In this document: positions 1-60,303 of the stretch, piece by piece
Layout: each line of letters begins with the position of its first letter
Position numbering within the stretch: the first letter of the stretch is position 1
Assembly: GCA_944383925.1 (NCBI GenBank)
Contig: CALWRM010000028.1
Location: 1-60,303 of the forward strand
From: an uncultured Clostridia bacterium
GTDB taxonomy: Bacteria; Bacillota; Clostridia; Christensenellales; UBA1750
Length of the DNA: 60,303 nt
Reading direction: 5' to 3'
The notes under the pieces: generated by a model
What the model saw: the letters and a program-made list of their open reading frames with translations, nothing else
Databases searched by the model: none
Told to the model about the DNA's origin: nothing
Position numbers and translations under genes: made by a program

Positions 1-1
1 G

Positions 2-334
2 GCGGGCTTATCGCTGACCATGGCCAGCTCCTGGTGGGACAACGAGGAGCTCATGGCGCCCGGCGCGGACAAGGGCGGCGGCGTGGCCGCGCTGGCGGAA
101 AAGCTGCAAATCCCCCTGGAGAGCGTGATGGTGCTCGGCGACAACCAAAACGACCTGAGCATGTTCCGCGTGGCGGGCTTCCCCGTCGCCATGGGCAACG
201 CCACGGAGGAGATCAAGGCCGCTTCCCGCGCCGTGACCCTGGACAACGACCGCTCCGGCGTCGGTTACGCCGTGGAAAAATACGTGCTTGAATGCGCACA
301 AGACGAACGAGGAGGAAGACCCCATGATCTGTAA
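2..334 (+). CDS. Cof-type HAD-IIB hydrolase, C-terminal part (5' truncated by the window edge)
   Basis: HAD motif III/IV region 'ADKGGGV...MVLGDNQNDLSMFRVAGFPVAMGNA'; the frame is open to the window start. Confidence 0.85.
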   Translation, partial: AGLSLTMASSWWDNEELMAPGADKGGGVAALAEKLQIPLESVMVLGDNQNDLSMFRVAGFPVAMGNATEEIKAASRAVTLDNDRSGVGYAVEKYVLECAQDERGGRPHDL

Positions 335-800
335 AAGCTGTGGAGCCAATCTGCGCGACGACGACCGCTTCTGCGAGCATTGCGGCGCAAAGGTAGAGCC
401 TTCGGCCCAGGCCGGCCAGCCGAGCTACAGCCAGCCCTACGCCGACCCCAGCCAATCCCAGGGCAACAGCTATAACAACGCCGTGCAGGGCGCGCCCGCC
501 CAGGGCTCCGGCATTAACGACTACCTGGTCGGCAACATCATCCTGTCCGTGCTGGCCCTGTTGTGCTGCGCCTGCCCGTCCCTCGTCACCGGCATCATCG
601 GCATCGTATTCTCTTCCCAGGTCAAGAGCGCCCTGAGCGCCGGCAAGTACGACGAGGCCGCCCAGAAGGCCAAGACCGCCAAGGTGCTTTTCTTCGTGAC
701 CTTGGGCCTTGTGCTGCTGGCCCTGGTGCTCAGCATCATCTCCTTCTCCACAGGCATGCTCAACGGCTATTTGGAAGAGATCCTGTACGACCTGAACTAA
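324..800 (+). CDS. Zinc-ribbon plus CD225/dispanin-family membrane protein
   Basis: N-terminal CKSCG...FCEHCG zinc ribbon, a low-complexity linker, then 'DYLVGNIILSVLALLCC...GIIGIVFSSQV...GKYDEAAQKAKTAK'; GGAGGA RBS before ATG 324. Confidence 0.75.
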   Translation: MICKSCGANLRDDDRFCEHCGAKVEPSAQAGQPSYSQPYADPSQSQGNSYNNAVQGAPAQGSGINDYLVGNIILSVLALLCCACPSLVTGIIGIVFSSQVKSALSAGKYDEAAQKAKTAKVLFFVTLGLVLLALVLSIISFSTGMLNGYLEEILYDLN

Positions 801-806
801 AACGCC

Positions 807-1184
807 ATGAAGACAAGGCTCTTGCCCCTAGCCCTATGCGTCCTCGGCGCCCTAGGCATAGGGGCGCTCGTCTATCTTTATTTTCATAGTCCCTATGAGC
901 AGACGGTGACCATCTGCCCCATCTACCAGCTCACGGGCCTGCGGTGCCCGGGCTGCGGAATGACGCGGGCGCTGTATTGTCTGCTGCACCTGGACCTACA
1001 AGGGGTTTTCCGCGAAAACCCCTTTTTGTTTGTGCTCCCCTTTGCGGGCTATCTGGCCCTGACGGAGCTCCTTCCCCTCTGCGGCGTGCCTTGGCGCCTG
1101 CCCAGGCTGCGCCTGTCGGCGCCCTGGGTGCTTGCGCTGCTCGCCGTGTGGGTGGTGTATGGCTTTGGCCGCAACTTCTTTTAG
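807..1184 (+). CDS. DUF2752-domain membrane protein
   Basis: 'CPIYQLTGLRCPGCGMTRA...NP' signature with flanking TM segments. Confidence 0.85.
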   Translation: MKTRLLPLALCVLGALGIGALVYLYFHSPYEQTVTICPIYQLTGLRCPGCGMTRALYCLLHLDLQGVFRENPFLFVLPFAGYLALTELLPLCGVPWRLPRLRLSAPWVLALLAVWVVYGFGRNFF

Positions 1185-1232
1185 CTTGGGCTTTTTCAAA
1201 GCCCCGAACTTGTAAAAAGGCGGATGGTTTTC

Positions 1233-1715
1233 ATGCACATCGTATTGGTTGAGCCGGAGATTCCTCAAAACACGGGCAACATCGCAAGAACCTGCGCGGC
1301 GACGGGCGCCACGCTGCACCTGGTGCATCCCTTGGGCTTTTCCATCGACGAAAAGCATGTCCGCCGCGCGGGCTTGGATTATTGGTCCCTGGTGGACCTG
1401 CAGGAGCACCAGAGCTTTGCAGAGCTGCAGGCGCTCTACCCCTCCGCCAGCTATTTCTACGCCACCACCAAGGCCCAGCGCTGCTACACCTCCGTTCGCT
1501 ACCCGCCCGACGCCTTTTTGGTCTTCGGCAAGGAGACAAAGGGCCTGCCCGAGGAGCTGCTGCGCAAAAACCTGGACCGCTGCATCCGCATCCCCATGCG
1601 CGACGGCCTGCGCTCGCTGAATCTGGGCAATTCCGTCGCCGTGGTGCTCTACGAGGCCCTGCGGCAAAACGGCTTTGCCTCCCTGCTCGGTCAGTCCGCA
1701 TATTTTAACCATTAA
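1233..1715 (+). CDS. trmL: tRNA (cytidine/uridine(34)-2'-O)-methyltransferase, SPOUT family
   Basis: 'HIVLVEPEIPQNTGNIARTC', 'RRAGLDYW', 'FGKETKGLP', 'RSLNLGNSV'; alternative start at 1224. Confidence 0.93.
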   Translation: MHIVLVEPEIPQNTGNIARTCAATGATLHLVHPLGFSIDEKHVRRAGLDYWSLVDLQEHQSFAELQALYPSASYFYATTKAQRCYTSVRYPPDAFLVFGKETKGLPEELLRKNLDRCIRIPMRDGLRSLNLGNSVAVVLYEALRQNGFASLLGQSAYFNH

Positions 1716-1814
1716 ATAACCTATTTTCCAGCAATTCGACATTATTCCATCGCTTTATACCCGTATAATAAAAAGTAATAGCACAAAACAAACACCCGAG
1801 GAGGAGCTGTCGCC

Positions 1815-3428
1815 ATGGGTTGGCAAAACTTTTTTACTCTCGCAGGTGGGCTTGGGCTTTTTCTGTACGGCATGAAGTTCATGGGCGACGAATTGGAGCG
1901 CGCCGCAGGCAAGAGCCTGCGCAACCTTCTGGAAGTTTTAACCCGCAACCGCTTTCTCGGCCTGCTGGTGGGGCTGGTCTTCACCATGCTCATCCAAAGT
2001 TCTTCCGCCACCTCGGTGATGGTGATCGGCTTTGTCAACGCCGGCCTGATGAATATGTACCAGGCTTGCGGCGTGCTGCTGGGAGCCAACATCGGCACCA
2101 CCATCACCGCCCAACTGATCGCCTTTAAGCTCAGCGACGTGGCCCCTGTCATCCTGCTCATTGGCGCGGCCATGTACATGTTTATCAAAAAGACCTCCCT
2201 ACGCCAGATCGGCGGCGTGGTGATGGGCTTTGGCATGCTGTTCGTGGGGCTGGATCTGATGAGCGACGCCATGGCGCCGCTGAAGGACATGCCCGAGGTG
2301 GCCGCCTTCATGAGCCAGTTCTCCAACCCGGTGCTCGGCATCCTGGTGGGCGTGGCCGTGACGGCGCTGATCCAGTCCTCCTCCGCCTCCGTCGGCATCC
2401 TGCAGGTGCTGGCCGCCCAGGGCACCATCGGCCTAGACGCGGCGGTGTTCGTGATTCTTGGCCAAAACATCGGCACGACGGTTACCGGTCTGCTGGCCGC
2501 CATCGGCACCAACAAGACGGCCGTGCGCACGGCTGTGATGAACTTGCTCATTAAGGTCATCGGCGCGGTGCTCTTCTACGTGCTGTTGCAGCTGCTGCCC
2601 ATGGTGGAGTGGGTGGCCGCCCTCTCCCCCAACGACCCCATGCGCCAGATCGCCAACGCGCACATGTTCTACAACATCCTCAACGTGGCCGTGCTCTTCC
2701 CCTTCACCAACCAGCTGGTGCGCCTGTCCACCCGTCTGGTTCCCGGCGTGGACAAGACCCAGGAGGCGTTGTCCGTGCAGTACCTGAACGATTCCGTTCT
2801 CGGCACGCCGCCGGCCGCCATCTTGCAGGCCATCAAGGAGATCAACCGCATGCAGCGCATCGCCTACCGGAACATCGATCGGGCGATGACCGCCTTCCTG
2901 GGCGGGGGCTCCAAGGAGGTAGAGGCGCCCCTGGAGCAGGACGAGGGCCTTGTGGATTACCTGAGCGATGAGATCACCAAGTACCTCATCCGCATCGCCC
3001 AAAACGAGATGCAGCCCCGGGAGGCCAACCTGGTCGGTTCCCTGCACCATGTGGTCAACGACATCGAGCGCATCGGCGATCATGCGGAGAACATCCTCGA
3101 ATATGCCATGAAGCGGGAAGAGGACAAGGTCTCCATCTCCGAGGCGGGCATCTCGGAGCTGTCGGAGATGTACGGTTATGTCAAGGACATCCTCTCCCTG
3201 GCCAGCACCGGCTTTGACTCCAGCGACAAAACCCGCGTGGACAAAGCCTATGCATTGGAGGCCAAGGTGGACGAGATGCAGGAACTGCTCACTGACCGGC
3301 ACATCGAACGGCTGAACAAGTCCCTCTGCACGCCTGTGGCTGGCATACTGTTCACCAACATCATCACCAACCTGGAGCGCGTGGCGGACCACGCCATCAA
3401 CATCGTGGGCATCGAGGACAAGGCCTGA
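1815..3428 (+). CDS. Na/Pi cotransporter family protein with C-terminal PhoU domains
   Basis: Two QSSSA repeats, GANIGTT/GQNIGTT, PhoU-like 'DIERIGDHAENI' and 'LERVADHAINI'; GGAGGAG RBS. Confidence 0.92.
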   Translation: MGWQNFFTLAGGLGLFLYGMKFMGDELERAAGKSLRNLLEVLTRNRFLGLLVGLVFTMLIQSSSATSVMVIGFVNAGLMNMYQACGVLLGANIGTTITAQLIAFKLSDVAPVILLIGAAMYMFIKKTSLRQIGGVVMGFGMLFVGLDLMSDAMAPLKDMPEVAAFMSQFSNPVLGILVGVAVTALIQSSSASVGILQVLAAQGTIGLDAAVFVILGQNIGTTVTGLLAAIGTNKTAVRTAVMNLLIKVIGAVLFYVLLQLLPMVEWVAALSPNDPMRQIANAHMFYNILNVAVLFPFTNQLVRLSTRLVPGVDKTQEALSVQYLNDSVLGTPPAAILQAIKEINRMQRIAYRNIDRAMTAFLGGGSKEVEAPLEQDEGLVDYLSDEITKYLIRIAQNEMQPREANLVGSLHHVVNDIERIGDHAENILEYAMKREEDKVSISEAGISELSEMYGYVKDILSLASTGFDSSDKTRVDKAYALEAKVDEMQELLTDRHIERLNKSLCTPVAGILFTNIITNLERVADHAINIVGIEDKA

Positions 3429-3450
3429 GCCTGCGCATCCAAGGCGCAAA

Positions 3451-3488
3451 GGGCGCCGGAACCCCATGGGTTCCGGCGCCCTCCTTTT
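3451..3488. terminator. Hairpin terminator between convergent genes
   Basis: GGGCGCCGGAACCC-cat-GGGTTCCGGCGCCC followed by a T-tract. Confidence 0.7.
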
Positions 3489-3501
3489 GCCGAATTGTCC
3501 G

Positions 3502-4509
3502 CTAGGCCTTTGGGTAAACCAGCGCGTCGGCGGCGATCAGCGCATCGATGTTGCGGTTCCATTCCTCGTCGATCTGTTGCAGCTCCGGATGGGTCCGGAA
3601 GTAGTCCACGGACTGGCGCACGCCCACCGCACAGGGCGTGGTGCACACAAACTCCGGCACGAGCCGCTTGATCTTGCTGCAATCGAACACCACCGAGGAG
3701 CTCTTGTCCCCCAGCAGGTCACCCAGCTCGCCGGGCATGAAGCGGGCGATTTGGTCCGCGCTCATGTGGACGATCTTGGGCCGAACGCCCACGGCGTCGC
3801 CGATGGTGTAGGCGATCTCGTCCCAGGTAAGCACCTCGTCGCTGACGATGTGGAAGGCCTCGCCGATGGCTTGGCGGTTGCCCATCAGCCCGACGAAGCC
3901 CTTGGCAAAGTCGGTGTTGTGGGTCATGCTCCAAAGGGAGGTTCCGTCGCCGTGGCAGACGATGGGCTTGCCGTCCAGCATGCGCTGCACCAGGGACCAG
4001 GGCTTGCTCCAGCTGCCCATGGCAAAGGGGATCTGGGTGGGGCCATAGGTCAGGGAGGGACGGACGATGGTGATGGGGAAGTCCAGCTCCCTGTGGGCGC
4101 GCATGCATACGTCCTCGCACATGCGCTTGTCCCTGCCGTACTGCCAATAGCGGTTGTTGAGCGGATGGGACTCGTCGATCAGGTAGCGCCGCATGGGCCT
4201 GGCATAGGCCGCGCCGGAGGAAATGAGGATGTACTGGCCGCAGCGGCCCTGAAACAGCTCCACGTCCCTTTCCACGCGCTCCGGCTTAAAGGCGATCCAC
4301 TCCACCACCACGTCGAAGCGCTCGTTGCCCAGCTTCTCCTGCAGCGCCGCCTCGTCCCGTATGTCGCATTCGATCACGCGGGCCCCTTCCGGCACGAATT
4401 GAGACCGGCGGCCCCGATTGAGCAGGGTCAGCTCCCAACCCTTCTGAATCGCCCTTTCCGACACCGCGCTGGAGATCAGCCCGGTGCCCCCGATGAACAA
4501 AGCCTTCAT
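3502..4509 (-). CDS. NAD-dependent epimerase/dehydratase (extended SDR)
   Basis: 'MKALFIGGTGLIS' Rossmann start, YGRDK catalytic-type motif, 'TIVRPSLTYG'; GGAGGG RBS. Confidence 0.88.
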   Translation of the reverse strand: MKALFIGGTGLISSAVSERAIQKGWELTLLNRGRRSQFVPEGARVIECDIRDEAALQEKLGNERFDVVVEWIAFKPERVERDVELFQGRCGQYILISSGAAYARPMRRYLIDESHPLNNRYWQYGRDKRMCEDVCMRAHRELDFPITIVRPSLTYGPTQIPFAMGSWSKPWSLVQRMLDGKPIVCHGDGTSLWSMTHNTDFAKGFVGLMGNRQAIGEAFHIVSDEVLTWDEIAYTIGDAVGVRPKIVHMSADQIARFMPGELGDLLGDKSSSVVFDCSKIKRLVPEFVCTTPCAVGVRQSVDYFRTHPELQQIDEEWNRNIDALIAADALVYPKA

Positions 4510-4547
4510 CCTTCGCACCCTCCTCGATCTATTTTTCCTCCATAGGA

Positions 4548-4577
4548 AAAGCGGGCGTTTGCGCAAACGCCCGCTTT
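4548..4577 (-). terminator. Perfect 30-bp palindrome, probable nrdDG terminator
   Basis: AAAGCGGGCGTTTGC|GCAAACGCCCGCTTT just downstream of nrdG. Confidence 0.6.
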
Positions 4578-4578
4578 G

Positions 4579-4607
4579 ATGATACGCCGCCAAGCCGCAG
4601 CTGTCAA
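4579..4607 (-). promoter_or_regulatory. Sigma-A promoter for the SDR gene
   Basis: TTGACA-17 nt-TATCAT on the minus strand. Confidence 0.6.
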
Positions 4608-4632
4608 TATGGCCGCCAAACGGACGCCCCGC

Positions 4633-5133
4633 CTACAGGCTGTCCTCCGGCAGGCAGACGGCCCTTCCCTCCCGCAGGGAGGCGGGCACGTCCAGAATCC
4701 TCTGGTTGGCGGATCCGCGGAAGCGCAGCTCCAGGGAGCGCTGCGCCTGCACATAGGGGCCGTCCACCAGCAGGTCCAGCTGCTCCAGCAGGGGCCTGGC
4801 GTCCGGCCTTTCCAGCAACTCCTCGAAGAGAAAGCCGGTGTAGGCCATCACGTGCCTGCCCAGGGCCTTGGCGCCCTTGGCCAGGCAGGCAAGGGGTTGC
4901 GGTTGAAGAAAGGGCTCGCCGCCGCTGAGGGTCAGCCCCTTGTCCAAGGGATTTTCCCGAAGGCGGCGCAGGACGTTCTCCGTCTCCTCCCAGCGGCCGC
5001 CCTCCGGGTCGTGGGTGGAGGGATTGTGGCAGCCGGGGCAGTTTCGATCGCAGCCCTGCACGAAGACCGCCAGGCGAAAGCCGGGGCCGTCTACGATGGA
5101 ATCCTCCTGGATTCCCGCCAGCTTAAAGCGCAT
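4633..5133 (-). CDS. nrdG: Anaerobic ribonucleotide reductase activating enzyme (radical SAM)
   Basis: 'DSIVDGPGFRLAVFVQGCDRNCPGCHNP', 'GLTLSGGEPF', 'RGSANQRI'; follows nrdD. Confidence 0.95.
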   Translation of the reverse strand: MRFKLAGIQEDSIVDGPGFRLAVFVQGCDRNCPGCHNPSTHDPEGGRWEETENVLRRLRENPLDKGLTLSGGEPFLQPQPLACLAKGAKALGRHVMAYTGFLFEELLERPDARPLLEQLDLLVDGPYVQAQRSLELRFRGSANQRILDVPASLREGRAVCLPEDSL

Positions 5134-5137
5134 GCTC

Positions 5138-7462
5138 TCACATCTCCCCCAGGCCGTGCTTGACCCTATCCCGCTCCTCGGCGCGCTTGGCGTCGTTGAA
5201 GCTGGCCAGCGTGCCCACCAGGTAGCCGGTGACGCGGCGGATGCGCTCAAAGGGCGCGTCCGGGCTCTCCTCCCTGCCGCACTTGGGACAGGTATCGCCG
5301 ATGATGCCGTTGTAGCCGCAGACGGGGTCCCGGTCCACGGGGTGGTTGACGGAGCCGTAGCCCACGCCCGCGTCGTGCATGCAGCGGATCACCTGCTCAA
5401 AGGCCTCCAGGTTCTGCAGGGGATCGCCGTCCATCTCCACATAGGTGATGTGGCCCGCGTTGGTCAGCTCGTGGTAGGGAGCCTCCAGGCGGATCTTCTT
5501 AAAGGCGGAAATGGGGAAGTACACGGGGATGTGGAAGGAGTTGGTGTAATACTCCCTGTCCGTCACGCCGGGGATGATGCCGTAGCGGGCCTTGTCCTTG
5601 CGCACGAAGGTGCCGGAGAGGCCCTCCGCGGGCGTGGCCAGCAGGGTGTAGTTGAGCCCGGTCTTGGCGCTCTCCTCGTCCACGCGGGCGCGCATATGGC
5701 CGATGATGTCCAGGCCGAGGTTCTGGGCCCGCTCGCTTTGGCCGTGGTGCTCGCCGATGAGGGCCACCAGGCACTCCGCCAGGCCGATGAAGCCGATGGA
5801 GAAGGTGCCGTGCTTGAGCACCTCGCGGATGGGCTCGTTGGGGCCGAGCTTGTCGGAATCGATCCACACGCCCTCGCCCATCAGGAAGGGGAAGTTGGCC
5901 TTGGTCTTGCCGGCGATCATCTCAAAGCGCTCGTTCAGCTGGTCGATCACCAGGTCGATGCGCCGGTCCAGCTCCTCGAAGAACAGAGAGATGTCGCCCT
6001 TGGCGCGGATGGCCAGGCGGGGCAGGTTGATGGAGGTGAAGCTCAGGTTGCCGCGGCCGGGGCTGATCTGGCGGTCCTTGTCGAAGTTGTTGCCGATGAC
6101 GCGGGTGCGGCAGCCCATGTAGGCGATTTCCGTCTCCGGATGGCCGGGCTTATAGTATTGCAGGTTGAAGGGGGCGTCCTGGAAGGAAAAGTTGGGGAAC
6201 AGGCGCTTGGCGCTGACCTTGCAGGCCAGCTTAAACAGGTCGTAGTTGGGCTCGCCCTCCTCGTAGTTGATGCCTTCCTTCACGCGGAAGATCTGGATGG
6301 GAAAGATGGGGGTCTCCCCGCCGCCCAGACCGTCCCAGGTGGCCAGCAGCACGTTGCGCATGACCATGCGGCCCTCGGGCGAGGTATCCATGCCGTAGTT
6401 GATGGAGGAAAAGGGGATCTGCGCGCCCGCGCGGGAGTGCATGGTGTTCAGGTTGTGGATGAGGGCCTCCATGGCCTGGAAGGTAGCCCGGTCGGTCTCC
6501 TTGGCGGCGTGCCCGCGGGCGAAGTCCTGGCAGCGCTCCACGTCCTGGGTGGCCGCAAACTCCTGCAGCAGGGCGGCCTCGGCCTTGCGGTAGGCCTCGT
6601 CGTGTTCCAAGCTGGGCTTGAGGCCCTTCTCGCCCAGGGCGGCGACGGTCTCGTCCACGCGCTGCTCCCAGTCCACCTGGCCGCCCACCAGCAGCTCCAG
6701 GGCCCGGGCCAGGTTCTGGCGGTAGCGCCGCACATAGGTCTTGGCCACGCCCGGGGCAAGGCCGTAATCGAAGTTGACGATGGACTGGCCGCCATGCTGG
6801 TCGTTTTGGTTGGATTGGATGGCGATGCAGGCCAGGGCCGAGTAGGAAGCGATGTCCTGGGGCTCGCGCAGCACGCCATGGCCCGTGCCAAAGCCGCCCT
6901 TGAACAGCTTGAGCAGGTCGATCTGGCAGCAGGTGGTGGTCAGGGTGAGGAAGTCCAGGTCGTGGATGTGGATATCTCCCTCCCGATGGGCCTTGGCGTG
7001 TTCGGGCTTGAGCACGAACATGTCGTTGAACTGCTTGACGCCCTCGGAGCCGTACTTGAGCATCATGCCCATGGCGCTGTCGCCGTTGATGTTGGCGTTT
7101 TCGCGCTTGAGGTCGCTGTCGGCGGCCTTGGAAAAGGTGATGTCCTCGTAGATCTTCATCAGGCGGGTCTGCATATCGCGGGAACGGGTGCGCTCGGCAC
7201 GATACAAAATGTACGCTTTTGCGGTGCGCACATAGCCGTTCTCAATGAGGGCGCTCTCCACCAAATCCTGGATCTGCTCCACGGAAGGGGTGGAACCCAG
7301 GGTCTGGTCGGCCTTGGCGGCCACCTCCCTGGCCAGCGTCTGGCAAACGTCCATGCCCTTGGACTGATGGGTGGCGGTGAAGGCCTTCTGTATGGCCTGG
7401 GCAATCTTGTCCTCGTCAAACGGCACGAGCCTGCCGTCCCTCTTCACAATCGTGCTCAGCAT
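5138..7462 (-). CDS. nrdD: Class III anaerobic ribonucleoside-triphosphate reductase
   Basis: ATP-cone 'IVKRDGRLVPFD', 'YMGCRT', 'ATPAEGLSG', glycyl-radical 'RRVTGYL'; alternative GTG start at 7471. Confidence 0.97.
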   Translation of the reverse strand: MLSTIVKRDGRLVPFDEDKIAQAIQKAFTATHQSKGMDVCQTLAREVAAKADQTLGSTPSVEQIQDLVESALIENGYVRTAKAYILYRAERTRSRDMQTRLMKIYEDITFSKAADSDLKRENANINGDSAMGMMLKYGSEGVKQFNDMFVLKPEHAKAHREGDIHIHDLDFLTLTTTCCQIDLLKLFKGGFGTGHGVLREPQDIASYSALACIAIQSNQNDQHGGQSIVNFDYGLAPGVAKTYVRRYRQNLARALELLVGGQVDWEQRVDETVAALGEKGLKPSLEHDEAYRKAEAALLQEFAATQDVERCQDFARGHAAKETDRATFQAMEALIHNLNTMHSRAGAQIPFSSINYGMDTSPEGRMVMRNVLLATWDGLGGGETPIFPIQIFRVKEGINYEEGEPNYDLFKLACKVSAKRLFPNFSFQDAPFNLQYYKPGHPETEIAYMGCRTRVIGNNFDKDRQISPGRGNLSFTSINLPRLAIRAKGDISLFFEELDRRIDLVIDQLNERFEMIAGKTKANFPFLMGEGVWIDSDKLGPNEPIREVLKHGTFSIGFIGLAECLVALIGEHHGQSERAQNLGLDIIGHMRARVDEESAKTGLNYTLLATPAEGLSGTFVRKDKARYGIIPGVTDREYYTNSFHIPVYFPISAFKKIRLEAPYHELTNAGHITYVEMDGDPLQNLEAFEQVIRCMHDAGVGYGSVNHPVDRDPVCGYNGIIGDTCPKCGREESPDAPFERIRRVTGYLVGTLASFNDAKRAEERDRVKHGLGEM

Positions 7463-7497
7463 CTGGAACACTCTCCCCTTTTTTAAGTCCGTCGCCT

Positions 7498-7526
7498 AGT
7501 ATATACCCCTAGATATAGTATGTCAA
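7498..7526 (-). promoter_or_regulatory. nrdDG sigma-A promoter with an NrdR box in the spacer
   Basis: TTGACA (7526-7521)-17 nt-TATACT (7503-7498); ATACTATATCTAGGGG (7521-7506) resembles the NrdR-box consensus acaCwAtATaTwGtgt. Confidence 0.75.
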
Positions 7527-7636
7527 TCATTTCCTGCCACGATTTATGGGATGGAAACAACTTCCAGGCTTGCCTTGGCGCCGGGCGTATGTTACCATGA
7601 AACGGCAGTTTGTCACATGGAAACGGGGGTTTGGAG

Positions 7637-8059
7637 ATGAATATCTTGGTGATTGACGGTCAGGGCGGCGGCATCGGCAGGCAGCTGATCGAGGCGGTGC
7701 GCCGGCTTTGCGGCGAAAGGCCCCATATTTGGGCCGTGGGCACCAACGCGGCCGCCACGCAGGCAATGCTACGTTCTGGAGCGAACGAGGGCGCCACGGG
7801 CGAGAACCCCGCCCTCGTGCTGTCGGCCAAGGCGGACCTGTTGCTGGGTCCCCTGGGGATCGTGCTGGCGGATTCCATGCTCGGCGAGATCACGCCCACC
7901 ATCGCGGCGGCGGTGGGCCGCTCCCCCGCCCATAAGATTCTGGTTCCCCTCTCCCGCTGCGGCGTGGAGATCGCGGGCCTGGCGAGCCCCGCGCTGAGCG
8001 AATCCATCCGCTGCGCAGCCGAGCGGGTGCAGGCGCTGTTGGAGGCGGCGGAGCCTTAG
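7637..8059 (+). CDS. DUF3842 family protein
   Basis: 'ILVIDGQGGGIG', 'AVGTNAAAT', 'GATGEN', 'MLGEITP'. Confidence 0.85.
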   Translation: MNILVIDGQGGGIGRQLIEAVRRLCGERPHIWAVGTNAAATQAMLRSGANEGATGENPALVLSAKADLLLGPLGIVLADSMLGEITPTIAAAVGRSPAHKILVPLSRCGVEIAGLASPALSESIRCAAERVQALLEAAEP

Positions 8060-8136
8060 CCCAGCGACGCCCGGGGCGCGCCCGGCCGCCTGGACGCGCC
8101 TTTTCCGTAGGCGCCCGGCCCCAAAGAGCGCAAAGG

Positions 8137-8174
8137 AAGGGGGAGCTTGGCCTTTGGCCAAGCTCCCCCTTTTT
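8137..8174. terminator. Bidirectional intrinsic terminator
   Basis: AAGGGGGAGCTTGGCC-ttt-GGCCAAGCTCCCCCTTTTT between convergent genes. Confidence 0.8.
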
Positions 8175-8199
8175 GTTTGTCCCCCAGGGGCTTTGCGGT

Positions 8200-8577
8200 C
8201 TATCCCTCCTGCCCGTCGGCGGCCGGGGCCTGGTAGTCCTTGCCCCACAGCCCCTTCTGGCGGTCGAAGTTCACCTTGTTCTTTTCCAGATACATGCGGT
8301 GCAGCTCCTCGGCGTCCATGCCCGCGTCCAGGCACATGCTCACGAAGAAGTGCAGGATGTCCACCAGCTCCTCCTTCACGCGGGTTTCGCTGACGGGTTT
8401 CTTGTTCTTCCACCACTTAAAATTGACCTCGTCCAGCAGTTCGGAGAGCTCGGAGACCATGGCTAGGGTCTCGCGCTGGATCCATTCCTCCATCCCGATG
8501 TCGTGCAGCTGCCTTTGGTCCCGCAATGTCTGGTTGAAGCTTTGCTGCATGAAAAAGATCTGTTCCAGCTTGTCCAT
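8200..8577 (-). CDS. Dimeric all-alpha dUTPase (dUTPase_2 family)
   Basis: 'SELSELLDEVNFKWWK', 'KEELVDILHF', 'YLEKNKVNFDRQ'. Confidence 0.85.
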   Translation of the reverse strand: MDKLEQIFFMQQSFNQTLRDQRQLHDIGMEEWIQRETLAMVSELSELLDEVNFKWWKNKKPVSETRVKEELVDILHFFVSMCLDAGMDAEELHRMYLEKNKVNFDRQKGLWGKDYQAPAADGQEG

Positions 8578-9840
8578 CTAGATTTCCTCCCATGCGTCGA
8601 AGCGTATGTTTTCCGGCCCGACCACCGAGGCCGCCGGAGGCGTGCGGAAGATGCGCTCGGCCAGGGCCATGGCCTCCTCCCGGCTTGCGGCCTTGAGCCT
8701 TTGCAGGTAGTCCTCCTGGCTGCGCAGCTTGCCCGTGAGCAGCTGGCCCTTGCCCATGGCGTTCATGCGGGCCGTGGTGGCCTCCATGCCCAGGACGTAC
8801 ACGCCCTTGATCTGCTCCCTGGACTTTTCAAACTCCTCGGCGGGAACGCCCTGCCGAAGCAGCCGCTTCACCTCCCCGGCCATGCGGTCGGACACCTCCT
8901 GGGCGCTGCGCGGGTTGGTGCCGGCGTAGAGCACCAGATCCCCCGCGCCCACATAGGCGCTGGCGTAGGAGTAGACGTTGTAGGCCAAGCCGGCGTCCTC
9001 ACGGATGCCCTGGAACAGCCTGGAGGACATGGAACCGCCCAGCAGGTTGTTGAGCACGGCCAGGGAGAAGCTGCCCTCCTCGTCCATGGCCAGGGAGGGG
9101 AAGCCCAGGCACACATGGGTTTGCTCGGTGTCCTTGCGGCGAAACAGCCTGGCCGAGCGGTAGGAAACGGGCGGATAGAGGCTGTGGACGTACGCCCCCT
9201 GCCAGCCCTCAAAGGCCCGGCGCACCTTCTCCGTCAGGGCCGGCCAGTCGTAATGGCCGGCCACGGAGAGCACCGCGTTGCCGGGCAGGTAGCGCTGGCG
9301 CAGGAAGGCCAGCAGGCTCTCCCGGTTGGCGGCCTCGATGTTCTCCTTGGGGCCCAGGATGCTGCCGCCCAAGGGGTGATCGCCGAACAGCGCCAGGGCC
9401 AGCTGCTCGTGGACCATGTCCTCGGGCATGTCCTCGCCCATGGCGATCTCCTCCAACACGACGCCCTTCTCCTTTTCCAGCTCGCCGGCCGGGAAATGGG
9501 GGCGCATCGTCAGGTCTGCCAGCAGGGACAGGGCCCTATCCAGGTGCTCGTCCATCACCTTGGCGTAAAAGCAGGTGCACTCCTTGGAGGTGAAGGCGTT
9601 CATCTGGCCGCCGATGAGGTCCATCTCCTCGGCCAGCTGCTTGAGGCTCCGCTCGCCGGCGCCCTTGAACACCATGTGCTCCACAAAATGGGAATAGCCC
9701 TGGCGCAGGGGCGCCTCGTCGGCGGAGCCGGTCCGCACCCACACGCCCACGGCAACGGACTTAAAGTGCGGAATCCTTTCCCCCACGATGGTCAATCCGT
9801 TGGGCAACACCAACCGGTCAAAGCTCTGCAATGTATTCAT
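8578..9840 (-). CDS. M16 (pitrilysin/insulinase) family zinc peptidase, YmxG/MlpA-like
   Basis: Inverted zinc motif HFVEH, 'NAFTSKE', 'MSSRLFQ.IRE..GLAY'; exact start uncertain (9840 or TTG 9831). Confidence 0.9.
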   Translation of the reverse strand: MNTLQSFDRLVLPNGLTIVGERIPHFKSVAVGVWVRTGSADEAPLRQGYSHFVEHMVFKGAGERSLKQLAEEMDLIGGQMNAFTSKECTCFYAKVMDEHLDRALSLLADLTMRPHFPAGELEKEKGVVLEEIAMGEDMPEDMVHEQLALALFGDHPLGGSILGPKENIEAANRESLLAFLRQRYLPGNAVLSVAGHYDWPALTEKVRRAFEGWQGAYVHSLYPPVSYRSARLFRRKDTEQTHVCLGFPSLAMDEEGSFSLAVLNNLLGGSMSSRLFQGIREDAGLAYNVYSYASAYVGAGDLVLYAGTNPRSAQEVSDRMAGEVKRLLRQGVPAEEFEKSREQIKGVYVLGMEATTARMNAMGKGQLLTGKLRSQEDYLQRLKAASREEAMALAERIFRTPPAASVVGPENIRFDAWEEI

Positions 9841-9870
9841 TCCTCCCACAAGGCCCCGGCTTCGGGGCAG

Positions 9871-9908
9871 AAAAAGGGGGCCGCTTCTGCGCTGAGAAAC
9901 GGCCCCTC
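9871..9908 (-). terminator. Intrinsic terminator after pnp
   Basis: GGGGCCG...CGGCCCC stem followed by TTTTT on the minus strand. Confidence 0.65.
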
Positions 9909-9946
9909 GCTCTGGATATCGTCAGATAGGTCCGCCGCCCTTGGCG

Positions 9947-12127
9947 TTAGCGATCGTTGCGGGGGCCGCGGGGCGGTCTGTGGCCTTCGCCGCCCTCGCG
10001 ATGGAAGTCGCGGCGGGGCGGGAGGGGATTGCGGGGCCTGTCGGGCACCTCGATGTCGGTGCGCACCAGGTTGACCCTGCCCTGGTTGTCGATGGCGGCC
10101 ACGCGCACGGTGAGCTCGTCGCCCACGCTCACGGCGTCCTCCACCTTCTCGATGCGCTGGGGCGCCAGCTTGGAGATGTGGATCATGCCGTCCTTGCCCG
10201 GGAAGAGCTCCACGAAGGCGCCGATGGGGATGATGCGCACCACCTTGCCGGTGTACTCCTGGCCCACCTGCGGGCCGGTGCAGATGCCCTCGATGATGCG
10301 GCGGGCCTTGGCGGCCGCCTCCTCGTCGGGGGTGGCGATGAAGACGCGGCCGTCGTCCTCGATGTCGATCTTCACGCCGGTGTCGGCGATGATCTTGTTG
10401 ATCACCTTTCCGCCGGAGCCGATGACCTCGCGGATCTTCTCCGGATCGATGGTGAAGGCGATGATCTTGGGCGCGTACTTGGACAGGTTGGGCCTGGGCG
10501 CGTCCAGCACCTCCATCATCTTGCCCATGATGTGCATACGGCCGTCGTAGGCCTGCTTGAGGGCCTGGCGCAGGATGGGCTCGTCGATGCCCTTGATCTT
10601 AATGTCCATCTGGATGGCGGTGATGCCGTCCTTGGTGCCGGCGACCTTAAAGTCCATATCGCCCAGGAAGTCCTCCAGGCCCTGGATGTCGGTCAGGATG
10701 GCGACCTTGTCGGACTCGCTGTCCTTGATCAGGCCCATGGCGCAGCCCGCGACGGGCTTCTTGATGGGCACGCCCGCGTCCATCAGGGCCAGGGTGGAGC
10801 CGCAAACGGAACCCATGGAGGTGGAACCGTTGGAGGAAATGGCCTCGGAGACCACGCGGATGGCATAGGGGAACTCCTCTTCCGGCGGGATCATGGGTTC
10901 CAGGGCCCTCTCCGCCAGGGCGCCGTGGCCGATCTCGCGGCGGCCGGGGCTGCGCAGGGGCCGGGCCTCGCCGGTGGAATAGGGGGGCATGTTATAGTGG
11001 TGCATGTAGCGCTTGAATTCCTCGTTGGAGATGCCGTCCAGCCTCTGCTGGTCGCCCACGGCGCCCAAGGTCACCACGCTCATCACCTGGGTCTGGCCCC
11101 TGGTGAACACGGCGGAACCGTGGGGCCTTGGCAGGATGCCCACCTCGCACCAGATGGGGCGCACCTGGGTGAGGCTGCGGCCGTCGGGACGCACGCCCGC
11201 GTCGAGGATCTTGCGGCGCATGACGGTCTTCTGCATGCCGTACAGCACGTCGCCGATCTCCCTGGCGCCGTCGGGGTATTCCTCGGCAAAGGCGGCCTCG
11301 GTCTCGGCCTTGATCTGCTCCTCGCGCTTGTTGCGCTCGGCGCGGTCGAAGGTCTCGAACATCCATTCCACCTTTTCCTTGGCGAAGGCCTCCACCTTTT
11401 CCTTGAGGTCCTCGCGCACGGTGATCAGGGGGAACTCGCGCTTTTCCTTGCCGATTTCGGCGACGATCTGCTCCTGGAAGGCGACCAGGCGCTTGATCTC
11501 CTCATGGGCAAATAGGATGGCGGAGAGCATGGTCTCCTCGCTGACCTCCTTGGCGCCGGCCTCGACCATCATGATGGCCTCCTTGGTGCCGGCAACGGTC
11601 AGGTGCAGGTCGGAAGCGGCCCGCTGCTCCATGTTGGGGTTGAGCACGAACTGGCCGTCCACCAAGCCCACCACCACGGCGGCCGTGGGGCCGGCAAAGG
11701 GGATCTCCGAAACGCACAGGGCGGCGGAGGAGCCGATCATGGCGGGGATTTCGGCGGAGTTGTCGTTGTCGTTGGACAAAACGGTGGCCACGACGGAGAC
11801 GTCGTTGCGCATGCCCTTGGGGAAGAGGGGGCGCAGGGGCCTGTCGATCAGGCGGGAGGTGAGGATGGCCTTTTCCGTGGGCCTGCCCTCGCGCTTGATG
11901 AAGCCGCCGGGGATCTTGCCCACGGAGTACTGCTTCTCCTCAAAGTCGCAGCCAAGGGGGAAGAAGTCGATGCCGGGCCTGGGGGTTTCGGCCACGGTGG
12001 CGCAGACCAGCACGGCGGTGTCGCCGTAGCGCACCAGCACGGAACCGGCCGCCTGCTCGGCATAGCGGCCGAACTCCAGGGAAAGCTCCCTGCCGGCCAG
12101 GTCGGTCTTGTAGATCTTGTGTTCCAT
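9947..12127 (-). CDS. pnp: Polyribonucleotide nucleotidyltransferase (PNPase)
   Basis: '[13 protein letters not shown]', '[14 protein letters not shown]', '[10 protein letters not shown]', KH and S1 domains; AAAGGAG RBS. Confidence 0.98.
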
Positions 12128-12304
12128 ACCTTTACCTTTGCTCCTTTCTAGCCATATCCAGGGGGCAAAGCAGGTCCAGATACGCGGAGTTTGCCAAACC
12201 CTCGGCCTTTGCGAGGGCTTGGCAAACCCCACGCGCCCATGGACGCTGCTTTGTCTTTGGAAGGGTCGCTGCGCGGCCCGAAAAAACAAGGGGCTAATGC
12301 CAGA

Positions 12305-12333
12305 AACCGCAGGGCGGCAAAACCGCCCTGCGG
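12305..12333 (-). terminator. Terminator hairpin after rpsO
   Basis: CCGCAGGGCGG-ttttg-CCGCCCTGCGG followed by TTT. Confidence 0.65.
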
Positions 12334-12350
12334 CAGCATGCAGGGATCTC

Positions 12351-12614
12351 TTAGCGGCGCACGCCCAGCTCCGCAATCAGCTCGCGGTAACGGATAACGT
12401 CGATCTTCTTCAGATAGTCCAGCAGACCGCGGCGCTTACCGACCATGGACAGCAGGCCACGGCGGGAGTGATGGTCCTTCTTGTTCTCCTTCAGGTGCTC
12501 GGTGAGGTGGTTGATGCGCTCGGTGAGCAGGGCAATCTGCACCTCGGGGGAACCGGTGTCGCCCTCGTGACGGGCAAACTTCTGGATGATTTCTTGCTTG
12601 CGATTCTTGTCCAT
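12351..12614 (-). CDS. rpsO: 30S ribosomal protein S15
   Basis: '[13 protein letters not shown]', '[20 protein letters not shown]'. Confidence 0.98.
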
Positions 12615-12642
12615 GATACTACCTCCGCATTTTCTTGTTTCG

Positions 12643-12710
12643 TCAATCGCCCATATCCCGAACAGGCCGCGCTGCGTGTTCACGCGGGCCCTCCAGAACA
12701 GGGTTCAAGC
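12643..12710 (-). ncRNA. Putative S15-binding autoregulatory leader of rpsO
   Basis: Structured 5' UTR (GAACCC...GGGCGATT with internal stems) between promoter and RBS, reminiscent of Firmicute rpsO leaders; judged by eye. Confidence 0.45.
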
Positions 12711-12718
12711 CAAAGCCT

Positions 12719-12747
12719 AGTATACCACGCAGAAGCTGCGTTGTAAA
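12719..12747 (-). promoter_or_regulatory. rpsO sigma-A promoter
   Basis: TTTACA-17 nt-TATACT with an extended TG. Confidence 0.7.
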
Positions 12748-12803
12748 CGGGAAAAAGCGCCCTGCGCCGCCTTTTAACCAAATCCCTCCGGGTCGCGCGG
12801 GGC

Positions 12804-13727
12804 TCAAAAGGGCTTGGGCAGCTCCCGGCGGGCGCGCGCGGCGTCCCGGGCCACCTGGGCGCTGAGGGCCTGGGTGGAGGAGAAGCGCATCTCCGGCCGG
12901 TAAAAGTCCAGCAGCGCCAGAGAGGCGTGCTCGCCATAAACGTCGCCCTGGAAATCCAGCAGGAAGGCCTCCACCGAGGGGCTCTCCCCGTTGACCGTGG
13001 GCCGGACCCCCACGTTGCACACGGCCCGGTAAACCTGTTGGCCCACCCGGGCCAGGGCGCCGTAGACCCCGTAGCGGGGCAGCAGCTTGTCCGGCGAGAC
13101 GCCCAGGTTGATGGTGGGGAAGCCGAAGCCGTGCCCCAGGCCCTTGCCGTGGACGACGGCTCCCTGTAGGTGATACAGATAGCCGAGCAGGCCGGCCGCC
13201 ACGGCCAGATCCCCCGCTTGCAGGGCCTGGCGCACCCGCGTGGAGCTGACCGGCGCGCCGTCCAGCGCCTGGGGCCGGACCACGGTCAGGCCCAGCTGCA
13301 GGCGCTGCGCCAGGCCGGCCACGGTTTCGGCGTTGCCCTTTCCGTCGCGGCCAAAGCGGTGGTTCTCCCCCATCACCAGATGGCGGGCCGCGTACTTCTC
13401 CTTGAGAAAGCGCAGGTATTCCTCCGGCTCCTGGGCGGCGAAGTCCCGATCAAAGCGCAGCAGCACCAGCGCCCCCACGCCGATGGCGTTGAGCAGCTTG
13501 GCCTTTTCGGTGTTGGTGGTGAGCAGCTTGGGCGTCTCCTCCGGCCGCAACACGGACAAGGGATGCCTGTCGAAGGAAACGGCCGCCAGACCGAGGCCCT
13601 TGGCTTGGGCAATTCTTTGGGCCTCCTCCAGCACCTTGCGGTGCCCCAGATGCACCCCGTCAAACATGCCCAGCGCCAGCACGCTGGGGCCCAGGCCGAA
13701 GGGCTGGGCATGCAGATAAAGCTTCAT
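12804..13727 (-). CDS. ribF: Bifunctional riboflavin kinase/FAD synthetase
   Basis: 'LGMFDGVHLGH', 'VSSTRVR', 'GFPTIN', 'NVGVRPT'; follows truB. Confidence 0.95.
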   Translation of the reverse strand: MKLYLHAQPFGLGPSVLALGMFDGVHLGHRKVLEEAQRIAQAKGLGLAAVSFDRHPLSVLRPEETPKLLTTNTEKAKLLNAIGVGALVLLRFDRDFAAQEPEEYLRFLKEKYAARHLVMGENHRFGRDGKGNAETVAGLAQRLQLGLTVVRPQALDGAPVSSTRVRQALQAGDLAVAAGLLGYLYHLQGAVVHGKGLGHGFGFPTINLGVSPDKLLPRYGVYGALARVGQQVYRAVCNVGVRPTVNGESPSVEAFLLDFQGDVYGEHASLALLDFYRPEMRFSSTQALSAQVARDAARARRELPKPF

Positions 13728-13757
13728 GTGCGTTCTCTTTCCTCGCTTCTTCTTCGC

Positions 13758-14657
13758 TTAAGGGGCCTGTCGGTCGGGATCGTCCTTGAGCAGCATGGCC
13801 GCAAAGCGCAGCGTGCCCTCCTGGCCCTGGGCGATGCCCGCAAAGCGGCCGCCCACGTACACGCGCAGGGGACCCTGCGCGCAGGCCTCCCGTCCGACGC
13901 GCAGGGGAGCGCCGTTCTTCACCTGGTTTCGCAGGGACTCGGGCAGCTCCACCTTGGGCAGGTGGGCGATGGGCAGGTCCATGGGCAGCAGGGGCCACTC
14001 GCCGGAAGCGACTTGGCAGCGCAACTCCTCCGGGGTGACGGCGTTCTCGATGGAAAAGACGCCCGAGCGCAGCCGCACCAGCAGGGACATATGGCCAAAC
14101 CCGCCCGCCGCCTTGGCGATCTCGTCCAAGAGAGTGCGCACATAGACGCCCTTGCCGCAGGCGATATCCAGCAGGCAGCGGTTTTCGCCGCTGGGGCCGA
14201 GCAGGCGGATGGAATCCACCTGAACCTGGCGCTTGGGCAACGTTTCCGGAGCCTTGCCCGCCCTGGCCAGCTCATAGGCGCGCTTGCCGTCCACGTGCAC
14301 GGCCGAATAGGCCGGCGGGCTTTGCCAGATGCACCCCTGGAAGGCGGGCAGCGCCGCCTCCACCGCCGCCAGGGAGGGCGGCGGCGCCTGGGCCAGCACG
14401 CATCCGGTGGCGTCCTGGGTATCCGTGGCGGCGCCCAGGCAAAGCTCGGCCCGATAAAGCTTCTGCTTGTCCGTTACGTAGTCGAACAGCCTCGTGGCAG
14501 AGCCGACGCCCAGGGGCAGCACGCCCGCGGCGGCCGGGTCCAGGGTGCCCATATGCCCCACCTTGGTGCCCTTTGGCAGCAGCTTGCGCACCAAGTGCAC
14601 CGCCAGGAAGGAGCTCATGCCCGGGGGCTTGAGCAGGTTCAGGAATCCGTCCGGCAT
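13758..14657 (-). CDS. truB: tRNA pseudouridine(55) synthase
   Basis: 'KPPGMSS', 'GHMGTLDPAAAGVL', 'PPAYSAV..DGKRAYELAR'. Confidence 0.95.
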   Translation of the reverse strand: MPDGFLNLLKPPGMSSFLAVHLVRKLLPKGTKVGHMGTLDPAAAGVLPLGVGSATRLFDYVTDKQKLYRAELCLGAATDTQDATGCVLAQAPPPSLAAVEAALPAFQGCIWQSPPAYSAVHVDGKRAYELARAGKAPETLPKRQVQVDSIRLLGPSGENRCLLDIACGKGVYVRTLLDEIAKAAGGFGHMSLLVRLRSGVFSIENAVTPEELRCQVASGEWPLLPMDLPIAHLPKVELPESLRNQVKNGAPLRVGREACAQGPLRVYVGGRFAGIAQGQEGTLRFAAMLLKDDPDRQAP

Positions 14658-15634
14658 GCTTCTTCCACCGCCTCTTCCAATGCGCAGCGCACCGCCTCCA
14701 GGGCCTGGTCCAGCTCGCCCTGCAGGCTCATGCCCGCCGCCCTGGGATGTCCGCCGCCGCCAAACCTGCGGGCGACGGCCGCGGCGTCCACCCCTTCCTT
14801 GGTGCGCACGCTACAGCGAATGCCCTCGTCCCGCTGGCTGACCAGGGCGGCCGCCAGCACGCCCTTGGTCTCGATGCCGTAATTGACGATGCCCTCATAG
14901 TCCCCGTCCTGGGCGCCCACCTCCCGGCGGTCCGCCAGGCTCAGGCACAGCAAGGCCACCCTTCCTCCGGCGCTTAAGCGCATCGTATCCAGCGCGCGGC
15001 CCAGGGCCCGCACGCTGGGCATGGATCTGGTGCGGTACAGGTGTTGGGTGATCCAGTCGGGCTTGGCGCCCTGCTCCACCAGCCAGGCGGCCGCCCGGAA
15101 GGTTCCGGGCGTCACGGCCTCGAAGGAGAAGTTCCCCGTGTCCGTGGAAAGGCCGGCGTACAGGCAGGAGGCCGCCTCGGCGGAGAGGCGGACGCCCCTT
15201 TCCAGGCACAGATCGACGACGATCTGCGCCGTCGCCGCGCTTTGGGGCAACAGCAGGCGGGGCACGTTCTCAAAGTCGTTGGAGCCGTGGTGGTCGATCA
15301 CAAAGCGCGCCCGCGCCCGATCGAACAGGGCGGCGCAGCTGCCAAGCCTGTCGTAGGAGGCCACGTCCACGGCGACGCACAGGTCGTACGGGCCTTGGGC
15401 CCGCTCGGGCGGCAGCACCAGGCGGGTGAGGTCCAAAAAGGCGTAGCTCTCCGGGACGGGATCCTGGCAGAACACGTCCACCCGCTCAAGCGCAGGAAAG
15501 CCCTGGCGCAGAAGTTCCCTCGCGCCAAGGCTTGCACCCAGAGCATCCATATCCGGCGAAACGTGGGCCACCAGGGCCACGGAGCCGGCGTTTTGCAGCA
15601 TGTCGAACAGGAGCTGGCCGCTCGTAGGCATCAT
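14639..15634 (-). CDS. nrnA: DHH/DHHA1 phosphoesterase (NrnA-like oligoribonuclease/pAp phosphatase)
   Basis: 'HVSPDMDALG', 'IDHH', 'TDTGNF', 'FGGGGHPRAAG'; rbfA-truB context. Confidence 0.88.
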   Translation of the reverse strand: MMPTSGQLLFDMLQNAGSVALVAHVSPDMDALGASLGARELLRQGFPALERVDVFCQDPVPESYAFLDLTRLVLPPERAQGPYDLCVAVDVASYDRLGSCAALFDRARARFVIDHHGSNDFENVPRLLLPQSAATAQIVVDLCLERGVRLSAEAASCLYAGLSTDTGNFSFEAVTPGTFRAAAWLVEQGAKPDWITQHLYRTRSMPSVRALGRALDTMRLSAGGRVALLCLSLADRREVGAQDGDYEGIVNYGIETKGVLAAALVSQRDEGIRCSVRTKEGVDAAAVARRFGGGGHPRAAGMSLQGELDQALEAVRCALEEAVEEACRTDS

Positions 15635-16017
15635 TCCTTTTCCCCGTCCGTCTCGCTCTCCTCCTTGTCGGAGGCGATCTCTTCCAGCAGCTGGTTGATG
15701 TGGACGGAATATTCGATGGAGTCGTCCAACACGAAGGTGAGCTCCGGCATGGAGCGGATGATGACCTTTTTGCCAAGCTCGCGGCGGATGAAGCCGGACG
15801 CGCCCTTGAGGGCCTTGAGCATGGCCTTTTTCTCGGCCTCCTCCTGCAGCATGACGGAGATATACACCTTGGCGTACTTCAGATCCCGCGTCAGGTCCAC
15901 CTTGAGGATGGTGAACATTTCCGGGATTCTCGGGTCCTTGATCTCGTTGCGGATAATGGCGTCCAACCCGCGGCGGAGCTCCTCCGCCTGCCGGCTGGCT
16001 CTGTCATAGTCTGGCAT
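15631..16017 (-). CDS. rbfA: Ribosome-binding factor A
   Basis: 'IKDPRI', 'DLKYAKVYIS', 'PELTFVLDDSIEY'. Confidence 0.95.
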   Translation of the reverse strand: MPDYDRASRQAEELRRGLDAIIRNEIKDPRIPEMFTILKVDLTRDLKYAKVYISVMLQEEAEKKAMLKALKGASGFIRRELGKKVIIRSMPELTFVLDDSIEYSVHINQLLEEIASDKEESETDGEKE

Positions 16018-16020
16018 GTT

Positions 16021-18699
16021 TTACCTCTCGATCTCTTCCTGGACAAAGCACTCGATGACATCGTTTTCCTTGATGTCGTTGTAGTTTTCCAGGCCAATGC
16101 CGCATTCAAAGCCGCTGGCCACTTCCCTGGCGTCGTCCTTAAAGCGCTTCAGGGAGGAGAGCTTGCCCTCGTAAATGACGATGTTGTCGCGCAGCAGGCG
16201 CACCTGGGCGTTTCTGCGCACGATGCCGTCGGTGATGTAGGAACCGGCCACGGTGCCCGCGCCGGTAACGCGGAAGACCTGGCGCACCTGGGCGTGGCCC
16301 AGGATGACCTCCTTGAACTTGGGGGCCAGCATGCCCTTCATGGCGGCCTTGATCTCGTCGATGGCGTCGTAGATGACGCGGTAGAGGCGCACGTCGATCT
16401 TCTCGCGCTCGGCGCTCTCCTTGGCCTAGGCATCGGGGCGGACGTTGAAGCCGATGACGATGGCGTTGGAGGCCGAGGCCAGCATGATGTCGGTCTCGTT
16501 GATGGCGCCGACGCCGCCGTGGATCACGCGCACGCGCACCTCTTCGTTGGAAATCTTCTCCAGGGCCTGGCGCACGGCCTCCACGGACCCCTGCACGTCG
16601 GCCTTGACGATGATGTTCAGGTCCTTGATCTCGCCCTCCGCCATCTGCTGGAACAGATCGTCCAGCGTGGCCTTGGACATGGCCTTGAGCTGCTCGGCCT
16701 TCTGCTTGTCGCGGCGCTCCTCGGCCACCTGGCGGGACAGCCGGTCGTCGTCGGAGACGTTGAGCACGTCGCCCGCCTCGGGCACGTCGGAGAAGCCGAT
16801 GATCTCCACGGGGATGGAGGGACCCGCGTCCTTGACGGACTGGCCCTTGTCGTTGACCATGGCGCGCACGCGGCCATAGGCCGTGCCGGCCACGATGGTA
16901 TCGCCCACGTGGATGGTGCCGGATTGCACCAGCACCGTGGCCACGGGGCCGCGGCCCTTGTCCAGCCTGGCCTCGACGATGGTGCCCCTGGCGGCGCGGT
17001 TGGGGTTGGCCTTCAGCTCCTTCATCTCGGCCGTGAGCAGGATCATCTCCAGCAGGTTTTCGATGCCCTCGCCGGTGAGCGCGGAAACGGGCACCACGAT
17101 GGTGTCGCCGCCCCAGTCCTCGGCCACGAGCTCGTACTCGGTGAGCTCCTGCTTGACCCTTTCGGGGTTGGCGGTGGGCTTATCCATCTTGTTGATGGCC
17201 ACGATCAGGGGCACGCCCGCCGCCTTGGCATGGTTGATGGCTTCCACGGTCTGGGGCATGATGCCGTCGTCCGCGGCGACCACCAGCACCACGATATCCG
17301 TCACCTGGGCGCCCCTGGCGCGCATGGCCGTGAAGGCCTCGTGGCCGGGGGTATCCAGGAAGGTGATGAGCTGGTCGTGAATGGTGACGGTGTAGGCGCC
17401 GATGTGCTGGGTGATGCCGCCCGCCTCGCCGGCGGTGACGTTGGTCGCGCGGATCTTATCCAGCAGGGAGGTCTTGCCATGGTCCACGTGGCCCATGATG
17501 GTGACCACGGGCGGACGGGGCAGCAGCTCCTCCTCCTTGTCCTCCTTGTCCTGGACCTCCATGAGGGTTTCCTCGAAGGTCTTTTCCAGCTTCAACTCGA
17601 ACTCGATGCCAAACTCGCTGCAAACGAGGGAGGCGGTGTCAAAGTCCAGCTCCTGGTTGATGGTGGCCATGATGCCCACCAGCAGCAACTTCTTGATGAT
17701 TTCCGCCGCGGGCTTGCCGATGCGCTCGGACAGGTCCTTGACGGTGATGGTTTCGGCGGTCATATAGGCCTTTTCGATCTTGACAGGCTCGATATGAACC
17801 TGCTTTTGATCCTTGCGGGGCCTCTTCTTGCTGCCCCTCCAGTCGTCGTCCAGACCGCCCTTGGCCGCGAAGCTCTCCTTGAGGATGGCCTTCTTCTGCT
17901 TGGGCACCTTCTTTTCCGGATCGTGCTGGCGCTGGTAATTCTGCTTGTTGGGGTCGTAGTTGGAGACCCGCTCCTTTTCGATGGTGGGGGTCAGCTCGGG
18001 GCCCTTGGACTTGCCAAAGCCGCCGCGGGAACCGCCAAAGCCGCCGCGCGGGCCGCCGGAACGGGGCGCGTCGTCCCGATCCTTGCCGGCAAAGGGCCGA
18101 TCCTGCCTTTGGAAGGGCCTATTCTGGCCGGGCGCGCCGCCCTGCTGGGGCCTGGGGCCGCGGGCCGGGCCGGCCGCGCCGCCCTGCTGGTTTTGCCGGT
18201 TGACCAGGGCGTTGGGATCGTTGGGGTTCGGCACGAAGGGCCTGGGCGCGAAGGGCCGCTGGCCCTGGGGACGGGCGCCTTGGGGCCGGGCGCCCTGGGA
18301 GGGACGGTTCTCCGTCCTGGGCGTTTGCGGCCGGGGCGCCGGCTGCGCGGCCGGAGCGGTTTGCGCGGGACGATTTGCCTGCGCCGCCTGTGCGCGCTCG
18401 GCCTCCGCCTGGCGCTGCCTCTGGGCCTCCGCCGCCTGGTTGCGCTGCTCCCGCTCCCTCTGCAGGGCTTGCTTGATGGCCTCCTGCTGGGCGCTGAGGG
18501 AGGCCAGCCTCTCCTCCTCCTCGCGGGCGCGGCTCTCCTCCTGCTGCCGGGCCTCCTGCTGGCGCAGGTTTTCCTCCATCTGGCGCAGGCTCTTGATGAG
18601 CTCCTGGGTGGTCTTGCGGGTTTCGGTCATGCTCTCCATGAGCGAGGCCGCCCCGCTGCCCAGCAGCTTTGCCGCTTCAGTAATCACAATTCTCGTCAT
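16021..18699 (-). CDS. infB: Translation initiation factor IF-2, interrupted by one in-frame TAG at 16426-16428
   Basis: '[10 protein letters not shown]', '[10 protein letters not shown]', 'DTPGHEAF'; the frame continues past the TAG as [19 protein letters not shown] to the C2 domain 'SLKRFKDD...GFECGI'. Confidence 0.93.
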
Positions 18700-19019
18700 T
18701 CTTCGTTGACACCCCCGCGATATTCGTTGATAAGCTGTTGGATGGCCCGGTTCAAGCCCTCGTCCGTCAGCGCGGCCGCCTTGCGGCCGGGCTTGCCGAT
18801 GGCCTCCCCCAGGCCGGATATAACCGTAAGCTCGATGCCATAGTGCTCGGAGAGCCTTTGCATCCTATCCCTGGTGTTTTCGCCGGCTCCGTCTTCCAGA
18901 AACAGGCGCCTGGCCTTGCCCGTTTGGGCCGCCTTGACGCTGGCTTCCTCGCCGCTTTGCACCCTGCCGGCCCTGGCCGCCAGGCCCAAATAGCCCTTGA
19001 GCCGATCTTCCCATTTCAA
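18696..19019 (-). CDS. ylxQ: L7Ae-family RNA-binding protein (YlxQ-like)
   Basis: '[15 protein letters not shown]', 'LGEAIGK'; TTG start overlapping the ylxR stop; canonical operon position. Confidence 0.85.
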
Positions 19020-19282
19020 GCCTGCTCCAACCCCTTTTCCAGCTGGTCGTAGACCTCCTGGGCGATGGATTGCTCCAAAGCCCGCTCCAGCGCCTTGGTT
19101 TTTTGGGCCTTCTTTAGGCAGGCGATGTCCTTGCACACATAGGCGCCCCGGCCGGGCGCCTTGCCGATGGGGTCCAGGGAAACCTGCCCCTCCTTGTTGC
19201 GCACCACGCGGCAAAGCTCCTTCTTGGGCTTCATCTCCCGGCAACCAACGCACATGCGCATCGGGGTCTTTCTAGGCTTCAA
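19016..19282 (-). CDS. ylxR: YlxR/RnpM family protein (DUF448)
   Basis: 'PMRMCVGCREMKPKKEL.RVV', 'GKAPGRGAYVC'. Confidence 0.92.
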   Translation of the reverse strand: MKPRKTPMRMCVGCREMKPKKELCRVVRNKEGQVSLDPIGKAPGRGAYVCKDIACLKKAQKTKALERALEQSIAQEVYDQLEKGLEQA

Positions 19283-20338
19283 TTACTCCTCCACCCCCAG
19301 GGATTCCTCCACCTGCGACTGGGACTTGATGTCGATCTCCCAGCCGGTGAGCTCGGCCGCGAGGCGGGCGTTTTGCCCCTCCTTGCCGATGGCCAGGGAA
19401 AGCTGGTTGTCCAGCACGATGACCTTGGCGGCCTTTTCCTTTTCGTTGACGAACACGCCGATCACCTTGGCGGGCGAAAGGGCGTTGGCGATGTATTCCA
19501 CCGGGTCCGAGGACCAGCGGATGATGTCGATCTTTTCCCCGCGCAGCTCCGTGACCACGTTCTCCACCCTGGAGCCCTTGGGGCCCACGCAGGCGCCCAC
19601 GGGATCGATGGCGTTGTCGGTGGAGTAGACGGCCATCTTGGTGCGGTAGCCGGCCTCCCTGGCCATGGACTTAATCTGCACAACGCCGGAATGGATTTCG
19701 GGAACCTCCAGCTCGAACAGCCGCTTGACCAGGCCCGGATGGGTTCTGGACACGGTGACCGAGGGGCCCTTTGCGTTGCGATAGACCTCCAGCACATAGA
19801 CCTTCATGCGCTGGCCGATCTCGTACTTCTCGTCGGGGATCTGCTGGGTCTGGTCCAGCACGCCCTCGGTGCGGCCCAGCTCCACAAAGACGGTCTTGCC
19901 CTCGATGCGCTGGATGATGGCGGTGAGGATCTCGTTTTCCTTCTCCACATACTCCTCGTAGATCACGCCGTGCTCGGCCTCGCGGATGCGCTGCATGACC
20001 ACCTGCTTGGCGGTCTGGGCGGCGATGCGGCCGAACTTCTTGGGCGTGACCTCGATCTCCACCACGTCGCCGGGGCCGTAATAGGGGCGGACCTTTTTGG
20101 CGTCCTCCACGGAAACCTGCATGTTGGGGTCCTCCACCTGCTCGGCCACGGTCTTCAGGGCGTAGACGGCCACATCGCCGGTGATGTTATCCACGGTGAC
20201 CTTCACGTTTTGGGCCGAATCGAAGTTGTGGCGAAAGGCGGAGATGAGCGCCTGCTCGATGGCGGAGATGATGACCTCCTTCTTGATGCCCCGGCTGCGG
20301 GCAATCTCGTCCAAGGCCTCGATAAATTCCTTATTCAT
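19283..20338 (-). CDS. nusA: Transcription termination/antitermination factor NusA
   Basis: 'FGRIAAQTAKQV', 'LFELEVPEI', 'DPVGACVG', 'SLAIGKEGQNARLA'. Confidence 0.98.
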   Translation of the reverse strand: MNKEFIEALDEIARSRGIKKEVIISAIEQALISAFRHNFDSAQNVKVTVDNITGDVAVYALKTVAEQVEDPNMQVSVEDAKKVRPYYGPGDVVEIEVTPKKFGRIAAQTAKQVVMQRIREAEHGVIYEEYVEKENEILTAIIQRIEGKTVFVELGRTEGVLDQTQQIPDEKYEIGQRMKVYVLEVYRNAKGPSVTVSRTHPGLVKRLFELEVPEIHSGVVQIKSMAREAGYRTKMAVYSTDNAIDPVGACVGPKGSRVENVVTELRGEKIDIIRWSSDPVEYIANALSPAKVIGVFVNEKEKAAKVIVLDNQLSLAIGKEGQNARLAAELTGWEIDIKSQSQVEESLGVEE

Positions 20339-20843
20339 TGCTTTCCTCTTCCTCCTCTTGCTCTTGGGCGCTTTCCGCCTGGCGGAGCTCCTCCTCCAGA
20401 TTGAGCACGGGCGCGATCTTCGTGCAATCCTTTTTCAGCAGGTACCTGGGGCCCTGGTCGCTTTCCAGGGTAAAGCCCTGCTCGTCGTAGGAGAGCAGCT
20501 TGCCCGTCACGGTCTTTTGCCCGTCCAGCGCTTGAAACAGCTTTGCCTCCACCGGTCGGCCAAGGTTGCGCTCAAAGTCGGGCGGCCGCTTCAGCGGCCG
20601 ATCCAGCCCGGGGGAGGAAACTTCCAGATAATCGTATTCCATATCGCCGATCTGCTTGACCAGCGCCCTGTGAAAACTTTCGCACTTGTCCAGGCTCATG
20701 CCGCCCGGCGCATCCACAAAAACGCGCAAAAACGCCGCGCCGTGCTCCCTTGTGAGCTCGGCGTCGACAAAGATAAAGCCCATTTGCTGCGCGAGGCTTT
20801 CGGCGGCCGCACCGGCGGCTCTCGCCACGCTCATTTTTGCCAA
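20331..20843 (-). CDS. rimP: Ribosome maturation factor RimP
   Basis: 'LRVFVD', 'YLEVSSPGLDRPL'; first gene of the nusA-infB operon. Confidence 0.93.
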   Translation of the reverse strand: MAKMSVARAAGAAAESLAQQMGFIFVDAELTREHGAAFLRVFVDAPGGMSLDKCESFHRALVKQIGDMEYDYLEVSSPGLDRPLKRPPDFERNLGRPVEAKLFQALDGQKTVTGKLLSYDEQGFTLESDQGPRYLLKKDCTKIAPVLNLEEELRQAESAQEQEEEEESNE

Positions 20844-20897
20844 GTTCTGTTCTCCTTCGTTGTTCTACGCTGCACCGGCGGGCGGGAGCTCCCCTTC

Positions 20898-20928
20898 AAA
20901 GAAGAAGAGCGGGATGGCTCCCACTCTT
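20898..20928 (-). promoter_or_regulatory. rimP leader hairpin (attenuator-like)
   Basis: AAGAGTGGGA-gcca-TCCCGCTCTT followed by a U-rich tail, just downstream of an extended -10 TGgTATACT (hexamer 20951-20956). Confidence 0.6.
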
Positions 20929-21152
20929 GAAACCGATGGAATCTTTGCCTAGTATACCACCCGTCCTGGTAAAAAACAAGGGCTGGAGCCGCTTTTTCAA
21001 GAAAAAAGCGGCTGTTTTGCGGCAAATGGAGGCCCAAGCGTCTGCCCAAGGGGCGCGCTGCAACGAAAAGGAAGGCTTTTTCCCTTTCGGGCGGTCACGC
21101 CTCCCGCTTCATGGTATACTGGTAGCAACCAACCACGAGGAGGCGAACCTTC

Positions 21153-22082
21153 ATGCGCATCATCGACGGCCACATGCACCTGGCGGACCGGCCCAACGGC
21201 TGGTTCCTCCGCTGCGCCCAGGAGCGCGGCTACAGCGCCTATGCGGTCCTGAGCCTCTCCTGCTCGGCGGGCTTTGGCGGCGCGATCAACAACGAGCAAT
21301 GCCTGCAGGCCAAGCGCGAGGACCCTCGCCGCTGCTACTTCTTCGCAGGCCTGGTTCATCCCTGCGCAGATCCCTTGGCCCATATCCAGACCTGGCTGCA
21401 AAGGGGCGCCGACGGCGTCAAGCTCATCGAGACCAAGCCCACCGTCTATCGGGAGACAGGGGCGGACCTGTCCTCCCCCGCCTTTGAGCCGCTGTTCGAT
21501 TTTCTGGAGCGCAGCCAAACCCCCATCCTTTGGCATGTGGGCGATCCGGCCACCTTCTGGCATCGGGACCAGGCCCCGGACTTTGCCTTTGCCAACGGCT
21601 GGTTCTACGGCGACGGCGGCTTCCCGAGCCTGGAGGCGCTGTACGGCATCGCGGAGGCGGTGCTCGCCCGGCACCCCCGGCTGAAGGTGGCCTTTGCCCA
21701 CCTCTATTTCTGTGGCGACGACCGCGCCCATGCCCAGCGCCTGCTGGACCGTTATCCGAACGTATCGCTGGACCTGACCCCGGGCGTGGAGATGTACGAC
21801 CATTTCTTCGCAGACCGGGAGGGCTGGCGGGCCTTCTTCCTGCGCTACCAGGACCGCATCCAGCTGGGCACCGACACCGAGCTTGGCGGCGACATTCTGG
21901 GCCAGACGCCCCTGACCTTGGTGCTGGGCGGCTTGGGAGAGGGGCCGGTGGACCAGTGGGGACATGCGGGCCTGGGCCTGGCCCTGCCCGCCGACGTGTT
22001 GGACAAGATCTGTTACCGCAACTTCCTGGCCTTTGCCGGGGAAGCGCCCAAGCCCCTGTTGGTTCGGCTTCCATACATATAA
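21153..22082 (+). CDS. Amidohydrolase superfamily protein (Amidohydro_2-like)
   Basis: 'IIDGHMH', 'GVKL', 'LWHVGDP', 'AH', 'LGTD'; GAGGAGG RBS. Confidence 0.8.
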   Translation: MRIIDGHMHLADRPNGWFLRCAQERGYSAYAVLSLSCSAGFGGAINNEQCLQAKREDPRRCYFFAGLVHPCADPLAHIQTWLQRGADGVKLIETKPTVYRETGADLSSPAFEPLFDFLERSQTPILWHVGDPATFWHRDQAPDFAFANGWFYGDGGFPSLEALYGIAEAVLARHPRLKVAFAHLYFCGDDRAHAQRLLDRYPNVSLDLTPGVEMYDHFFADREGWRAFFLRYQDRIQLGTDTELGGDILGQTPLTLVLGGLGEGPVDQWGHAGLGLALPADVLDKICYRNFLAFAGEAPKPLLVRLPYI

Positions 22083-22173
22083 ATGGAAGGCCTTGCGCCC
22101 CCTTGGGCGTTTCCAACATCGCAGCCGCACCCGGCCGCCCTTGGGCGTCCGCGGCGCGGGAGGAGGTATCCCC

Positions 22174-23707
22174 ATGGAACGGCTTTACAACGGCATCTGT
22201 TTGCCAAGCCCTTGGCCGCCGAGGGATCTGGACATGATCAGCAACCTTCCCCTGCCCGTGCCCTATCTGGACCGGCCGCCCGCGCTCATCGACATCCGTG
22301 TGGGCCGGCAGCTGTTCGTGGACGATTTTCTGCTGGAGCAAAACGGGCTGGTCCGCCGCTTTCACTGCGCCAAGAAGCGGCCCTTGCCCGTGCTTCAGCC
22401 CACGACCCCCTGGGAGCGGGCCACCCTGCCTTGCGCCGCGCCCAAGAGCGGCGGCGTGTTCTTCGACGAACGCGAGGGGCTGTATAAGATGTGGTACGAG
22501 GCCGGTTGGCTGCACCGCATCGCCTATGCGTACAGCGCCGATGGCCTGGACTGGACGCGCCCCCCGGCTGGATATCGATCCCGGCACCAACCTGATCCTG
22601 CCGGGGCTGCGCCCGGACTCCACCACCGTCTGGCTGGACGCCGACAGCGCCGACCAGAGCCAGCGCTACAAGGCCTTCCTGCGCGGGCCGGGCGGCACCA
22701 TGCCCGGCGTCTGCCTGGTATCCGCGGACGGCGTGCACTTTACGCGCGCGACGGCCACCAGCGACCTGGGGGATCGATCCACCATCTTCTACAATCCCTT
22801 CCGCAAAAAGTGGGTCTACTCCATCCGCTCCTTCGACGGCAGGCGAAACCGGCATTATCGCGAATGCGACGACTTCCTGCAAGGGGCCGTCTGGGGGCGG
22901 GAGGAGGAGCTGGGCTGGCTGCGGCCGGACTGCCTAGATCTGCCGGAGGAGGCCATCGGCTTTGAACCGCAGCTGTACAACCTGGACGCGGTGGGCTATG
23001 AATCCCTGCTGCTTGGGCTGTATCAGAACCATCTGGGGCCGGAAAACGACGCCTGCGAGCGCGGAGGCTTCCCCAAGCTGACGGAGCTGCAGCTGGCCTT
23101 CAGCCGCGACGGCTTTCACTTCTCGCGGCCCGTCCGCGACCAGGCCTTCCTGCCCGCCGCCAGGCAGGCCGGCGCCTGGGACCGGGGCTACGTGCAGTCC
23201 GTGGGCGGCGTCTGCCTGATCCACGGCGACGAGCTATGGTTCTACTACATCGGCTTTGCGGGCGACGAGTCCAACCGAAACACAGACTGGACCCTCAACG
23301 GCATGTATTCCGGCGCCTGCACGGGCCTGGCCACGCTGCGCCGGGACGGCTTTGCCTCCCTGGAGGCCGCGCAACGGCCCGCCGCCCTGCTGACCCGCCC
23401 CCTGGTCTGCGAAAGCCGGCCCTTCCTCTATGTCAATGCCGCCGTCGCCCCGGAGGGCTGGCTGCGCGCCGAGGTGCAGGACGCGCAGGGCCACCCCCTG
23501 GAGGGCTACGGCCTGGACGATTGCCTGCCGTTGCAGGGGGACGGCTGCCAGCTCCGCCTATCCTGGAAGGGGCATCCGGAGCTTCGCCTGGGCGAAACGC
23601 CCTTCCGCCTGCGCTTTGCGCTCAAGAGCGCCTCCCTGTACGCCTTTTGGCTTGGCGATGAGGGCGGGGAAAGCCACGGCGCCCATGCGGCGGGCCGGAC
23701 GCGCTGA
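22174..23707 (+). CDS. GH32/GH43-like beta-propeller glycosidase-like protein, frameshifted in the C6 run at 22560-22565
   Basis: Starts 'MERLYNGICLPSPWPP...GRQLFVDDFL...YSADGLDWTRP', then continues in another frame as 'RLDIDPGTN...SADGVHF...SRDGFHF...LRRDGFASL'; strong RBS GGAGGAGG. Confidence 0.7.
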
Positions 23708-23897
23708 CTTCTCGCCGCCGCGCGCGGGCCGTCGCCCCCAGACAGGGGGGGCGGCGGCCCGTCCTTTTTTCACAAAACCCCCAAATTTCAGGCACGCGGC
23801 CCGCTCCCCGCTCGTTCATAAGATGGAAGCTTCCCCCTTGGAAGCTTGACACAGACTTGTCAGTTGTTACCAACTGGTTATTCTTTCCCGCAAAAAA

Positions 23898-23926
23898 TTG
23901 CATGCAATCCCAGGATATGCTAAACT
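23898..23926 (+). promoter_or_regulatory. Sigma-A promoter
   Basis: TTGCAT-17 nt-TAAACT with an extended TG. Confidence 0.55.
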
Positions 23927-23965
23927 AACGTTGAAATATCTGCCTATTTGGGGGAATTCGAGCAA

Positions 23966-25003
23966 ATGCTCCACACGCGCTTCACCTCCCAGGGCCGGCG
24001 CAGGCCCTCCCATATGCGGCCGCAGCAATGCGGCGCGCTGTTCGCGGCGGTTTTGCTGAGCGGCGGATTTTTGTTCGCCCTTTTCCGCTATATGGTCGTC
24101 TGGGACGTGCATGCCGCCGTGCAGTCTTCCCCTTCGCCCTCTCCGTCCGCAACCCCTGTCGTCCTTTCCTCTCCGCCCAGCGTCAGCCCCGCGCCGACCG
24201 TGCTCGTGGCCGAAGCGGCGACGCCGACCCCAAGCCCCACCCCCATCCCCGAACCCATCTTGCTCTCGGATGCGGAAAACGGCCTTTGGTCCTATAGCTG
24301 CGCGGAGTATCAGCTTGAGATCGAGCGCACCCAACCTCTAAACAACGTGGTCGCCACCGTGGCCGTGCTCAGCGACTATGCGCCTGGCACCGTAACCTCC
24401 GCCTTCGCTGAGGGTCAATACGGCCTCAACGTCCGCGCCCGCACCAGCGACATCGCCCAGAGCGCCGGCGTTTTGTTCGCCATCAACGGGGACTATTGCG
24501 GCTATCGCAGCGACGGCATCATCGTGCGCGGCGGCGAGGTCTACCGCAACAAGCCCGCCCGCTGCATGATGGCCATCTACTCGGACGGCCGCATGGAGCT
24601 GGTGGAGGAGTCCGAGGCGGATCTGGACGCCATGCTGGCCGACGGCTTGCAGGATACCTACTCCTTCGGCCCGGTGCTGGTCGAGGACGGCCAGGTGCCC
24701 GAGCACATCTCCACCGACGTGCCCAGCGACAATCCTCGCACCGCCGTCGGCCAGCGGGAGGACGGCAGCTTCGTCTTCGTGGTGGTGGACGGCCGCCAGA
24801 GCGCTTCGGAAGGCATGGACATCCATGAGCTGGCCGAGTACATGCTCTCCCTGGGCTGCGTGAACGCCTACAACCTGGATGGTGGCATGACCAGCTGCAT
24901 GTATTTCAACGGCGAGGTCATCTCCAGCCCCTGCGGCACCGCCGGCCGCGAGCGCACGGTCAGCGACATCCTCTGCATCTATCCCAGCGCCCAGGAATCC
25001 TAG
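23966..25003 (+). CDS. Membrane-anchored phosphodiester glycosidase (NAGPA domain) protein
   Basis: TM helix, Pro/Ser/Thr linker, 'AINGDY', 'FGPVLV', 'NPRTAVG', 'VVDGRQ', 'NLDGG.TS'. Confidence 0.85.
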   Translation: MLHTRFTSQGRRRPSHMRPQQCGALFAAVLLSGGFLFALFRYMVVWDVHAAVQSSPSPSPSATPVVLSSPPSVSPAPTVLVAEAATPTPSPTPIPEPILLSDAENGLWSYSCAEYQLEIERTQPLNNVVATVAVLSDYAPGTVTSAFAEGQYGLNVRARTSDIAQSAGVLFAINGDYCGYRSDGIIVRGGEVYRNKPARCMMAIYSDGRMELVEESEADLDAMLADGLQDTYSFGPVLVEDGQVPEHISTDVPSDNPRTAVGQREDGSFVFVVVDGRQSASEGMDIHELAEYMLSLGCVNAYNLDGGMTSCMYFNGEVISSPCGTAGRERTVSDILCIYPSAQES

Positions 25004-25015
25004 AGCCATAGAACA

Positions 25016-25050
25016 AGGGCCGCCGCTTGCAAAAGCGGCGGCCCTTCTTT
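25016..25050 (+). terminator. Intrinsic terminator
   Basis: AAGGGCCGCCGCTT-gcaa-AAGCGGCGGCCCTT plus a T-rich tail. Confidence 0.75.
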
Positions 25051-25237
25051 GTCTTTTTCAAGCGGGCCTGTGCAAACTTCGGCCGCCCTTCCCGATGAGG
25101 AAGCGCGGCCGTTTTCACGTAATTCTCTTCCCGGGGCCACGGCATGCCGCGGTCCTTTGCGTCCCAACGGGCGCGCGGGGCAAGCCTCCCCGCCGCAGCG
25201 AAAGGCGCCGCCTGTTTTTCGCTCAACCGTCCAAGGG

Positions 25238-25435
25238 CTATTCCGCCTGCCCCTCGCGCGCCCGCGCGTCCTCTCGGTTTAGGCGCTGCCTGTCTATCTG
25301 CTCCAGTCCCAGGCGTATGAGCTGCACCGTCGCCTCGTTGCGGGTTTGGTAGCGGTTTTCAAAGCGAAAGTCCTCCACGCGCTGGAACAGTTCCTGATCC
25401 AGGGTGATGGAGTATCTGGGCCTGTCCATCGCCAT
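25238..25435 (-). CDS. Small ribbon-helix-helix (CopG/Arc-like) DNA-binding protein A
   Basis: 'RPRYSITLDQELFQRVEDFRFENRYQTRNEATVQLIRLGLE'; AAGGAGGTGA RBS. Confidence 0.75.
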   Translation of the reverse strand: MAMDRPRYSITLDQELFQRVEDFRFENRYQTRNEATVQLIRLGLEQIDRQRLNREDARAREGQAE

Positions 25436-25453
25436 CTGACTCACCTCCTTTCC

Positions 25454-25540
25454 ATTATAGCCTCCGGTGGCCATTCTGTAAAGAAATGGAAATCCCCTTT
25501 CCCGAAAAGCATTGACATCATATCCGCCGAACCATATACT
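25454..25540. promoter_or_regulatory. Back-to-back sigma-A promoters for the two RHH genes
   Basis: Minus strand: TTTACA (25482-25477)-17-TATAAT (25459-25454). Plus strand: TTGACA (25512-25517)-17-TATACT (25535-25540). Confidence 0.75.
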
Positions 25541-25605
25541 ATTGGTTGTAATCAACGATTCTTTGGTTCATTGAATCACATTACGGAAATGGAGCCACTG
25601 CCGCT

Positions 25606-25797
25606 ATGGATGAGCAACGCAAGCGCCTGCGCCTGACCCTTCCCCAGGAGATGGAGGAGTCCATCCTCGCGCTGCAAAAAAGCCGGTATCCGCAGCAAAG
25701 CCTGTCCCAGGTGCTGCGCCTGTTGCTGTCCCTTGGTCTGGAGCAGGCGGCCCGGGAGCAGGACCGGACCCCGAACGGCCGGACGGACCGCAGCTAA
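25606..25797 (+). CDS. Small ribbon-helix-helix-like DNA-binding protein B
   Basis: 'RKRLRLTLPQEMEESILALQKSRYPQQSLSQVLRLLLSLGLE'; has its own promoter and terminator. Confidence 0.65.
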   Translation: MDEQRKRLRLTLPQEMEESILALQKSRYPQQSLSQVLRLLLSLGLEQAAREQDRTPNGRTDRS

Positions 25798-25830
25798 CCC
25801 TTCTATCTCCCCGAACAAACAGGACCTGCC

Positions 25831-25865
25831 AAGGGGCGGCCGGCAAACTGCCGGCCGCCCCTTTT
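25831..25865 (+). terminator. Intrinsic terminator after RHH gene B
   Basis: AAGGGGCGGCCGGCA-aac-TGCCGGCCGCCCCTTTT. Confidence 0.8.
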
Positions 25866-25960
25866 GTGTTTCTTATTTGCTTCTTCTCCTTGTATCCCCC
25901 CGCAGGTTCATGGTATAAAGGAGTTGGATTGCACCAACCACGCGAGGGAGGGAGTATTGC

Positions 25961-27472
25961 ATGTCCTTTAAGGTCTGTTTCATCGGCGCCGGATCCATCG
26001 GCTTTACCCGCGGCCTGCTCGGCGACCTGCTCACCGTGCCGGCGTTTTCCAACATCGAGATTTCCTTTACCGACATCAACCCCGACACCCTGCGCATGGT
26101 CACCGAGCTTTGCCAGCGTGACATCGACGCCAACGGCTTGGACATCCGCATCCAGGCCACCCTCGACCGCCGCGAGGCCCTACGCGGCGCCCGGTATGTG
26201 TTCAACACCGCGCGCATCGGCATGTTGGACGCCTTTGCGCTGGATGTGGAGATTCCCCTGAAGTACGGCGTGGACCAGTGCGTGGGCGACACGCTCTGCG
26301 CCGGCGGCATCCTCTACGGCCAGCGGGGCATTCCCGAGCTGCTCAACTTCTGCAAGGACATCCGCGAGGTGGCCGAGCCCGGGGCCATGCTGCTCAACTA
26401 CGGCAACCCCAACGCCATGCTCACCTGGGCCTGCAACAAATACGGCGGGGTCCGCACCATCGGCCTGTGCCACGGCGTGCACGGCGGCCACCAGCAGATC
26501 GCCGAGGTCCTGGGCGAAAAGATCGAGGACGTGGACATCATCTGCGCGGGCATCAACCACCAGACCTGGTACACCTCCGTCAAGGTGCGCGGCGTGGAGC
26601 GCAAGGACGAACTGCTCGCCCTCTTTGAAAAGCACCCCGTCTATTCCAAGACCGAGAAGGTGCGCATCGACATCCTGCGCAACTTTGGCTACTACTCCAC
26701 CGAGTCCAACGGCCATCTGTCCGAGTATGTGCCCTGGTACCGCAAGCGTCCGGGCGAGATCACCGGCTGGATCGACCTTGGCGTCTGGATCAACGGCGAA
26801 ACCGGCGGCTATCTGCGGGTATGCCGCGAGAGCCGCGATTGGTTCATGACCGACTTCCCCAACTGGATGCAGGAGCCGCCCCGCAAGTTCGTCCCCGAGG
26901 CGCGCGGCACGGAGCACGGTTCCTACATCATCGAGGGGCTGGAAACCGGCAAGGTCTATCGCGGCTTCTTCAACGTGGTCAACAACGGCTGCATCACCAA
27001 CCTGCCGGACGACGCCATCGTGGAGGTGCCCGGCTACGTGGATGGCAACGGCGTCTCCATTCCCCAGGTGGGCGATCTGCCCCTGGGCTGCGCGGCCATC
27101 TGCAACGCCTCCATCTCCGTGCAGCGCCTGGCCGTGGAGGCGGCCGTACATGCGGATATCCGCCTGCTCCGTCAGGCCATGCTGATGGATCCACTGGTTG
27201 GCGCGGTGTGTAACCCCCGGGAGATCTACCAGATGGTGGACGAAATGCTCATCGCCGAGGCCCAGTGGCTGCCTCAGTACGCGGAAGAGATCGAGCGGGC
27301 CAAGGCCCGCCGCGACCAGGCCCTGGCCGACGGCACCTATATTCCTCCCAAGCAGACGGACGGCGCGGCCAGGCTGCACACCAAGACCGTGGAGGAGATG
27401 GCCGCCGACCGGGAGGCCGCCCGCAAGCTGGCCGCCGCCGCGGACAAGGCCAACCACGTGGACGGCAAGTAA
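25961..27472 (+). CDS. melA: GH4 NAD-dependent alpha-galactosidase/alpha-glucosidase
   Basis: 'FIGAGSIGF', 'YGVDQCVGDT', 'LNYGNP', 'GLCH', 'AGINHQTW', 'TESNGHLSEY'; substrate inferred. Confidence 0.85.
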   Translation: MSFKVCFIGAGSIGFTRGLLGDLLTVPAFSNIEISFTDINPDTLRMVTELCQRDIDANGLDIRIQATLDRREALRGARYVFNTARIGMLDAFALDVEIPLKYGVDQCVGDTLCAGGILYGQRGIPELLNFCKDIREVAEPGAMLLNYGNPNAMLTWACNKYGGVRTIGLCHGVHGGHQQIAEVLGEKIEDVDIICAGINHQTWYTSVKVRGVERKDELLALFEKHPVYSKTEKVRIDILRNFGYYSTESNGHLSEYVPWYRKRPGEITGWIDLGVWINGETGGYLRVCRESRDWFMTDFPNWMQEPPRKFVPEARGTEHGSYIIEGLETGKVYRGFFNVVNNGCITNLPDDAIVEVPGYVDGNGVSIPQVGDLPLGCAAICNASISVQRLAVEAAVHADIRLLRQAMLMDPLVGAVCNPREIYQMVDEMLIAEAQWLPQYAEEIERAKARRDQALADGTYIPPKQTDGAARLHTKTVEEMAADREAARKLAAAADKANHVDGK

Positions 27473-27524
27473 GCACCCGGACGCTTTGCGTCCTGCGCCG
27501 TGAGGAAAACGGGAGGTAAGCAGC

Positions 27525-28658
27525 ATGAACGATCGGCAGCGCACCCGCGCGGTGCTTCACTACCAGGCCTATGACCGCCTGCCCCTTTGCGCCTTTGGCT
27601 ATTGGAAGGAGACCGCCGTCAAATGGGCCGAGCAGGGCCACATTCGGATGGATTGGGCCCAGGACTATGCGGTCCATGGGGATAACGGCCCGGGCGATCG
27701 GGCGATCATGGATGCGCTGGGCTTCGACTTTAATTGGGGCGCTTCCCTTGGCATCAACAGCTATCTATTTCCCGGCTTCCAGGAGGAGCTCCTGGAGGAG
27801 CGGGCCGACGGCAGCCGGATCCTGCGGGACGCCGAGGGGCTGATCGTGCTGGTCAAGCCCGGCGTGGTCAGCATTCCCTCGGAGATCGGCACCACCCTGA
27901 CGGGGCGCGAGGCTTGGGAAAACCTGTACCTCCCCAAGCTCCGCTTTAGCCAGGCCCGCGTGGACCAAGGTCGCGACGCCCTGCTGGGCGCCAAGGCCGC
28001 GGATTCGCAGCGGCAGCGCCCTTTGGGCCTGCACATCGGCAGCCTATACGGCAACATTCGCAACATGCTGGGCGTGGAGGCCCTCAGCTACCTGGCCGTG
28101 GACGACGAGGATCTCTACCGGGAGATCATCGACACGCTGGGCCAGCTGTGTCTGGAAACCACCCAGGCCGCCTTGGACCTGTACGACGGCTTCGAATACG
28201 CCCATTTCTGGGAGGATATTTGCTTTAACCACGGCCCCTTGGTCAATCCGCGGGTGTTCGCGGAGCTGGTGGGGCCCTGGTACCGGCGCATCACCGATGT
28301 GGTCCACCAACACGGCATCGACATCGTTTCCCTGGATTGCGACGGCTGCATCGACCGCCTGGTGCCCATTTGGCTGGAAAACGGCGTCAACACCATGTTC
28401 CCCATCGAGGTGGGTACCTGGAACGCCTCCATCCAGCCCTGGCGCGCCCGATACGGCCGGGAGCTTCGAGGCGTCGGCGGCATGGACAAGCGCGTCTTCG
28501 CCAGGGACAAGGCCGCCGTGGATGCCGAACTGGAACGCCTGCGCGCCTTGGTGGACCTGGGCGGATACCTGCCCTGCCCTGACCATCGCATCGCGCCGGA
28601 TGCAGAATTCGGGCTCGTCGCCTATTACTGCGAGCGGTTTCGCCAGATCTTCGGCTAA
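27525..28658 (+). CDS. Uroporphyrinogen decarboxylase / MtaA-like (URO-D superfamily) protein
   Basis: 'RNMLGVE', 'FWEDI', 'DCDG', 'GGMDK', 'GGYLPCPDH'. Confidence 0.8.
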   Translation: MNDRQRTRAVLHYQAYDRLPLCAFGYWKETAVKWAEQGHIRMDWAQDYAVHGDNGPGDRAIMDALGFDFNWGASLGINSYLFPGFQEELLEERADGSRILRDAEGLIVLVKPGVVSIPSEIGTTLTGREAWENLYLPKLRFSQARVDQGRDALLGAKAADSQRQRPLGLHIGSLYGNIRNMLGVEALSYLAVDDEDLYREIIDTLGQLCLETTQAALDLYDGFEYAHFWEDICFNHGPLVNPRVFAELVGPWYRRITDVVHQHGIDIVSLDCDGCIDRLVPIWLENGVNTMFPIEVGTWNASIQPWRARYGRELRGVGGMDKRVFARDKAAVDAELERLRALVDLGGYLPCPDHRIAPDAEFGLVAYYCERFRQIFG

Positions 28659-28681
28659 CTTCCGGCCAAAAGGCCGGCAAA

Positions 28682-28720
28682 GAGGAGCGTTTCCTGCATG
28701 GGAAGCGCTCCCCTTTTTTT
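28682..28720 (+). terminator. Intrinsic terminator
   Basis: GGAGCGTTTCC-tgcatg-GGAAGCGCTCC followed by a poly-T run. Confidence 0.7.
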
Positions 28721-28741
28721 AAATCCCTCTCGGGTGGACGC

Positions 28742-28808
28742 GGGGATTCTCAAGGGGCCTCCCTTGAGCGGGGGTCCAGGGGGCGGCGCCCCCTGGCTTT
28801 CTCCCCTT
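28742..28808. repeat. 67-bp double-hairpin intergenic repeat, copy 1
   Basis: GGGGATTCTCAAGGGGCCTCCCTTGAGCGGGGGTCCAGGGGGCGGCGCCCCCTGGCTTTCTCCCCTT. Confidence 0.9.
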
Positions 28809-28918
28809 GCCCCCCGTTTCAACCCGCTCCCCCCTCCGCTGCCCCCGCCGGCTTGGCCGTTCAAAGGCCCCGCCCTGCGCGTGAGTCCCTTTTCTCCTTG
28901 CCGCCTCCCCCTTTGCGA

Positions 28919-28985
28919 GGGGATTCTCAAGGGGCCTCCCTTGAGCAGGGGTCCAGGGGGCGGCGCCCCCTGGCTTTCTCCCCTT
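28919..28985. repeat. 67-bp double-hairpin intergenic repeat, copy 2
   Basis: Direct repeat of 28742-28808 with one G/A difference. Confidence 0.9.
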
Positions 28986-29082
28986 AGCTCTTCCTTCCCT
29001 TCCGCCATCTCTTGACCTTTGACCGTTTGCTTGCTATGCTGGAACCAGTAACGGCCTTACAAAAAGAATAGGGGGGATCCTG

Positions 29083-30219
29083 TTGCGCAAGCTGGTGCTG
29101 ATTCCTGATTCCTTTAAGGGCACCATGGCCTCTTGGGAAATCTGCGACATCCTCGAGGGCGTGGTCAAGAGCCTCGATCCGGCCTGCCAGGTGGTAAAGC
29201 TGCCCGTGGCGGACGGAGGCGAGGGCAGCGTGGACGCCTTTCTACGCGCCATGGGCGGACGCAGGGTGGAGCTTCGCGTCAAGGGGCCCTACTTCCAGGA
29301 GGTTCCCGCCTTCTACGGTCTGGTGGATGGCGGCCGCACCGCCGTGGTGGAGATGGCCGCCTGCGCGGGCCTTCCCCTGGTGGGCGAGGACAAGCGTCCC
29401 GACCAGACGACCACCTACGGCGTGGGCCAGCTCATCGCCCACGCTGTCTCCCAGGGGGCACGGCGCGTGGTGCTTGGCCTTGGCGGCAGCGCCACCAACG
29501 ACATGGGTTGCGGCATGGCGGCGGCCTTGGGCGTGCGTTTTTTGGACGAGACTGGCGCCAGCTTCATCCCCGTCGGCGGCAACCTTTCCCGCATCCGCCG
29601 CGTGGAGCTGGACGGCCGGCTCGCCTCCCTTGCCCAGGTGGAGCTGGTCGCCATGTGCGACATCGACAACCCCCTGTATGGCCCGCGAGGCGCGGCCCAC
29701 GTCTTTGCCCCACAAAAGGGCGCGGACGAGGCCCTGGTCCGCCGGCTGGATGAGCAGCTACGCCTGGGTTCCTCCGCCGTGGAGCGCTGTCTCGGGCAGC
29801 GCCTGGCCGACGCGCCGGGCGCCGGCGCCGCCGGCGGCATGGGCTTCGGCGCGGCCGCCTTCCTCGGCTTCCGCCTGCAAATGGGAATTGAGACCGTGCT
29901 GGAGACGGTGGGCTTTGCCTCCCAGCTTCAGGGGGCGGACCTCGTGATCACGGGCGAGGGAAAGCTGGATTCCCAAAGCCTTCGCGGCAAGGTGGTCTTT
30001 GGCGTGGCCAAGGCGGCCAAGGCGGCCGGCGTTCCCGTGGTGGCCCTGGTGGGCGACATCGAGGACCCCATCGACGCCATGTACGGCCAGGGCTTGACGG
30101 CCGCGCTTTCCATCAACCGGGTGGCCGTCCCCTATTCCAAGGCCAAGCTGCGCGCCCGGGAGGACCTGGCCCGCACCATGGAAAGCCTGCTGCGCCTGTT
30201 GGCCCTCGGCGGCCTATAG
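29083..30219 (+). CDS. Glycerate kinase (GlxK/GarK family)
   Basis: 'PDSFKGT', 'PVADGGEG', 'GLGGSATND', 'GAGAAGG', 'TGEGKLD.QSL.GK'. Confidence 0.93.
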   Translation: MRKLVLIPDSFKGTMASWEICDILEGVVKSLDPACQVVKLPVADGGEGSVDAFLRAMGGRRVELRVKGPYFQEVPAFYGLVDGGRTAVVEMAACAGLPLVGEDKRPDQTTTYGVGQLIAHAVSQGARRVVLGLGGSATNDMGCGMAAALGVRFLDETGASFIPVGGNLSRIRRVELDGRLASLAQVELVAMCDIDNPLYGPRGAAHVFAPQKGADEALVRRLDEQLRLGSSAVERCLGQRLADAPGAGAAGGMGFGAAAFLGFRLQMGIETVLETVGFASQLQGADLVITGEGKLDSQSLRGKVVFGVAKAAKAAGVPVVALVGDIEDPIDAMYGQGLTAALSINRVAVPYSKAKLRAREDLARTMESLLRLLALGGL

Positions 30220-30323
30220 GCCGTCTCCTCCCGCGTTTTCCCAGCGGCGGCGTTTGACAAGCCCCTTTGGAAGGTTTATGATATTTTGGATAGCAATTCC
30301 CACGGACGATAGGAGGATGGACC

Positions 30324-31178
30324 ATGACGCACAACTACAAGATCATCGAAATCGCGCCCAAGACCTATGAAATCGACGAATTTGACTGCGACAGCATCTT
30401 CGTCCTGCTGGGCGAAAACAAGGCCCTGGTCATCGACACCGGCACGGGCGTGGGCGACCTGAAGACCGCCGTGGAAAGCCTAACCGGCGATCTTCCCTAT
30501 GAGGTGGTCATCTCCCACGGCCATGTGGACCATACCGGCGGCGTCGGCTGGTTCGACGAGGTCTATCTCAACGCCATCGATTGGGACCTGTATCCCTACC
30601 CCGCAAGCGTGGAGGCCCGCAGGAACTACGCCCACTTTATCGCCGAGCGTTCCGGCCTGCGCTATGATTACGATCCCCAGACCGACATCATCGAATGGCC
30701 CAAGCTCGCCAAGCGCCTGCCCCTCACCGACGGCCAGCGCTTCGATCTGGGCGGCCGCGTGGTCACCGCCTATGCTTGCCCCGGCCACACCCCGGGCGAG
30801 ATGGTCTTTATCGACAGCGGCTCCCGCATCCTCTTCGCCGGCGACGCCATCAACGGCAACCTGCTCTTCGGCTCCCTGCCCGGAACCCCGCAGTTCGTCA
30901 GCGTGGAAACCGCCCTGAAGGCCCTGGAGCGCATCGACTCCTTCAAGGACCAGTACGACCGCATCTTCAACCAGCACCATGACTACCGTCCCTTCGGCCA
31001 GCCCCTCTGCGACGAGATGCTGCCCAGCGTGCTGACCGCCTGCCGCAAGCTGGTGGACGGCAGCTACGAGGCCAAGACCGTGCCCGGCATGTTCCCCGGT
31101 TCCCCCGACCGCACCGTGGTCATCGAGGGACCCGCCATGATCACCTTCCGGGCCGAGGGCATCCACGAGCCCAAATAG
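30324..31178 (+). CDS. MBL-fold metallo-hydrolase
   Basis: 'IDTG', 'SHGHVDHTGG', 'PGHTPG', 'FAGD'. Confidence 0.9.
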   Translation: MTHNYKIIEIAPKTYEIDEFDCDSIFVLLGENKALVIDTGTGVGDLKTAVESLTGDLPYEVVISHGHVDHTGGVGWFDEVYLNAIDWDLYPYPASVEARRNYAHFIAERSGLRYDYDPQTDIIEWPKLAKRLPLTDGQRFDLGGRVVTAYACPGHTPGEMVFIDSGSRILFAGDAINGNLLFGSLPGTPQFVSVETALKALERIDSFKDQYDRIFNQHHDYRPFGQPLCDEMLPSVLTACRKLVDGSYEAKTVPGMFPGSPDRTVVIEGPAMITFRAEGIHEPK

Positions 31179-31268
31179 GCAGGCCCTTCCACATCGACCG
31201 CAACGGGGGCGCGCAGGCTTTGGCCGCGCGCCCCTTGCCAACCCCTTACGGAAAGGAGAGGAACTTGG

Positions 31269-31817
31269 ATGATTACGGAAACCCCTCTGCTGTTGCTGCG
31301 CGAAATGAACGAAAAGGACCTGCCCGATCTTCGGGAGATCCTGCAAGACCCCGTGGCCATGACCGCCTATGAGGGCGCTTTCGACGAGGCCATGGTGTTG
31401 GATTGGCTGGACCGCCAGCTCCAGCGCTACGCCCGGGACGGCATGGGGCTTTGGGCCGTCATCCGCAAGGAGGACGGGGCCTTCCTGGGCCAGTGCGGCC
31501 TCACCTGGCAGCAAACGCCCGACGGCCAGGTGCCGGAAATCGGCTACCTGTTCAAGCGCCGCTTTTGGCACCAGGGCTGGGCCACCCGGGCCTTCTTCGC
31601 CTGTCTGGACTACGGCTTCGCCCAGAAAGGCTTTTCCAAGCTCTATTCCATCATCCGCGACACCAATCTGGCCTCCCAGCGCGTGGCCCAACGAGGGGGC
31701 ATGGTCCCCGTCGGCGGCTTCGTCAAGCAGTACCGGGGCGTGGAAATGCCCCATCTTCTCTACTGCATCGATCGGCAAACCTGGCTGCGCAACCGGGCCG
31801 GCGGCGCGGACGCCTAG
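31269..31817 (+). CDS. GNAT N-acetyltransferase (RimJ/RimL-like)
   Basis: 'GQCGL', 'EIGY...FWHQGWAT', 'NLASQRVAQR.GM'. Confidence 0.88.
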   Translation: MITETPLLLLREMNEKDLPDLREILQDPVAMTAYEGAFDEAMVLDWLDRQLQRYARDGMGLWAVIRKEDGAFLGQCGLTWQQTPDGQVPEIGYLFKRRFWHQGWATRAFFACLDYGFAQKGFSKLYSIIRDTNLASQRVAQRGGMVPVGGFVKQYRGVEMPHLLYCIDRQTWLRNRAGGADA

Positions 31818-31837
31818 CCACGCGCCTGTCCGCAGGC

Positions 31838-32605
31838 CTAACGCTTCCTTTCGGCCCAACGGTCCAGCGCTTCGCGCAGGGCGCGCACCTTTTCCACGCG
31901 CACCTGCAAGTAGCTCCCGTCCGGCGGGCAATGGGCGGCGTTGAAGCGCACGGGGCTTTCCGGCAGGCTTCGGTCCTGCCATGTCCCATGGGCGGAGGCA
32001 TGCACCGCGTCCAACCCCGCGGCATCCAACAACGCCGTCAGGTTCTCCGGCCGGATGCCGCCGCCCGGCAACACCTGGATCCTGCCGGCGGCCAGCTGCG
32101 CCAGGCGGCGAAGGCCGGCGGCGCCTTCGGGCGCGGTTCGCGCCCCGCCGCTGGTCAACACCCGGCAAAAGCCCAGGCGCACCAAGGCCTCCAGCGCCCC
32201 TTCCCGGTCGGGGCATAGGTCCAACGCCCTGTGAAACACGCAGGGCTTGCCCGCCGCTTCCTCCAACAGACGGGCGCAGCCTTCCTCTTCCGGCCTGCCC
32301 TTTTCGTCCAGAAGGCCGAACACCAGGCCGTCCGCGCCGGCATCCAGCAGGGCCCGCGCATCCTCCCGCATGGTCAGGCGCTCCGCTGCGGAATAGCAAA
32401 AGCCGCCAGGCCTTGGCCGCAACATGCAGTAGACGGGAAGCCCGCTCAGGCGCTTGGCCGCCCGCAGCGCGCCCACGCTGGGCGTCAGGCCTCCATGGTC
32501 CAGGTCCGCGTTCAGCTCGATCCGATCCGCGCCGCCCTCTCGGGCCAGCAGCGCGTCCTGCGCGCTCTGGCAACAGATCTCCAGGCAGGGTCTTGTTCTG
32601 TCCAC
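31838..32605 (-). CDS. cutC: CutC family protein
   Basis: 'LEICC', 'GGADRIEL', 'GGLTPS', 'RPRPGGFCYS', 'FHRALD', 'RVLTSGG'. Confidence 0.93.
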   Translation of the reverse strand: MDRTRPCLEICCQSAQDALLAREGGADRIELNADLDHGGLTPSVGALRAAKRLSGLPVYCMLRPRPGGFCYSAAERLTMREDARALLDAGADGLVFGLLDEKGRPEEEGCARLLEEAAGKPCVFHRALDLCPDREGALEALVRLGFCRVLTSGGARTAPEGAAGLRRLAQLAAGRIQVLPGGGIRPENLTALLDAAGLDAVHASAHGTWQDRSLPESPVRFNAAHCPPDGSYLQVRVEKVRALREALDRWAERKR

Positions 32606-32721
32606 GCTCCCGCTCTCCCCTTTCGTCCCTCATCCCTCTTCCCGGGCCGCCCTTGCGCCCGGCCTTGGTTTGTGCTATGCTTCATGGGCAAAAACTGCCT
32701 CGATCAAAGGAGGTCCTCTTC

Positions 32722-33717
32722 ATGCAATCCTTCGTGCCTCTGGTCTGCGAATATCGCGGCGATTTGTTGGATCTCACCCACATGGGCTATGTGTGCGTGG
32801 TGGACGAGCATTCCAACGTCGTCCTTCACCTGGGCGATCCGCAGGCCAAGGTGTTCTACCGCTCCGCCTCCAAGCCCATCCAGGCCCTGCCCACCATCGC
32901 CCGCCGCCTGGACGAAGCGTACGGCCTGACCGAGGAGGAAACGGCGCTCTTTGCCGGCTCCCATGCCGGCGAGCCCTTCCATCTGGCCGCCCTGTCCTCC
33001 CTCTTTCAAAAGGCAGGCCTGGAGGAATCGTGGATGGTCATGAACCCCGCCGTTCCCGCCGCGGCCTATGCCAACGAGGAGCGCATTCGCCAAGGGCTTC
33101 CCCCGAGGAAATTCTACCACAATTGCGCGGGCAAGCACGCCTCCCTGCTGCTGCTACAGCGCGCCCTTGGCGCCCCCGTGCAGTCCTATTGGCGCATGGA
33201 TGCCCCCGCCCAACAGGAGGTGCTGCGCTGCGTCTCCATCCTGAGCGAGTGCCCGCAGGAACAGATCTCCCTGGGCATCGACGGCTGCGGCGTTCCCGTG
33301 TTCGCCGTCCCCCTGCGCTGCATGGCCGCCTCGTTCAAAAACCTGGCCCGTCCGGATCGCATCCGCGACGAGGCCCTCTCCCAGGCGGCCGCCCGCTTCG
33401 TGCCGCGCATCCATCGCCATCCGCTGATGATACGCGGCACCGGCTACCGCTGTTCCCGCCTCAACGAGGACGAAAACATCGTCACCAAGGGCGGTTCCCT
33501 TGGCGTGCAGTGCATCGGCCTCAAGCGCGAAGGCCTCGGCATCGCCATCAAGCTCGTGGACGGCACCGAGGACGTGCTCCCCCTGGTCATCCGCCGGGTG
33601 TTCGAGCTCCTCGGCTACAACAAGCCGGAAACCCTGCGCGCCCTGGACGAGCTTCGCCCAACCAGCATGCTCAACGATTGTTCCATGCAGGCCAGCCTCT
33701 TGTGCCCCGCTTTCTAG
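32722..33717 (+). CDS. L-asparaginase II (Rhizobium etli-type) family protein
   Basis: 'RSASKPIQA', 'GSHAGE', 'HNCAGKH', 'DGCGVP'; AAGGAGG RBS. Confidence 0.85.
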   Translation: MQSFVPLVCEYRGDLLDLTHMGYVCVVDEHSNVVLHLGDPQAKVFYRSASKPIQALPTIARRLDEAYGLTEEETALFAGSHAGEPFHLAALSSLFQKAGLEESWMVMNPAVPAAAYANEERIRQGLPPRKFYHNCAGKHASLLLLQRALGAPVQSYWRMDAPAQQEVLRCVSILSECPQEQISLGIDGCGVPVFAVPLRCMAASFKNLARPDRIRDEALSQAAARFVPRIHRHPLMIRGTGYRCSRLNEDENIVTKGGSLGVQCIGLKREGLGIAIKLVDGTEDVLPLVIRRVFELLGYNKPETLRALDELRPTSMLNDCSMQASLLCPAF

Positions 33718-33825
33718 CCCTTGGCGCAAACAGGGCCATCTGCCTTTGCAAGCCGCGCCCCGCTGCACAAACAGGGCCCGCCATGCTCTTTGCATGGCGG
33801 GCCCTGTTGCCTGCGTTTTAGAGGA

Positions 33826-34488
33826 TCAGGCTGCCTTGTTGGACAGCATGGTGCGCTTGAGCATGTGCTGCACGCCGGGGATGAAGGCCACGACGGCGCA
33901 GATCAGGCCGTCCACGCCCACGGAGCTGAGGTTGTAGATCAGGGAGTAGACCAGAGGGCCGTGGCCGGAGCCCTCGGCGTATTCGGCGAAGAACACCACG
34001 CCGGAGAACACGTGCATGGCGATGCGCACCGCGCTGGCCACGATCACGCCGACGGGGAAGCTCCAGCTGGCCTTGTTCTTGCTAAACAGGCCGGTGAGGC
34101 CGAGGGCGGAAAAGGCCAGGGGGTAGTCCAGCAGCACCTGCCAGACGTTGAGGAAGTACATGTCCTGGAACATCTGCAGGAAGCTGTAGGCCAGGGCGCA
34201 GATCAGGCCGGGGCCGATGCCATAGGCGAAGGCGAACATCATCACCGGCAGCATGGAGCAAAGGGTGATGGAGCCGCCCTGGGGCATATGGTAGAGGCGC
34301 ACGTAGCTGAGCACAAAGGATAGGGCGATGCAGATGGCGCCCACGGCCAGCATGCGCGCGTTCCACTTCACCTTGGTCGAAAGGGTCAGCAGCGCGACGC
34401 CCAGGACGATCAGCAGGGCGAGGGTCAGGTAGATGGGCCAGCGGATGTAACTAAAGTTGTCCACCAGCTCGATGAAGAACTGTTTCAT
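33826..34488 (-). CDS. thiT: Energy-coupled thiamine transporter, S component
   Basis: 'MPQGGSIT', 'LLDYPLAF', 'SGVVFFAEYA', 'YSLIYN'; downstream of a TPP riboswitch. Confidence 0.9.
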   Translation of the reverse strand: MKQFFIELVDNFSYIRWPIYLTLALLIVLGVALLTLSTKVKWNARMLAVGAICIALSFVLSYVRLYHMPQGGSITLCSMLPVMMFAFAYGIGPGLICALAYSFLQMFQDMYFLNVWQVLLDYPLAFSALGLTGLFSKNKASWSFPVGVIVASAVRIAMHVFSGVVFFAEYAEGSGHGPLVYSLIYNLSSVGVDGLICAVVAFIPGVQHMLKRTMLSNKAA

Positions 34489-34644
34489 GGGTCCAAACCT
34501 CCTTCTGCGTTTGCTTCTCTCCCCTTCGCCTTTTTTTGCAGCCTGCCCAACAAAAAGCGCCGCTTCCGCATGGAAGGGCGCGAGCCATCGGTGGCATGAC
34601 AAGCCGGACATACGGGGGCGTCCCGCGCCGCCCGGCTTGACTTC

Positions 34645-34740
34645 TCCGCTTCCCTACGGTAGGATTATCTACACAGGTTTCAAGGGTCGAGGGGCTTTTT
34701 TGCCCGCTCCTCTCAGCGCTAGCGCGCTCCCCCAGCGAAT
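34645..34740 (-). ncRNA. TPP (THI-box) riboswitch
   Basis: Minus strand: CTGGGGGAGC...GCTGAGAGG...GACCCTTGAAACCTG...ATAATCCTACCGTAGGGAAG, with P1 TTCGCT/AGCGGA; upstream of thiT. Confidence 0.92.
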
Positions 34741-34841
34741 GGGATATGAAGTTTTCCAAGGCACAGCATACGCCGTTCATGCCGCCGCTGTCAAGTTAAA
34801 GAATGGGACCGGCCCAGGCCGGCCGATAAGGAGGAACCCCG

Positions 34842-35420
34842 TTGAGCAGCCACTTTTTCGCCTACATGTCCAGAATGAAGCATATCAAGCGCTGGAGCCT
34901 GATGCGCAACACCTGGCAGGAGGACATCGCCCAGCATTCCCTACAGGTGGCCATGATCGCCCACGCCCTGGCCGTATACAGGAACGAGCGCTTTGGCGGC
35001 GGCGCCAATCCGGAGCGCGCCGCCTGTCTGGCCCTCTACCACGAGGCCCCGGAGGTAATCACCGGCGACTTGCCCACGCCCATCAAATACTTCAGCCAGG
35101 ATTTCCGCGAGGCTTTCGGCACGATCGAGCGTCTGGCCGCGGATCGCCTGCTGCGCACCGCGCCGGAAACCCTCCGGCCCGTGCTCGCCCCGCTGATCGA
35201 AAGCCCCGAGTCGGATCCGGAATGGCCGCGCGTCAAGGCCGCGGACACCCTGGCCGCCTACATCAAGTGCATCGAGGAGGAGCGGGCGGGCAACCGCGAA
35301 TTCTCCAAGGCCGCCCGTGAAACCTTGCATAAGCTGCTTTCGTATCAGATGGAGGAGGTCAGCGCCTTTCTGGAGGATTGCCTCCCCTCCTTTTCCCTGA
35401 CGTTGGACGAGCTGGATTGA
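34842..35420 (+). CDS. yfbR: HD-superfamily 5'-deoxynucleotidase
   Basis: 'RMKHIKRWSLMRN', 'HSLQVAMIAHAL', 'TGDLPTPIKY', 'VKAADTL.AYIKC'. Confidence 0.9.
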   Translation: MSSHFFAYMSRMKHIKRWSLMRNTWQEDIAQHSLQVAMIAHALAVYRNERFGGGANPERAACLALYHEAPEVITGDLPTPIKYFSQDFREAFGTIERLAADRLLRTAPETLRPVLAPLIESPESDPEWPRVKAADTLAAYIKCIEEERAGNREFSKAARETLHKLLSYQMEEVSAFLEDCLPSFSLTLDELD

Positions 35421-35466
35421 CCAAAGGCCCGTCCCCCTGACCGACACGAAAGAAGAGGAATTGCCC

Positions 35467-36717
35467 ATGCGAAAAGCCATATCTTTGCTGCTCTGCCTTG
35501 TCCTTATCGGCCTTACGGCCGGTTGCATGGCCCAGGACGCGCCCGCGAGCGCCTCGGCCAGCGCGGAACCTTCCGCCTCCGCCGAGCCCACCCCCACCGC
35601 AACCCCCAGCACCCAGGACGCCAGCCTGGACCTGATCTCCGACGTGCTGTTGCAGAGCGAGGCCTTCTCCATCCGCCTGCTGCAAAACGGCGTGGCCGCC
35701 GACACCTCCGGTAACACCGTCTTCTCGCCTCTGGGCGTTAGCGCCGCCTTGGCCGCCCTGTACCTGGGCAGCGCCGGGGAGACGGCCGAGGAGCTCCGCG
35801 CCCTGGCCGGCTTCACCGCCGAGGCCGAGGACGTGCTCTCGGCCTTGGCCAGCTTCTCCTCCGACGCCACCGGTACGCAGCTGGTGATCTCCGACCGCTA
35901 CAGCCTCTCGGACAGCTATGTGCAGGCGCTCTCCGCCGCGGGGATGCGGTGCGTCTCGGCTTCCCTGGGGTCCGCCGATGGCACCGGCCAGCTCAACGCC
36001 GCCGCAGCCCTCTACTCCCACGCCTTCGCCGACGCCTTTGAGACCACGACGCCCTCGGAATCCCTGCTCGTGCTCACGGGCTCCGCGCCAAGCCTGGCCT
36101 TTGACACTCCCTTCCCCGTGCTGGAACGCTTCCAGGGGCTGTTCGAGTCCCCGGACGGGCTTGTTCCCTGCGACTTTCTGTACAGCGAGGGCGACCTGCC
36201 CTATTATGAGGACGAACGGGTGCAGATCTGCGCCGTTCCCATGGACGGCGGCCAGACCGAGCTGCTGCTCATCCTGCCCAAGGGCGACTCCATGAGCGAC
36301 ACCCTGGAGCTGCTGGGCCAATACGGCGGCGATTGGATCGGCGCCGACGACCTGCAGGCCTATCCCGTGCGGCTGACCTTGCCCGCCCTGTCCCTCACCC
36401 AGAACGCCTCCCTGCTGGAAAACCTCCTGTCCATGGGGCTCAGCCTCCCCTTCAACCAGACCGCCGCGGACTTTTCGCCCATGTTGGCGGAGAGCTTTCC
36501 CCTTTCCCTCAGCGGCTTTTACACCCTGACGGAGCTGAACATCAGCGAAACCGGCATCAACCACGACGGCCAAGCGCCCCAGGAGGCCAACTTCAACTCC
36601 AGCGAGGCGGGCGCGGACATGCTCCTGGACCGCCCCTTCCTGTTGGCCTTGCGCAGCAAGAGCAGCGGCGCGCCACTTCTGCTCGCCTGGATCAACACGC
36701 CCAATAGCGCCCTTTAG
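35467..36717 (+). CDS. Serpin-family lipoprotein (divergent)
   Basis: Signal peptide with lipobox LTAGC; serpin motifs 'NTVFSPLGVSAAL..LYLGSAGETAEEL' and 'LDRPFLLAL...PLLLAWINTP'. Confidence 0.72.
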   Translation: MRKAISLLLCLVLIGLTAGCMAQDAPASASASAEPSASAEPTPTATPSTQDASLDLISDVLLQSEAFSIRLLQNGVAADTSGNTVFSPLGVSAALAALYLGSAGETAEELRALAGFTAEAEDVLSALASFSSDATGTQLVISDRYSLSDSYVQALSAAGMRCVSASLGSADGTGQLNAAAALYSHAFADAFETTTPSESLLVLTGSAPSLAFDTPFPVLERFQGLFESPDGLVPCDFLYSEGDLPYYEDERVQICAVPMDGGQTELLLILPKGDSMSDTLELLGQYGGDWIGADDLQAYPVRLTLPALSLTQNASLLENLLSMGLSLPFNQTAADFSPMLAESFPLSLSGFYTLTELNISETGINHDGQAPQEANFNSSEAGADMLLDRPFLLALRSKSSGAPLLLAWINTPNSAL

Positions 36718-36727
36718 GAGGATTGCC

Positions 36728-38497
36728 TTGATACACGGAAACACCGAAGGCCTGCGCAGCTCCCTGCTCCAGGAGCTGGAAACGCTGTATGAGGCGCAGA
36801 TCGACCGCGACGTCTTCGCCCCGCGGAGCCTGCTCCTGGCCCTGGCCGGCTTCACCGCCCGCCTGCACCGGGAAATCAGCCTGTACATCTCCCGAGGCGG
36901 GGAGGTGCTGGACGTAACCATCGGCGACAGCGCCACCGTCCCCCTGAAGAACATCAACCTGCGCCGCGGCGAGGTCAGGCTGTGCGGCGTGCGCTGCATC
37001 CATACCCACCCGGGCGGGGATTCCACCCTCTCCTCCGTGGACATACAGAGCCTGCGCAACCTGCGCTTCGACGCCATGGCCGCCCTGGGCGTCAAGGAGG
37101 ACGGCCAGCCCAGCTCCCTTTGCGTGGGCCTGTTGGACGTGCCCGGCGAGGACGGCCAGTTCCCCGTCCGCCTCACCCCGCCCCTGAACGCCTACCGCCT
37201 GCCCCAGCAGGAGCTAATGCAGTGGATCGAGGAGGCGGACCGGCGCATCAGCGCCGCGGCCCCGCCCGCGCAGCGCCGCAGGGAACGGGCCGTGGTGGCC
37301 GGCCTGGCCGATGGGCCCGAGGACCCTTCCCTGCTGGAGCTCAAGCGCCTGGCGGAAACCGCGGGCGCCCAGGTGGTGGGCGTGGCCTACCAAAACAAGG
37401 TCCGCATGGACCCGGCCACCTACCTGGGCTCGGGCAAGGCCGAGGAGCTCAACCTCCTGTGCCAAAGCCTGGACGCGGACCTGCTGTTGCTGGACGACGA
37501 GCTCACCGGCGCCCAGGTGCGCAACCTGGAGGATAAGATCGCCTGCCGCATCGTGGACCGCACGGCGCTGATCCTGGATATCTTCGCCATGCGCGCCCAG
37601 TCCCGCGAGGGCAAGCTGCAGGTGGAGCTGGCCCAGCTGCGCTACCGCCTGCCGAGGCTCACGGGCCTTGGCGTGGCCCTTTCCCGCCTGGGCGGCGGCA
37701 TCGGCACCCGCGGCCCCGGCGAGACCAAGCTGGAGGAGGACCGCCGGCGCATCCGCCGCCGCATTGCGGACATCGAACGGGAGCTGGCGGAGCTGACCCG
37801 CCAGCGCGGCATGCGCCGGGAGCGCCGCAGCCGCAAGGAGCTGCCCGTGGTCGCCCTGGTGGGCTACACCAACGCGGGCAAGTCTTCCCTGCTCAACGCC
37901 CTTACGGGCGCCGGCGTGCTGGCCGAGGACAAGCTCTTCGCCACGCTGGACCCCATCACCCGCCACCTGCGCCTGCCCGGCGGCTTGGAATGCCTGCTGG
38001 TGGACACGGTCGGTTTCATCAACAAGCTGCCCCACGACCTGGTGCGCGCCTTCCGCTCCACCCTGGAGGAGGCCATGTACGCCGACGCCCTGGTGATCGT
38101 GGAGGACGTCTCCGACGAAAACCTGGACCTGCACCGCCAGGTGGTGGACGAGGTGCTAAGCTCCCTGGGCGCCGGGGACAAGCCCCGCGTCACGGCCCTG
38201 AACAAGGCCGATCTGCTGCCCGAGGACGTGCGCCCCGGCCGGGAGGGCTTCGTGGCCATCAGCGCCACCCAAGGATTGGGGCTGACGGCCCTGCTCGAGG
38301 CCGTGGAGCAAAAGCTCACCCAACTGCGCGCGCCCAGGGAAATCCACGTGCCCTATGCCCGGGGAGACGTGGCCGCCTTCCTCCATAAGAACGGATACGT
38401 GCAGGAGGAGCTGTACGACGAGACGGGCACCCTCTTCCACGTGAGCCTGGACAGCGCCGCCTTCGAGCGGGCCAAACATATGCTGGCCTCGCGCTGA
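36728..38497 (+). CDS. hflX: Ribosome-associated GTPase HflX, long form with an N-terminal extension
   Basis: 'LILDIFA.RA', 'GGGIGTRGPGETKLE', 'VGYTNAGKS', 'LFATLD', 'DTVGFI', 'NKAD'. Confidence 0.95.
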   Translation: MIHGNTEGLRSSLLQELETLYEAQIDRDVFAPRSLLLALAGFTARLHREISLYISRGGEVLDVTIGDSATVPLKNINLRRGEVRLCGVRCIHTHPGGDSTLSSVDIQSLRNLRFDAMAALGVKEDGQPSSLCVGLLDVPGEDGQFPVRLTPPLNAYRLPQQELMQWIEEADRRISAAAPPAQRRRERAVVAGLADGPEDPSLLELKRLAETAGAQVVGVAYQNKVRMDPATYLGSGKAEELNLLCQSLDADLLLLDDELTGAQVRNLEDKIACRIVDRTALILDIFAMRAQSREGKLQVELAQLRYRLPRLTGLGVALSRLGGGIGTRGPGETKLEEDRRRIRRRIADIERELAELTRQRGMRRERRSRKELPVVALVGYTNAGKSSLLNALTGAGVLAEDKLFATLDPITRHLRLPGGLECLLVDTVGFINKLPHDLVRAFRSTLEEAMYADALVIVEDVSDENLDLHRQVVDEVLSSLGAGDKPRVTALNKADLLPEDVRPGREGFVAISATQGLGLTALLEAVEQKLTQLRAPREIHVPYARGDVAAFLHKNGYVQEELYDETGTLFHVSLDSAAFERAKHMLASR

Positions 38498-38627
38498 CCC
38501 CTCCGGCGCTTTTTCCAACTTTTCCCCCGCTTATGCCTAAAAAATGCTATACTGAAGGCAAGAGACGGGCGCCCGGCCGGATCTTTCCCGTCCGGGCCCC
38601 GGACGGCTTTAGGCCTAAAAGGAGGGC

Positions 38628-39281
38628 ATGACGATGCTATTTGAAAAGGGCGACAAGATCCTCTTCATCGGCGACTCCATCTCGGACTTCGACCGGGCCC
38701 GGCCCGTGGGCGAAGGGCTGTTCAACGCCTGGGGCACCAGCTACGTGGCGGACGTGGGCGCGACGCTGGCCTGCGCCTATCCGGAGCTGGGCCTTCGGGT
38801 GGTCAACATGGGCATCAGCGGCAACCAGGTGCGGGACCTGTTGGCCCGCTGGAAGAGCGACGTGCTGGACCTAAAGCCCGATTGGGTGAGCGTGCTCATC
38901 GGCATCAACGACGTCTGGCGGCAGTTCGATTGTCCCCAGATGCCCGAAACCCACGTGTCCCCCGAGGAGTACAGGGCCGGCTACGAGGAGCTGATCCAGC
39001 GCACGCTGCCGCTTGTCAAGGGCATGGTGCTCATGACCCCCTATTTCATGGAGCCCAACCGCGCCGATCCCATGCGCAGCCGCATGGACCAGTACGGCCA
39101 GATCGTGCGGGAGCTCGCCCAGCGGCACGGCCTGGTCTTTGTGGACCTGCAGGCTGGCTGGGACCAGCTGTTCCAGCACATGCACCCCTGCAACATCGCG
39201 TGGGACCGCATCCATCCCAACCAGATCGGCCACATGCACATCGCCCGCCAGTTCCTCCGCGCCGTGGGCGCCACCCGCTAG
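38628..39281 (+). CDS. SGNH/GDSL hydrolase
   Basis: 'FIGDSI', 'NMGISG', 'IGIND', 'DRIHP'. Confidence 0.92.
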   Translation: MTMLFEKGDKILFIGDSISDFDRARPVGEGLFNAWGTSYVADVGATLACAYPELGLRVVNMGISGNQVRDLLARWKSDVLDLKPDWVSVLIGINDVWRQFDCPQMPETHVSPEEYRAGYEELIQRTLPLVKGMVLMTPYFMEPNRADPMRSRMDQYGQIVRELAQRHGLVFVDLQAGWDQLFQHMHPCNIAWDRIHPNQIGHMHIARQFLRAVGATR

Positions 39282-39330
39282 GCGCGGCGGGGGCGGGACG
39301 CCAACCATAGAAAGGAGACGTACATCCACC

Positions 39331-40476
39331 ATGTCCAACCGCATCATGCTCAACCAGACCTCCTACCATGGCGCCGGCGCCATCGCGGAGATCCCCGGAG
39401 AGATCAAGGCCCGCGGCCTGCAAAAGGCCTTCGTCTGCTCCGATCCGGACCTGATCAAGTTCCAGGTCACCGCCAAGGTCACCGACCTGCTGGACCAGGC
39501 CGGCATCGCCTACAGCCTGTATTCCGACATCAAGGCCAATCCCACCATCCAGAACGTGCAAAACGGCGTGGCCGCCTTCAAGGCCGCCAAGGCCGACTGC
39601 ATCGTGGCCATCGGCGGCGGCTCCTCCATGGACACGGCCAAGGCCATCGGCATCATCATCGCCAACCCCGAGTTTGAGGACGTGCGCAGCCTGGAGGGCG
39701 TGGCGCCCACCAAGCAGCCCTGCGTGCCCATCCTCGCCGTGCCCACCACCGCCGGCACCGCCGCGGAGGTGACCATCAACTACGTGATCACCGACGTGGA
39801 GCGCAAGCGCAAGTTCGTCTGCGTGGATCCCCACGATATGCCCATCGTGGCCGTGGTGGATCCCGACATGATGGCCACCATGCCCAAGGGACTGACCGCC
39901 TCCACGGGCATGGACGCCCTGACCCACGCCATCGAGGGCTACATCACCAAGGCCGCCTGGGAAATGACGGACATGTTCCATCTCAAGGCCATCGAAATCA
40001 TCTCCCGCTCCCTGCGCGGGGCCGTGAACAACACCAAGGAGGGCCGCGAGGGCATGGCCTTGGGCCAGTATGTGGCGGGCATGGGCTTCTCCAACGTGGG
40101 GCTTGGCATCGCCCACTCCATGGCCCACACCCTCGGCGCCGTGTACGACACCCCCCACGGGGTGGCCTGCGCCATGATGCTGCCCATCGTCATGGAGTAC
40201 AACGCCCCCTGCACCGGCGAGAAGTACCGCCAGATCGCCCAGGCCATGGGCGTTGCGGGCGTGGAGGCCATGGACCAGGCCGCCTACCGCAAGGCCGCCA
40301 TCGACGCGGTGCGCCAGCTCTCCCAGGACGTGGGCATTCCCTCCAAGCTGCCCGCCCTGAAGGAGGAAGACCTGCCCTTCCTGGCCGAGTCCGCCTACGC
40401 GGATGCCTGCCGCCCGGGTAACCCCAGGGATACCTCCGTGGAGGAGCTGAAGGAGCTGTTCCGCAAGCTGATGTAG
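39331..40476 (+). CDS. fucO: Lactaldehyde reductase (iron-containing alcohol dehydrogenase)
   Basis: 'NRIMLNQTSYHG', 'GGGSSMDTAKAI', 'PTTAGTAAEVT', 'HSMAH', 'TPHGVA'. Confidence 0.92.
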   Translation: MSNRIMLNQTSYHGAGAIAEIPGEIKARGLQKAFVCSDPDLIKFQVTAKVTDLLDQAGIAYSLYSDIKANPTIQNVQNGVAAFKAAKADCIVAIGGGSSMDTAKAIGIIIANPEFEDVRSLEGVAPTKQPCVPILAVPTTAGTAAEVTINYVITDVERKRKFVCVDPHDMPIVAVVDPDMMATMPKGLTASTGMDALTHAIEGYITKAAWEMTDMFHLKAIEIISRSLRGAVNNTKEGREGMALGQYVAGMGFSNVGLGIAHSMAHTLGAVYDTPHGVACAMMLPIVMEYNAPCTGEKYRQIAQAMGVAGVEAMDQAAYRKAAIDAVRQLSQDVGIPSKLPALKEEDLPFLAESAYADACRPGNPRDTSVEELKELFRKLM

Positions 40477-40663
40477 GGGGCTGACCCCTTCCCCGGCCCC
40501 CGCAAACGGCTTTTCGCCGGGCGGGGGCCCTTTTCGTCCGTTTTCGAGCGCTTTTGCCCAAAAACTGTGGAAACTTCACAAGCAATCTGCTATACTGAGG
40601 GACGCGGCGTGTCCGTCCGGCCGGACGGGCGCAGCCAGCTCGCCGAAAGAAGGCCCTGCTTTC

Positions 40664-41773
40664 ATGTCTGCCGTATGGAACTGGCTCAAGAAGGAGGCGG
40701 TGTTGGCCATCGCCGCGCTGTGCGCCCTGGTCTCCGCCCTGTTCGTCCCCCCTTCCCCCGCCTATGTGGACTATCTGGACCTGCGCGTGCTCTGCCTGCT
40801 CTTCTGCCTGATGGTGGTGGTGGCGGGCTTTCGTTCGTTGGGGGTCTTTTCCGTGCTGGCCCAACGGCTGCTGGGCGGCCGGCGAAGGCTGCGGGTGCTT
40901 GTTCTATTGCTGGTGTTTCTTCCCTTCTTCTTCTCCATGTTCATCACCAACGACGTGGCCCTGATCGCCTTCGTGCCCTTTGCCCTGCTCACCCTGGGCC
41001 TGGCGGGCAGCCGGCGCTATCTGCTGCGCGTGGTGGTGTTGCAGACCATCGCCGCCAACCTGGGCAGCATGCTCACCCCCTTTGGAAACCCGCAAAACCT
41101 GTATCTCTACAGCTACTACCAGATGCGCATCGGCGACTTTTTCGGCGCCCTAGGGCTGTACACCCTGGCGAGCCTGGTGCTGTTGGCCCTGTGCTGTCTG
41201 TTCTTTCCCAACAAAACCCTGGAGCTCTCCTTTTCTCAAAAGGCCAGCATCTCCAGCCCTTTGGACGTTTGGCTGTTCCTGGCGCTGTTCCTGGTCTGCC
41301 TGGTCAGCGTGCTGCGCCTGGTGCACTACCTGATCCCCTTGGCGCTGGTGGTGCTCGTCTGCCTGCTGCGCGCCCCCAAGCTGCTCAAGGAGGCGGACTA
41401 CAGCCTGTTGCTCACCTTCGTCTGCTTCTTCGTCTTTTCCGGCAACATGGGCAACATCCCGGCGGTGCAGGACTTCTTCAGCCGCTGCATGGACTTTTCC
41501 CCCGTCGGCACGGCCATACTCAGCTCCCAGATCATCAGCAACGTGCCCTCGGCCGTGCTGCTCTCCCGCTTCACCTCCGACGGGGCCAGCCTCTTGATCG
41601 GCACCAACCTGGGCGGCCTTGGCACCCTCATCGCCTCCCTGGCCAGCCTCATCTCCTTCCGCTTCTACGCCGCCGAAAAGGACGCCAGGCCGGCGGCCTA
41701 CCTGGGCGTCTTTACCCTGTACAACCTAGCCTTTTTGCTCCTGTTGGCCCTGCCCGCCCTGCTTTGCGCCTAA
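40664..41773 (+). CDS. SLC13/ArsB-NhaD (ion transporter superfamily) permease
   Basis: 'SMFITNDVAL', 'AANLGSMLTPFGNPQN', 'SQIISNVP', 'GGLGTLIASLASL'. Confidence 0.85.
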   Translation: MSAVWNWLKKEAVLAIAALCALVSALFVPPSPAYVDYLDLRVLCLLFCLMVVVAGFRSLGVFSVLAQRLLGGRRRLRVLVLLLVFLPFFFSMFITNDVALIAFVPFALLTLGLAGSRRYLLRVVVLQTIAANLGSMLTPFGNPQNLYLYSYYQMRIGDFFGALGLYTLASLVLLALCCLFFPNKTLELSFSQKASISSPLDVWLFLALFLVCLVSVLRLVHYLIPLALVVLVCLLRAPKLLKEADYSLLLTFVCFFVFSGNMGNIPAVQDFFSRCMDFSPVGTAILSSQIISNVPSAVLLSRFTSDGASLLIGTNLGGLGTLIASLASLISFRFYAAEKDARPAAYLGVFTLYNLAFLLLLALPALLCA

Positions 41774-41837
41774 GCGGCCGAACCGGGGCCTGCCCCAAAC
41801 CTGAATTCTCGCACTTTTAGGAAAGGACGGCGCTTGT

Positions 41838-42401
41838 ATGCCTAAGAAAAAGCCCTACGTGGTGGGCATCGCGGGGGGAACCTGCTCCGGCAAGTCCACC
41901 CTGGCCCAGAAAATCCAGGACAGCCTGCCCGACGTGCGGGTGGCCCAGATCAACATGGACCGCTATTTCAAGAAGGTCACGCCCAACACCGTGGCCCCCA
42001 TCACCCGCAAGACCTATGTGGAGCATAACCACCCGGATTCCTTCGAGCTGGACCGCTTTTATGCGGATTTTGACGCGGCCATCGCCCCGGATTCCGGCAA
42101 CGAGCTGGTGGTGGTGGAGGGCTTGCTGATCCTCTACCTGGACCACATCCGCGACGCCCTGGACTTCAAGGTGTTCGTGGACCTCAAGAGCGACGAGCGC
42201 ATCGTGCGGCGCATCGTCAAGTTCATGGCCCGGGGCCAGAGCTTCGAGGAGGTGACGGAGCGCTATCTGGACACGGTGCGCTTCCGCCACGACGAGCTGA
42301 TCGAGCCCACCCGCTGGCACGCGGACCTGGTGCTCAACGGCAACCTGGAGCGCCACCAGGGCGTGGAGGCGCTGCTCTGCTATCTGCGCGCCCATCTCTA
42401 G
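41838..42401 (+). CDS. Uridine kinase-family P-loop kinase
   Basis: 'GIAGGTCSGKST', 'NHPDSF', 'VVEG', 'IEPTR.HAD'. Confidence 0.8.
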   Translation: MPKKKPYVVGIAGGTCSGKSTLAQKIQDSLPDVRVAQINMDRYFKKVTPNTVAPITRKTYVEHNHPDSFELDRFYADFDAAIAPDSGNELVVVEGLLILYLDHIRDALDFKVFVDLKSDERIVRRIVKFMARGQSFEEVTERYLDTVRFRHDELIEPTRWHADLVLNGNLERHQGVEALLCYLRAHL

Positions 42402-42415
42402 CATCCGCAAGCCCA

Positions 42416-42460
42416 AAAGGCCCCCGGGGAAAGCCTCGCTTCCCCGGGGGTCCGCTTTTT
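42416..42460. terminator. Bidirectional terminator
   Basis: CCCCCGGGGAA...TTCCCCGGGGG flanked by A and T tracts between convergent genes. Confidence 0.65.
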
Positions 42461-42466
42461 GCCGGC

Positions 42467-42937
42467 CTAGCGGTTGGAGCAGTTGGCCGCGTCGATGGCC
42501 AGCACCACCATCAGGCAGAGCAGCTCGTCCCGCTCGTGCACGATGTCCAGCACATAGGTATCCGTCCAATGGAACAGCTCCTTGCTCAGCTGCATCACCA
42601 TCCGGCCCTGGCCGTCCAGCACCCGGTAATCCCAGCCAAGCCAGTCCCCCTCCACCGTCCAGCCCTGCACGTCCAGGCTGTACACGGGCTTGAAGAAGCT
42701 GAACTCCTTGCGCACGCAGCCGATGCAGTTGTCGCCCACGTACAGGGCGAAGCGGGGCAGGAAGGTGAACAGCTCCTCCCGCACCGTGCCCAGGGGCCGT
42801 CCCTGGCTATCCTGGATCTCCAGCTTGTGGCCCCAGGCCAGCTTTCCCTCCACGCGGAAGGCCGTGGTCTCGTCCTCCCGATACACGTCATAGCTGTCCA
42901 GCCAGGAGAAAAAGCGCTGTTTGATCAGCAGTTTCAC
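42467..42937 (-). CDS. LURP-one-related/scramblase (Tubby C-like) protein
   Basis: 'IKQRFFSW.DSY.V', 'KEFSFFKP.Y', 'W.VEGD', 'KELFHWTDTY'. Confidence 0.85.
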   Translation of the reverse strand: MKLLIKQRFFSWLDSYDVYREDETTAFRVEGKLAWGHKLEIQDSQGRPLGTVREELFTFLPRFALYVGDNCIGCVRKEFSFFKPVYSLDVQGWTVEGDWLGWDYRVLDGQGRMVMQLSKELFHWTDTYVLDIVHERDELLCLMVVLAIDAANCSNR

Positions 42938-42962
42938 GAACGCGCCTCCTCTCTATTCGCCC

Positions 42963-43946
42963 TCACAGCAGGCTTGCGCGCAGCTCCTCGGCCGTCTTGG
43001 CGCTCAGGTAGGCGGGCGGCAGGTCCAGCATGGTCTTGCAGCCGCTCTGGCCCTCCTTGGCCAGGCGGTACACCGCGCGGGCGCAGGCCACCAGCACCGA
43101 GGAGGTGAATTCCGGGTTGGAATCCAGCTTCAGGGAGAACTCCATCAGCTGCTTGCTCCGGCCCTCAAAGCCCGTCCGGCCGCTGCGGATGACAAAGCCG
43201 CCGTGGGGAATGCCCCCGTGCTCCCGCAACAGGGTTTGTTGATCGATGAAATGGACGATGGTGTCGTAGTCGGCAAAGTACTTGGGCATCTCCACGATCT
43301 GCCGCCGGATGCGCTCCAGATCCGCCCCTTCCTCGGCCACCACGAAGCACTCGCGCAGGTGCTTCTGGCGGGTACTGAGTTCCGGGTTCTCGCCGGCGCG
43401 CACGGCGCGCAGGGCCTCCTCCTTGGGGATGGTGTATTGCCTGGCATCCAGAACGCCCTCGATGCGGCGGATGGCGTCGGAATGGCCCTGGCTGACGCCC
43501 TTGCCCCAGAAGGTGTAGTCCTGGCCCTGGGGCAGCGCGGCAGACATGTACAGCCGGCTCAGGGAAAACAGGCCCTGGTCCCAGCCGGCTGAAATCAGCG
43601 CCACGTGGCCGGAAGCCTTGGCCGCCGCATCCACCCGGGCGAAATGCTCCGGGATGTCCGCATGGGTATCGAAGCTATCCACCAGGTGGTAGCGCTGGGC
43701 CAACGCGGGGGTTTGCAGGGGCAGGTCGGTGGCGCTGCCGCCGCAGAGCACCAGCACATCCGGTCCGGACGCCTTCTCCAGTTCCTCCATGGGGAGCACC
43801 GGCACCCCCGCGCTGTGGATGCGCAGGCTCTCCGGCGGGCGGCGCGTATAGACGGCGTGCAGCTCCATATCGGGGTTTTGGCCGATGGCGCTCTCCACGC
43901 CCCTGCCCAGGTTGCCATAGCCGACGATGCCTATGCGAATGCTCAT
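42963..43946 (-). CDS. ddh: meso-Diaminopimelate D-dehydrogenase
   Basis: 'GYGNLGRG', 'CGGSATDL', 'VDSFDTH', 'FWGKGVSQGHSDA', 'PHGG', 'NPEFT'. Confidence 0.95.
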   Translation of the reverse strand: MSIRIGIVGYGNLGRGVESAIGQNPDMELHAVYTRRPPESLRIHSAGVPVLPMEELEKASGPDVLVLCGGSATDLPLQTPALAQRYHLVDSFDTHADIPEHFARVDAAAKASGHVALISAGWDQGLFSLSRLYMSAALPQGQDYTFWGKGVSQGHSDAIRRIEGVLDARQYTIPKEEALRAVRAGENPELSTRQKHLRECFVVAEEGADLERIRRQIVEMPKYFADYDTIVHFIDQQTLLREHGGIPHGGFVIRSGRTGFEGRSKQLMEFSLKLDSNPEFTSSVLVACARAVYRLAKEGQSGCKTMLDLPPAYLSAKTAEELRASLL

Positions 43947-44092
43947 GTGGTCTTCTCTCCTTTCGCCATGCAGGCGCGAACTTCTTTCCCATAGTATACT
44001 AAAGAAACGCGCCTTGGGAAAGTGGCGAAACAAAAACCTCCTGCCGGCGTTCCAAATGACGGTTCGGGCCTGCGGACGCCCGGCGCGCCGCG

Positions 44093-44305
44093 TCAGCGCA
44101 GGTCCCGGGCCCCGCCGGCCGGCGGCGGGGCCGCCCGCTCCAGACAGCTGGCGTACAGCGCCCGCGCCGCGCATCCGGCAAAGGGGTCCAGCCCTTGTCC
44201 CGCCGCACAGGCGGCCAACCCGACGCTCGCGGCCAGCGCCAGGGCCAGGACGGCAAGCCCCCGCCAGGGTAGGCGGCGTAGGCCGCGCTGCCATAGCCTT
44301 CTCAT
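44093..44305 (-). CDS. Small hypothetical membrane or secreted protein
   Basis: 70 aa, basic N-terminus and a hydrophobic helix; GGAGG upstream and a TTGCCT-17-TACACT promoter (44366-44338). Confidence 0.45.
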   Translation of the reverse strand: MRRLWQRGLRRLPWRGLAVLALALAASVGLAACAAGQGLDPFAGCAARALYASCLERAAPPPAGGARDLR

Positions 44306-44838
44306 CCCCTTCGCCTCCCTCGCTGGATCCCATCTCCAGTGTACGGCGGGCGGCGGGCGAAGGCAACGAACGCTTTTGTAAGCTTTGCTTTACCGCGCTA
44401 AATTTTCTCTTCTTCTATTTCTATAACGGCTTATTTCCAGTGCATTTCCCTATATCATGCGTATTTTACCCGCGTTTTTCTGAATTCTGGCGTGTTTCTA
44501 GCAAACTTTCCTCGATCAACGTCTAGGGCGCATGGGCTGCATGCGGACGGCGCAGGAGGGTTCCCGCGCCATCCGCCTTGCTTTTTCTGCATTTTTGCTT
44601 CACGCCCCGCGCCTTGTTCAAAAAACGCGAGACAACAAGCTCGAGAGCCCCTGTTTCAGGAAGGTTGGAGCGCTCCAGCCGGCCGCAAGACGCTGCTCCC
44701 CTTTAAATGCAAACCTTCTTGACTGAACGGATGCAAATGGGCAAAAACATCCAACGGCGCCTTCCAGGCACGGAACTTTTTTGTATTCCCCTTTGTCTAT
44801 AACAGATAGAGGCACAAATCGAGAAGGAGGGGAGACCC

Positions 44839-45114
44839 GTGAAAAAGAGAAATCTCGTTGGCATCGCGTTGTACCTGCTTGGCGTGGTTCTGTTTGTGCT
44901 CTCCAATTCCTCCATCGTCAGCGGCAGCCCGATCCATCTGGAGTATTTTCAGCGGGTGATTCTTTGCGGCGTCGCCGTTTGCTCCATCGGAACGGCCCCC
45001 TGCATTTTCCAGACCAAAACACGGGTCGGGATGGGGATCAAGTTCGCCGTTGCGGCGGCGTTGATTGTCTGCATTTTTGCATTTGGCGGATTTGCGAAGA
45101 ACAGCATGGCGTAA
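44839..45114 (+). CDS. Small hypothetical membrane protein (about 3 TM helices)
   Basis: 91 aa, hydrophobic; AAGGAGG RBS; more AT-rich codons than its neighbours. Confidence 0.6.
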   Translation: MKKRNLVGIALYLLGVVLFVLSNSSIVSGSPIHLEYFQRVILCGVAVCSIGTAPCIFQTKTRVGMGIKFAVAAALIVCIFAFGGFAKNSMA

Positions 45115-45321
45115 AGGAAGGCCGCCGAACAACTTCCCAACGGTAGATCCGCGCAAAACTCGCCGGGGCGGACGCGCAATCCTTCGCTGCGCTCCCCCGA
45201 AAAATTGGTTTTGGACGTCCTGTTTCGCGAAACTTTATCGCGCTAAAGTCCCGTCGCGGCCGCCCAAAACAAAGCGCTGCGTCCTCGATCGCTCGAGGAC
45301 GCAGCGCCTTTCTTTTCCGCC

Positions 45322-46077
45322 CTAGGCCATTTCCTGTAGGAAGGGCAGGGCCTGCTCGAACAGGTAGCTATGGCCCCTGCCCGCGTCGTTGAGGAAGTCG
45401 CCATGGCCGGGGCCATGGACCACCTGCAGGCGCAGGGGCGCGGCATATTCGAAATGCTCCAAGGTCTTGACAAAGAGCTGGTTCTGCTCGAGGCGGCAGG
45501 GCATGTCATCGTCGGAAACGATGAAGAGCTGGGGCGCGCCCTGGCTTCTTGCAAAATACAGGGGCGCTCTATGGTCGATTCTGGCCGTTCGTGGGTCTAA
45601 ACCGGAATACTTTAACACATTAAAGTGCGTGGTAGGCTGTCCGGACAGCTGCACGAAGCCGCCGAAGGCATCCGGATCCAGCCCATGGGCGCCCAGATAC
45701 TGCTTATCGAAGGCAAGCATCATGGAAAGGTAGCAGCCCGCCGAATAGCCGCCCACGAACAGCTTGCCGCGGCGCAGGTAGGCGTCGGCGTGCTCGTTGA
45801 CCCAGGCAACGGAGCGAGCCGCATCCAGCAGGAAATCCGGGTAGACGGCCTCGGGGAAGAGGCGGTAGTCCGGCGCCGCCACGGCGACGCCCGCCTGGGC
45901 AAACTCGCGGCCCATGCCCTCCAGGTCCTCCTTCACGCCCTGCTCCAGCCCGCCGCCGTAGAAGAACACCAGCAGGGGGAAGGGACCCTCTCCCTGGGGC
46001 AGGTAAAGGTCCAGGGCGTTGCGCTCCAGCCGCTCCGGCGCGTAACACAGGTCTTTGACGATCTTCACCTCGTACAT
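45322..46077 (-). CDS. Alpha/beta hydrolase (carboxylesterase-like)
   Basis: 'LDLYLP', 'FYGGGL', 'DYRL.P', nucleophile elbow 'GYSAG'. Confidence 0.85.
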   Translation of the reverse strand: MYEVKIVKDLCYAPERLERNALDLYLPQGEGPFPLLVFFYGGGLEQGVKEDLEGMGREFAQAGVAVAAPDYRLFPEAVYPDFLLDAARSVAWVNEHADAYLRRGKLFVGGYSAGCYLSMMLAFDKQYLGAHGLDPDAFGGFVQLSGQPTTHFNVLKYSGLDPRTARIDHRAPLYFARSQGAPQLFIVSDDDMPCRLEQNQLFVKTLEHFEYAAPLRLQVVHGPGHGDFLNDAGRGHSYLFEQALPFLQEMA

Positions 46078-46386
46078 GATGATCACCCTTTCCGTCCATA
46101 TTCAGTCCATCTTCAGCCCTCCGGCTGTTTCTCCCGCTTCGATCCGATCCAAGGAAGGCCCCAAAGCGGCGAAGGGACCGGCCTTCGTCTTCCCCGTCCG
46201 GTGGCCGTCGCCCTGACCGGGTCCAGCGTTGGAAAGGACGTTGGCCTGCCGCAGCGGGCCCACGCGGCCCGCGCCTTCGCGCCGCTTTCACGTAATAAAG
46301 TTATTGATTTTTATCCCATTTTTATTGGGTATTTCCCAGACAATTGGCCGTTTTCCATGATTTATTCCCGAAAATCCCTCCGCCTT

Positions 46387-48072
46387 CTAGAGATAGCGTC
46401 CGGCGGTCACGTCCAGCAGGCCCCGGTCCGTCAAGCGCGCCTCCGGCAGCACGGGCAGGGGCAGGAAGGCCAGCGTCACGAAGGGCTCGACGCCCTCGGG
46501 CACGCCCATTTGGTGGGCCTTGCGGATCAGGGCGTCCAGGGTCTGGTCCACGGCGCTGGCCCCTTGCAGGGAAAGCAGGCCCATGGCGGGCAGGGGCAGG
46601 CAGCCGGCCACATAGCCGTCCTCCACCAGCACATAGCCGCCCTGACAGCGGACCAGCTCCTCCACGGCCAGGCGCATATCCCGATCGTTGTCGCCCAGCA
46701 CGATGAGGTTGTGGGAGTCGTGGCCCATGGTGGCGGCGATGGCGCCGCCCCGTATGCCAAAGCCCTTCACGGCGGCCAAGCCGATGTTGCCGCTGGCCTT
46801 GTGCCGCTCCAGCACGGCGGCCTTGCTGTAGGTTCCGTCCGGCTGAAAGCGGCCGCGCAGGCCGGGCAGGCGCTCCTGGCGCAGCTTGGTCAGGATCTGG
46901 CCCGGCACCACCTCGATCACCGCCGCCGGCCCGTCCGCCATGGCGAAGGGGTCCGGGCCCAGCTCCGCCAGGCGAACCGTATGCAACAGCTCGTCGGGGC
47001 AGGCGGGCTTTTCGGGCAGGGGCCAGCTCTCCACGGGGCGGCCGCGATACAGCGCGCGCTCCACCACAAAGCCGTCGCGATCGTCCACCACCAGCAGGTT
47101 GGCGGCCTTGCCGGGGGTGATGGCTCCCAGATGCCGGAGTCCGTAGTGCTGGGCGGCGTTGCGGCTGGCCATCTGTACGGCCTGGATCAGGGGCAGGCCC
47201 AGGGCCAGGGAGGCGCGCACGTTGTGGTCGATATGGCCCTCCCGTCGAATGTCGCGGATGTGCTTGTCGTCCGTGCAGAAGCAGAAGGCGGAGCTGTCCA
47301 CCCCGCTGGCCACCAGGCCGGACACGATGCTCTCCAGGTTGCGGGCCGCGGATCCCTGCCGGACCAGGATGCGCAGTCCGGCGCGGGCCTCCTGCAGGGC
47401 CGCATCGAAATCCACGCATTCGTGGTCGCTGGAGATGCCCGCAAGGGCGTAGGCGTTGAGCGCGCCGCCCCGCAAGAAGCCGCCGTGGCCGTCGATGGGG
47501 CGGTTCTCAAAGAGGCGAAGCTTGTCCAGCATGTCCTCCCTGGCCTCCAGCACGGCGGGCAGGTCCATCACCTCGCCAAGGCCCAGCACCCTTGGGTCCC
47601 CCAGAAAGGGCGCCATATCCGCCGCGCGGAAGGCGCCGCCGTTGTTCTCCTCCGGCAGGGCGGGCACGCAGGAGGGCATCTGGACATACACGTCCGCCGG
47701 AACCCCCTTCAGGCATTCCATCAGGTAGGCGATGCCGGCGCCGCCGGCGACGTTGGCCACCTCGTGGGGATCGACGATGAAGGCCAGGGTGCCGTGGCGG
47801 GCCGCCTCCAGCACCAGCTCCGCCGGGTTGGCCAGGCAGGACTCCAGGTGCAGGTGCGCGTCCACAAAGCCGGGGCAGAGCAGGCGCCCGCCCAGGTCGA
47901 TCTCCTCCCTTCCGGCGTACTCGCCCACGCCGACCACCAGTCCCCCCTCCACGGCTACGTCGCCAGGATAGATCTCCCCCGTGTTGGTGTCCAGCACGCG
48001 GCCGTTTTTCAGCACCAACTCGGCCCTTTCCAGGCCCTGGGCGATGCGAGAAAGCCTTGCGTCAAAATGCAT
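46387..48072 (-). CDS. ade: Adenine deaminase
   Basis: 'PGFVDAHLHLES', 'DPHEVANV', 'GLGEVM', 'DHEC', 'CTDD', 'HDSHN'. Confidence 0.93.
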   Translation of the reverse strand: MHFDARLSRIAQGLERAELVLKNGRVLDTNTGEIYPGDVAVEGGLVVGVGEYAGREEIDLGGRLLCPGFVDAHLHLESCLANPAELVLEAARHGTLAFIVDPHEVANVAGGAGIAYLMECLKGVPADVYVQMPSCVPALPEENNGGAFRAADMAPFLGDPRVLGLGEVMDLPAVLEAREDMLDKLRLFENRPIDGHGGFLRGGALNAYALAGISSDHECVDFDAALQEARAGLRILVRQGSAARNLESIVSGLVASGVDSSAFCFCTDDKHIRDIRREGHIDHNVRASLALGLPLIQAVQMASRNAAQHYGLRHLGAITPGKAANLLVVDDRDGFVVERALYRGRPVESWPLPEKPACPDELLHTVRLAELGPDPFAMADGPAAVIEVVPGQILTKLRQERLPGLRGRFQPDGTYSKAAVLERHKASGNIGLAAVKGFGIRGGAIAATMGHDSHNLIVLGDNDRDMRLAVEELVRCQGGYVLVEDGYVAGCLPLPAMGLLSLQGASAVDQTLDALIRKAHQMGVPEGVEPFVTLAFLPLPVLPEARLTDRGLLDVTAGRYL

Positions 48073-48234
48073 GCGTTCCTCTCCTCCCTCCTCACTTGGA
48101 CCAGATCTTCTCGCCCCCGAGTATACCACAACCGCGGCCAAAAAAGAAGGCGGCATCCCCTTCCCAAAGGCGGCCGCTTCCTGTATGATGGTCTTGGATA
48201 CCCCAACACAAAAACCCATGAAGGGGGACTTGGT

Positions 48235-49299
48235 ATGTCCATCACGGGACTTGATACCCTATGCAGGCTCTCCAACGCAAAGACCCGCTCCATCTCCGCC
48301 GAAAACTTCACCGGCGAAAAGGGAAAGGGCGGCATGGCCACCCAGGGCTGCGGCGCCAACGCCGCCAGGGACCTGGGGCAGGGCTGGAAGGTTTCGCCCT
48401 GCATCGTGCTGGAAAGCGGAAAGACCTATGAGCTGGCCTCCATCGCGGGGCCCGGCGCCATCCAGCACATCTGGACCACGCTCTCGGGCAGTTGGCGCCA
48501 CGTGATCCTGCGCATCTACTGGGAAAACAGCCAACAACCCAGCGTCGAATGCCCCTTGGGCGACTTTTTTGCCAGCGCGGACATGGATAGCTACCGGCCC
48601 TTGTCCTCCCTGGCCGTGTGCGTGAACCCCGCCAGGGGCGGCAACTGCTACTGGCGCATGCCCTTCCAAACCCACTGCCGCATCACGGTGGAAAACATCG
48701 CCCCGGAAAACGCCACCCTCTTCTACCAGATCGATTACGAGCTGGACGAGCAGCCGGAAAACATCGCCTATTTCCACGCCCAATTCCGCCGCGTCAACCC
48801 CCTGCCCTACAAGGGCGTCTACACCATCGTGGACGGCATTAGGGGCAAGGGCCAATACGTGGGCACCTACCTGTTTTGGGGGGTGAACAACAACGGTTGG
48901 TGGGGCGAGGGCGAGATCAAGTTCTATTTGGACGGCGACAAGGAATTCCCCACCATCTGCGGCACCGGCACGGAGGACTACTTCTGCGGGGCCTACAACT
49001 TCGACGTCGGCGGCCAGTACACCGAGTTCTGCACCCCCTACGCGGGCCTTTCCAAGGTCCTGCGGCCGGACGGCGCCTATCGGGCCAACCAGCGCTTCTC
49101 CCTGTATCGCTGGCACATCGCCGATCCCATCCGCTTTGAGACCGACCTGGCCGTCACCATCCAGGCGCTCGGCTGGCGCAGCGGCGGCCGTTACCTGCCC
49201 TTGCAGGACGACATCTCCTCCGTCGCCTACTGGTACCAAACCCTGCCAACCTCTCCCTTCCCGGCCCTGCCCGATTACGACGGGCTGGAAATCATCTGA
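48235..49299 (+). CDS. DUF2961 / glycoside hydrolase family 172 protein
   Basis: 'RSISAENFTGEKG.GG', 'GPGAIQHIW', 'WWGEGEIKF', 'GTGTEDYF', 'DDISSVAYWYQ'. Confidence 0.88.
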   Translation: MSITGLDTLCRLSNAKTRSISAENFTGEKGKGGMATQGCGANAARDLGQGWKVSPCIVLESGKTYELASIAGPGAIQHIWTTLSGSWRHVILRIYWENSQQPSVECPLGDFFASADMDSYRPLSSLAVCVNPARGGNCYWRMPFQTHCRITVENIAPENATLFYQIDYELDEQPENIAYFHAQFRRVNPLPYKGVYTIVDGIRGKGQYVGTYLFWGVNNNGWWGEGEIKFYLDGDKEFPTICGTGTEDYFCGAYNFDVGGQYTEFCTPYAGLSKVLRPDGAYRANQRFSLYRWHIADPIRFETDLAVTIQALGWRSGGRYLPLQDDISSVAYWYQTLPTSPFPALPDYDGLEII

Positions 49300-49385
49300 T
49301 CCGCACGCCAAAGGGGCGCGGGCCTTCGCGTTTGTCGCGTTGCCCGTGCCCCTTTATTTTAGCTGCCTTGCGCGGCCGCACCCGT

Positions 49386-51119
49386 CTACTCGGCAAGGCT
49401 CTGGACCCTTTGTAGCCGCCGGTACAGGCCCTCCTGGGCCACGAGCTGCGCGTGGGTGCCCCGCTGCACCACGCGGCCTTCCTCCAGCACGAGGATCTGG
49501 TCCGCCGAGCGGATGGTGGAAAGCCGATGGGCGATGGCCACGATGGTGCGCTTGCCGCTCAGGGCCTGAATGGCCTCCTGAATCTGCTTTTCGGTCTCCA
49601 CATCCACGGAGGCCGTCGCCTCGTCCAGGATGACGATGGGCGAGGGCCGCAGGATGGCCCTGGCGATGGCGATGCGCTGCTTCTGGCCGCCGGACAGGCG
49701 CACGCCCGGCTCGCCCGCGGCGGTGCGGTAGCCCTCGGGCATGCGGAGGATGTCCTCGTGGATGCGGGCGGCCTTGGCCGCCTCCACCACCTCCTCATCC
49801 GTGGCGTCTGGGTTGGCGTAGCGGATGTTTTCCAAGATGGTGGCGTTGAACAGGAAGGTGTCCTGCAACACGGGCGCCACGGCCTGGCGCAGGCTTTGCA
49901 GGCGAAGGCCCCGCAGGTCCTGGCCGTCGATGCGCACCACGCCCTCGTCAGGATCGTAGAACCTGGGGATCAGCTGGGTGAGCGTGGTCTTGCCAACGCC
50001 CGTGGGCCCCACCAGGGCCACCATCTCCCCCGGCTCGCAGGAAAAGCTGATGTTTTGCAGCACGGGCTGGTCCTTTTGATAGGCAAAGCTCACGTTTTCA
50101 AAGGAGATGCGGCCCTTGGGGTTGTTCAGGGGCTTGGCGTCCGGCGCGTCGGCGATGTCCGGCGGGGTGTCCAGCACGGCGGCCACCCGCTCCGCGCCGG
50201 CCAGCGCCTGCTGCATCTCCTCCAACAGGCGGCCAAGGCCCGCGATGGGCGTGTAGAACAGCGAAAGGTAGAGCAAGAAGGCCACCACATCCGCCACGGA
50301 GAGCTGCCCCCGCAAGGCCAACACGCCGCCAAGCCCCACGACGATCACCGTGCCCATGGAGGAGCAAAACTCCACGCTCGGGTGGAAGATGGCGCTCAGG
50401 TTCAGGGCATGGAGCATGGCCTTGGTGAAGTGGCCGGTGCACACCGAAACGTTTTGCAGCTCCTGCGCCTGGGTGCCGAAGGATTGGATCTCGTGCATGC
50501 CGGAGAAGTTGTCCTGCAGCTTGGCGTTCAGCTCCGCCAGGGCTTTTTGGGAGCGGCGGAAGCACGGCTGCACCTTGGTGGAAAAGACCCAGCCAGCCGC
50601 GAAGATGAAGGGAATGGGGATGCAGGTCAGCAGCCCCAGCTGCCAGTTGATGGTCAACAGCACGGCCAGCACGCCGAACACGGTCAAAAGGTTGGTGCAA
50701 AGCTCCGGAATCAGATGGGCATAGAGCAGCTCGAAGTTGGACGTATCGTTGACCACGCGGCTCATCAGGTCGCCCGTCTGCTTGTCGTGGTAGTAGCCCA
50801 TGGACAGGGTTTGCAGGTGGCCATAGACCCGTTTGCGCAGGTCCTCCACCAGGTTCCAGGCCGCCTTGTGGGCCAGGTAATTGCTCAGATAGCGGAACAA
50901 CACCCGCACCAGGTAGAGCAGCAGCAGCCCCAGCGCCAGGCTCCACACGATCCCAAGGGCTTGGTCCGTCATGCCGCCGCCGACCACGTCCGTCATCCTG
51001 GACAGAAGCCTCGGCGCGACGAGGTTGATCACCGTCAACAACAGCGTGGACAAGATGGCCATGGCGTATAGACCCTTGTACCTGGCCGCTTCCTTGCTCA
51101 GCCTCCACAAAACCCGCAT
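49386..51119 (-). CDS. Type IV ABC exporter (fused permease/ATPase, multidrug-like)
   Basis: 6-TM domain, Walker A GPTGVGKT, LSGGQ, ILDEAT, IAHRLST. Confidence 0.93.
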   Translation of the reverse strand: MRVLWRLSKEAARYKGLYAMAILSTLLLTVINLVAPRLLSRMTDVVGGGMTDQALGIVWSLALGLLLLYLVRVLFRYLSNYLAHKAAWNLVEDLRKRVYGHLQTLSMGYYHDKQTGDLMSRVVNDTSNFELLYAHLIPELCTNLLTVFGVLAVLLTINWQLGLLTCIPIPFIFAAGWVFSTKVQPCFRRSQKALAELNAKLQDNFSGMHEIQSFGTQAQELQNVSVCTGHFTKAMLHALNLSAIFHPSVEFCSSMGTVIVVGLGGVLALRGQLSVADVVAFLLYLSLFYTPIAGLGRLLEEMQQALAGAERVAAVLDTPPDIADAPDAKPLNNPKGRISFENVSFAYQKDQPVLQNISFSCEPGEMVALVGPTGVGKTTLTQLIPRFYDPDEGVVRIDGQDLRGLRLQSLRQAVAPVLQDTFLFNATILENIRYANPDATDEEVVEAAKAARIHEDILRMPEGYRTAAGEPGVRLSGGQKQRIAIARAILRPSPIVILDEATASVDVETEKQIQEAIQALSGKRTIVAIAHRLSTIRSADQILVLEEGRVVQRGTHAQLVAQEGLYRRLQRVQSLAE

Positions 51120-51230
51120 GTTTGTACTCCCCCGCTTATTCTTTCTCTCTTTCTTTTACCAGCGCGCCGCCCCGGACAGCAAAAGGGGAGCGCCCTCCGG
51201 CTGGAAGAGCGCCCCCTGCCCCATCGGGTT

Positions 51231-51683
51231 TTATGTGGGATCGCCGTCGCCCTGGCGCACGAAGGCGCGGGCGTTTTGCGACATGCGCTCCAGCAGGGCC
51301 AGCGCCTGCTCCCGCTCCTCGTCGGTAAAGCCGTCGGTGAGCTTGCCGCGCCAGATGGCCGTGATCTCCCGGGTCTTTTCGATCACGGGCAAGGCCGCCT
51401 CGGTGGCGTAAATGCGCCGCACCCGCTTATCCAGGCTGCCCTGCTCGCAGCGCACATAGCCCTGCTGCTCCAGCTTCTGGATGGCGCGGGTGGCCGTGCC
51501 GTTGTCGTAATGGCCGCTTTGCGCCAGCTCCAACACGCTGATGCCTGGATGCTCGTTGATGCGAAGCAGGAAAAACTGCTGCCCGCAGCCGATGCCGTAA
51601 GGTTTGAGCTTTTTATCAAAATACGCCTGGCTGAGGCGGTATATGGTGGAAATATGGCGGTTGATGGGATAGTTCGCCTTCAT
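51231..51683 (-). CDS. MarR-family transcriptional regulator
   Basis: 'TATRAIQKLEQQGYV...DKRVRRIY.TE'; alternative start at 51722. Confidence 0.9.
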   Translation of the reverse strand: MKANYPINRHISTIYRLSQAYFDKKLKPYGIGCGQQFFLLRINEHPGISVLELAQSGHYDNGTATRAIQKLEQQGYVRCEQGSLDKRVRRIYATEAALPVIEKTREITAIWRGKLTDGFTDEEREQALALLERMSQNARAFVRQGDGDPT

Positions 51684-51734
51684 GCTCGCGCGACCTTTCT
51701 GGTTCGTATTGGCCATGGGCATGGCCTTTTGTCT

Positions 51735-51765
51735 AGTATATACCCAAGCACTTGTATCCGCAAGT
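51735..51765 (-). promoter_or_regulatory. marR promoter with an overlapping inverted repeat (putative MarR operator)
   Basis: TTGCGG-17-TATACT; the palindrome ACTTG-N6-CAAGT (51750-51765) covers the -35. Confidence 0.6.
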
Positions 51766-51816
51766 ATTATTGTGCAAATTTCACGCCTATTTTTCCCAAG
51801 CCGCTCCGTGTTTGGC

Positions 51817-52260
51817 TCATTCCAGCACCATGATGCGCTCGCCCTGCCTGTCCAGCTCGCCGTTGAAGGCAAAGCCCAGCGCCTCGTAGATGTGCCTGGC
51901 CACCCGGTTGTCGTCGAACAGGCTCAGGTAGATGCGGCGGCAGCCATACTCCCGGCGCAGATAATCCACCAGTTCGCACACCAGGACCTTGCCAAGGCCG
52001 CGGCCTTGGCTGTCCCTGTCCAGGAGCAGGCGGTCTAGCCAGACGCGCCTGCCCTCCAGCTCGTTGGGAAACTCCCCGTACATGGCAAAGCCCACCACCT
52101 TGCCCTCCAGCAGCAGGGCGGCGGGCTCGAAAAAGCGGCAGCTTTCCGCCTCTTGCAGGCATTGGGCCACCGGCTCGACAAAGCCTTTTTGATGCTCGTA
52201 CAGCCGCAAATTGAGCACGTCCTGCCGCAGCTGCGCATCCAGCGGCCGCACGCTAAACAC
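51817..52260 (-). CDS. GNAT acetyltransferase (spermidine/spermine acetyltransferase-like)
   Basis: 'VGFAMYG', 'WLDRLLLD...QGRGLGK', 'YEALGF.FNGELD'. Confidence 0.82.
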   Translation of the reverse strand: MFSVRPLDAQLRQDVLNLRLYEHQKGFVEPVAQCLQEAESCRFFEPAALLLEGKVVGFAMYGEFPNELEGRRVWLDRLLLDRDSQGRGLGKVLVCELVDYLRREYGCRRIYLSLFDDNRVARHIYEALGFAFNGELDRQGERIMVLE

Positions 52261-53143
52261 GGCCGCCCCGCAAGCAGCGCATGAACAGCGCCGGATAGGC
52301 CGCGCCCACGAAGAGCACCAATAAGAAATAGCGCAGCGCCTGCATGGCAAGCCCCACGCCCAGCAGCGACTTGAGCCCCTCCTTGAGCAGCAGGGCCAGG
52401 GCCACGCCCACCACCAGCTTGATCGCCTGCTGCCAGAAGCGGGCCTTGACCTGAAAGCGGATGAAGCGCCTATCCAGGTAGAGCGAGAGCAGGAAGCCCA
52501 GCGCGGCGCCGCCGGTCTTGAAGCTGTCGGCGGCCTGTTCCTCGGGCACGTTGGAAAGGCACACCCGCACAAGCCCCACGCCCATCAGCGCCAGGGCGGC
52601 CAACACGCCCAGCCAGGCGTACAGCTTGGCCCTGCCCGGGCGCTCCAGGGTGGCCAGCATCCAGTCCACCAGCAGGCAAACGGGCACGGTCACCAGCACC
52701 GCCACGCCCACATCCAGGGGCGTGTGCACCCCAAGATACAGCCTGGACAGCCCGACCAGCGCCACATACAACGCCATCAAGGCCCACAGGAGGGCCTTCT
52801 TGTAGGAAAGCCCAAGGCCCATGGCCATGGAGACAGCGCCGGAGGTATGGCCGGAGGGAAAGGAATACCCCGTGGCCGAACCTATGGCCGCCTCGTGGGG
52901 GGTGAGGGCCTCGTTGAGCAGGAAGGGACGGGGCACCAGAAACACCAGCTTGAGCAGCTGGCCCATCCAGCCGCCGGCAAAGTAGCAAAGCCCGACCCGC
53001 AGCCCGGCCCGCTTGTCCAGGCACCAATACAGCAGCAGCAACACCGCCAGCACCACGGTCTCCTCGCCCAACCGGGTCGCGGTCAGGAAGAGGGCGTCCC
53101 AGCCGGGCGTTCTGTGTTCCTGCAGGAAGAGCAGCAGTTCCAT
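52253..53143 (-). CDS. PAP2-family membrane phosphatase
   Basis: 'KLVFLVPRP', 'SFPSGH', 'SRLYLGVHTPLDV'. Confidence 0.9.
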   Translation of the reverse strand: MELLLFLQEHRTPGWDALFLTATRLGEETVVLAVLLLLYWCLDKRAGLRVGLCYFAGGWMGQLLKLVFLVPRPFLLNEALTPHEAAIGSATGYSFPSGHTSGAVSMAMGLGLSYKKALLWALMALYVALVGLSRLYLGVHTPLDVGVAVLVTVPVCLLVDWMLATLERPGRAKLYAWLGVLAALALMGVGLVRVCLSNVPEEQAADSFKTGGAALGFLLSLYLDRRFIRFQVKARFWQQAIKLVVGVALALLLKEGLKSLLGVGLAMQALRYFLLVLFVGAAYPALFMRCLRGGRV

Positions 53144-53147
53144 GGCC

Positions 53148-54065
53148 CTACTCCTCCCCCTTGAGCCGGCGGAACTCCTCCTCGTCCTCCGGGGCGATCA
53201 CGCCGCCCAGGTCGAAGTCGGGCACGAAGCTCTCGCTGGCGCTCTCCTCCTCCTGCACGAAGCCGTCCAGCTCCGTGGCGAAGAGGTGCTCCTCCACGGC
53301 CTTGTACTCCTCCTCGGTCACCCGGCGGTTGATCTCCGGATAGTTGTAGGCCTGGCCGCAGGGGATGTACTGGCGCATCAGGGAGAAATAGACCTTGCCC
53401 GAATACCGCTCGGCCACGTAGTCGATGACGGCCTTGGCGTTGTCCACCTGGCCGGGCAGGATCAGGTGGCGGATGATCACGCCCTTTTTCAGCAGGCCGT
53501 TTTCGTCCAGCTGCACGGGTCCCACCTGCTCGTACATCCGCTCGATGGCGGTCTTGGCTGCCTGGAAATAGTCCTCCACGCCGGAATAGCGCCGGCCGGG
53601 CAGGCGATAGGCGTATTTGAGGTCCGGCAAATAGATATCCACAAGGCCGCGCATCAGCTCCAGCGCCTGCTCGCCGTCGTAGCCATGGGTGTTGTACACC
53701 ACGGGAATGGGCGGCCGCTTTTGCAGGGCCTTGGCGATGGCCGGCGCGAAGTGGGTGGGGTTGACCAGGTTGATGTTGTGGGCGCCCTTTTCATACAGCT
53801 CAAAGAAGATCTCCCGCAGGCGGCTCACGCTCACGGGCAGGCCCTTGCGCATGTGGCTGATCTCCCAGTTTTGGCAATAGGCGCAGCGCAGGCTGCAGCC
53901 GGAAAAGAACACGGCCCCGGAGCCCCTTTCTCCGGAGATGCAGGGCTCCTCCCAGTGGTGCAGCATGGCCTTGGCGACGTAGGCATCCTCGCCCATGCCG
54001 CAAAAGCCGATTTCCCCATTGGCGCGGTCCACGCCGCAAGCCCTTTGGCATAGCGTGCATATCAT
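53148..54065 (-). CDS. Radical SAM protein, PflX-like
   Basis: 'HHWEEPCISG..GSG.VFFSGCSLRCAYCQN', 'NINLV.PTH', 'DIYLPDLKY', 'IRHLILPG'. Confidence 0.88.
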   Translation of the reverse strand: MICTLCQRACGVDRANGEIGFCGMGEDAYVAKAMLHHWEEPCISGERGSGAVFFSGCSLRCAYCQNWEISHMRKGLPVSVSRLREIFFELYEKGAHNINLVNPTHFAPAIAKALQKRPPIPVVYNTHGYDGEQALELMRGLVDIYLPDLKYAYRLPGRRYSGVEDYFQAAKTAIERMYEQVGPVQLDENGLLKKGVIIRHLILPGQVDNAKAVIDYVAERYSGKVYFSLMRQYIPCGQAYNYPEINRRVTEEEYKAVEEHLFATELDGFVQEEESASESFVPDFDLGGVIAPEDEEEFRRLKGEE

Positions 54066-54211
54066 CTTGTTTTCTCCCCCTTACGAGCGTTTCTTCTGTC
54101 TATTAAGGGCAGTATACCACACTTGCCGCCCGCAAAGACAGCTTTTTTCGAGCCCTTGCGGCTTTCCCGCCCCTTGTTCGCAGATTTCCGGGAAAACGCG
54201 CCCGCGGCCTT

Positions 54212-54221
54212 GTGCTATGGT
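54212..54221 (+). promoter_or_regulatory. Possible extended -10 promoter for the terminase operon
   Basis: TGTGcTATGGT about 35 nt upstream of ATG 54257; no clear -35. Confidence 0.35.
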
Positions 54222-54256
54222 TGGGTTGGAAACAGTCGAAAAAAGGAGGCATCGCC

Positions 54257-54454
54257 ATGTTGAAACAGGAGATTCAGATCGCGCGGGAGCTGCTGAGCGC
54301 CATGCGGGAGCAAAACCTGGACGAGAAGCTGCAAATCACGGCCCTGGATCTGATCCGCAAGCTGGTCCTGGCCCAGGCGACCTTGGACAAGGCAGGGGAC
54401 ATGCCGGAGCTGGTGCTGCCCGAAGGTTTGGAGGAGGAGGCCGACGGCCGATGA
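54257..54454 (+). CDS. 65-aa protein coupled to the terminase; candidate reduced terminase small subunit
   Basis: Perfect AAGGAGG RBS; the stop overlaps the terminase ATG (ATGA); 'EKLQITALDLIRKL' and an acidic tail 'ELVLPEGLEEE'. Confidence 0.6.
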   Translation: MLKQEIQIARELLSAMREQNLDEKLQITALDLIRKLVLAQATLDKAGDMPELVLPEGLEEEADGR

Positions 54455-55818
54455 AGCTTCTCCTTCCCTACACGCCCACGGAAAAGCAGCTGCTCTTTCA
54501 CAACGCCCGGGAGGACGAGGTGCTCTATGGCGGCGCGGCCGGTGGGGGCAAGTCCACGGCCGTGGTGATGGACGCCTTCCTGCGCTGCTACCGCCACCCG
54601 GGCAGCTATGCCTATCTGTTTCGCCGCACCTACCGGGAGCTGGAGGACACGCTCATCGCCGAGGCCCTGCGCCGCATCCCTTCGGCCCTTGGCAGCTACC
54701 AGGCCTCCGCCCACGAGCTGCGGCTGCGCAACGGCTCCGCCCTGCGCTTCCGCCACTGCCAGCGGGAGCAGGACCGCTTTCAATACCAGGGCGCGGAGAT
54801 CCATTGGCTGTACCTGGATGAGCTCACCCACTTTTCCAAGGACGTTTACGACTTTCTAAAATCCCGGCTGCGCGCCAGCAAGGCCCTGGGCATCCGCCCG
54901 CTGGTCCGGGCCACCAGCAACCCGGGCGGCCCCGGCCACGCCTGGGTCAAGGCGCGGTTTGTGGACCCCGTGGCCCCGGGCCAAACCCAGCGCATCGAGG
55001 TCTGCGAGGGGGGACTGCGGGGGGAGCGCAGCCTGCGCTACATTCCCGCCCGCGTGCAGGACAACCCCCACATCGGCCAGGACTACCTGCTGGAGCTGGC
55101 GCAAAAGCCCCGCGCCCTGCGGGAGGCCCTGCTCTATGGCCGCTGGGACGCCTTCGAAGGCCAGGTCTTCACCGCCTGGCGGGACGATCCCGCGGGCTAC
55201 CGCAGCCAGCGCTTTACCCACGTGGTGGAGCCCTTCGAGATCCCGGAAAGCTGGCGCCGCTTCCGCTCCTTCGACTTCGGCTATGCCCGGCCCTTTTCCG
55301 TGGGCTGGTGGGCCTTGAGCCCGGACGGCGTCCTCTACCGCTACCGGGAGTGGTACGGCTGCACCGGCGTGCCCAACGAGGGGCTGCGCCTGACCCCGGA
55401 CCGCATCGCCCGGGGCATCCGGGAGGCGGAGGCCCAGCACGAAAAGGGCCTGCGGGTGACGGGCTATGCGGACCCCTCTATTTGGGACGGCTCCAGGGGC
55501 GAGAGCATCGCCCTGCAGATGCAGCGGGAGGGCGTGAGCTTTCAGCCCGCGGAAAACGCCCGGCTCCCCGGGCTGATGCAGGTGCACAGCCGGCTGCGCT
55601 TCGATGAAAATGGCCGCTGCGGGCTGTATGTGTTCCATTGTTGCCGGGACTCCATCCGCACCATCCCCGCCCTTTGCTACGACCCGGAGCGGGTGGAGGA
55701 CGTGGACACCTCCAGCGAGGACCACATCTACGACGAGTGGCGCTACCTGCTCATGGCCCATCCCCTGCCCCTGACCAAGCCGCGGCCGCGAAGGCGGGGC
55801 TTTTCGCCGCTGGATTGA
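54451..55818 (+). CDS. terL: Phage terminase large subunit (Terminase_6-like), orphan
   Basis: Q motif 'PTEKQ', Walker A 'GGAAGGGKS', Walker B 'LYLDELTHF', coupling motif 'ATSNPGGPGH.WV', nuclease acids 'SFDFGY', 'ADPS', 'EDHIYDEWRY'. Confidence 0.92.
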   Translation: MKLLLPYTPTEKQLLFHNAREDEVLYGGAAGGGKSTAVVMDAFLRCYRHPGSYAYLFRRTYRELEDTLIAEALRRIPSALGSYQASAHELRLRNGSALRFRHCQREQDRFQYQGAEIHWLYLDELTHFSKDVYDFLKSRLRASKALGIRPLVRATSNPGGPGHAWVKARFVDPVAPGQTQRIEVCEGGLRGERSLRYIPARVQDNPHIGQDYLLELAQKPRALREALLYGRWDAFEGQVFTAWRDDPAGYRSQRFTHVVEPFEIPESWRRFRSFDFGYARPFSVGWWALSPDGVLYRYREWYGCTGVPNEGLRLTPDRIARGIREAEAQHEKGLRVTGYADPSIWDGSRGESIALQMQREGVSFQPAENARLPGLMQVHSRLRFDENGRCGLYVFHCCRDSIRTIPALCYDPERVEDVDTSSEDHIYDEWRYLLMAHPLPLTKPRPRRRGFSPLD

Positions 55819-55889
55819 CCGTCTGTTCCTTCGGCTCCTTCTTTTTAGCGGTCTTTCGCGCCCATTTTGCTGTTTTTATGTGTTTTTAC

Positions 55890-55918
55890 TTGTGTAAAGC
55901 TGGAAAACACTGTATACT
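55890..55918 (+). promoter_or_regulatory. Sigma-A promoter for nagA-dedA
   Basis: TTGTGT-17 nt-TATACT in an AT-rich gap. Confidence 0.6.
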
Positions 55919-55981
55919 GGGCACACTGAACCGTGAACCTTGCATGCCAAGTGGGCGAGCATGCCGGAGGGAGGCCTTGTT

Positions 55982-57109
55982 TTGAAGCTGCGATATCAGA
56001 AAACCCTGGTGGACGGCCGTCTGCGCGAGAACATGAGCGTGGAGGTGGCGGACGGCCGCGTGCTGCGCGTGGTCGAGGAGGCAGGCCCCGCCGAGGAGTG
56101 CCTGCTGCTGCCCGGCCTGATCGACCTGCACATCCACGGCATGCTGGGCGTGGACACGATGCAGGGCTGCCAGGCCGTGCAGGCCATGGCCGCCGCCCTG
56201 CCCCGCTACGGGGTCACCGCCTTCCTGCCGACCACCATGAACGACGAGGCGGGACGGATCCGCCAGGCCCTGTCCGGCGTCGCCCGCGCGATGGACCTGC
56301 CCTCCGGCGGCGCGCAGATCCTGGGCGCCCATCTGGAGGGGCCCTTTTTCGCCAAAGACCACCTGGGCGCCCAGGACGCGGGCTGCTGCCTGGCCCCCAG
56401 CATGGACAACTACCTGCGCATCGCCGAGGGGCTGGAGGGCGCGGTCAAGCTGCTCTCCCTAAGCCCGGAGCTGCCGGGTGCCGAGGCGCTGACCGCCTAC
56501 CTCGTTTCCAAGGGCGTGGCCGTCAGCGCGGGCCATACGGGCGCCACGCTGGAGCAGATGGAACGCGCCCAGGCATCCGGCCTGCGCCAGGTGACCCACC
56601 TGTTCAACGGCATGAACGGGCTGCACCACCGGGCGCCCGGCGTGCCCGGCGCGGGCCTGACGCTGGACGGCCTGACCTGCCAGCTGATCGCCGACGGCAT
56701 CCACCTGCATCCCGCCATCCTCAAGCTCTGCCTGCGGGCCAAGGGCGCCGCCGGCCTGTGCCTGATCACGGACGCCATGGCCGCCTGCGGCATGCCCGAC
56801 GGCCAGTACCGCCTGGGGCCCACGGACGTGACCGTGCGGGACGGCGTGGCCCGCATCGCCGCCGGCAACCTGGCTGGCTCCACCCTGACGCTGGACCGGG
56901 CCTTGCGCAACATGGTGCAGCTGGCCGGCGCCAGCTTGGAGGAGGCCGCGCGGATGGCCTCCCAAACCCCGGCCGACGCACTGGGGCTGGAGGAGCTTGG
57001 CCGCATCGCCCCCGGCGCGGTGGCCAGCTTCGCCGTGTTTGACGGGGCGTTGCGCGTACAAAAAACCTACGTGGCGGGCTGCCTGCGCTACGACGGAGCG
57101 CGCGCATGA
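55982..57109 (+). CDS. nagA: N-acetylglucosamine-6-phosphate deacetylase
   Basis: 'PGLIDLHIHG', 'HLEGPF', 'AGHT', 'THLFNGM', 'ADGIH', 'ITDAM', 'LAGSTL'; TTG start after GGAGGGAGG. Confidence 0.93.
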   Translation: MKLRYQKTLVDGRLRENMSVEVADGRVLRVVEEAGPAEECLLLPGLIDLHIHGMLGVDTMQGCQAVQAMAAALPRYGVTAFLPTTMNDEAGRIRQALSGVARAMDLPSGGAQILGAHLEGPFFAKDHLGAQDAGCCLAPSMDNYLRIAEGLEGAVKLLSLSPELPGAEALTAYLVSKGVAVSAGHTGATLEQMERAQASGLRQVTHLFNGMNGLHHRAPGVPGAGLTLDGLTCQLIADGIHLHPAILKLCLRAKGAAGLCLITDAMAACGMPDGQYRLGPTDVTVRDGVARIAAGNLAGSTLTLDRALRNMVQLAGASLEEAARMASQTPADALGLEELGRIAPGAVASFAVFDGALRVQKTYVAGCLRYDGARA

Positions 57110-57735
57110 TTGCCTGGGCGCAGCGCTTCTTGGAGGGCATTCACGCCCTGCCCGTGTGGAACGTCGCCCTGTTTTTCGCCGTTTGCGGCATGTTGCAGGC
57201 CTTTTTTCCCGTCTTTCCCGGGGACATCGTGCTCATCATCGGCGCGGGCGTCTGGACCGGCGGTTTGGCCAACGACCTTTGGCCCGTGCTGTTCAGCTAC
57301 TGGATCGGCACCACCGCCGCCTCCCTGGCGCTGACCGAGATCGGCCGCAGCTTCGGCGATTACCTGCTCACGCGCAGGTGGTTGCGGCGCGTCTTTCCCC
57401 CGCGGCGCCAGGCCTTGGCAGGCAGCTGGCTGCGCCGCCGGGGCGTGCTGACCATCTTCGCCGCCAAGTTCATAATGGGCATGAATCTGCCCATCCTCAT
57501 GGTCTGCGGCATCCTGCGCATGCCGCGCAGGCGGGTATATCCGGCGGTCATCCTGACCACGGCGATCCACAACACCTTGCTCTATTCCCTCGGCTCCGCG
57601 GTGGGGCTCAACTGGCAAACCGTCAAGGACTTCCTGCTGGAATACGAGCTGGTCGTCGCCCTGGCCCTGGCGGTCATCATCGGGCTGGCCGTCTGGATCC
57701 GCTCCAAGCTCTCCGGCGGCGGGAAAAATCCCTGA
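57106..57735 (+). CDS. DedA/SNARE-associated family membrane protein
   Basis: 'FPVFPGD.VL..AG', 'IFAAKFI.G'; overlaps the nagA stop (ATGA). Confidence 0.8.
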   Translation: MIAWAQRFLEGIHALPVWNVALFFAVCGMLQAFFPVFPGDIVLIIGAGVWTGGLANDLWPVLFSYWIGTTAASLALTEIGRSFGDYLLTRRWLRRVFPPRRQALAGSWLRRRGVLTIFAAKFIMGMNLPILMVCGILRMPRRRVYPAVILTTAIHNTLLYSLGSAVGLNWQTVKDFLLEYELVVALALAVIIGLAVWIRSKLSGGGKNP

Positions 57736-57775
57736 CCGGCGGCCCGCGCGCAGCCCTTGCTCCCCCTTACATCTC

Positions 57776-57819
57776 AAAGCGGGGACGGCGTCTTTCCGCC
57801 GTCCCCGCTTCTTCCTTTT
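57776..57819 (+). terminator. dedA terminator, copy 1
   Basis: AAGCGGGGACGGCG-tctttc-CGCCGTCCCCGCTT plus a T-rich tail. Confidence 0.75.
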
Positions 57820-58393
57820 CAACCATTTCCCCCCCCCGGAGGTTGACCTGATCGCCGCCCTAGCCCTGGCGCTCTTCATCGGGCTGGCCGTCCGCATCCG
57901 CTCCAAGCTCTCTGGCGGCTGGAAAAAAGACCGGCGGCCTGCGCGCATTCCTTATTCCCCACAGGACTTCCTGCTGGAATACGCGCTGGTCGTCGTCCCG
58001 GCGCAAGCGCTCATCATCGGGCTGGCCGTCCGAATCCGCTCCAAGCTCTCCGGCGGCGGAAAAAAAGACCGGCGGCCCGCACGCAGCCCTTATTCCCCAC
58101 AGGACATCCTGCTGGAATACGCGCTGGTCGCCGCCCCGGCGCAGGCGCTCATCATCGGGCTGGCCGTCCGAATCCGCTCCAAGCTCTCCGGCGGTGGGAA
58201 AAATCCCTGACCGGCGGCCTGCTCGCAGCCCTTGCCCCCTTTAGGACTTCCTGCTGGAATATGCGCTGGTCGCCGCCCTAGCCCTGGCGGTCTTCTTCGG
58301 GCTGGCCGTCCAGATCCGCTCCAAGCTCTCCGGTGGCGGCGGGAAAAATCCCTGACCGGCGCCCGCGCGCGGCACTGGTTTCCCTTGCATGTC

Positions 58394-58437
58394 AAAGCGG
58401 GGACGGCGTCTTTCCGCCGTCCCCGCTTTTTTCTTTT
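58394..58437. terminator. Terminator copy 2 (bidirectional; also ends the P-type ATPase gene)
   Basis: Same stem as 57776-57810, flanked by AAA and TTTTTT. Confidence 0.8.
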
Positions 58438-58449
58438 CAACCGTTTCCC

Positions 58450-60303
58450 TCACGCCTTGGCCACGGCCAACAGGCGCAGGGAATTGAGCACGCAGAGCAC
58501 CGCCAGGCCCGCGTCGGCGAACACCGCCACCCACATGGGGCACCAGCCAAGGGCCGAGAGCAGCAGGAAGGCCGCCTTGGCCCCCAGGGCGAAGAGGGCG
58601 TTCTGCTTGACGTTGCGCATCGTCCGCCTGGCGATGTCCAGGGCGGCCAGCAGGCCCTTGGGGCCGCCGCCCAACAGCACCACGTCCGCCGCCTCGATGG
58701 CCGCGTCCGATCCGGACAGGCCGATGGCCACCCCCACGTCCGCGGCCAGCAGGCAGGGGGCGTCGTTGACGCCGTCGCCCACATACACCGCGTGCTCGCC
58801 CAGGCTTTCCAGCGCCTCCACCTTCTGGTCCGGCAACAGCTCCGCGCGCAGCTCCAGGCCGCCCAGCTCCCCTGCGATGTGCTCAGCGATGGCGCGGTTG
58901 TCGCCGCTGAGCATGGCGATGCGGCCGATGCCCCGCGCCCGAAGGCCCTCGATGGTCTCCCTTGCCTGGGGATGTAGGGTGTCGCGCAGCTCCACCGCGC
59001 CCAGGTAGCGCCCGTCCAGGGCCGCAAGCACGCCCGTCGCCTGCAGCTCCGGCGCGTCCACCCCCGCTTCCTGTAGCAGGCGGCGGTTGCCCACCAGCAG
59101 GGTCTTGCCCGCGTACCGGCACCGCAACCCAAGGCCCGCCAGCTCCTGCAACTCCTCCACGGGCACGGGCTGGGCCGCCGCGGCCAGGGCCTTGGCGATG
59201 GGATGGTCGCTCCCGCTCTCCGCCGACGCCACGGCCCGCAGCAGCTCCTCCTCGGTCACGCCCGATGCGGGCAGGGCGCGGCGAACGCTCAACTCGCCCT
59301 TGGTCAGGGTGCCCGTCTTGTCAAAGGCCACCGTCCTGGCCTCGGCCAGGCGCTCCAGGGCCGCGCCGCCCTTGCAAAGCACGCCCATGCGGCTGGCCGC
59401 GCCGATGCCGCAGAAAAAGGATAGGGGAATGGACAGCACCAGCGCGCAGGGGCAGGAAACCACCAGGAAGGAGAGCGCCCGGTACACCCATACGGAGGCG
59501 TCGCCGCCAAAGAGCAGGGGCACCGTGCCCAGCAGGAAGGCCGCGCCCACCACCACCGGGGTGTAGATCCTGGCAAAGCGCGTGAAGAACAGCTCCGCCT
59601 TGGCCCTGCCCTTGGCCGCGTCCTGGATGCGGGCCAGGGCCCTGCTCACCGCCGATTCGCCGGCCGGACGGGTCACCCGCAGCACCAGACGGGCATTGAG
59701 GTTGATGCAGCCGGAGAGCACCTCGTCGCCCACGGCGACCTCCCGCGGCAGGGACTCGCCGGTCATGTCCCTGGTATCCAGCGCGCCTGCGCCCTCGACC
59801 ACCACGCCGTCCAGGGGAATGCGCTCGCCGGGCCTGAGCTCGATACAGGCCCCGGCGGGCACCTCCTCCGGCGATACCCGGCGAACCCTCCCCTTCTCCA
59901 GCAGGTTGGCGTGGTCCGGCCGCACGGCCATCAGCTTTTCGATGGAGGCCCTGGAGCGCCGCACCGCCGCCGCCTGCAGCTGCTCGCCCAGGTTGAAGAG
60001 CAGCATCACCATCGCGCCCTCCGCATACTCTCCCAGCAGGCAGGCGCCGATGGTGGCAACCGACATCAGTAGGTTCTCGTCCAGGGGATTGACCAACGGC
60101 CCCCTCCGCAGGGATTTGACAAACCCCGACAAGGTTCTGGCGCTGGAGAGCAGGACCTCGCCCCCCGCCAGCAACCAGCTGACCACGAAGGCCAGAGGCC
60201 GGAAGCGCTCCGGAAGCGCCAGGGCCAGAAGAAAGGCCGCCGCCGCGATGGCCAGCAGCGCGCGCTCCCGCCGGACGGACCCCTGGCCATGGTCGTGGTC
60301 GTG
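58450..60303 (-). CDS. Heavy-metal P1B-type ATPase (CadA/ZntA-like), 5' truncated
   Basis: 'TGES', 'SCPC', 'DKTGT', 'HP', 'GDGVNDAP'; the frame is open to the window edge, with His-rich 'HDHDHG'. Confidence 0.95.
   Translation of the reverse strand, partial: HDHDHGQGSVRRERALLAIAAAAFLLALALPERFRPLAFVVSWLLAGGEVLLSSARTLSGFVKSLRRGPLVNPLDENLLMSVATIGACLLGEYAEGAMVMLLFNLGEQLQAAAVRRSRASIEKLMAVRPDHANLLEKGRVRRVSPEEVPAGACIELRPGERIPLDGVVVEGAGALDTRDMTGESLPREVAVGDEVLSGCINLNARLVLRVTRPAGESAVSRALARIQDAAKGRAKAELFFTRFARIYTPVVVGAAFLLGTVPLLFGGDASVWVYRALSFLVVSCPCALVLSIPLSFFCGIGAASRMGVLCKGGAALERLAEARTVAFDKTGTLTKGELSVRRALPASGVTEEELLRAVASAESGSDHPIAKALAAAAQPVPVEELQELAGLGLRCRYAGKTLLVGNRRLLQEAGVDAPELQATGVLAALDGRYLGAVELRDTLHPQARETIEGLRARGIGRIAMLSGDNRAIAEHIAGELGGLELRAELLPDQKVEALESLGEHAVYVGDGVNDAPCLLAADVGVAIGLSGSDAAIEAADVVLLGGGPKGLLAALDIARRTMRNVKQNALFALGAKAAFLLLSALGWCPMWVAVFADAGLAVLCVLNSLRLLAVAKA

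Follow-up and report, generated by a model that had tools for sequence, protein, structure and literature searches.

The 65-aa open reading frame (ORF) and the terminase large subunit gene (terL) described here probably constitute the packaging module of a phage-derived particle system, one that is vertically inherited at no fewer than three chromosomal loci (at least three) within one family of the Christensenellales and that represents a gene transfer agent (GTA) of the FpGTA type whose terminase genes have moved away from the head genes. Both genes lie in the window, that is, the whole 60,303-nucleotide stretch of DNA that was analysed. The source genome (G000) is a Christensenellales MAG of 2.38 Mb in 158 contigs, with 97% completeness and 0.56% contamination. 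The head genes and the tail-fibre-like genes are located on two other contigs of this genome, C147 and C4, respectively. The features of the window are collected in Table 1.

Table 1. Positions of the terL unit, its upstream box and the flanking genes in the window
Feature	Position	Strand	Basis or remark
Radical-SAM activase-like gene (rSAM), divergent flank, outside the system	53148..54065	-	Adjoins terL in genera g1 and g5
Putative promoter/operator box, TTTCCGGGAAAA-N15-GTGCTATGGT	54185..54221	+	Palindrome at about -35 and extended -10-like TGnTAnnnT
65-aa ORF, candidate minimal TerS-like small terminase without DNA-binding domain	54257..54454	+	Shine-Dalgarno sequence; overlap with terL
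terL, large terminase (ATPase and RNase-H-like nuclease)	54451..55818	+	455 aa, intact; Pfam and PHROG matches, motifs
nagA, downstream flank, outside the system	55940..57109	+	TIGR00221

The product of terL matches the Pfam families Terminase_3 (2e-08) and Terminase_6N (1.3e-07) and two PHROGs annotated as terminase large subunit, PHROG 979 (1.9e-42) and PHROG 2 (2.2e-40). Residues 2-441 are covered by PHROG 2 and residues 256-436 by PHROG 5653. In an alignment of 19 rows, the ATPase residues of Walker A (G27-K34), Walker B (D123-E124) and the coupling motif (S156-N157) are invariant. The acidic residues D275, D341, D417/D419 and D424/D428, which we take to be the nuclease catalytic site, are invariant as well. 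Judged from its sequence, the protein combines the N-terminal ATPase motifs and the C-terminal acidic residues of an RNase-H-like nuclease that are both expected of a TerL. The TerL family is very large, with 7352 proteins at E ≤ 1e-40 among the 7998 scored. A TerL_ATPase scan of G000 gave no second TerL, an absence that is unproven at 97% completeness. The conservation of the nuclease and the ATPase shows DNA packaging only and is silent on the fate of the packaged DNA.

The nagA gene downstream of terL scores 267.6 bits against TIGR00221 (cut-off 225.65), and every other annotated gene of the window is a housekeeping gene. A Pfam scan of the 46 other window ORFs gave no phage, integrase or lysis family. 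No tRNAs were found in the window, and no direct repeat was found flanking the small ORF-terL unit. No hallmark of a prophage was encountered at the terL locus, whether integrase, att repeats, genes for replication or lysogeny, or pseudogene debris. The GC3 of terL is 0.89, compared with a mean of 0.866 (sd 0.05) for the 41 window genes of at least 150 aa, and no terminator was found 3' of terL by a consensus scan. The original prediction had described an intact 455-aa TerL with all of its motifs, joined to one small ORF in a two-gene unit between a divergent pflX-like gene and nagA, host-like in codon style, in a window devoid of phage, integrase and lysis genes and of att-like repeats, and the results agree with each part of this description. 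Of the pflX-terL-nagA order, for which a synteny search had been proposed, rSAM and terL are adjacent at 8 of the 10 assessable loci of relatives, and nagA lies 3' of terL in genus g1 only.

The 65-aa ORF is preceded at a distance of 7 nt by the Shine-Dalgarno sequence AAAGGAGG, and its stop codon overlaps the terL start in the tetranucleotide ATGA, which provides for translational coupling. An alignable ORF of 64-86 aa with an upstream GGAGG occupies the same position at all 13 of the lone terL loci, directly 5' of terL and translationally coupled. No match to the 65-aa product was obtained in Pfam, PHROG or NCBIfam, whereas relatives have TerS proteins of 179-250 aa that match PHROG 2606, 51 and 309. 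Comparison of the small-ORF profile with the TerS C-termini of related modules using hhalign was not significant (E 0.19, probability 0.3%), with a C-terminal strand as the sole aligned stretch, and homology to TerS is not demonstrable by sequence. The look-alikes in the ESM Atlas reached 0.86, below the 0.9 level, and were set aside; they fall in "hypothetical protein" clusters, two of three viral. A predicted complex of TerL with the small protein scored 0.40, against 0.00 for the best of three controls, which lends weak support to an interaction; the mark for such scores is reached by 58 of the 80 solved complexes and 2 of the 110 mismatched pairs, and at values of 0.60 or below by just 7 of those 80 together with both mismatches. 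At least 79% of the contacts are common to the model runs, and the pLDDT of the partner is 72.

The portals and capsids of relatives were used as tblastn queries, and C147 was the sole match in G000. The operon on this contig contains no terminase and encodes a portal, a scaffold-like protein, a capsid protein of the N4-gp56 type (TIGR04387, 227 bits; cut-off 60), an SU10-type adaptor and three further products: a virion protein of 478 aa, a protein of 207 aa and one of 294 aa with a distant relation to an endolysin-like protein. Matches were obtained to PHROG 156 (portal), PHROG 1357 (head protein) and the Pfam families P22_portal/SU10_portal and SU10_adaptor. The portal gene is immediately preceded by a terminator hairpin and by genes of the host (transglutaminase-like, PrsA-like, two VanW and Rex), and no terminase is present there. 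The head operon has the same gene order in G001, G007, G014 and G006. A scan of G000 gave no other portal family (Phage_portal) and no HK97 capsid family (Phage_capsid), although absence is unproven for a genome of this completeness.

The operon on C4 encodes a tail-fibre/receptor-binding-like protein with a BppU_N anchor, together with a partner of 249 aa. The structural model of the fibre-like protein (mean pLDDT 63) was used as a Foldseek query, and TP901-1 BppU/ORF48 and the 80alpha baseplate ranked highest among its matches (E 6e-07 to 4e-05). A weak BppU_N match is present in 4 of 9 members of the fibre-like family. No PHROG or Pfam match was obtained for the 249-aa gene, and the sole such match for a 395-aa gene is "minor tail protein" at 2e-04. 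No holin or endolysin operon was identified for the system in G000, and a tblastn search of this genome gave no match to the ~680-aa tail protein of the contiguous modules described below. Together the three loci comprise ~10.2 kb of coding sequence, spread over three places. The structural and packaging genes are phage-derived, are accompanied by no replication, integration or lysogeny modules and have host genes as their flanks. All of the genomes are MAGs, and the assignment of C147, C4 and terL to one organism rests on binning and on the recurrence of this pattern in a further 12 MAGs.

The terL, C147 and C4 loci have in common the box TTTCCnGGAAAA-N15-GTGCTAT. The regular expression TT[TC]C[CT].[GA]G[AG]AAA.{12,18}TG.TA...T has only three matches in the 2.38 Mb of G000, namely the window site of Table 1, C147:7131-7167(-) and C4:21746-21782(+); it was built from two of these, and the third alone is independent. 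The expected number is ~0.05 per genome, as the mean of 20 simulated Markov-1 genomes. The box is conserved 5' of the three corresponding loci of G001, G002, G007 and G013. Genus g5 has a different box, again common to its own system loci, which account for 3 of 3, 2 of 2 and 2 of 3 genome-wide matches in G018, G012 and G017, respectively; the reversed control gave 0. A reading of the g5 operator as a LexA box was rejected on half-site spacing, which departs from the LexA consensus. By its sequence, the box may work as a promoter or operator. A phrog_36-type regulator gene is found beside terL in G025 and G036; no homologue was detected in G000 by tblastn, and no regulator of the three loci was identified in that genome.

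The three loci co-occur in three genera, in 13 of the 20 species genomes of the family, with the fibre homologue missing in some. Among the 41 genomes examined, a TerL of high identity is present in every relative from genera g1 (2/2), g5 (8/8) and g6 (2/2). The portal (56-81% identity) was found in 11 of these 12 TerL-bearing relatives, always on another contig; the exception is G013, a genome that is 88% complete. TerL and portal are on separate contigs in all 12 genomes that have both. The fibre-like protein is present in 8 of the 12 TerL-bearing relatives, compared with 0 of the 28 other genomes, and is absent from 4 of the 8 g5 genomes. A single in-frame TAA is present in the portal of G002 and likewise in the fibre homologue of G001, which reflects either decay or assembly error.

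The 13 lone TerL proteins form one clade (SH-aLRT 100) that is subdivided by genus. Their identities to the G000 protein are 84, 83, 72-73, 67-76, 65 and 62%, and these values follow those for NusA (92, 85, 78-79, 70-73, 71 and 68%). In three close pairs, terL has a dN/dS of 0.087, 0.076 and 0.081, and the corresponding ranges are 0.04-0.10 for the neighbouring rSAM gene, 0.16-0.20 for the portal and 0.13-0.17 for the major capsid protein. The values of 0.2-0.35 for far pairs are inflated because dS is saturated at a GC3 of ~0.9. Vertical inheritance with the host and purifying selection, as expected of a GTA, were found together. The proposal of a vertically kept packaging motor in a dispersed GTA-like system is largely supported, since synteny, the tree, dN/dS and the orphan loci all favour it: the lone TerL proteins form one clade that mirrors the genera, terL is under purifying selection in the close pairs, and the orphan head genes that had been suggested as a search target exist elsewhere in G000, with a tail-fibre-like operon and under the same box. 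The other option offered with it, a co-opted stand-alone translocase or nuclease, is not favoured because terL is accompanied by head genes. The system is also less unprecedented than had been assumed, FpGTA having been published in 2026.

FpGTA is a podovirus-like GTA of the gut Clostridia species Faecalibacterium prausnitzii (Nat Commun 2026;17:2046; PMC12946183). That report describes FpGTA I as a 10.5-kb operon of ten ORFs, whose products include TerL, a portal, a scaffold, a capsid of the "N4-gp56 family" and a TerS in which a DNA-binding domain is missing; a second operon is located 125 kb away, and ~40-nm particles carry 8.4-8.9 kb of host DNA (PMC12946183). The FpGTA I and II proteins correspond to RCH50844-RCH50852 and to CP030777 positions 2536737-2546346 and 2672270-2677176. 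The same report attributes 3 of 25 events to GTA-like packaging in Christensenellaceae, with the genes unnamed (PMC12946183).

The G000 system and FpGTA are alike in their gut Clostridia hosts, in having no replication or integration genes, in occupying more than one locus and in keeping tail-fibre/RBP genes apart from head genes. Going by the description of FpGTA, they also share the set of TerL, portal, scaffold and N4-gp56 capsid with conserved hypothetical proteins, and a short TerS without a DNA-binding domain, for which the G000 small ORF is a TerS-like candidate only. They differ in that FpGTA has two loci with TerS-TerL contiguous with the head genes (~10.5-kb operon), whereas G000 has three with the terminase apart. 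FpGTA also belongs to an order other than the Christensenellales, and no holin or endolysin operon was found in G000. The particles and packaged DNA of FpGTA have been shown, whereas those of the G000 system are predicted from its genes. The split layout is new, and the podovirus-like kind of Clostridia GTA is already published; no description of a split terminase/head/fibre system was present among the GTA literature matches listed.

TerL proteins of relatives at 54-65% identity lie within contiguous ~11-kb TerS-TerL-portal-capsid modules, and those of G003, G009 and G025 are arranged as in FpGTA I. A reading of these modules as prophages was revised because host genes flank them and the 26 flank proteins scanned gave no match to a PHROG for integrase or replication. 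The headful terminases of temperate podo-like Clostridia phages and modules (PHROG 979/PHROG 2) have the same fold family and motifs as TerL. They differ from the G000 locus, where no portal adjoins terL, host flanks are kept across genera and the partner is 65 aa, compared with TerS proteins of 180-250 aa that match TerS PHROGs. The GTA of Rhodobacter capsulatus (RcGTA) resembles siphoviruses, its capsid is of the HK97 type, and its main structural cluster begins with terS-terL. RcGTA and other alphaproteobacterial GTAs resemble the G000 system in being vertically inherited, multi-locus and phage-derived; they are under host control, as is proposed for the G000 system, and the lysis and fibre genes of RcGTA lie at separate loci. 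The G000 system is of unrelated lineage and differs in its N4-gp56-type capsid, its P22/SU10-type portal and the separate locus of its terminase. The TerS of RcGTA is described as having no N-terminal DNA-binding domain and as binding the TerL ATPase with its C-terminus (PMC6854486).

The three loci suggest the following mechanism. The window locus would supply a minimal TerS-like protein and TerL, C147 the portal, scaffold-like protein, capsid, adaptor and further head-operon proteins, and C4 the fibre/receptor-binding-like protein and its 249-aa partner. A single host regulator acting on the palindromic box may fire all three promoters in a subpopulation of cells. Procapsids would assemble, and a TerS devoid of a sequence-specific DNA-binding domain would recruit TerL. 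TerL would then cut host DNA without sequence preference, and headful packaging would fill small podovirus-like heads. The particles would be released by lysis and could deliver DNA to kin.

The same genes could instead form a domesticated DNA-packaging particle that transfers no genes, as in PBSX, serving in lysis-linked killing or in the release of DNA for biofilm or nutrition, with terL kept since head maturation needs packaging. We regard this as unlikely, at a level that still deserves attention: it can draw on the same gene evidence as the GTA reading, a receptor-binding-like fibre with a variable C-terminus suits killing as well as delivery, and the report on FpGTA leaves the question of transfer or killing open and cites PBSX as a GTA-like element acting as a tailocin (PMC12946183). 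Against it, a podovirus-like head, an adaptor and a short tail offer no contractile sheath for tailocin-type killing, and the C147 head operon yielded neither a sheath nor a tube gene.

That the loci are what remains of a prophage, dispersed by rearrangement and kept by chance or for single-gene functions (TerL as a nuclease, translocase or anti-phage decoy), appears very improbable. The solitary position of terL among housekeeping genes, the failure to find lysis genes or a regulator and the in-frame stops in two MAG copies of other components would suit such debris. Neutral debris would, however, not keep invariant catalytic residues, a terL dN/dS of 0.08 at the level of its housekeeping neighbours, ten genes at three loci across three genera, or a promoter box that is common to the three loci and has been altered at each of them together in g5. 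It is extremely unlikely that the loci belong to a helper-dependent mobile satellite, or to an active small temperate phage with its other genes on unassembled contigs. The MAGs are fragmented (158 contigs for G000), binning often misses phage regions, and C147 ends 430 bp past the last head-operon gene. Yet host genes flank the loci directly on long contigs (C44, 99 kb, and C16, 253 kb, of G007; C2, 101 kb, of G001), the host flanks are syntenic across genera, the terL locus has no integrase, att site or tRNA, and the TerL tree mirrors the genera with no mixing with phages.

On the GTA reading, a wider picture can be put forward tentatively. The whole Christensenellales family may carry a podovirus-derived GTA that in three genera is split into a three-promoter regulon (terminase, head and fibre), joined only by a palindromic operator that in one genus gave way to another at all loci together. 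It might then be the genetic basis of the Christensenellaceae packaging in gut virus-like particles and the first GTA with its terminase genomically uncoupled from the portal. GTAs outside the Alphaproteobacteria are barely known, and the first one reported for gut Clostridia dates from 2026. The terL unit, its two partner loci and their common putative operator provide a concrete, testable gene set for GTA-like packaging in the Christensenellaceae; the hosts are a gut lineage that is heritable and associated with health, together with its relatives from animal guts. Prophage finders will miss split systems of this sort because a lone terL among housekeeping genes resembles debris. The co-evolving putative operator is a handle on the regulator, and mining for promoter motifs, instead of gene clustering, can be used to find other split GTAs. 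RNA libraries may hold DNA, and stretches uncovered by their contigs carry no information; near-identical contigs that span terL are present in libraries X17 and X18 and give a weak hint of expression.

The unit at 54257-55818 is probably the packaging locus of a podovirus-derived particle system that resembles the gene transfer agent of Faecalibacterium (FpGTA). In one clade of a Christensenellales family, this system has been split into three loci that appear to be co-regulated. The unit consists of two co-directional, translationally coupled genes, a small ORF followed by terL (Table). The 455-aa product is a terminase large subunit (TerL), with matches to Pfam Terminase_3 and Terminase_6N, to PHROG 979 (1e-42), and to PHROG 2 (1e-40). 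In a 19-row alignment (13 orthologues and 6 remoter relatives), no substitution occurs at the Walker A, Walker B, coupling, or nuclease acidic residues. The unit is flanked by a divergent radical-SAM (rSAM) activase-like gene and by nagA. All other window ORFs that were scanned (46/46) are housekeeping genes, including the nusA-infB-rbfA-truB-ribF-rpsO-pnp operon, nrdDG, and transporters. No tRNA gene and no direct repeat flanking the unit was found in the window, and the GC3 of terL (0.89) falls within the window's distribution (0.866 ± 0.05). The original prediction of an intact terL in a two-gene unit, with host-like codon style and a setting free of phage genes and att-like repeats, was borne out.

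Homologues of TerL were sought in the 40 nearest species genomes. High-identity proteins, one copy per genome, were obtained from three genera of one family: 83-84% in g1, the genus of the window (2/2), 67-76% in g5 (8/8), and 72-73% in g6 (2/2). This family holds only 20 species genomes, of which 13 carry the lone type of TerL (no adjoining portal gene), two (G003 and G009) carry a copy at 62-65% identity, and five carry none at E ≤ 1e-60. The divergent rSAM-terL adjacency is kept at 8 loci of g1 and g5, and two further loci sit on contigs of insufficient length for this comparison. At the two g6 loci the context is another one, common to both, and nagA is found 3' of terL in g1 only. The synteny proposed for testing, with the rSAM gene (termed pflX-like) on one side and nagA on the other, holds upstream at the 8 loci of g1 and g5 and downstream in g1 only.

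A quick, unrooted IQ-TREE phylogeny was obtained for 70 TerLs, after removal of L107 (too short) and L119 (a duplicate of L118). All 13 lone TerLs fall into a single clade (SH-aLRT 100), within which g5 and g6 are each a supported sub-clade, and the nearest rows are those of G003 and G009 from the same family. TerL identity to G000, the window's own genome, drops in the same order as NusA identity, the outlier G014 included. The Nei-Gojobori dN/dS values for the three closest TerL pairs are 0.087, 0.076, and 0.081 (dS 0.38-0.60); those of the flanking genes are 0.04-0.10 for rSAM and 0.18 for PAP2. Distant TerL pairs give 0.2-0.35, at saturated dS. The identities between G001 and G000 are 84, 80, 71, and 67% for TerL, rSAM, nagA, and PAP2, respectively. 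By these comparisons, TerL is conserved at least as well as its neighbours, and terL is an old, vertically kept gene; the single clade split by genus, the NusA order, and the low dN/dS of the closest pairs bear out the vertical retention that had been proposed.

In the relatives with 43-65% TerL identity, a portal gene (PHROG 156) follows terL. Most of these relatives also encode, after the portal, a scaffold-like protein (PHROG 13908) and a major head protein (PHROG 1357), with a small terminase (TerS) gene upstream of terL. When the head proteins of these relatives were searched against the whole G000 assembly using tblastn, a single place was matched, on contig C147, where all the head genes lie on one strand (Table). 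A terminator hairpin is found 5' of the portal and, beyond it, host genes (transglutaminase-like, PrsA-like, two VanW, Rex, and others); no terminase gene was found upstream of this portal. Scans of G000 gave no further member of the TerL_ATPase, Phage_portal, or HK97 capsid families. This terminase-less portal-capsid operon corresponds to the orphan head genes expected elsewhere in the genome by the original prediction.

Features of the packaging locus (window coordinates) and of the head operon on contig C147 of G000
Feature	Location	Strand	Remarks
Small ORF, 65 aa	54257-54454	+	AAAGGAGG 7 nt upstream
terL, 455 aa	54451-55818	+	start inside ATGA overlap with small ORF
Portal	C147 5576-7093		P22_portal and SU10_portal matches
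Scaffold-like protein, 147 aa	C147
Capsid protein	C147		TIGR04387 N4-gp56 family, 227 bits
SU10-adaptor-like protein	C147
Virion protein, 478 aa	C147		PHROG 3287 / PHROG 511
207-aa protein	C147
294-aa protein	C147

Portal orthologues (56-81% identity) are present in 11 of the 12 relatives with a lone terL, the exception being G013 (88% complete). The portal and terL are on separate contigs in every such relative; the two contigs of G007 are 99 kb and 253 kb. The gene order of the head operon is conserved in G001, G007, G014, and G006, and its PrsA and transglutaminase flank in g1 and g6. The portal orthologue at G002:C99:516-2060 contains one in-frame TAA, from decay or a MAG assembly error. 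At the g5 locus L063 (G014:C39), a LexA/CI-like repressor gene (16128-16784, locus coordinates; HTH and S24 peptidase; PHROG 4, 1e-40) lies ~1.3 kb 5' of the portal operon; its product is a candidate regulator for the g5-type box described below.

The regions 5' of the small ORF and 5' of the portal have in common a putative promoter box composed of TTTCCnGGAAAA, 15 nt, and GTGCTAT. A regex derived from this pair of sites matches exactly three positions in the 2.38 Mb of G000, the third being C4:21746-21782; among twenty Markov-1 simulated genomes, 19 gave zero matches and one gave a single match. The same box is found 5' of all three loci in G001, G002, and G007 (g6); in G013 (g6), where no portal was found, it precedes terL and the fibre-like gene. 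The g5 box differs from the g1/g6 box and is again common to the loci of that genus. The g5 pattern, CGCTGTNCG-N12-STANNNT, was derived from the sites themselves, and the near-absence of other matches is its informative part: 3 matches in G018 (the three loci), 2 in G012 (terL and the fibre gene), and 3 in G017 (terL, portal, and one elsewhere). The reversed g5 pattern, used as a control, gave 0 matches.

A 395-aa gene and a 249-aa gene are located 3' of the third box site, on contig C4. Of the 12 lone-terL relatives, 8 have a homologue of the 395-aa protein; none of the 28 other genomes does. Conservation outside g6 is confined to the N-terminal 200-300 residues, which is the pattern of a receptor-binding protein. 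The AlphaFold model (mean pLDDT 63; N-terminal domain ~75-83) predicts a beta-sandwich, a long helix, and a beta domain from the N- to the C-terminus. The best Foldseek matches of this model are the TP901-1 BppU/ORF48 and 80alpha baseplate proteins (E 6e-07 to 4e-05), and Pfam BppU_N is matched weakly by 4 of 9 members. The orthologue at G001:C28:8792-9685 has one in-frame TAA (decay or MAG assembly error). The 249-aa gene (L137, G000:C4, 6048-6797 in locus coordinates) gave no family match and no homologue among the relatives' loci fetched; its product might serve as a chaperone or as a distal part of the fibre that is specific to the strain. Together, the C147 head operon, the C4 fibre-like locus, and the common box support the proposal that terL belongs to a dispersed GTA-like system.

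An alignable ORF of 64-86 aa, preceded by GGAGG and ending at the terL start, is present at 13 of 13 lone loci. It encodes a helical region, a short hydrophobic strand, and an acidic tail. A similar strand-Pro-acidic motif closes the TerS proteins of the contiguous modules described below; the profiles of the two groups did not match significantly (E 0.19). The predicted complex of the small ORF product with TerL is weakly supported: it scores 0.40 and the highest of 3 controls 0.00, the runs have at least 79% of their contacts in common, and the partner's pLDDT is 72; in the calibration, scores of at most 0.60 include 7 solved complexes and both passing mismatched pairs. We infer that the small ORF may encode a TerS cut down to its oligomerization and TerL-binding parts. 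The analogy is with gp1, the TerS of the Rhodobacter capsulatus GTA (RcGTA), in which the DNA-binding domain is lacking (PMC6854486).

The relatives G003, G009, and G025 (TerL 54-65%) contain ~11-12-kb modules amid host genes, in the order TerS, TerL, portal, scaffold, capsid, adaptor, ~460-aa, ~680-aa, and 200-300-aa protein. They are not full prophages: host genes surround them, and no integrase or replication PHROG was matched by the flank proteins scanned (0/26). In G025, genes for an HTH repressor and a phrog_36 regulator lie upstream, a "tail protein" is encoded, and the last gene is endolysin-like; the product of this last gene and the C147 294-aa protein share 31% identity over 173 residues. 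The layout is that of FpGTA I, which comprises ten ORFs in 10.5 kb, among them TerL, portal, scaffold, an "N4-gp56 family" capsid, and a TerS that lacks a DNA-binding domain, and which makes ~40-nm particles holding 8.4-8.9 kb of host DNA (PMC12946183). A second FpGTA operon, 125 kb away, carries fibre, RBP, and lysis genes, and GTA-like packaging in Christensenellaceae is given there for 3 of 25 events, the genes not being identified (PMC12946183). Relative to FpGTA, whose particles were observed, the terminase here is separated from the portal and the genes occupy three loci.

A single split from a contiguous ancestor is suggested by the contiguous form in G003 and G009 of the same family, whose TerLs lie beside the split clade in the unrooted tree and track NusA divergence. 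The terminase and portal may have separated more than once, since further members of this TerL family (L079 and L093-L095; 58-61% identical), which stem from MAGs labelled Christensenellales or "Bacillota bacterium" and from other habitats, also have no portal within 4 kb downstream. At L036 (G036:C17, 628-4617), from another family of the order, the portal (-) and terL (+) are divergent. Between them lie a TerS-like ORF and the gene of one phrog_36, sigma/ArpU-like regulator; the locus could represent an intermediate stage or another arrangement of the same element. Besides the split system, G007 (C16:26699-29711) and G016 (C12:3041-5851) contain extra TerL-portal pairs of the same family (TerL identity 43-45%), which are probably true prophages or second modules.

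GTAs in general are already known, and the FpGTA type since 2026. New here are the lineage, a terminase placed apart from its portal in the genome, and an apparent regulon of three loci whose putative operator co-varies among them; a literature search found no description of a split terminase/head/fibre GTA-like system. Near-identical contigs over terL in two RNA libraries (X17 and X18) give a weak hint of expression, DNA carry-over being possible. Most of the sequencing runs that contain the stretch carry a chicken-gut or other animal-gut label (20 rows, 15 studies). Elsewhere in the window, a ~139-nt unit is present in five tandem copies at 57626-58381, 68-91% identical to the first copy; the array begins within the 3' end of a VTT/DedA-like gene and occupies the gap up to a P-type ATPase gene. 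A 68-nt segment with a hairpin is repeated at 57764 and 58382. The housekeeping genes are also interspersed with a bacterial serpin gene (35461-36714; Pfam Serpin, 2e-32) and a gene for a 1224-aa protein with a C-terminal DUF2961 domain (45625-49299).
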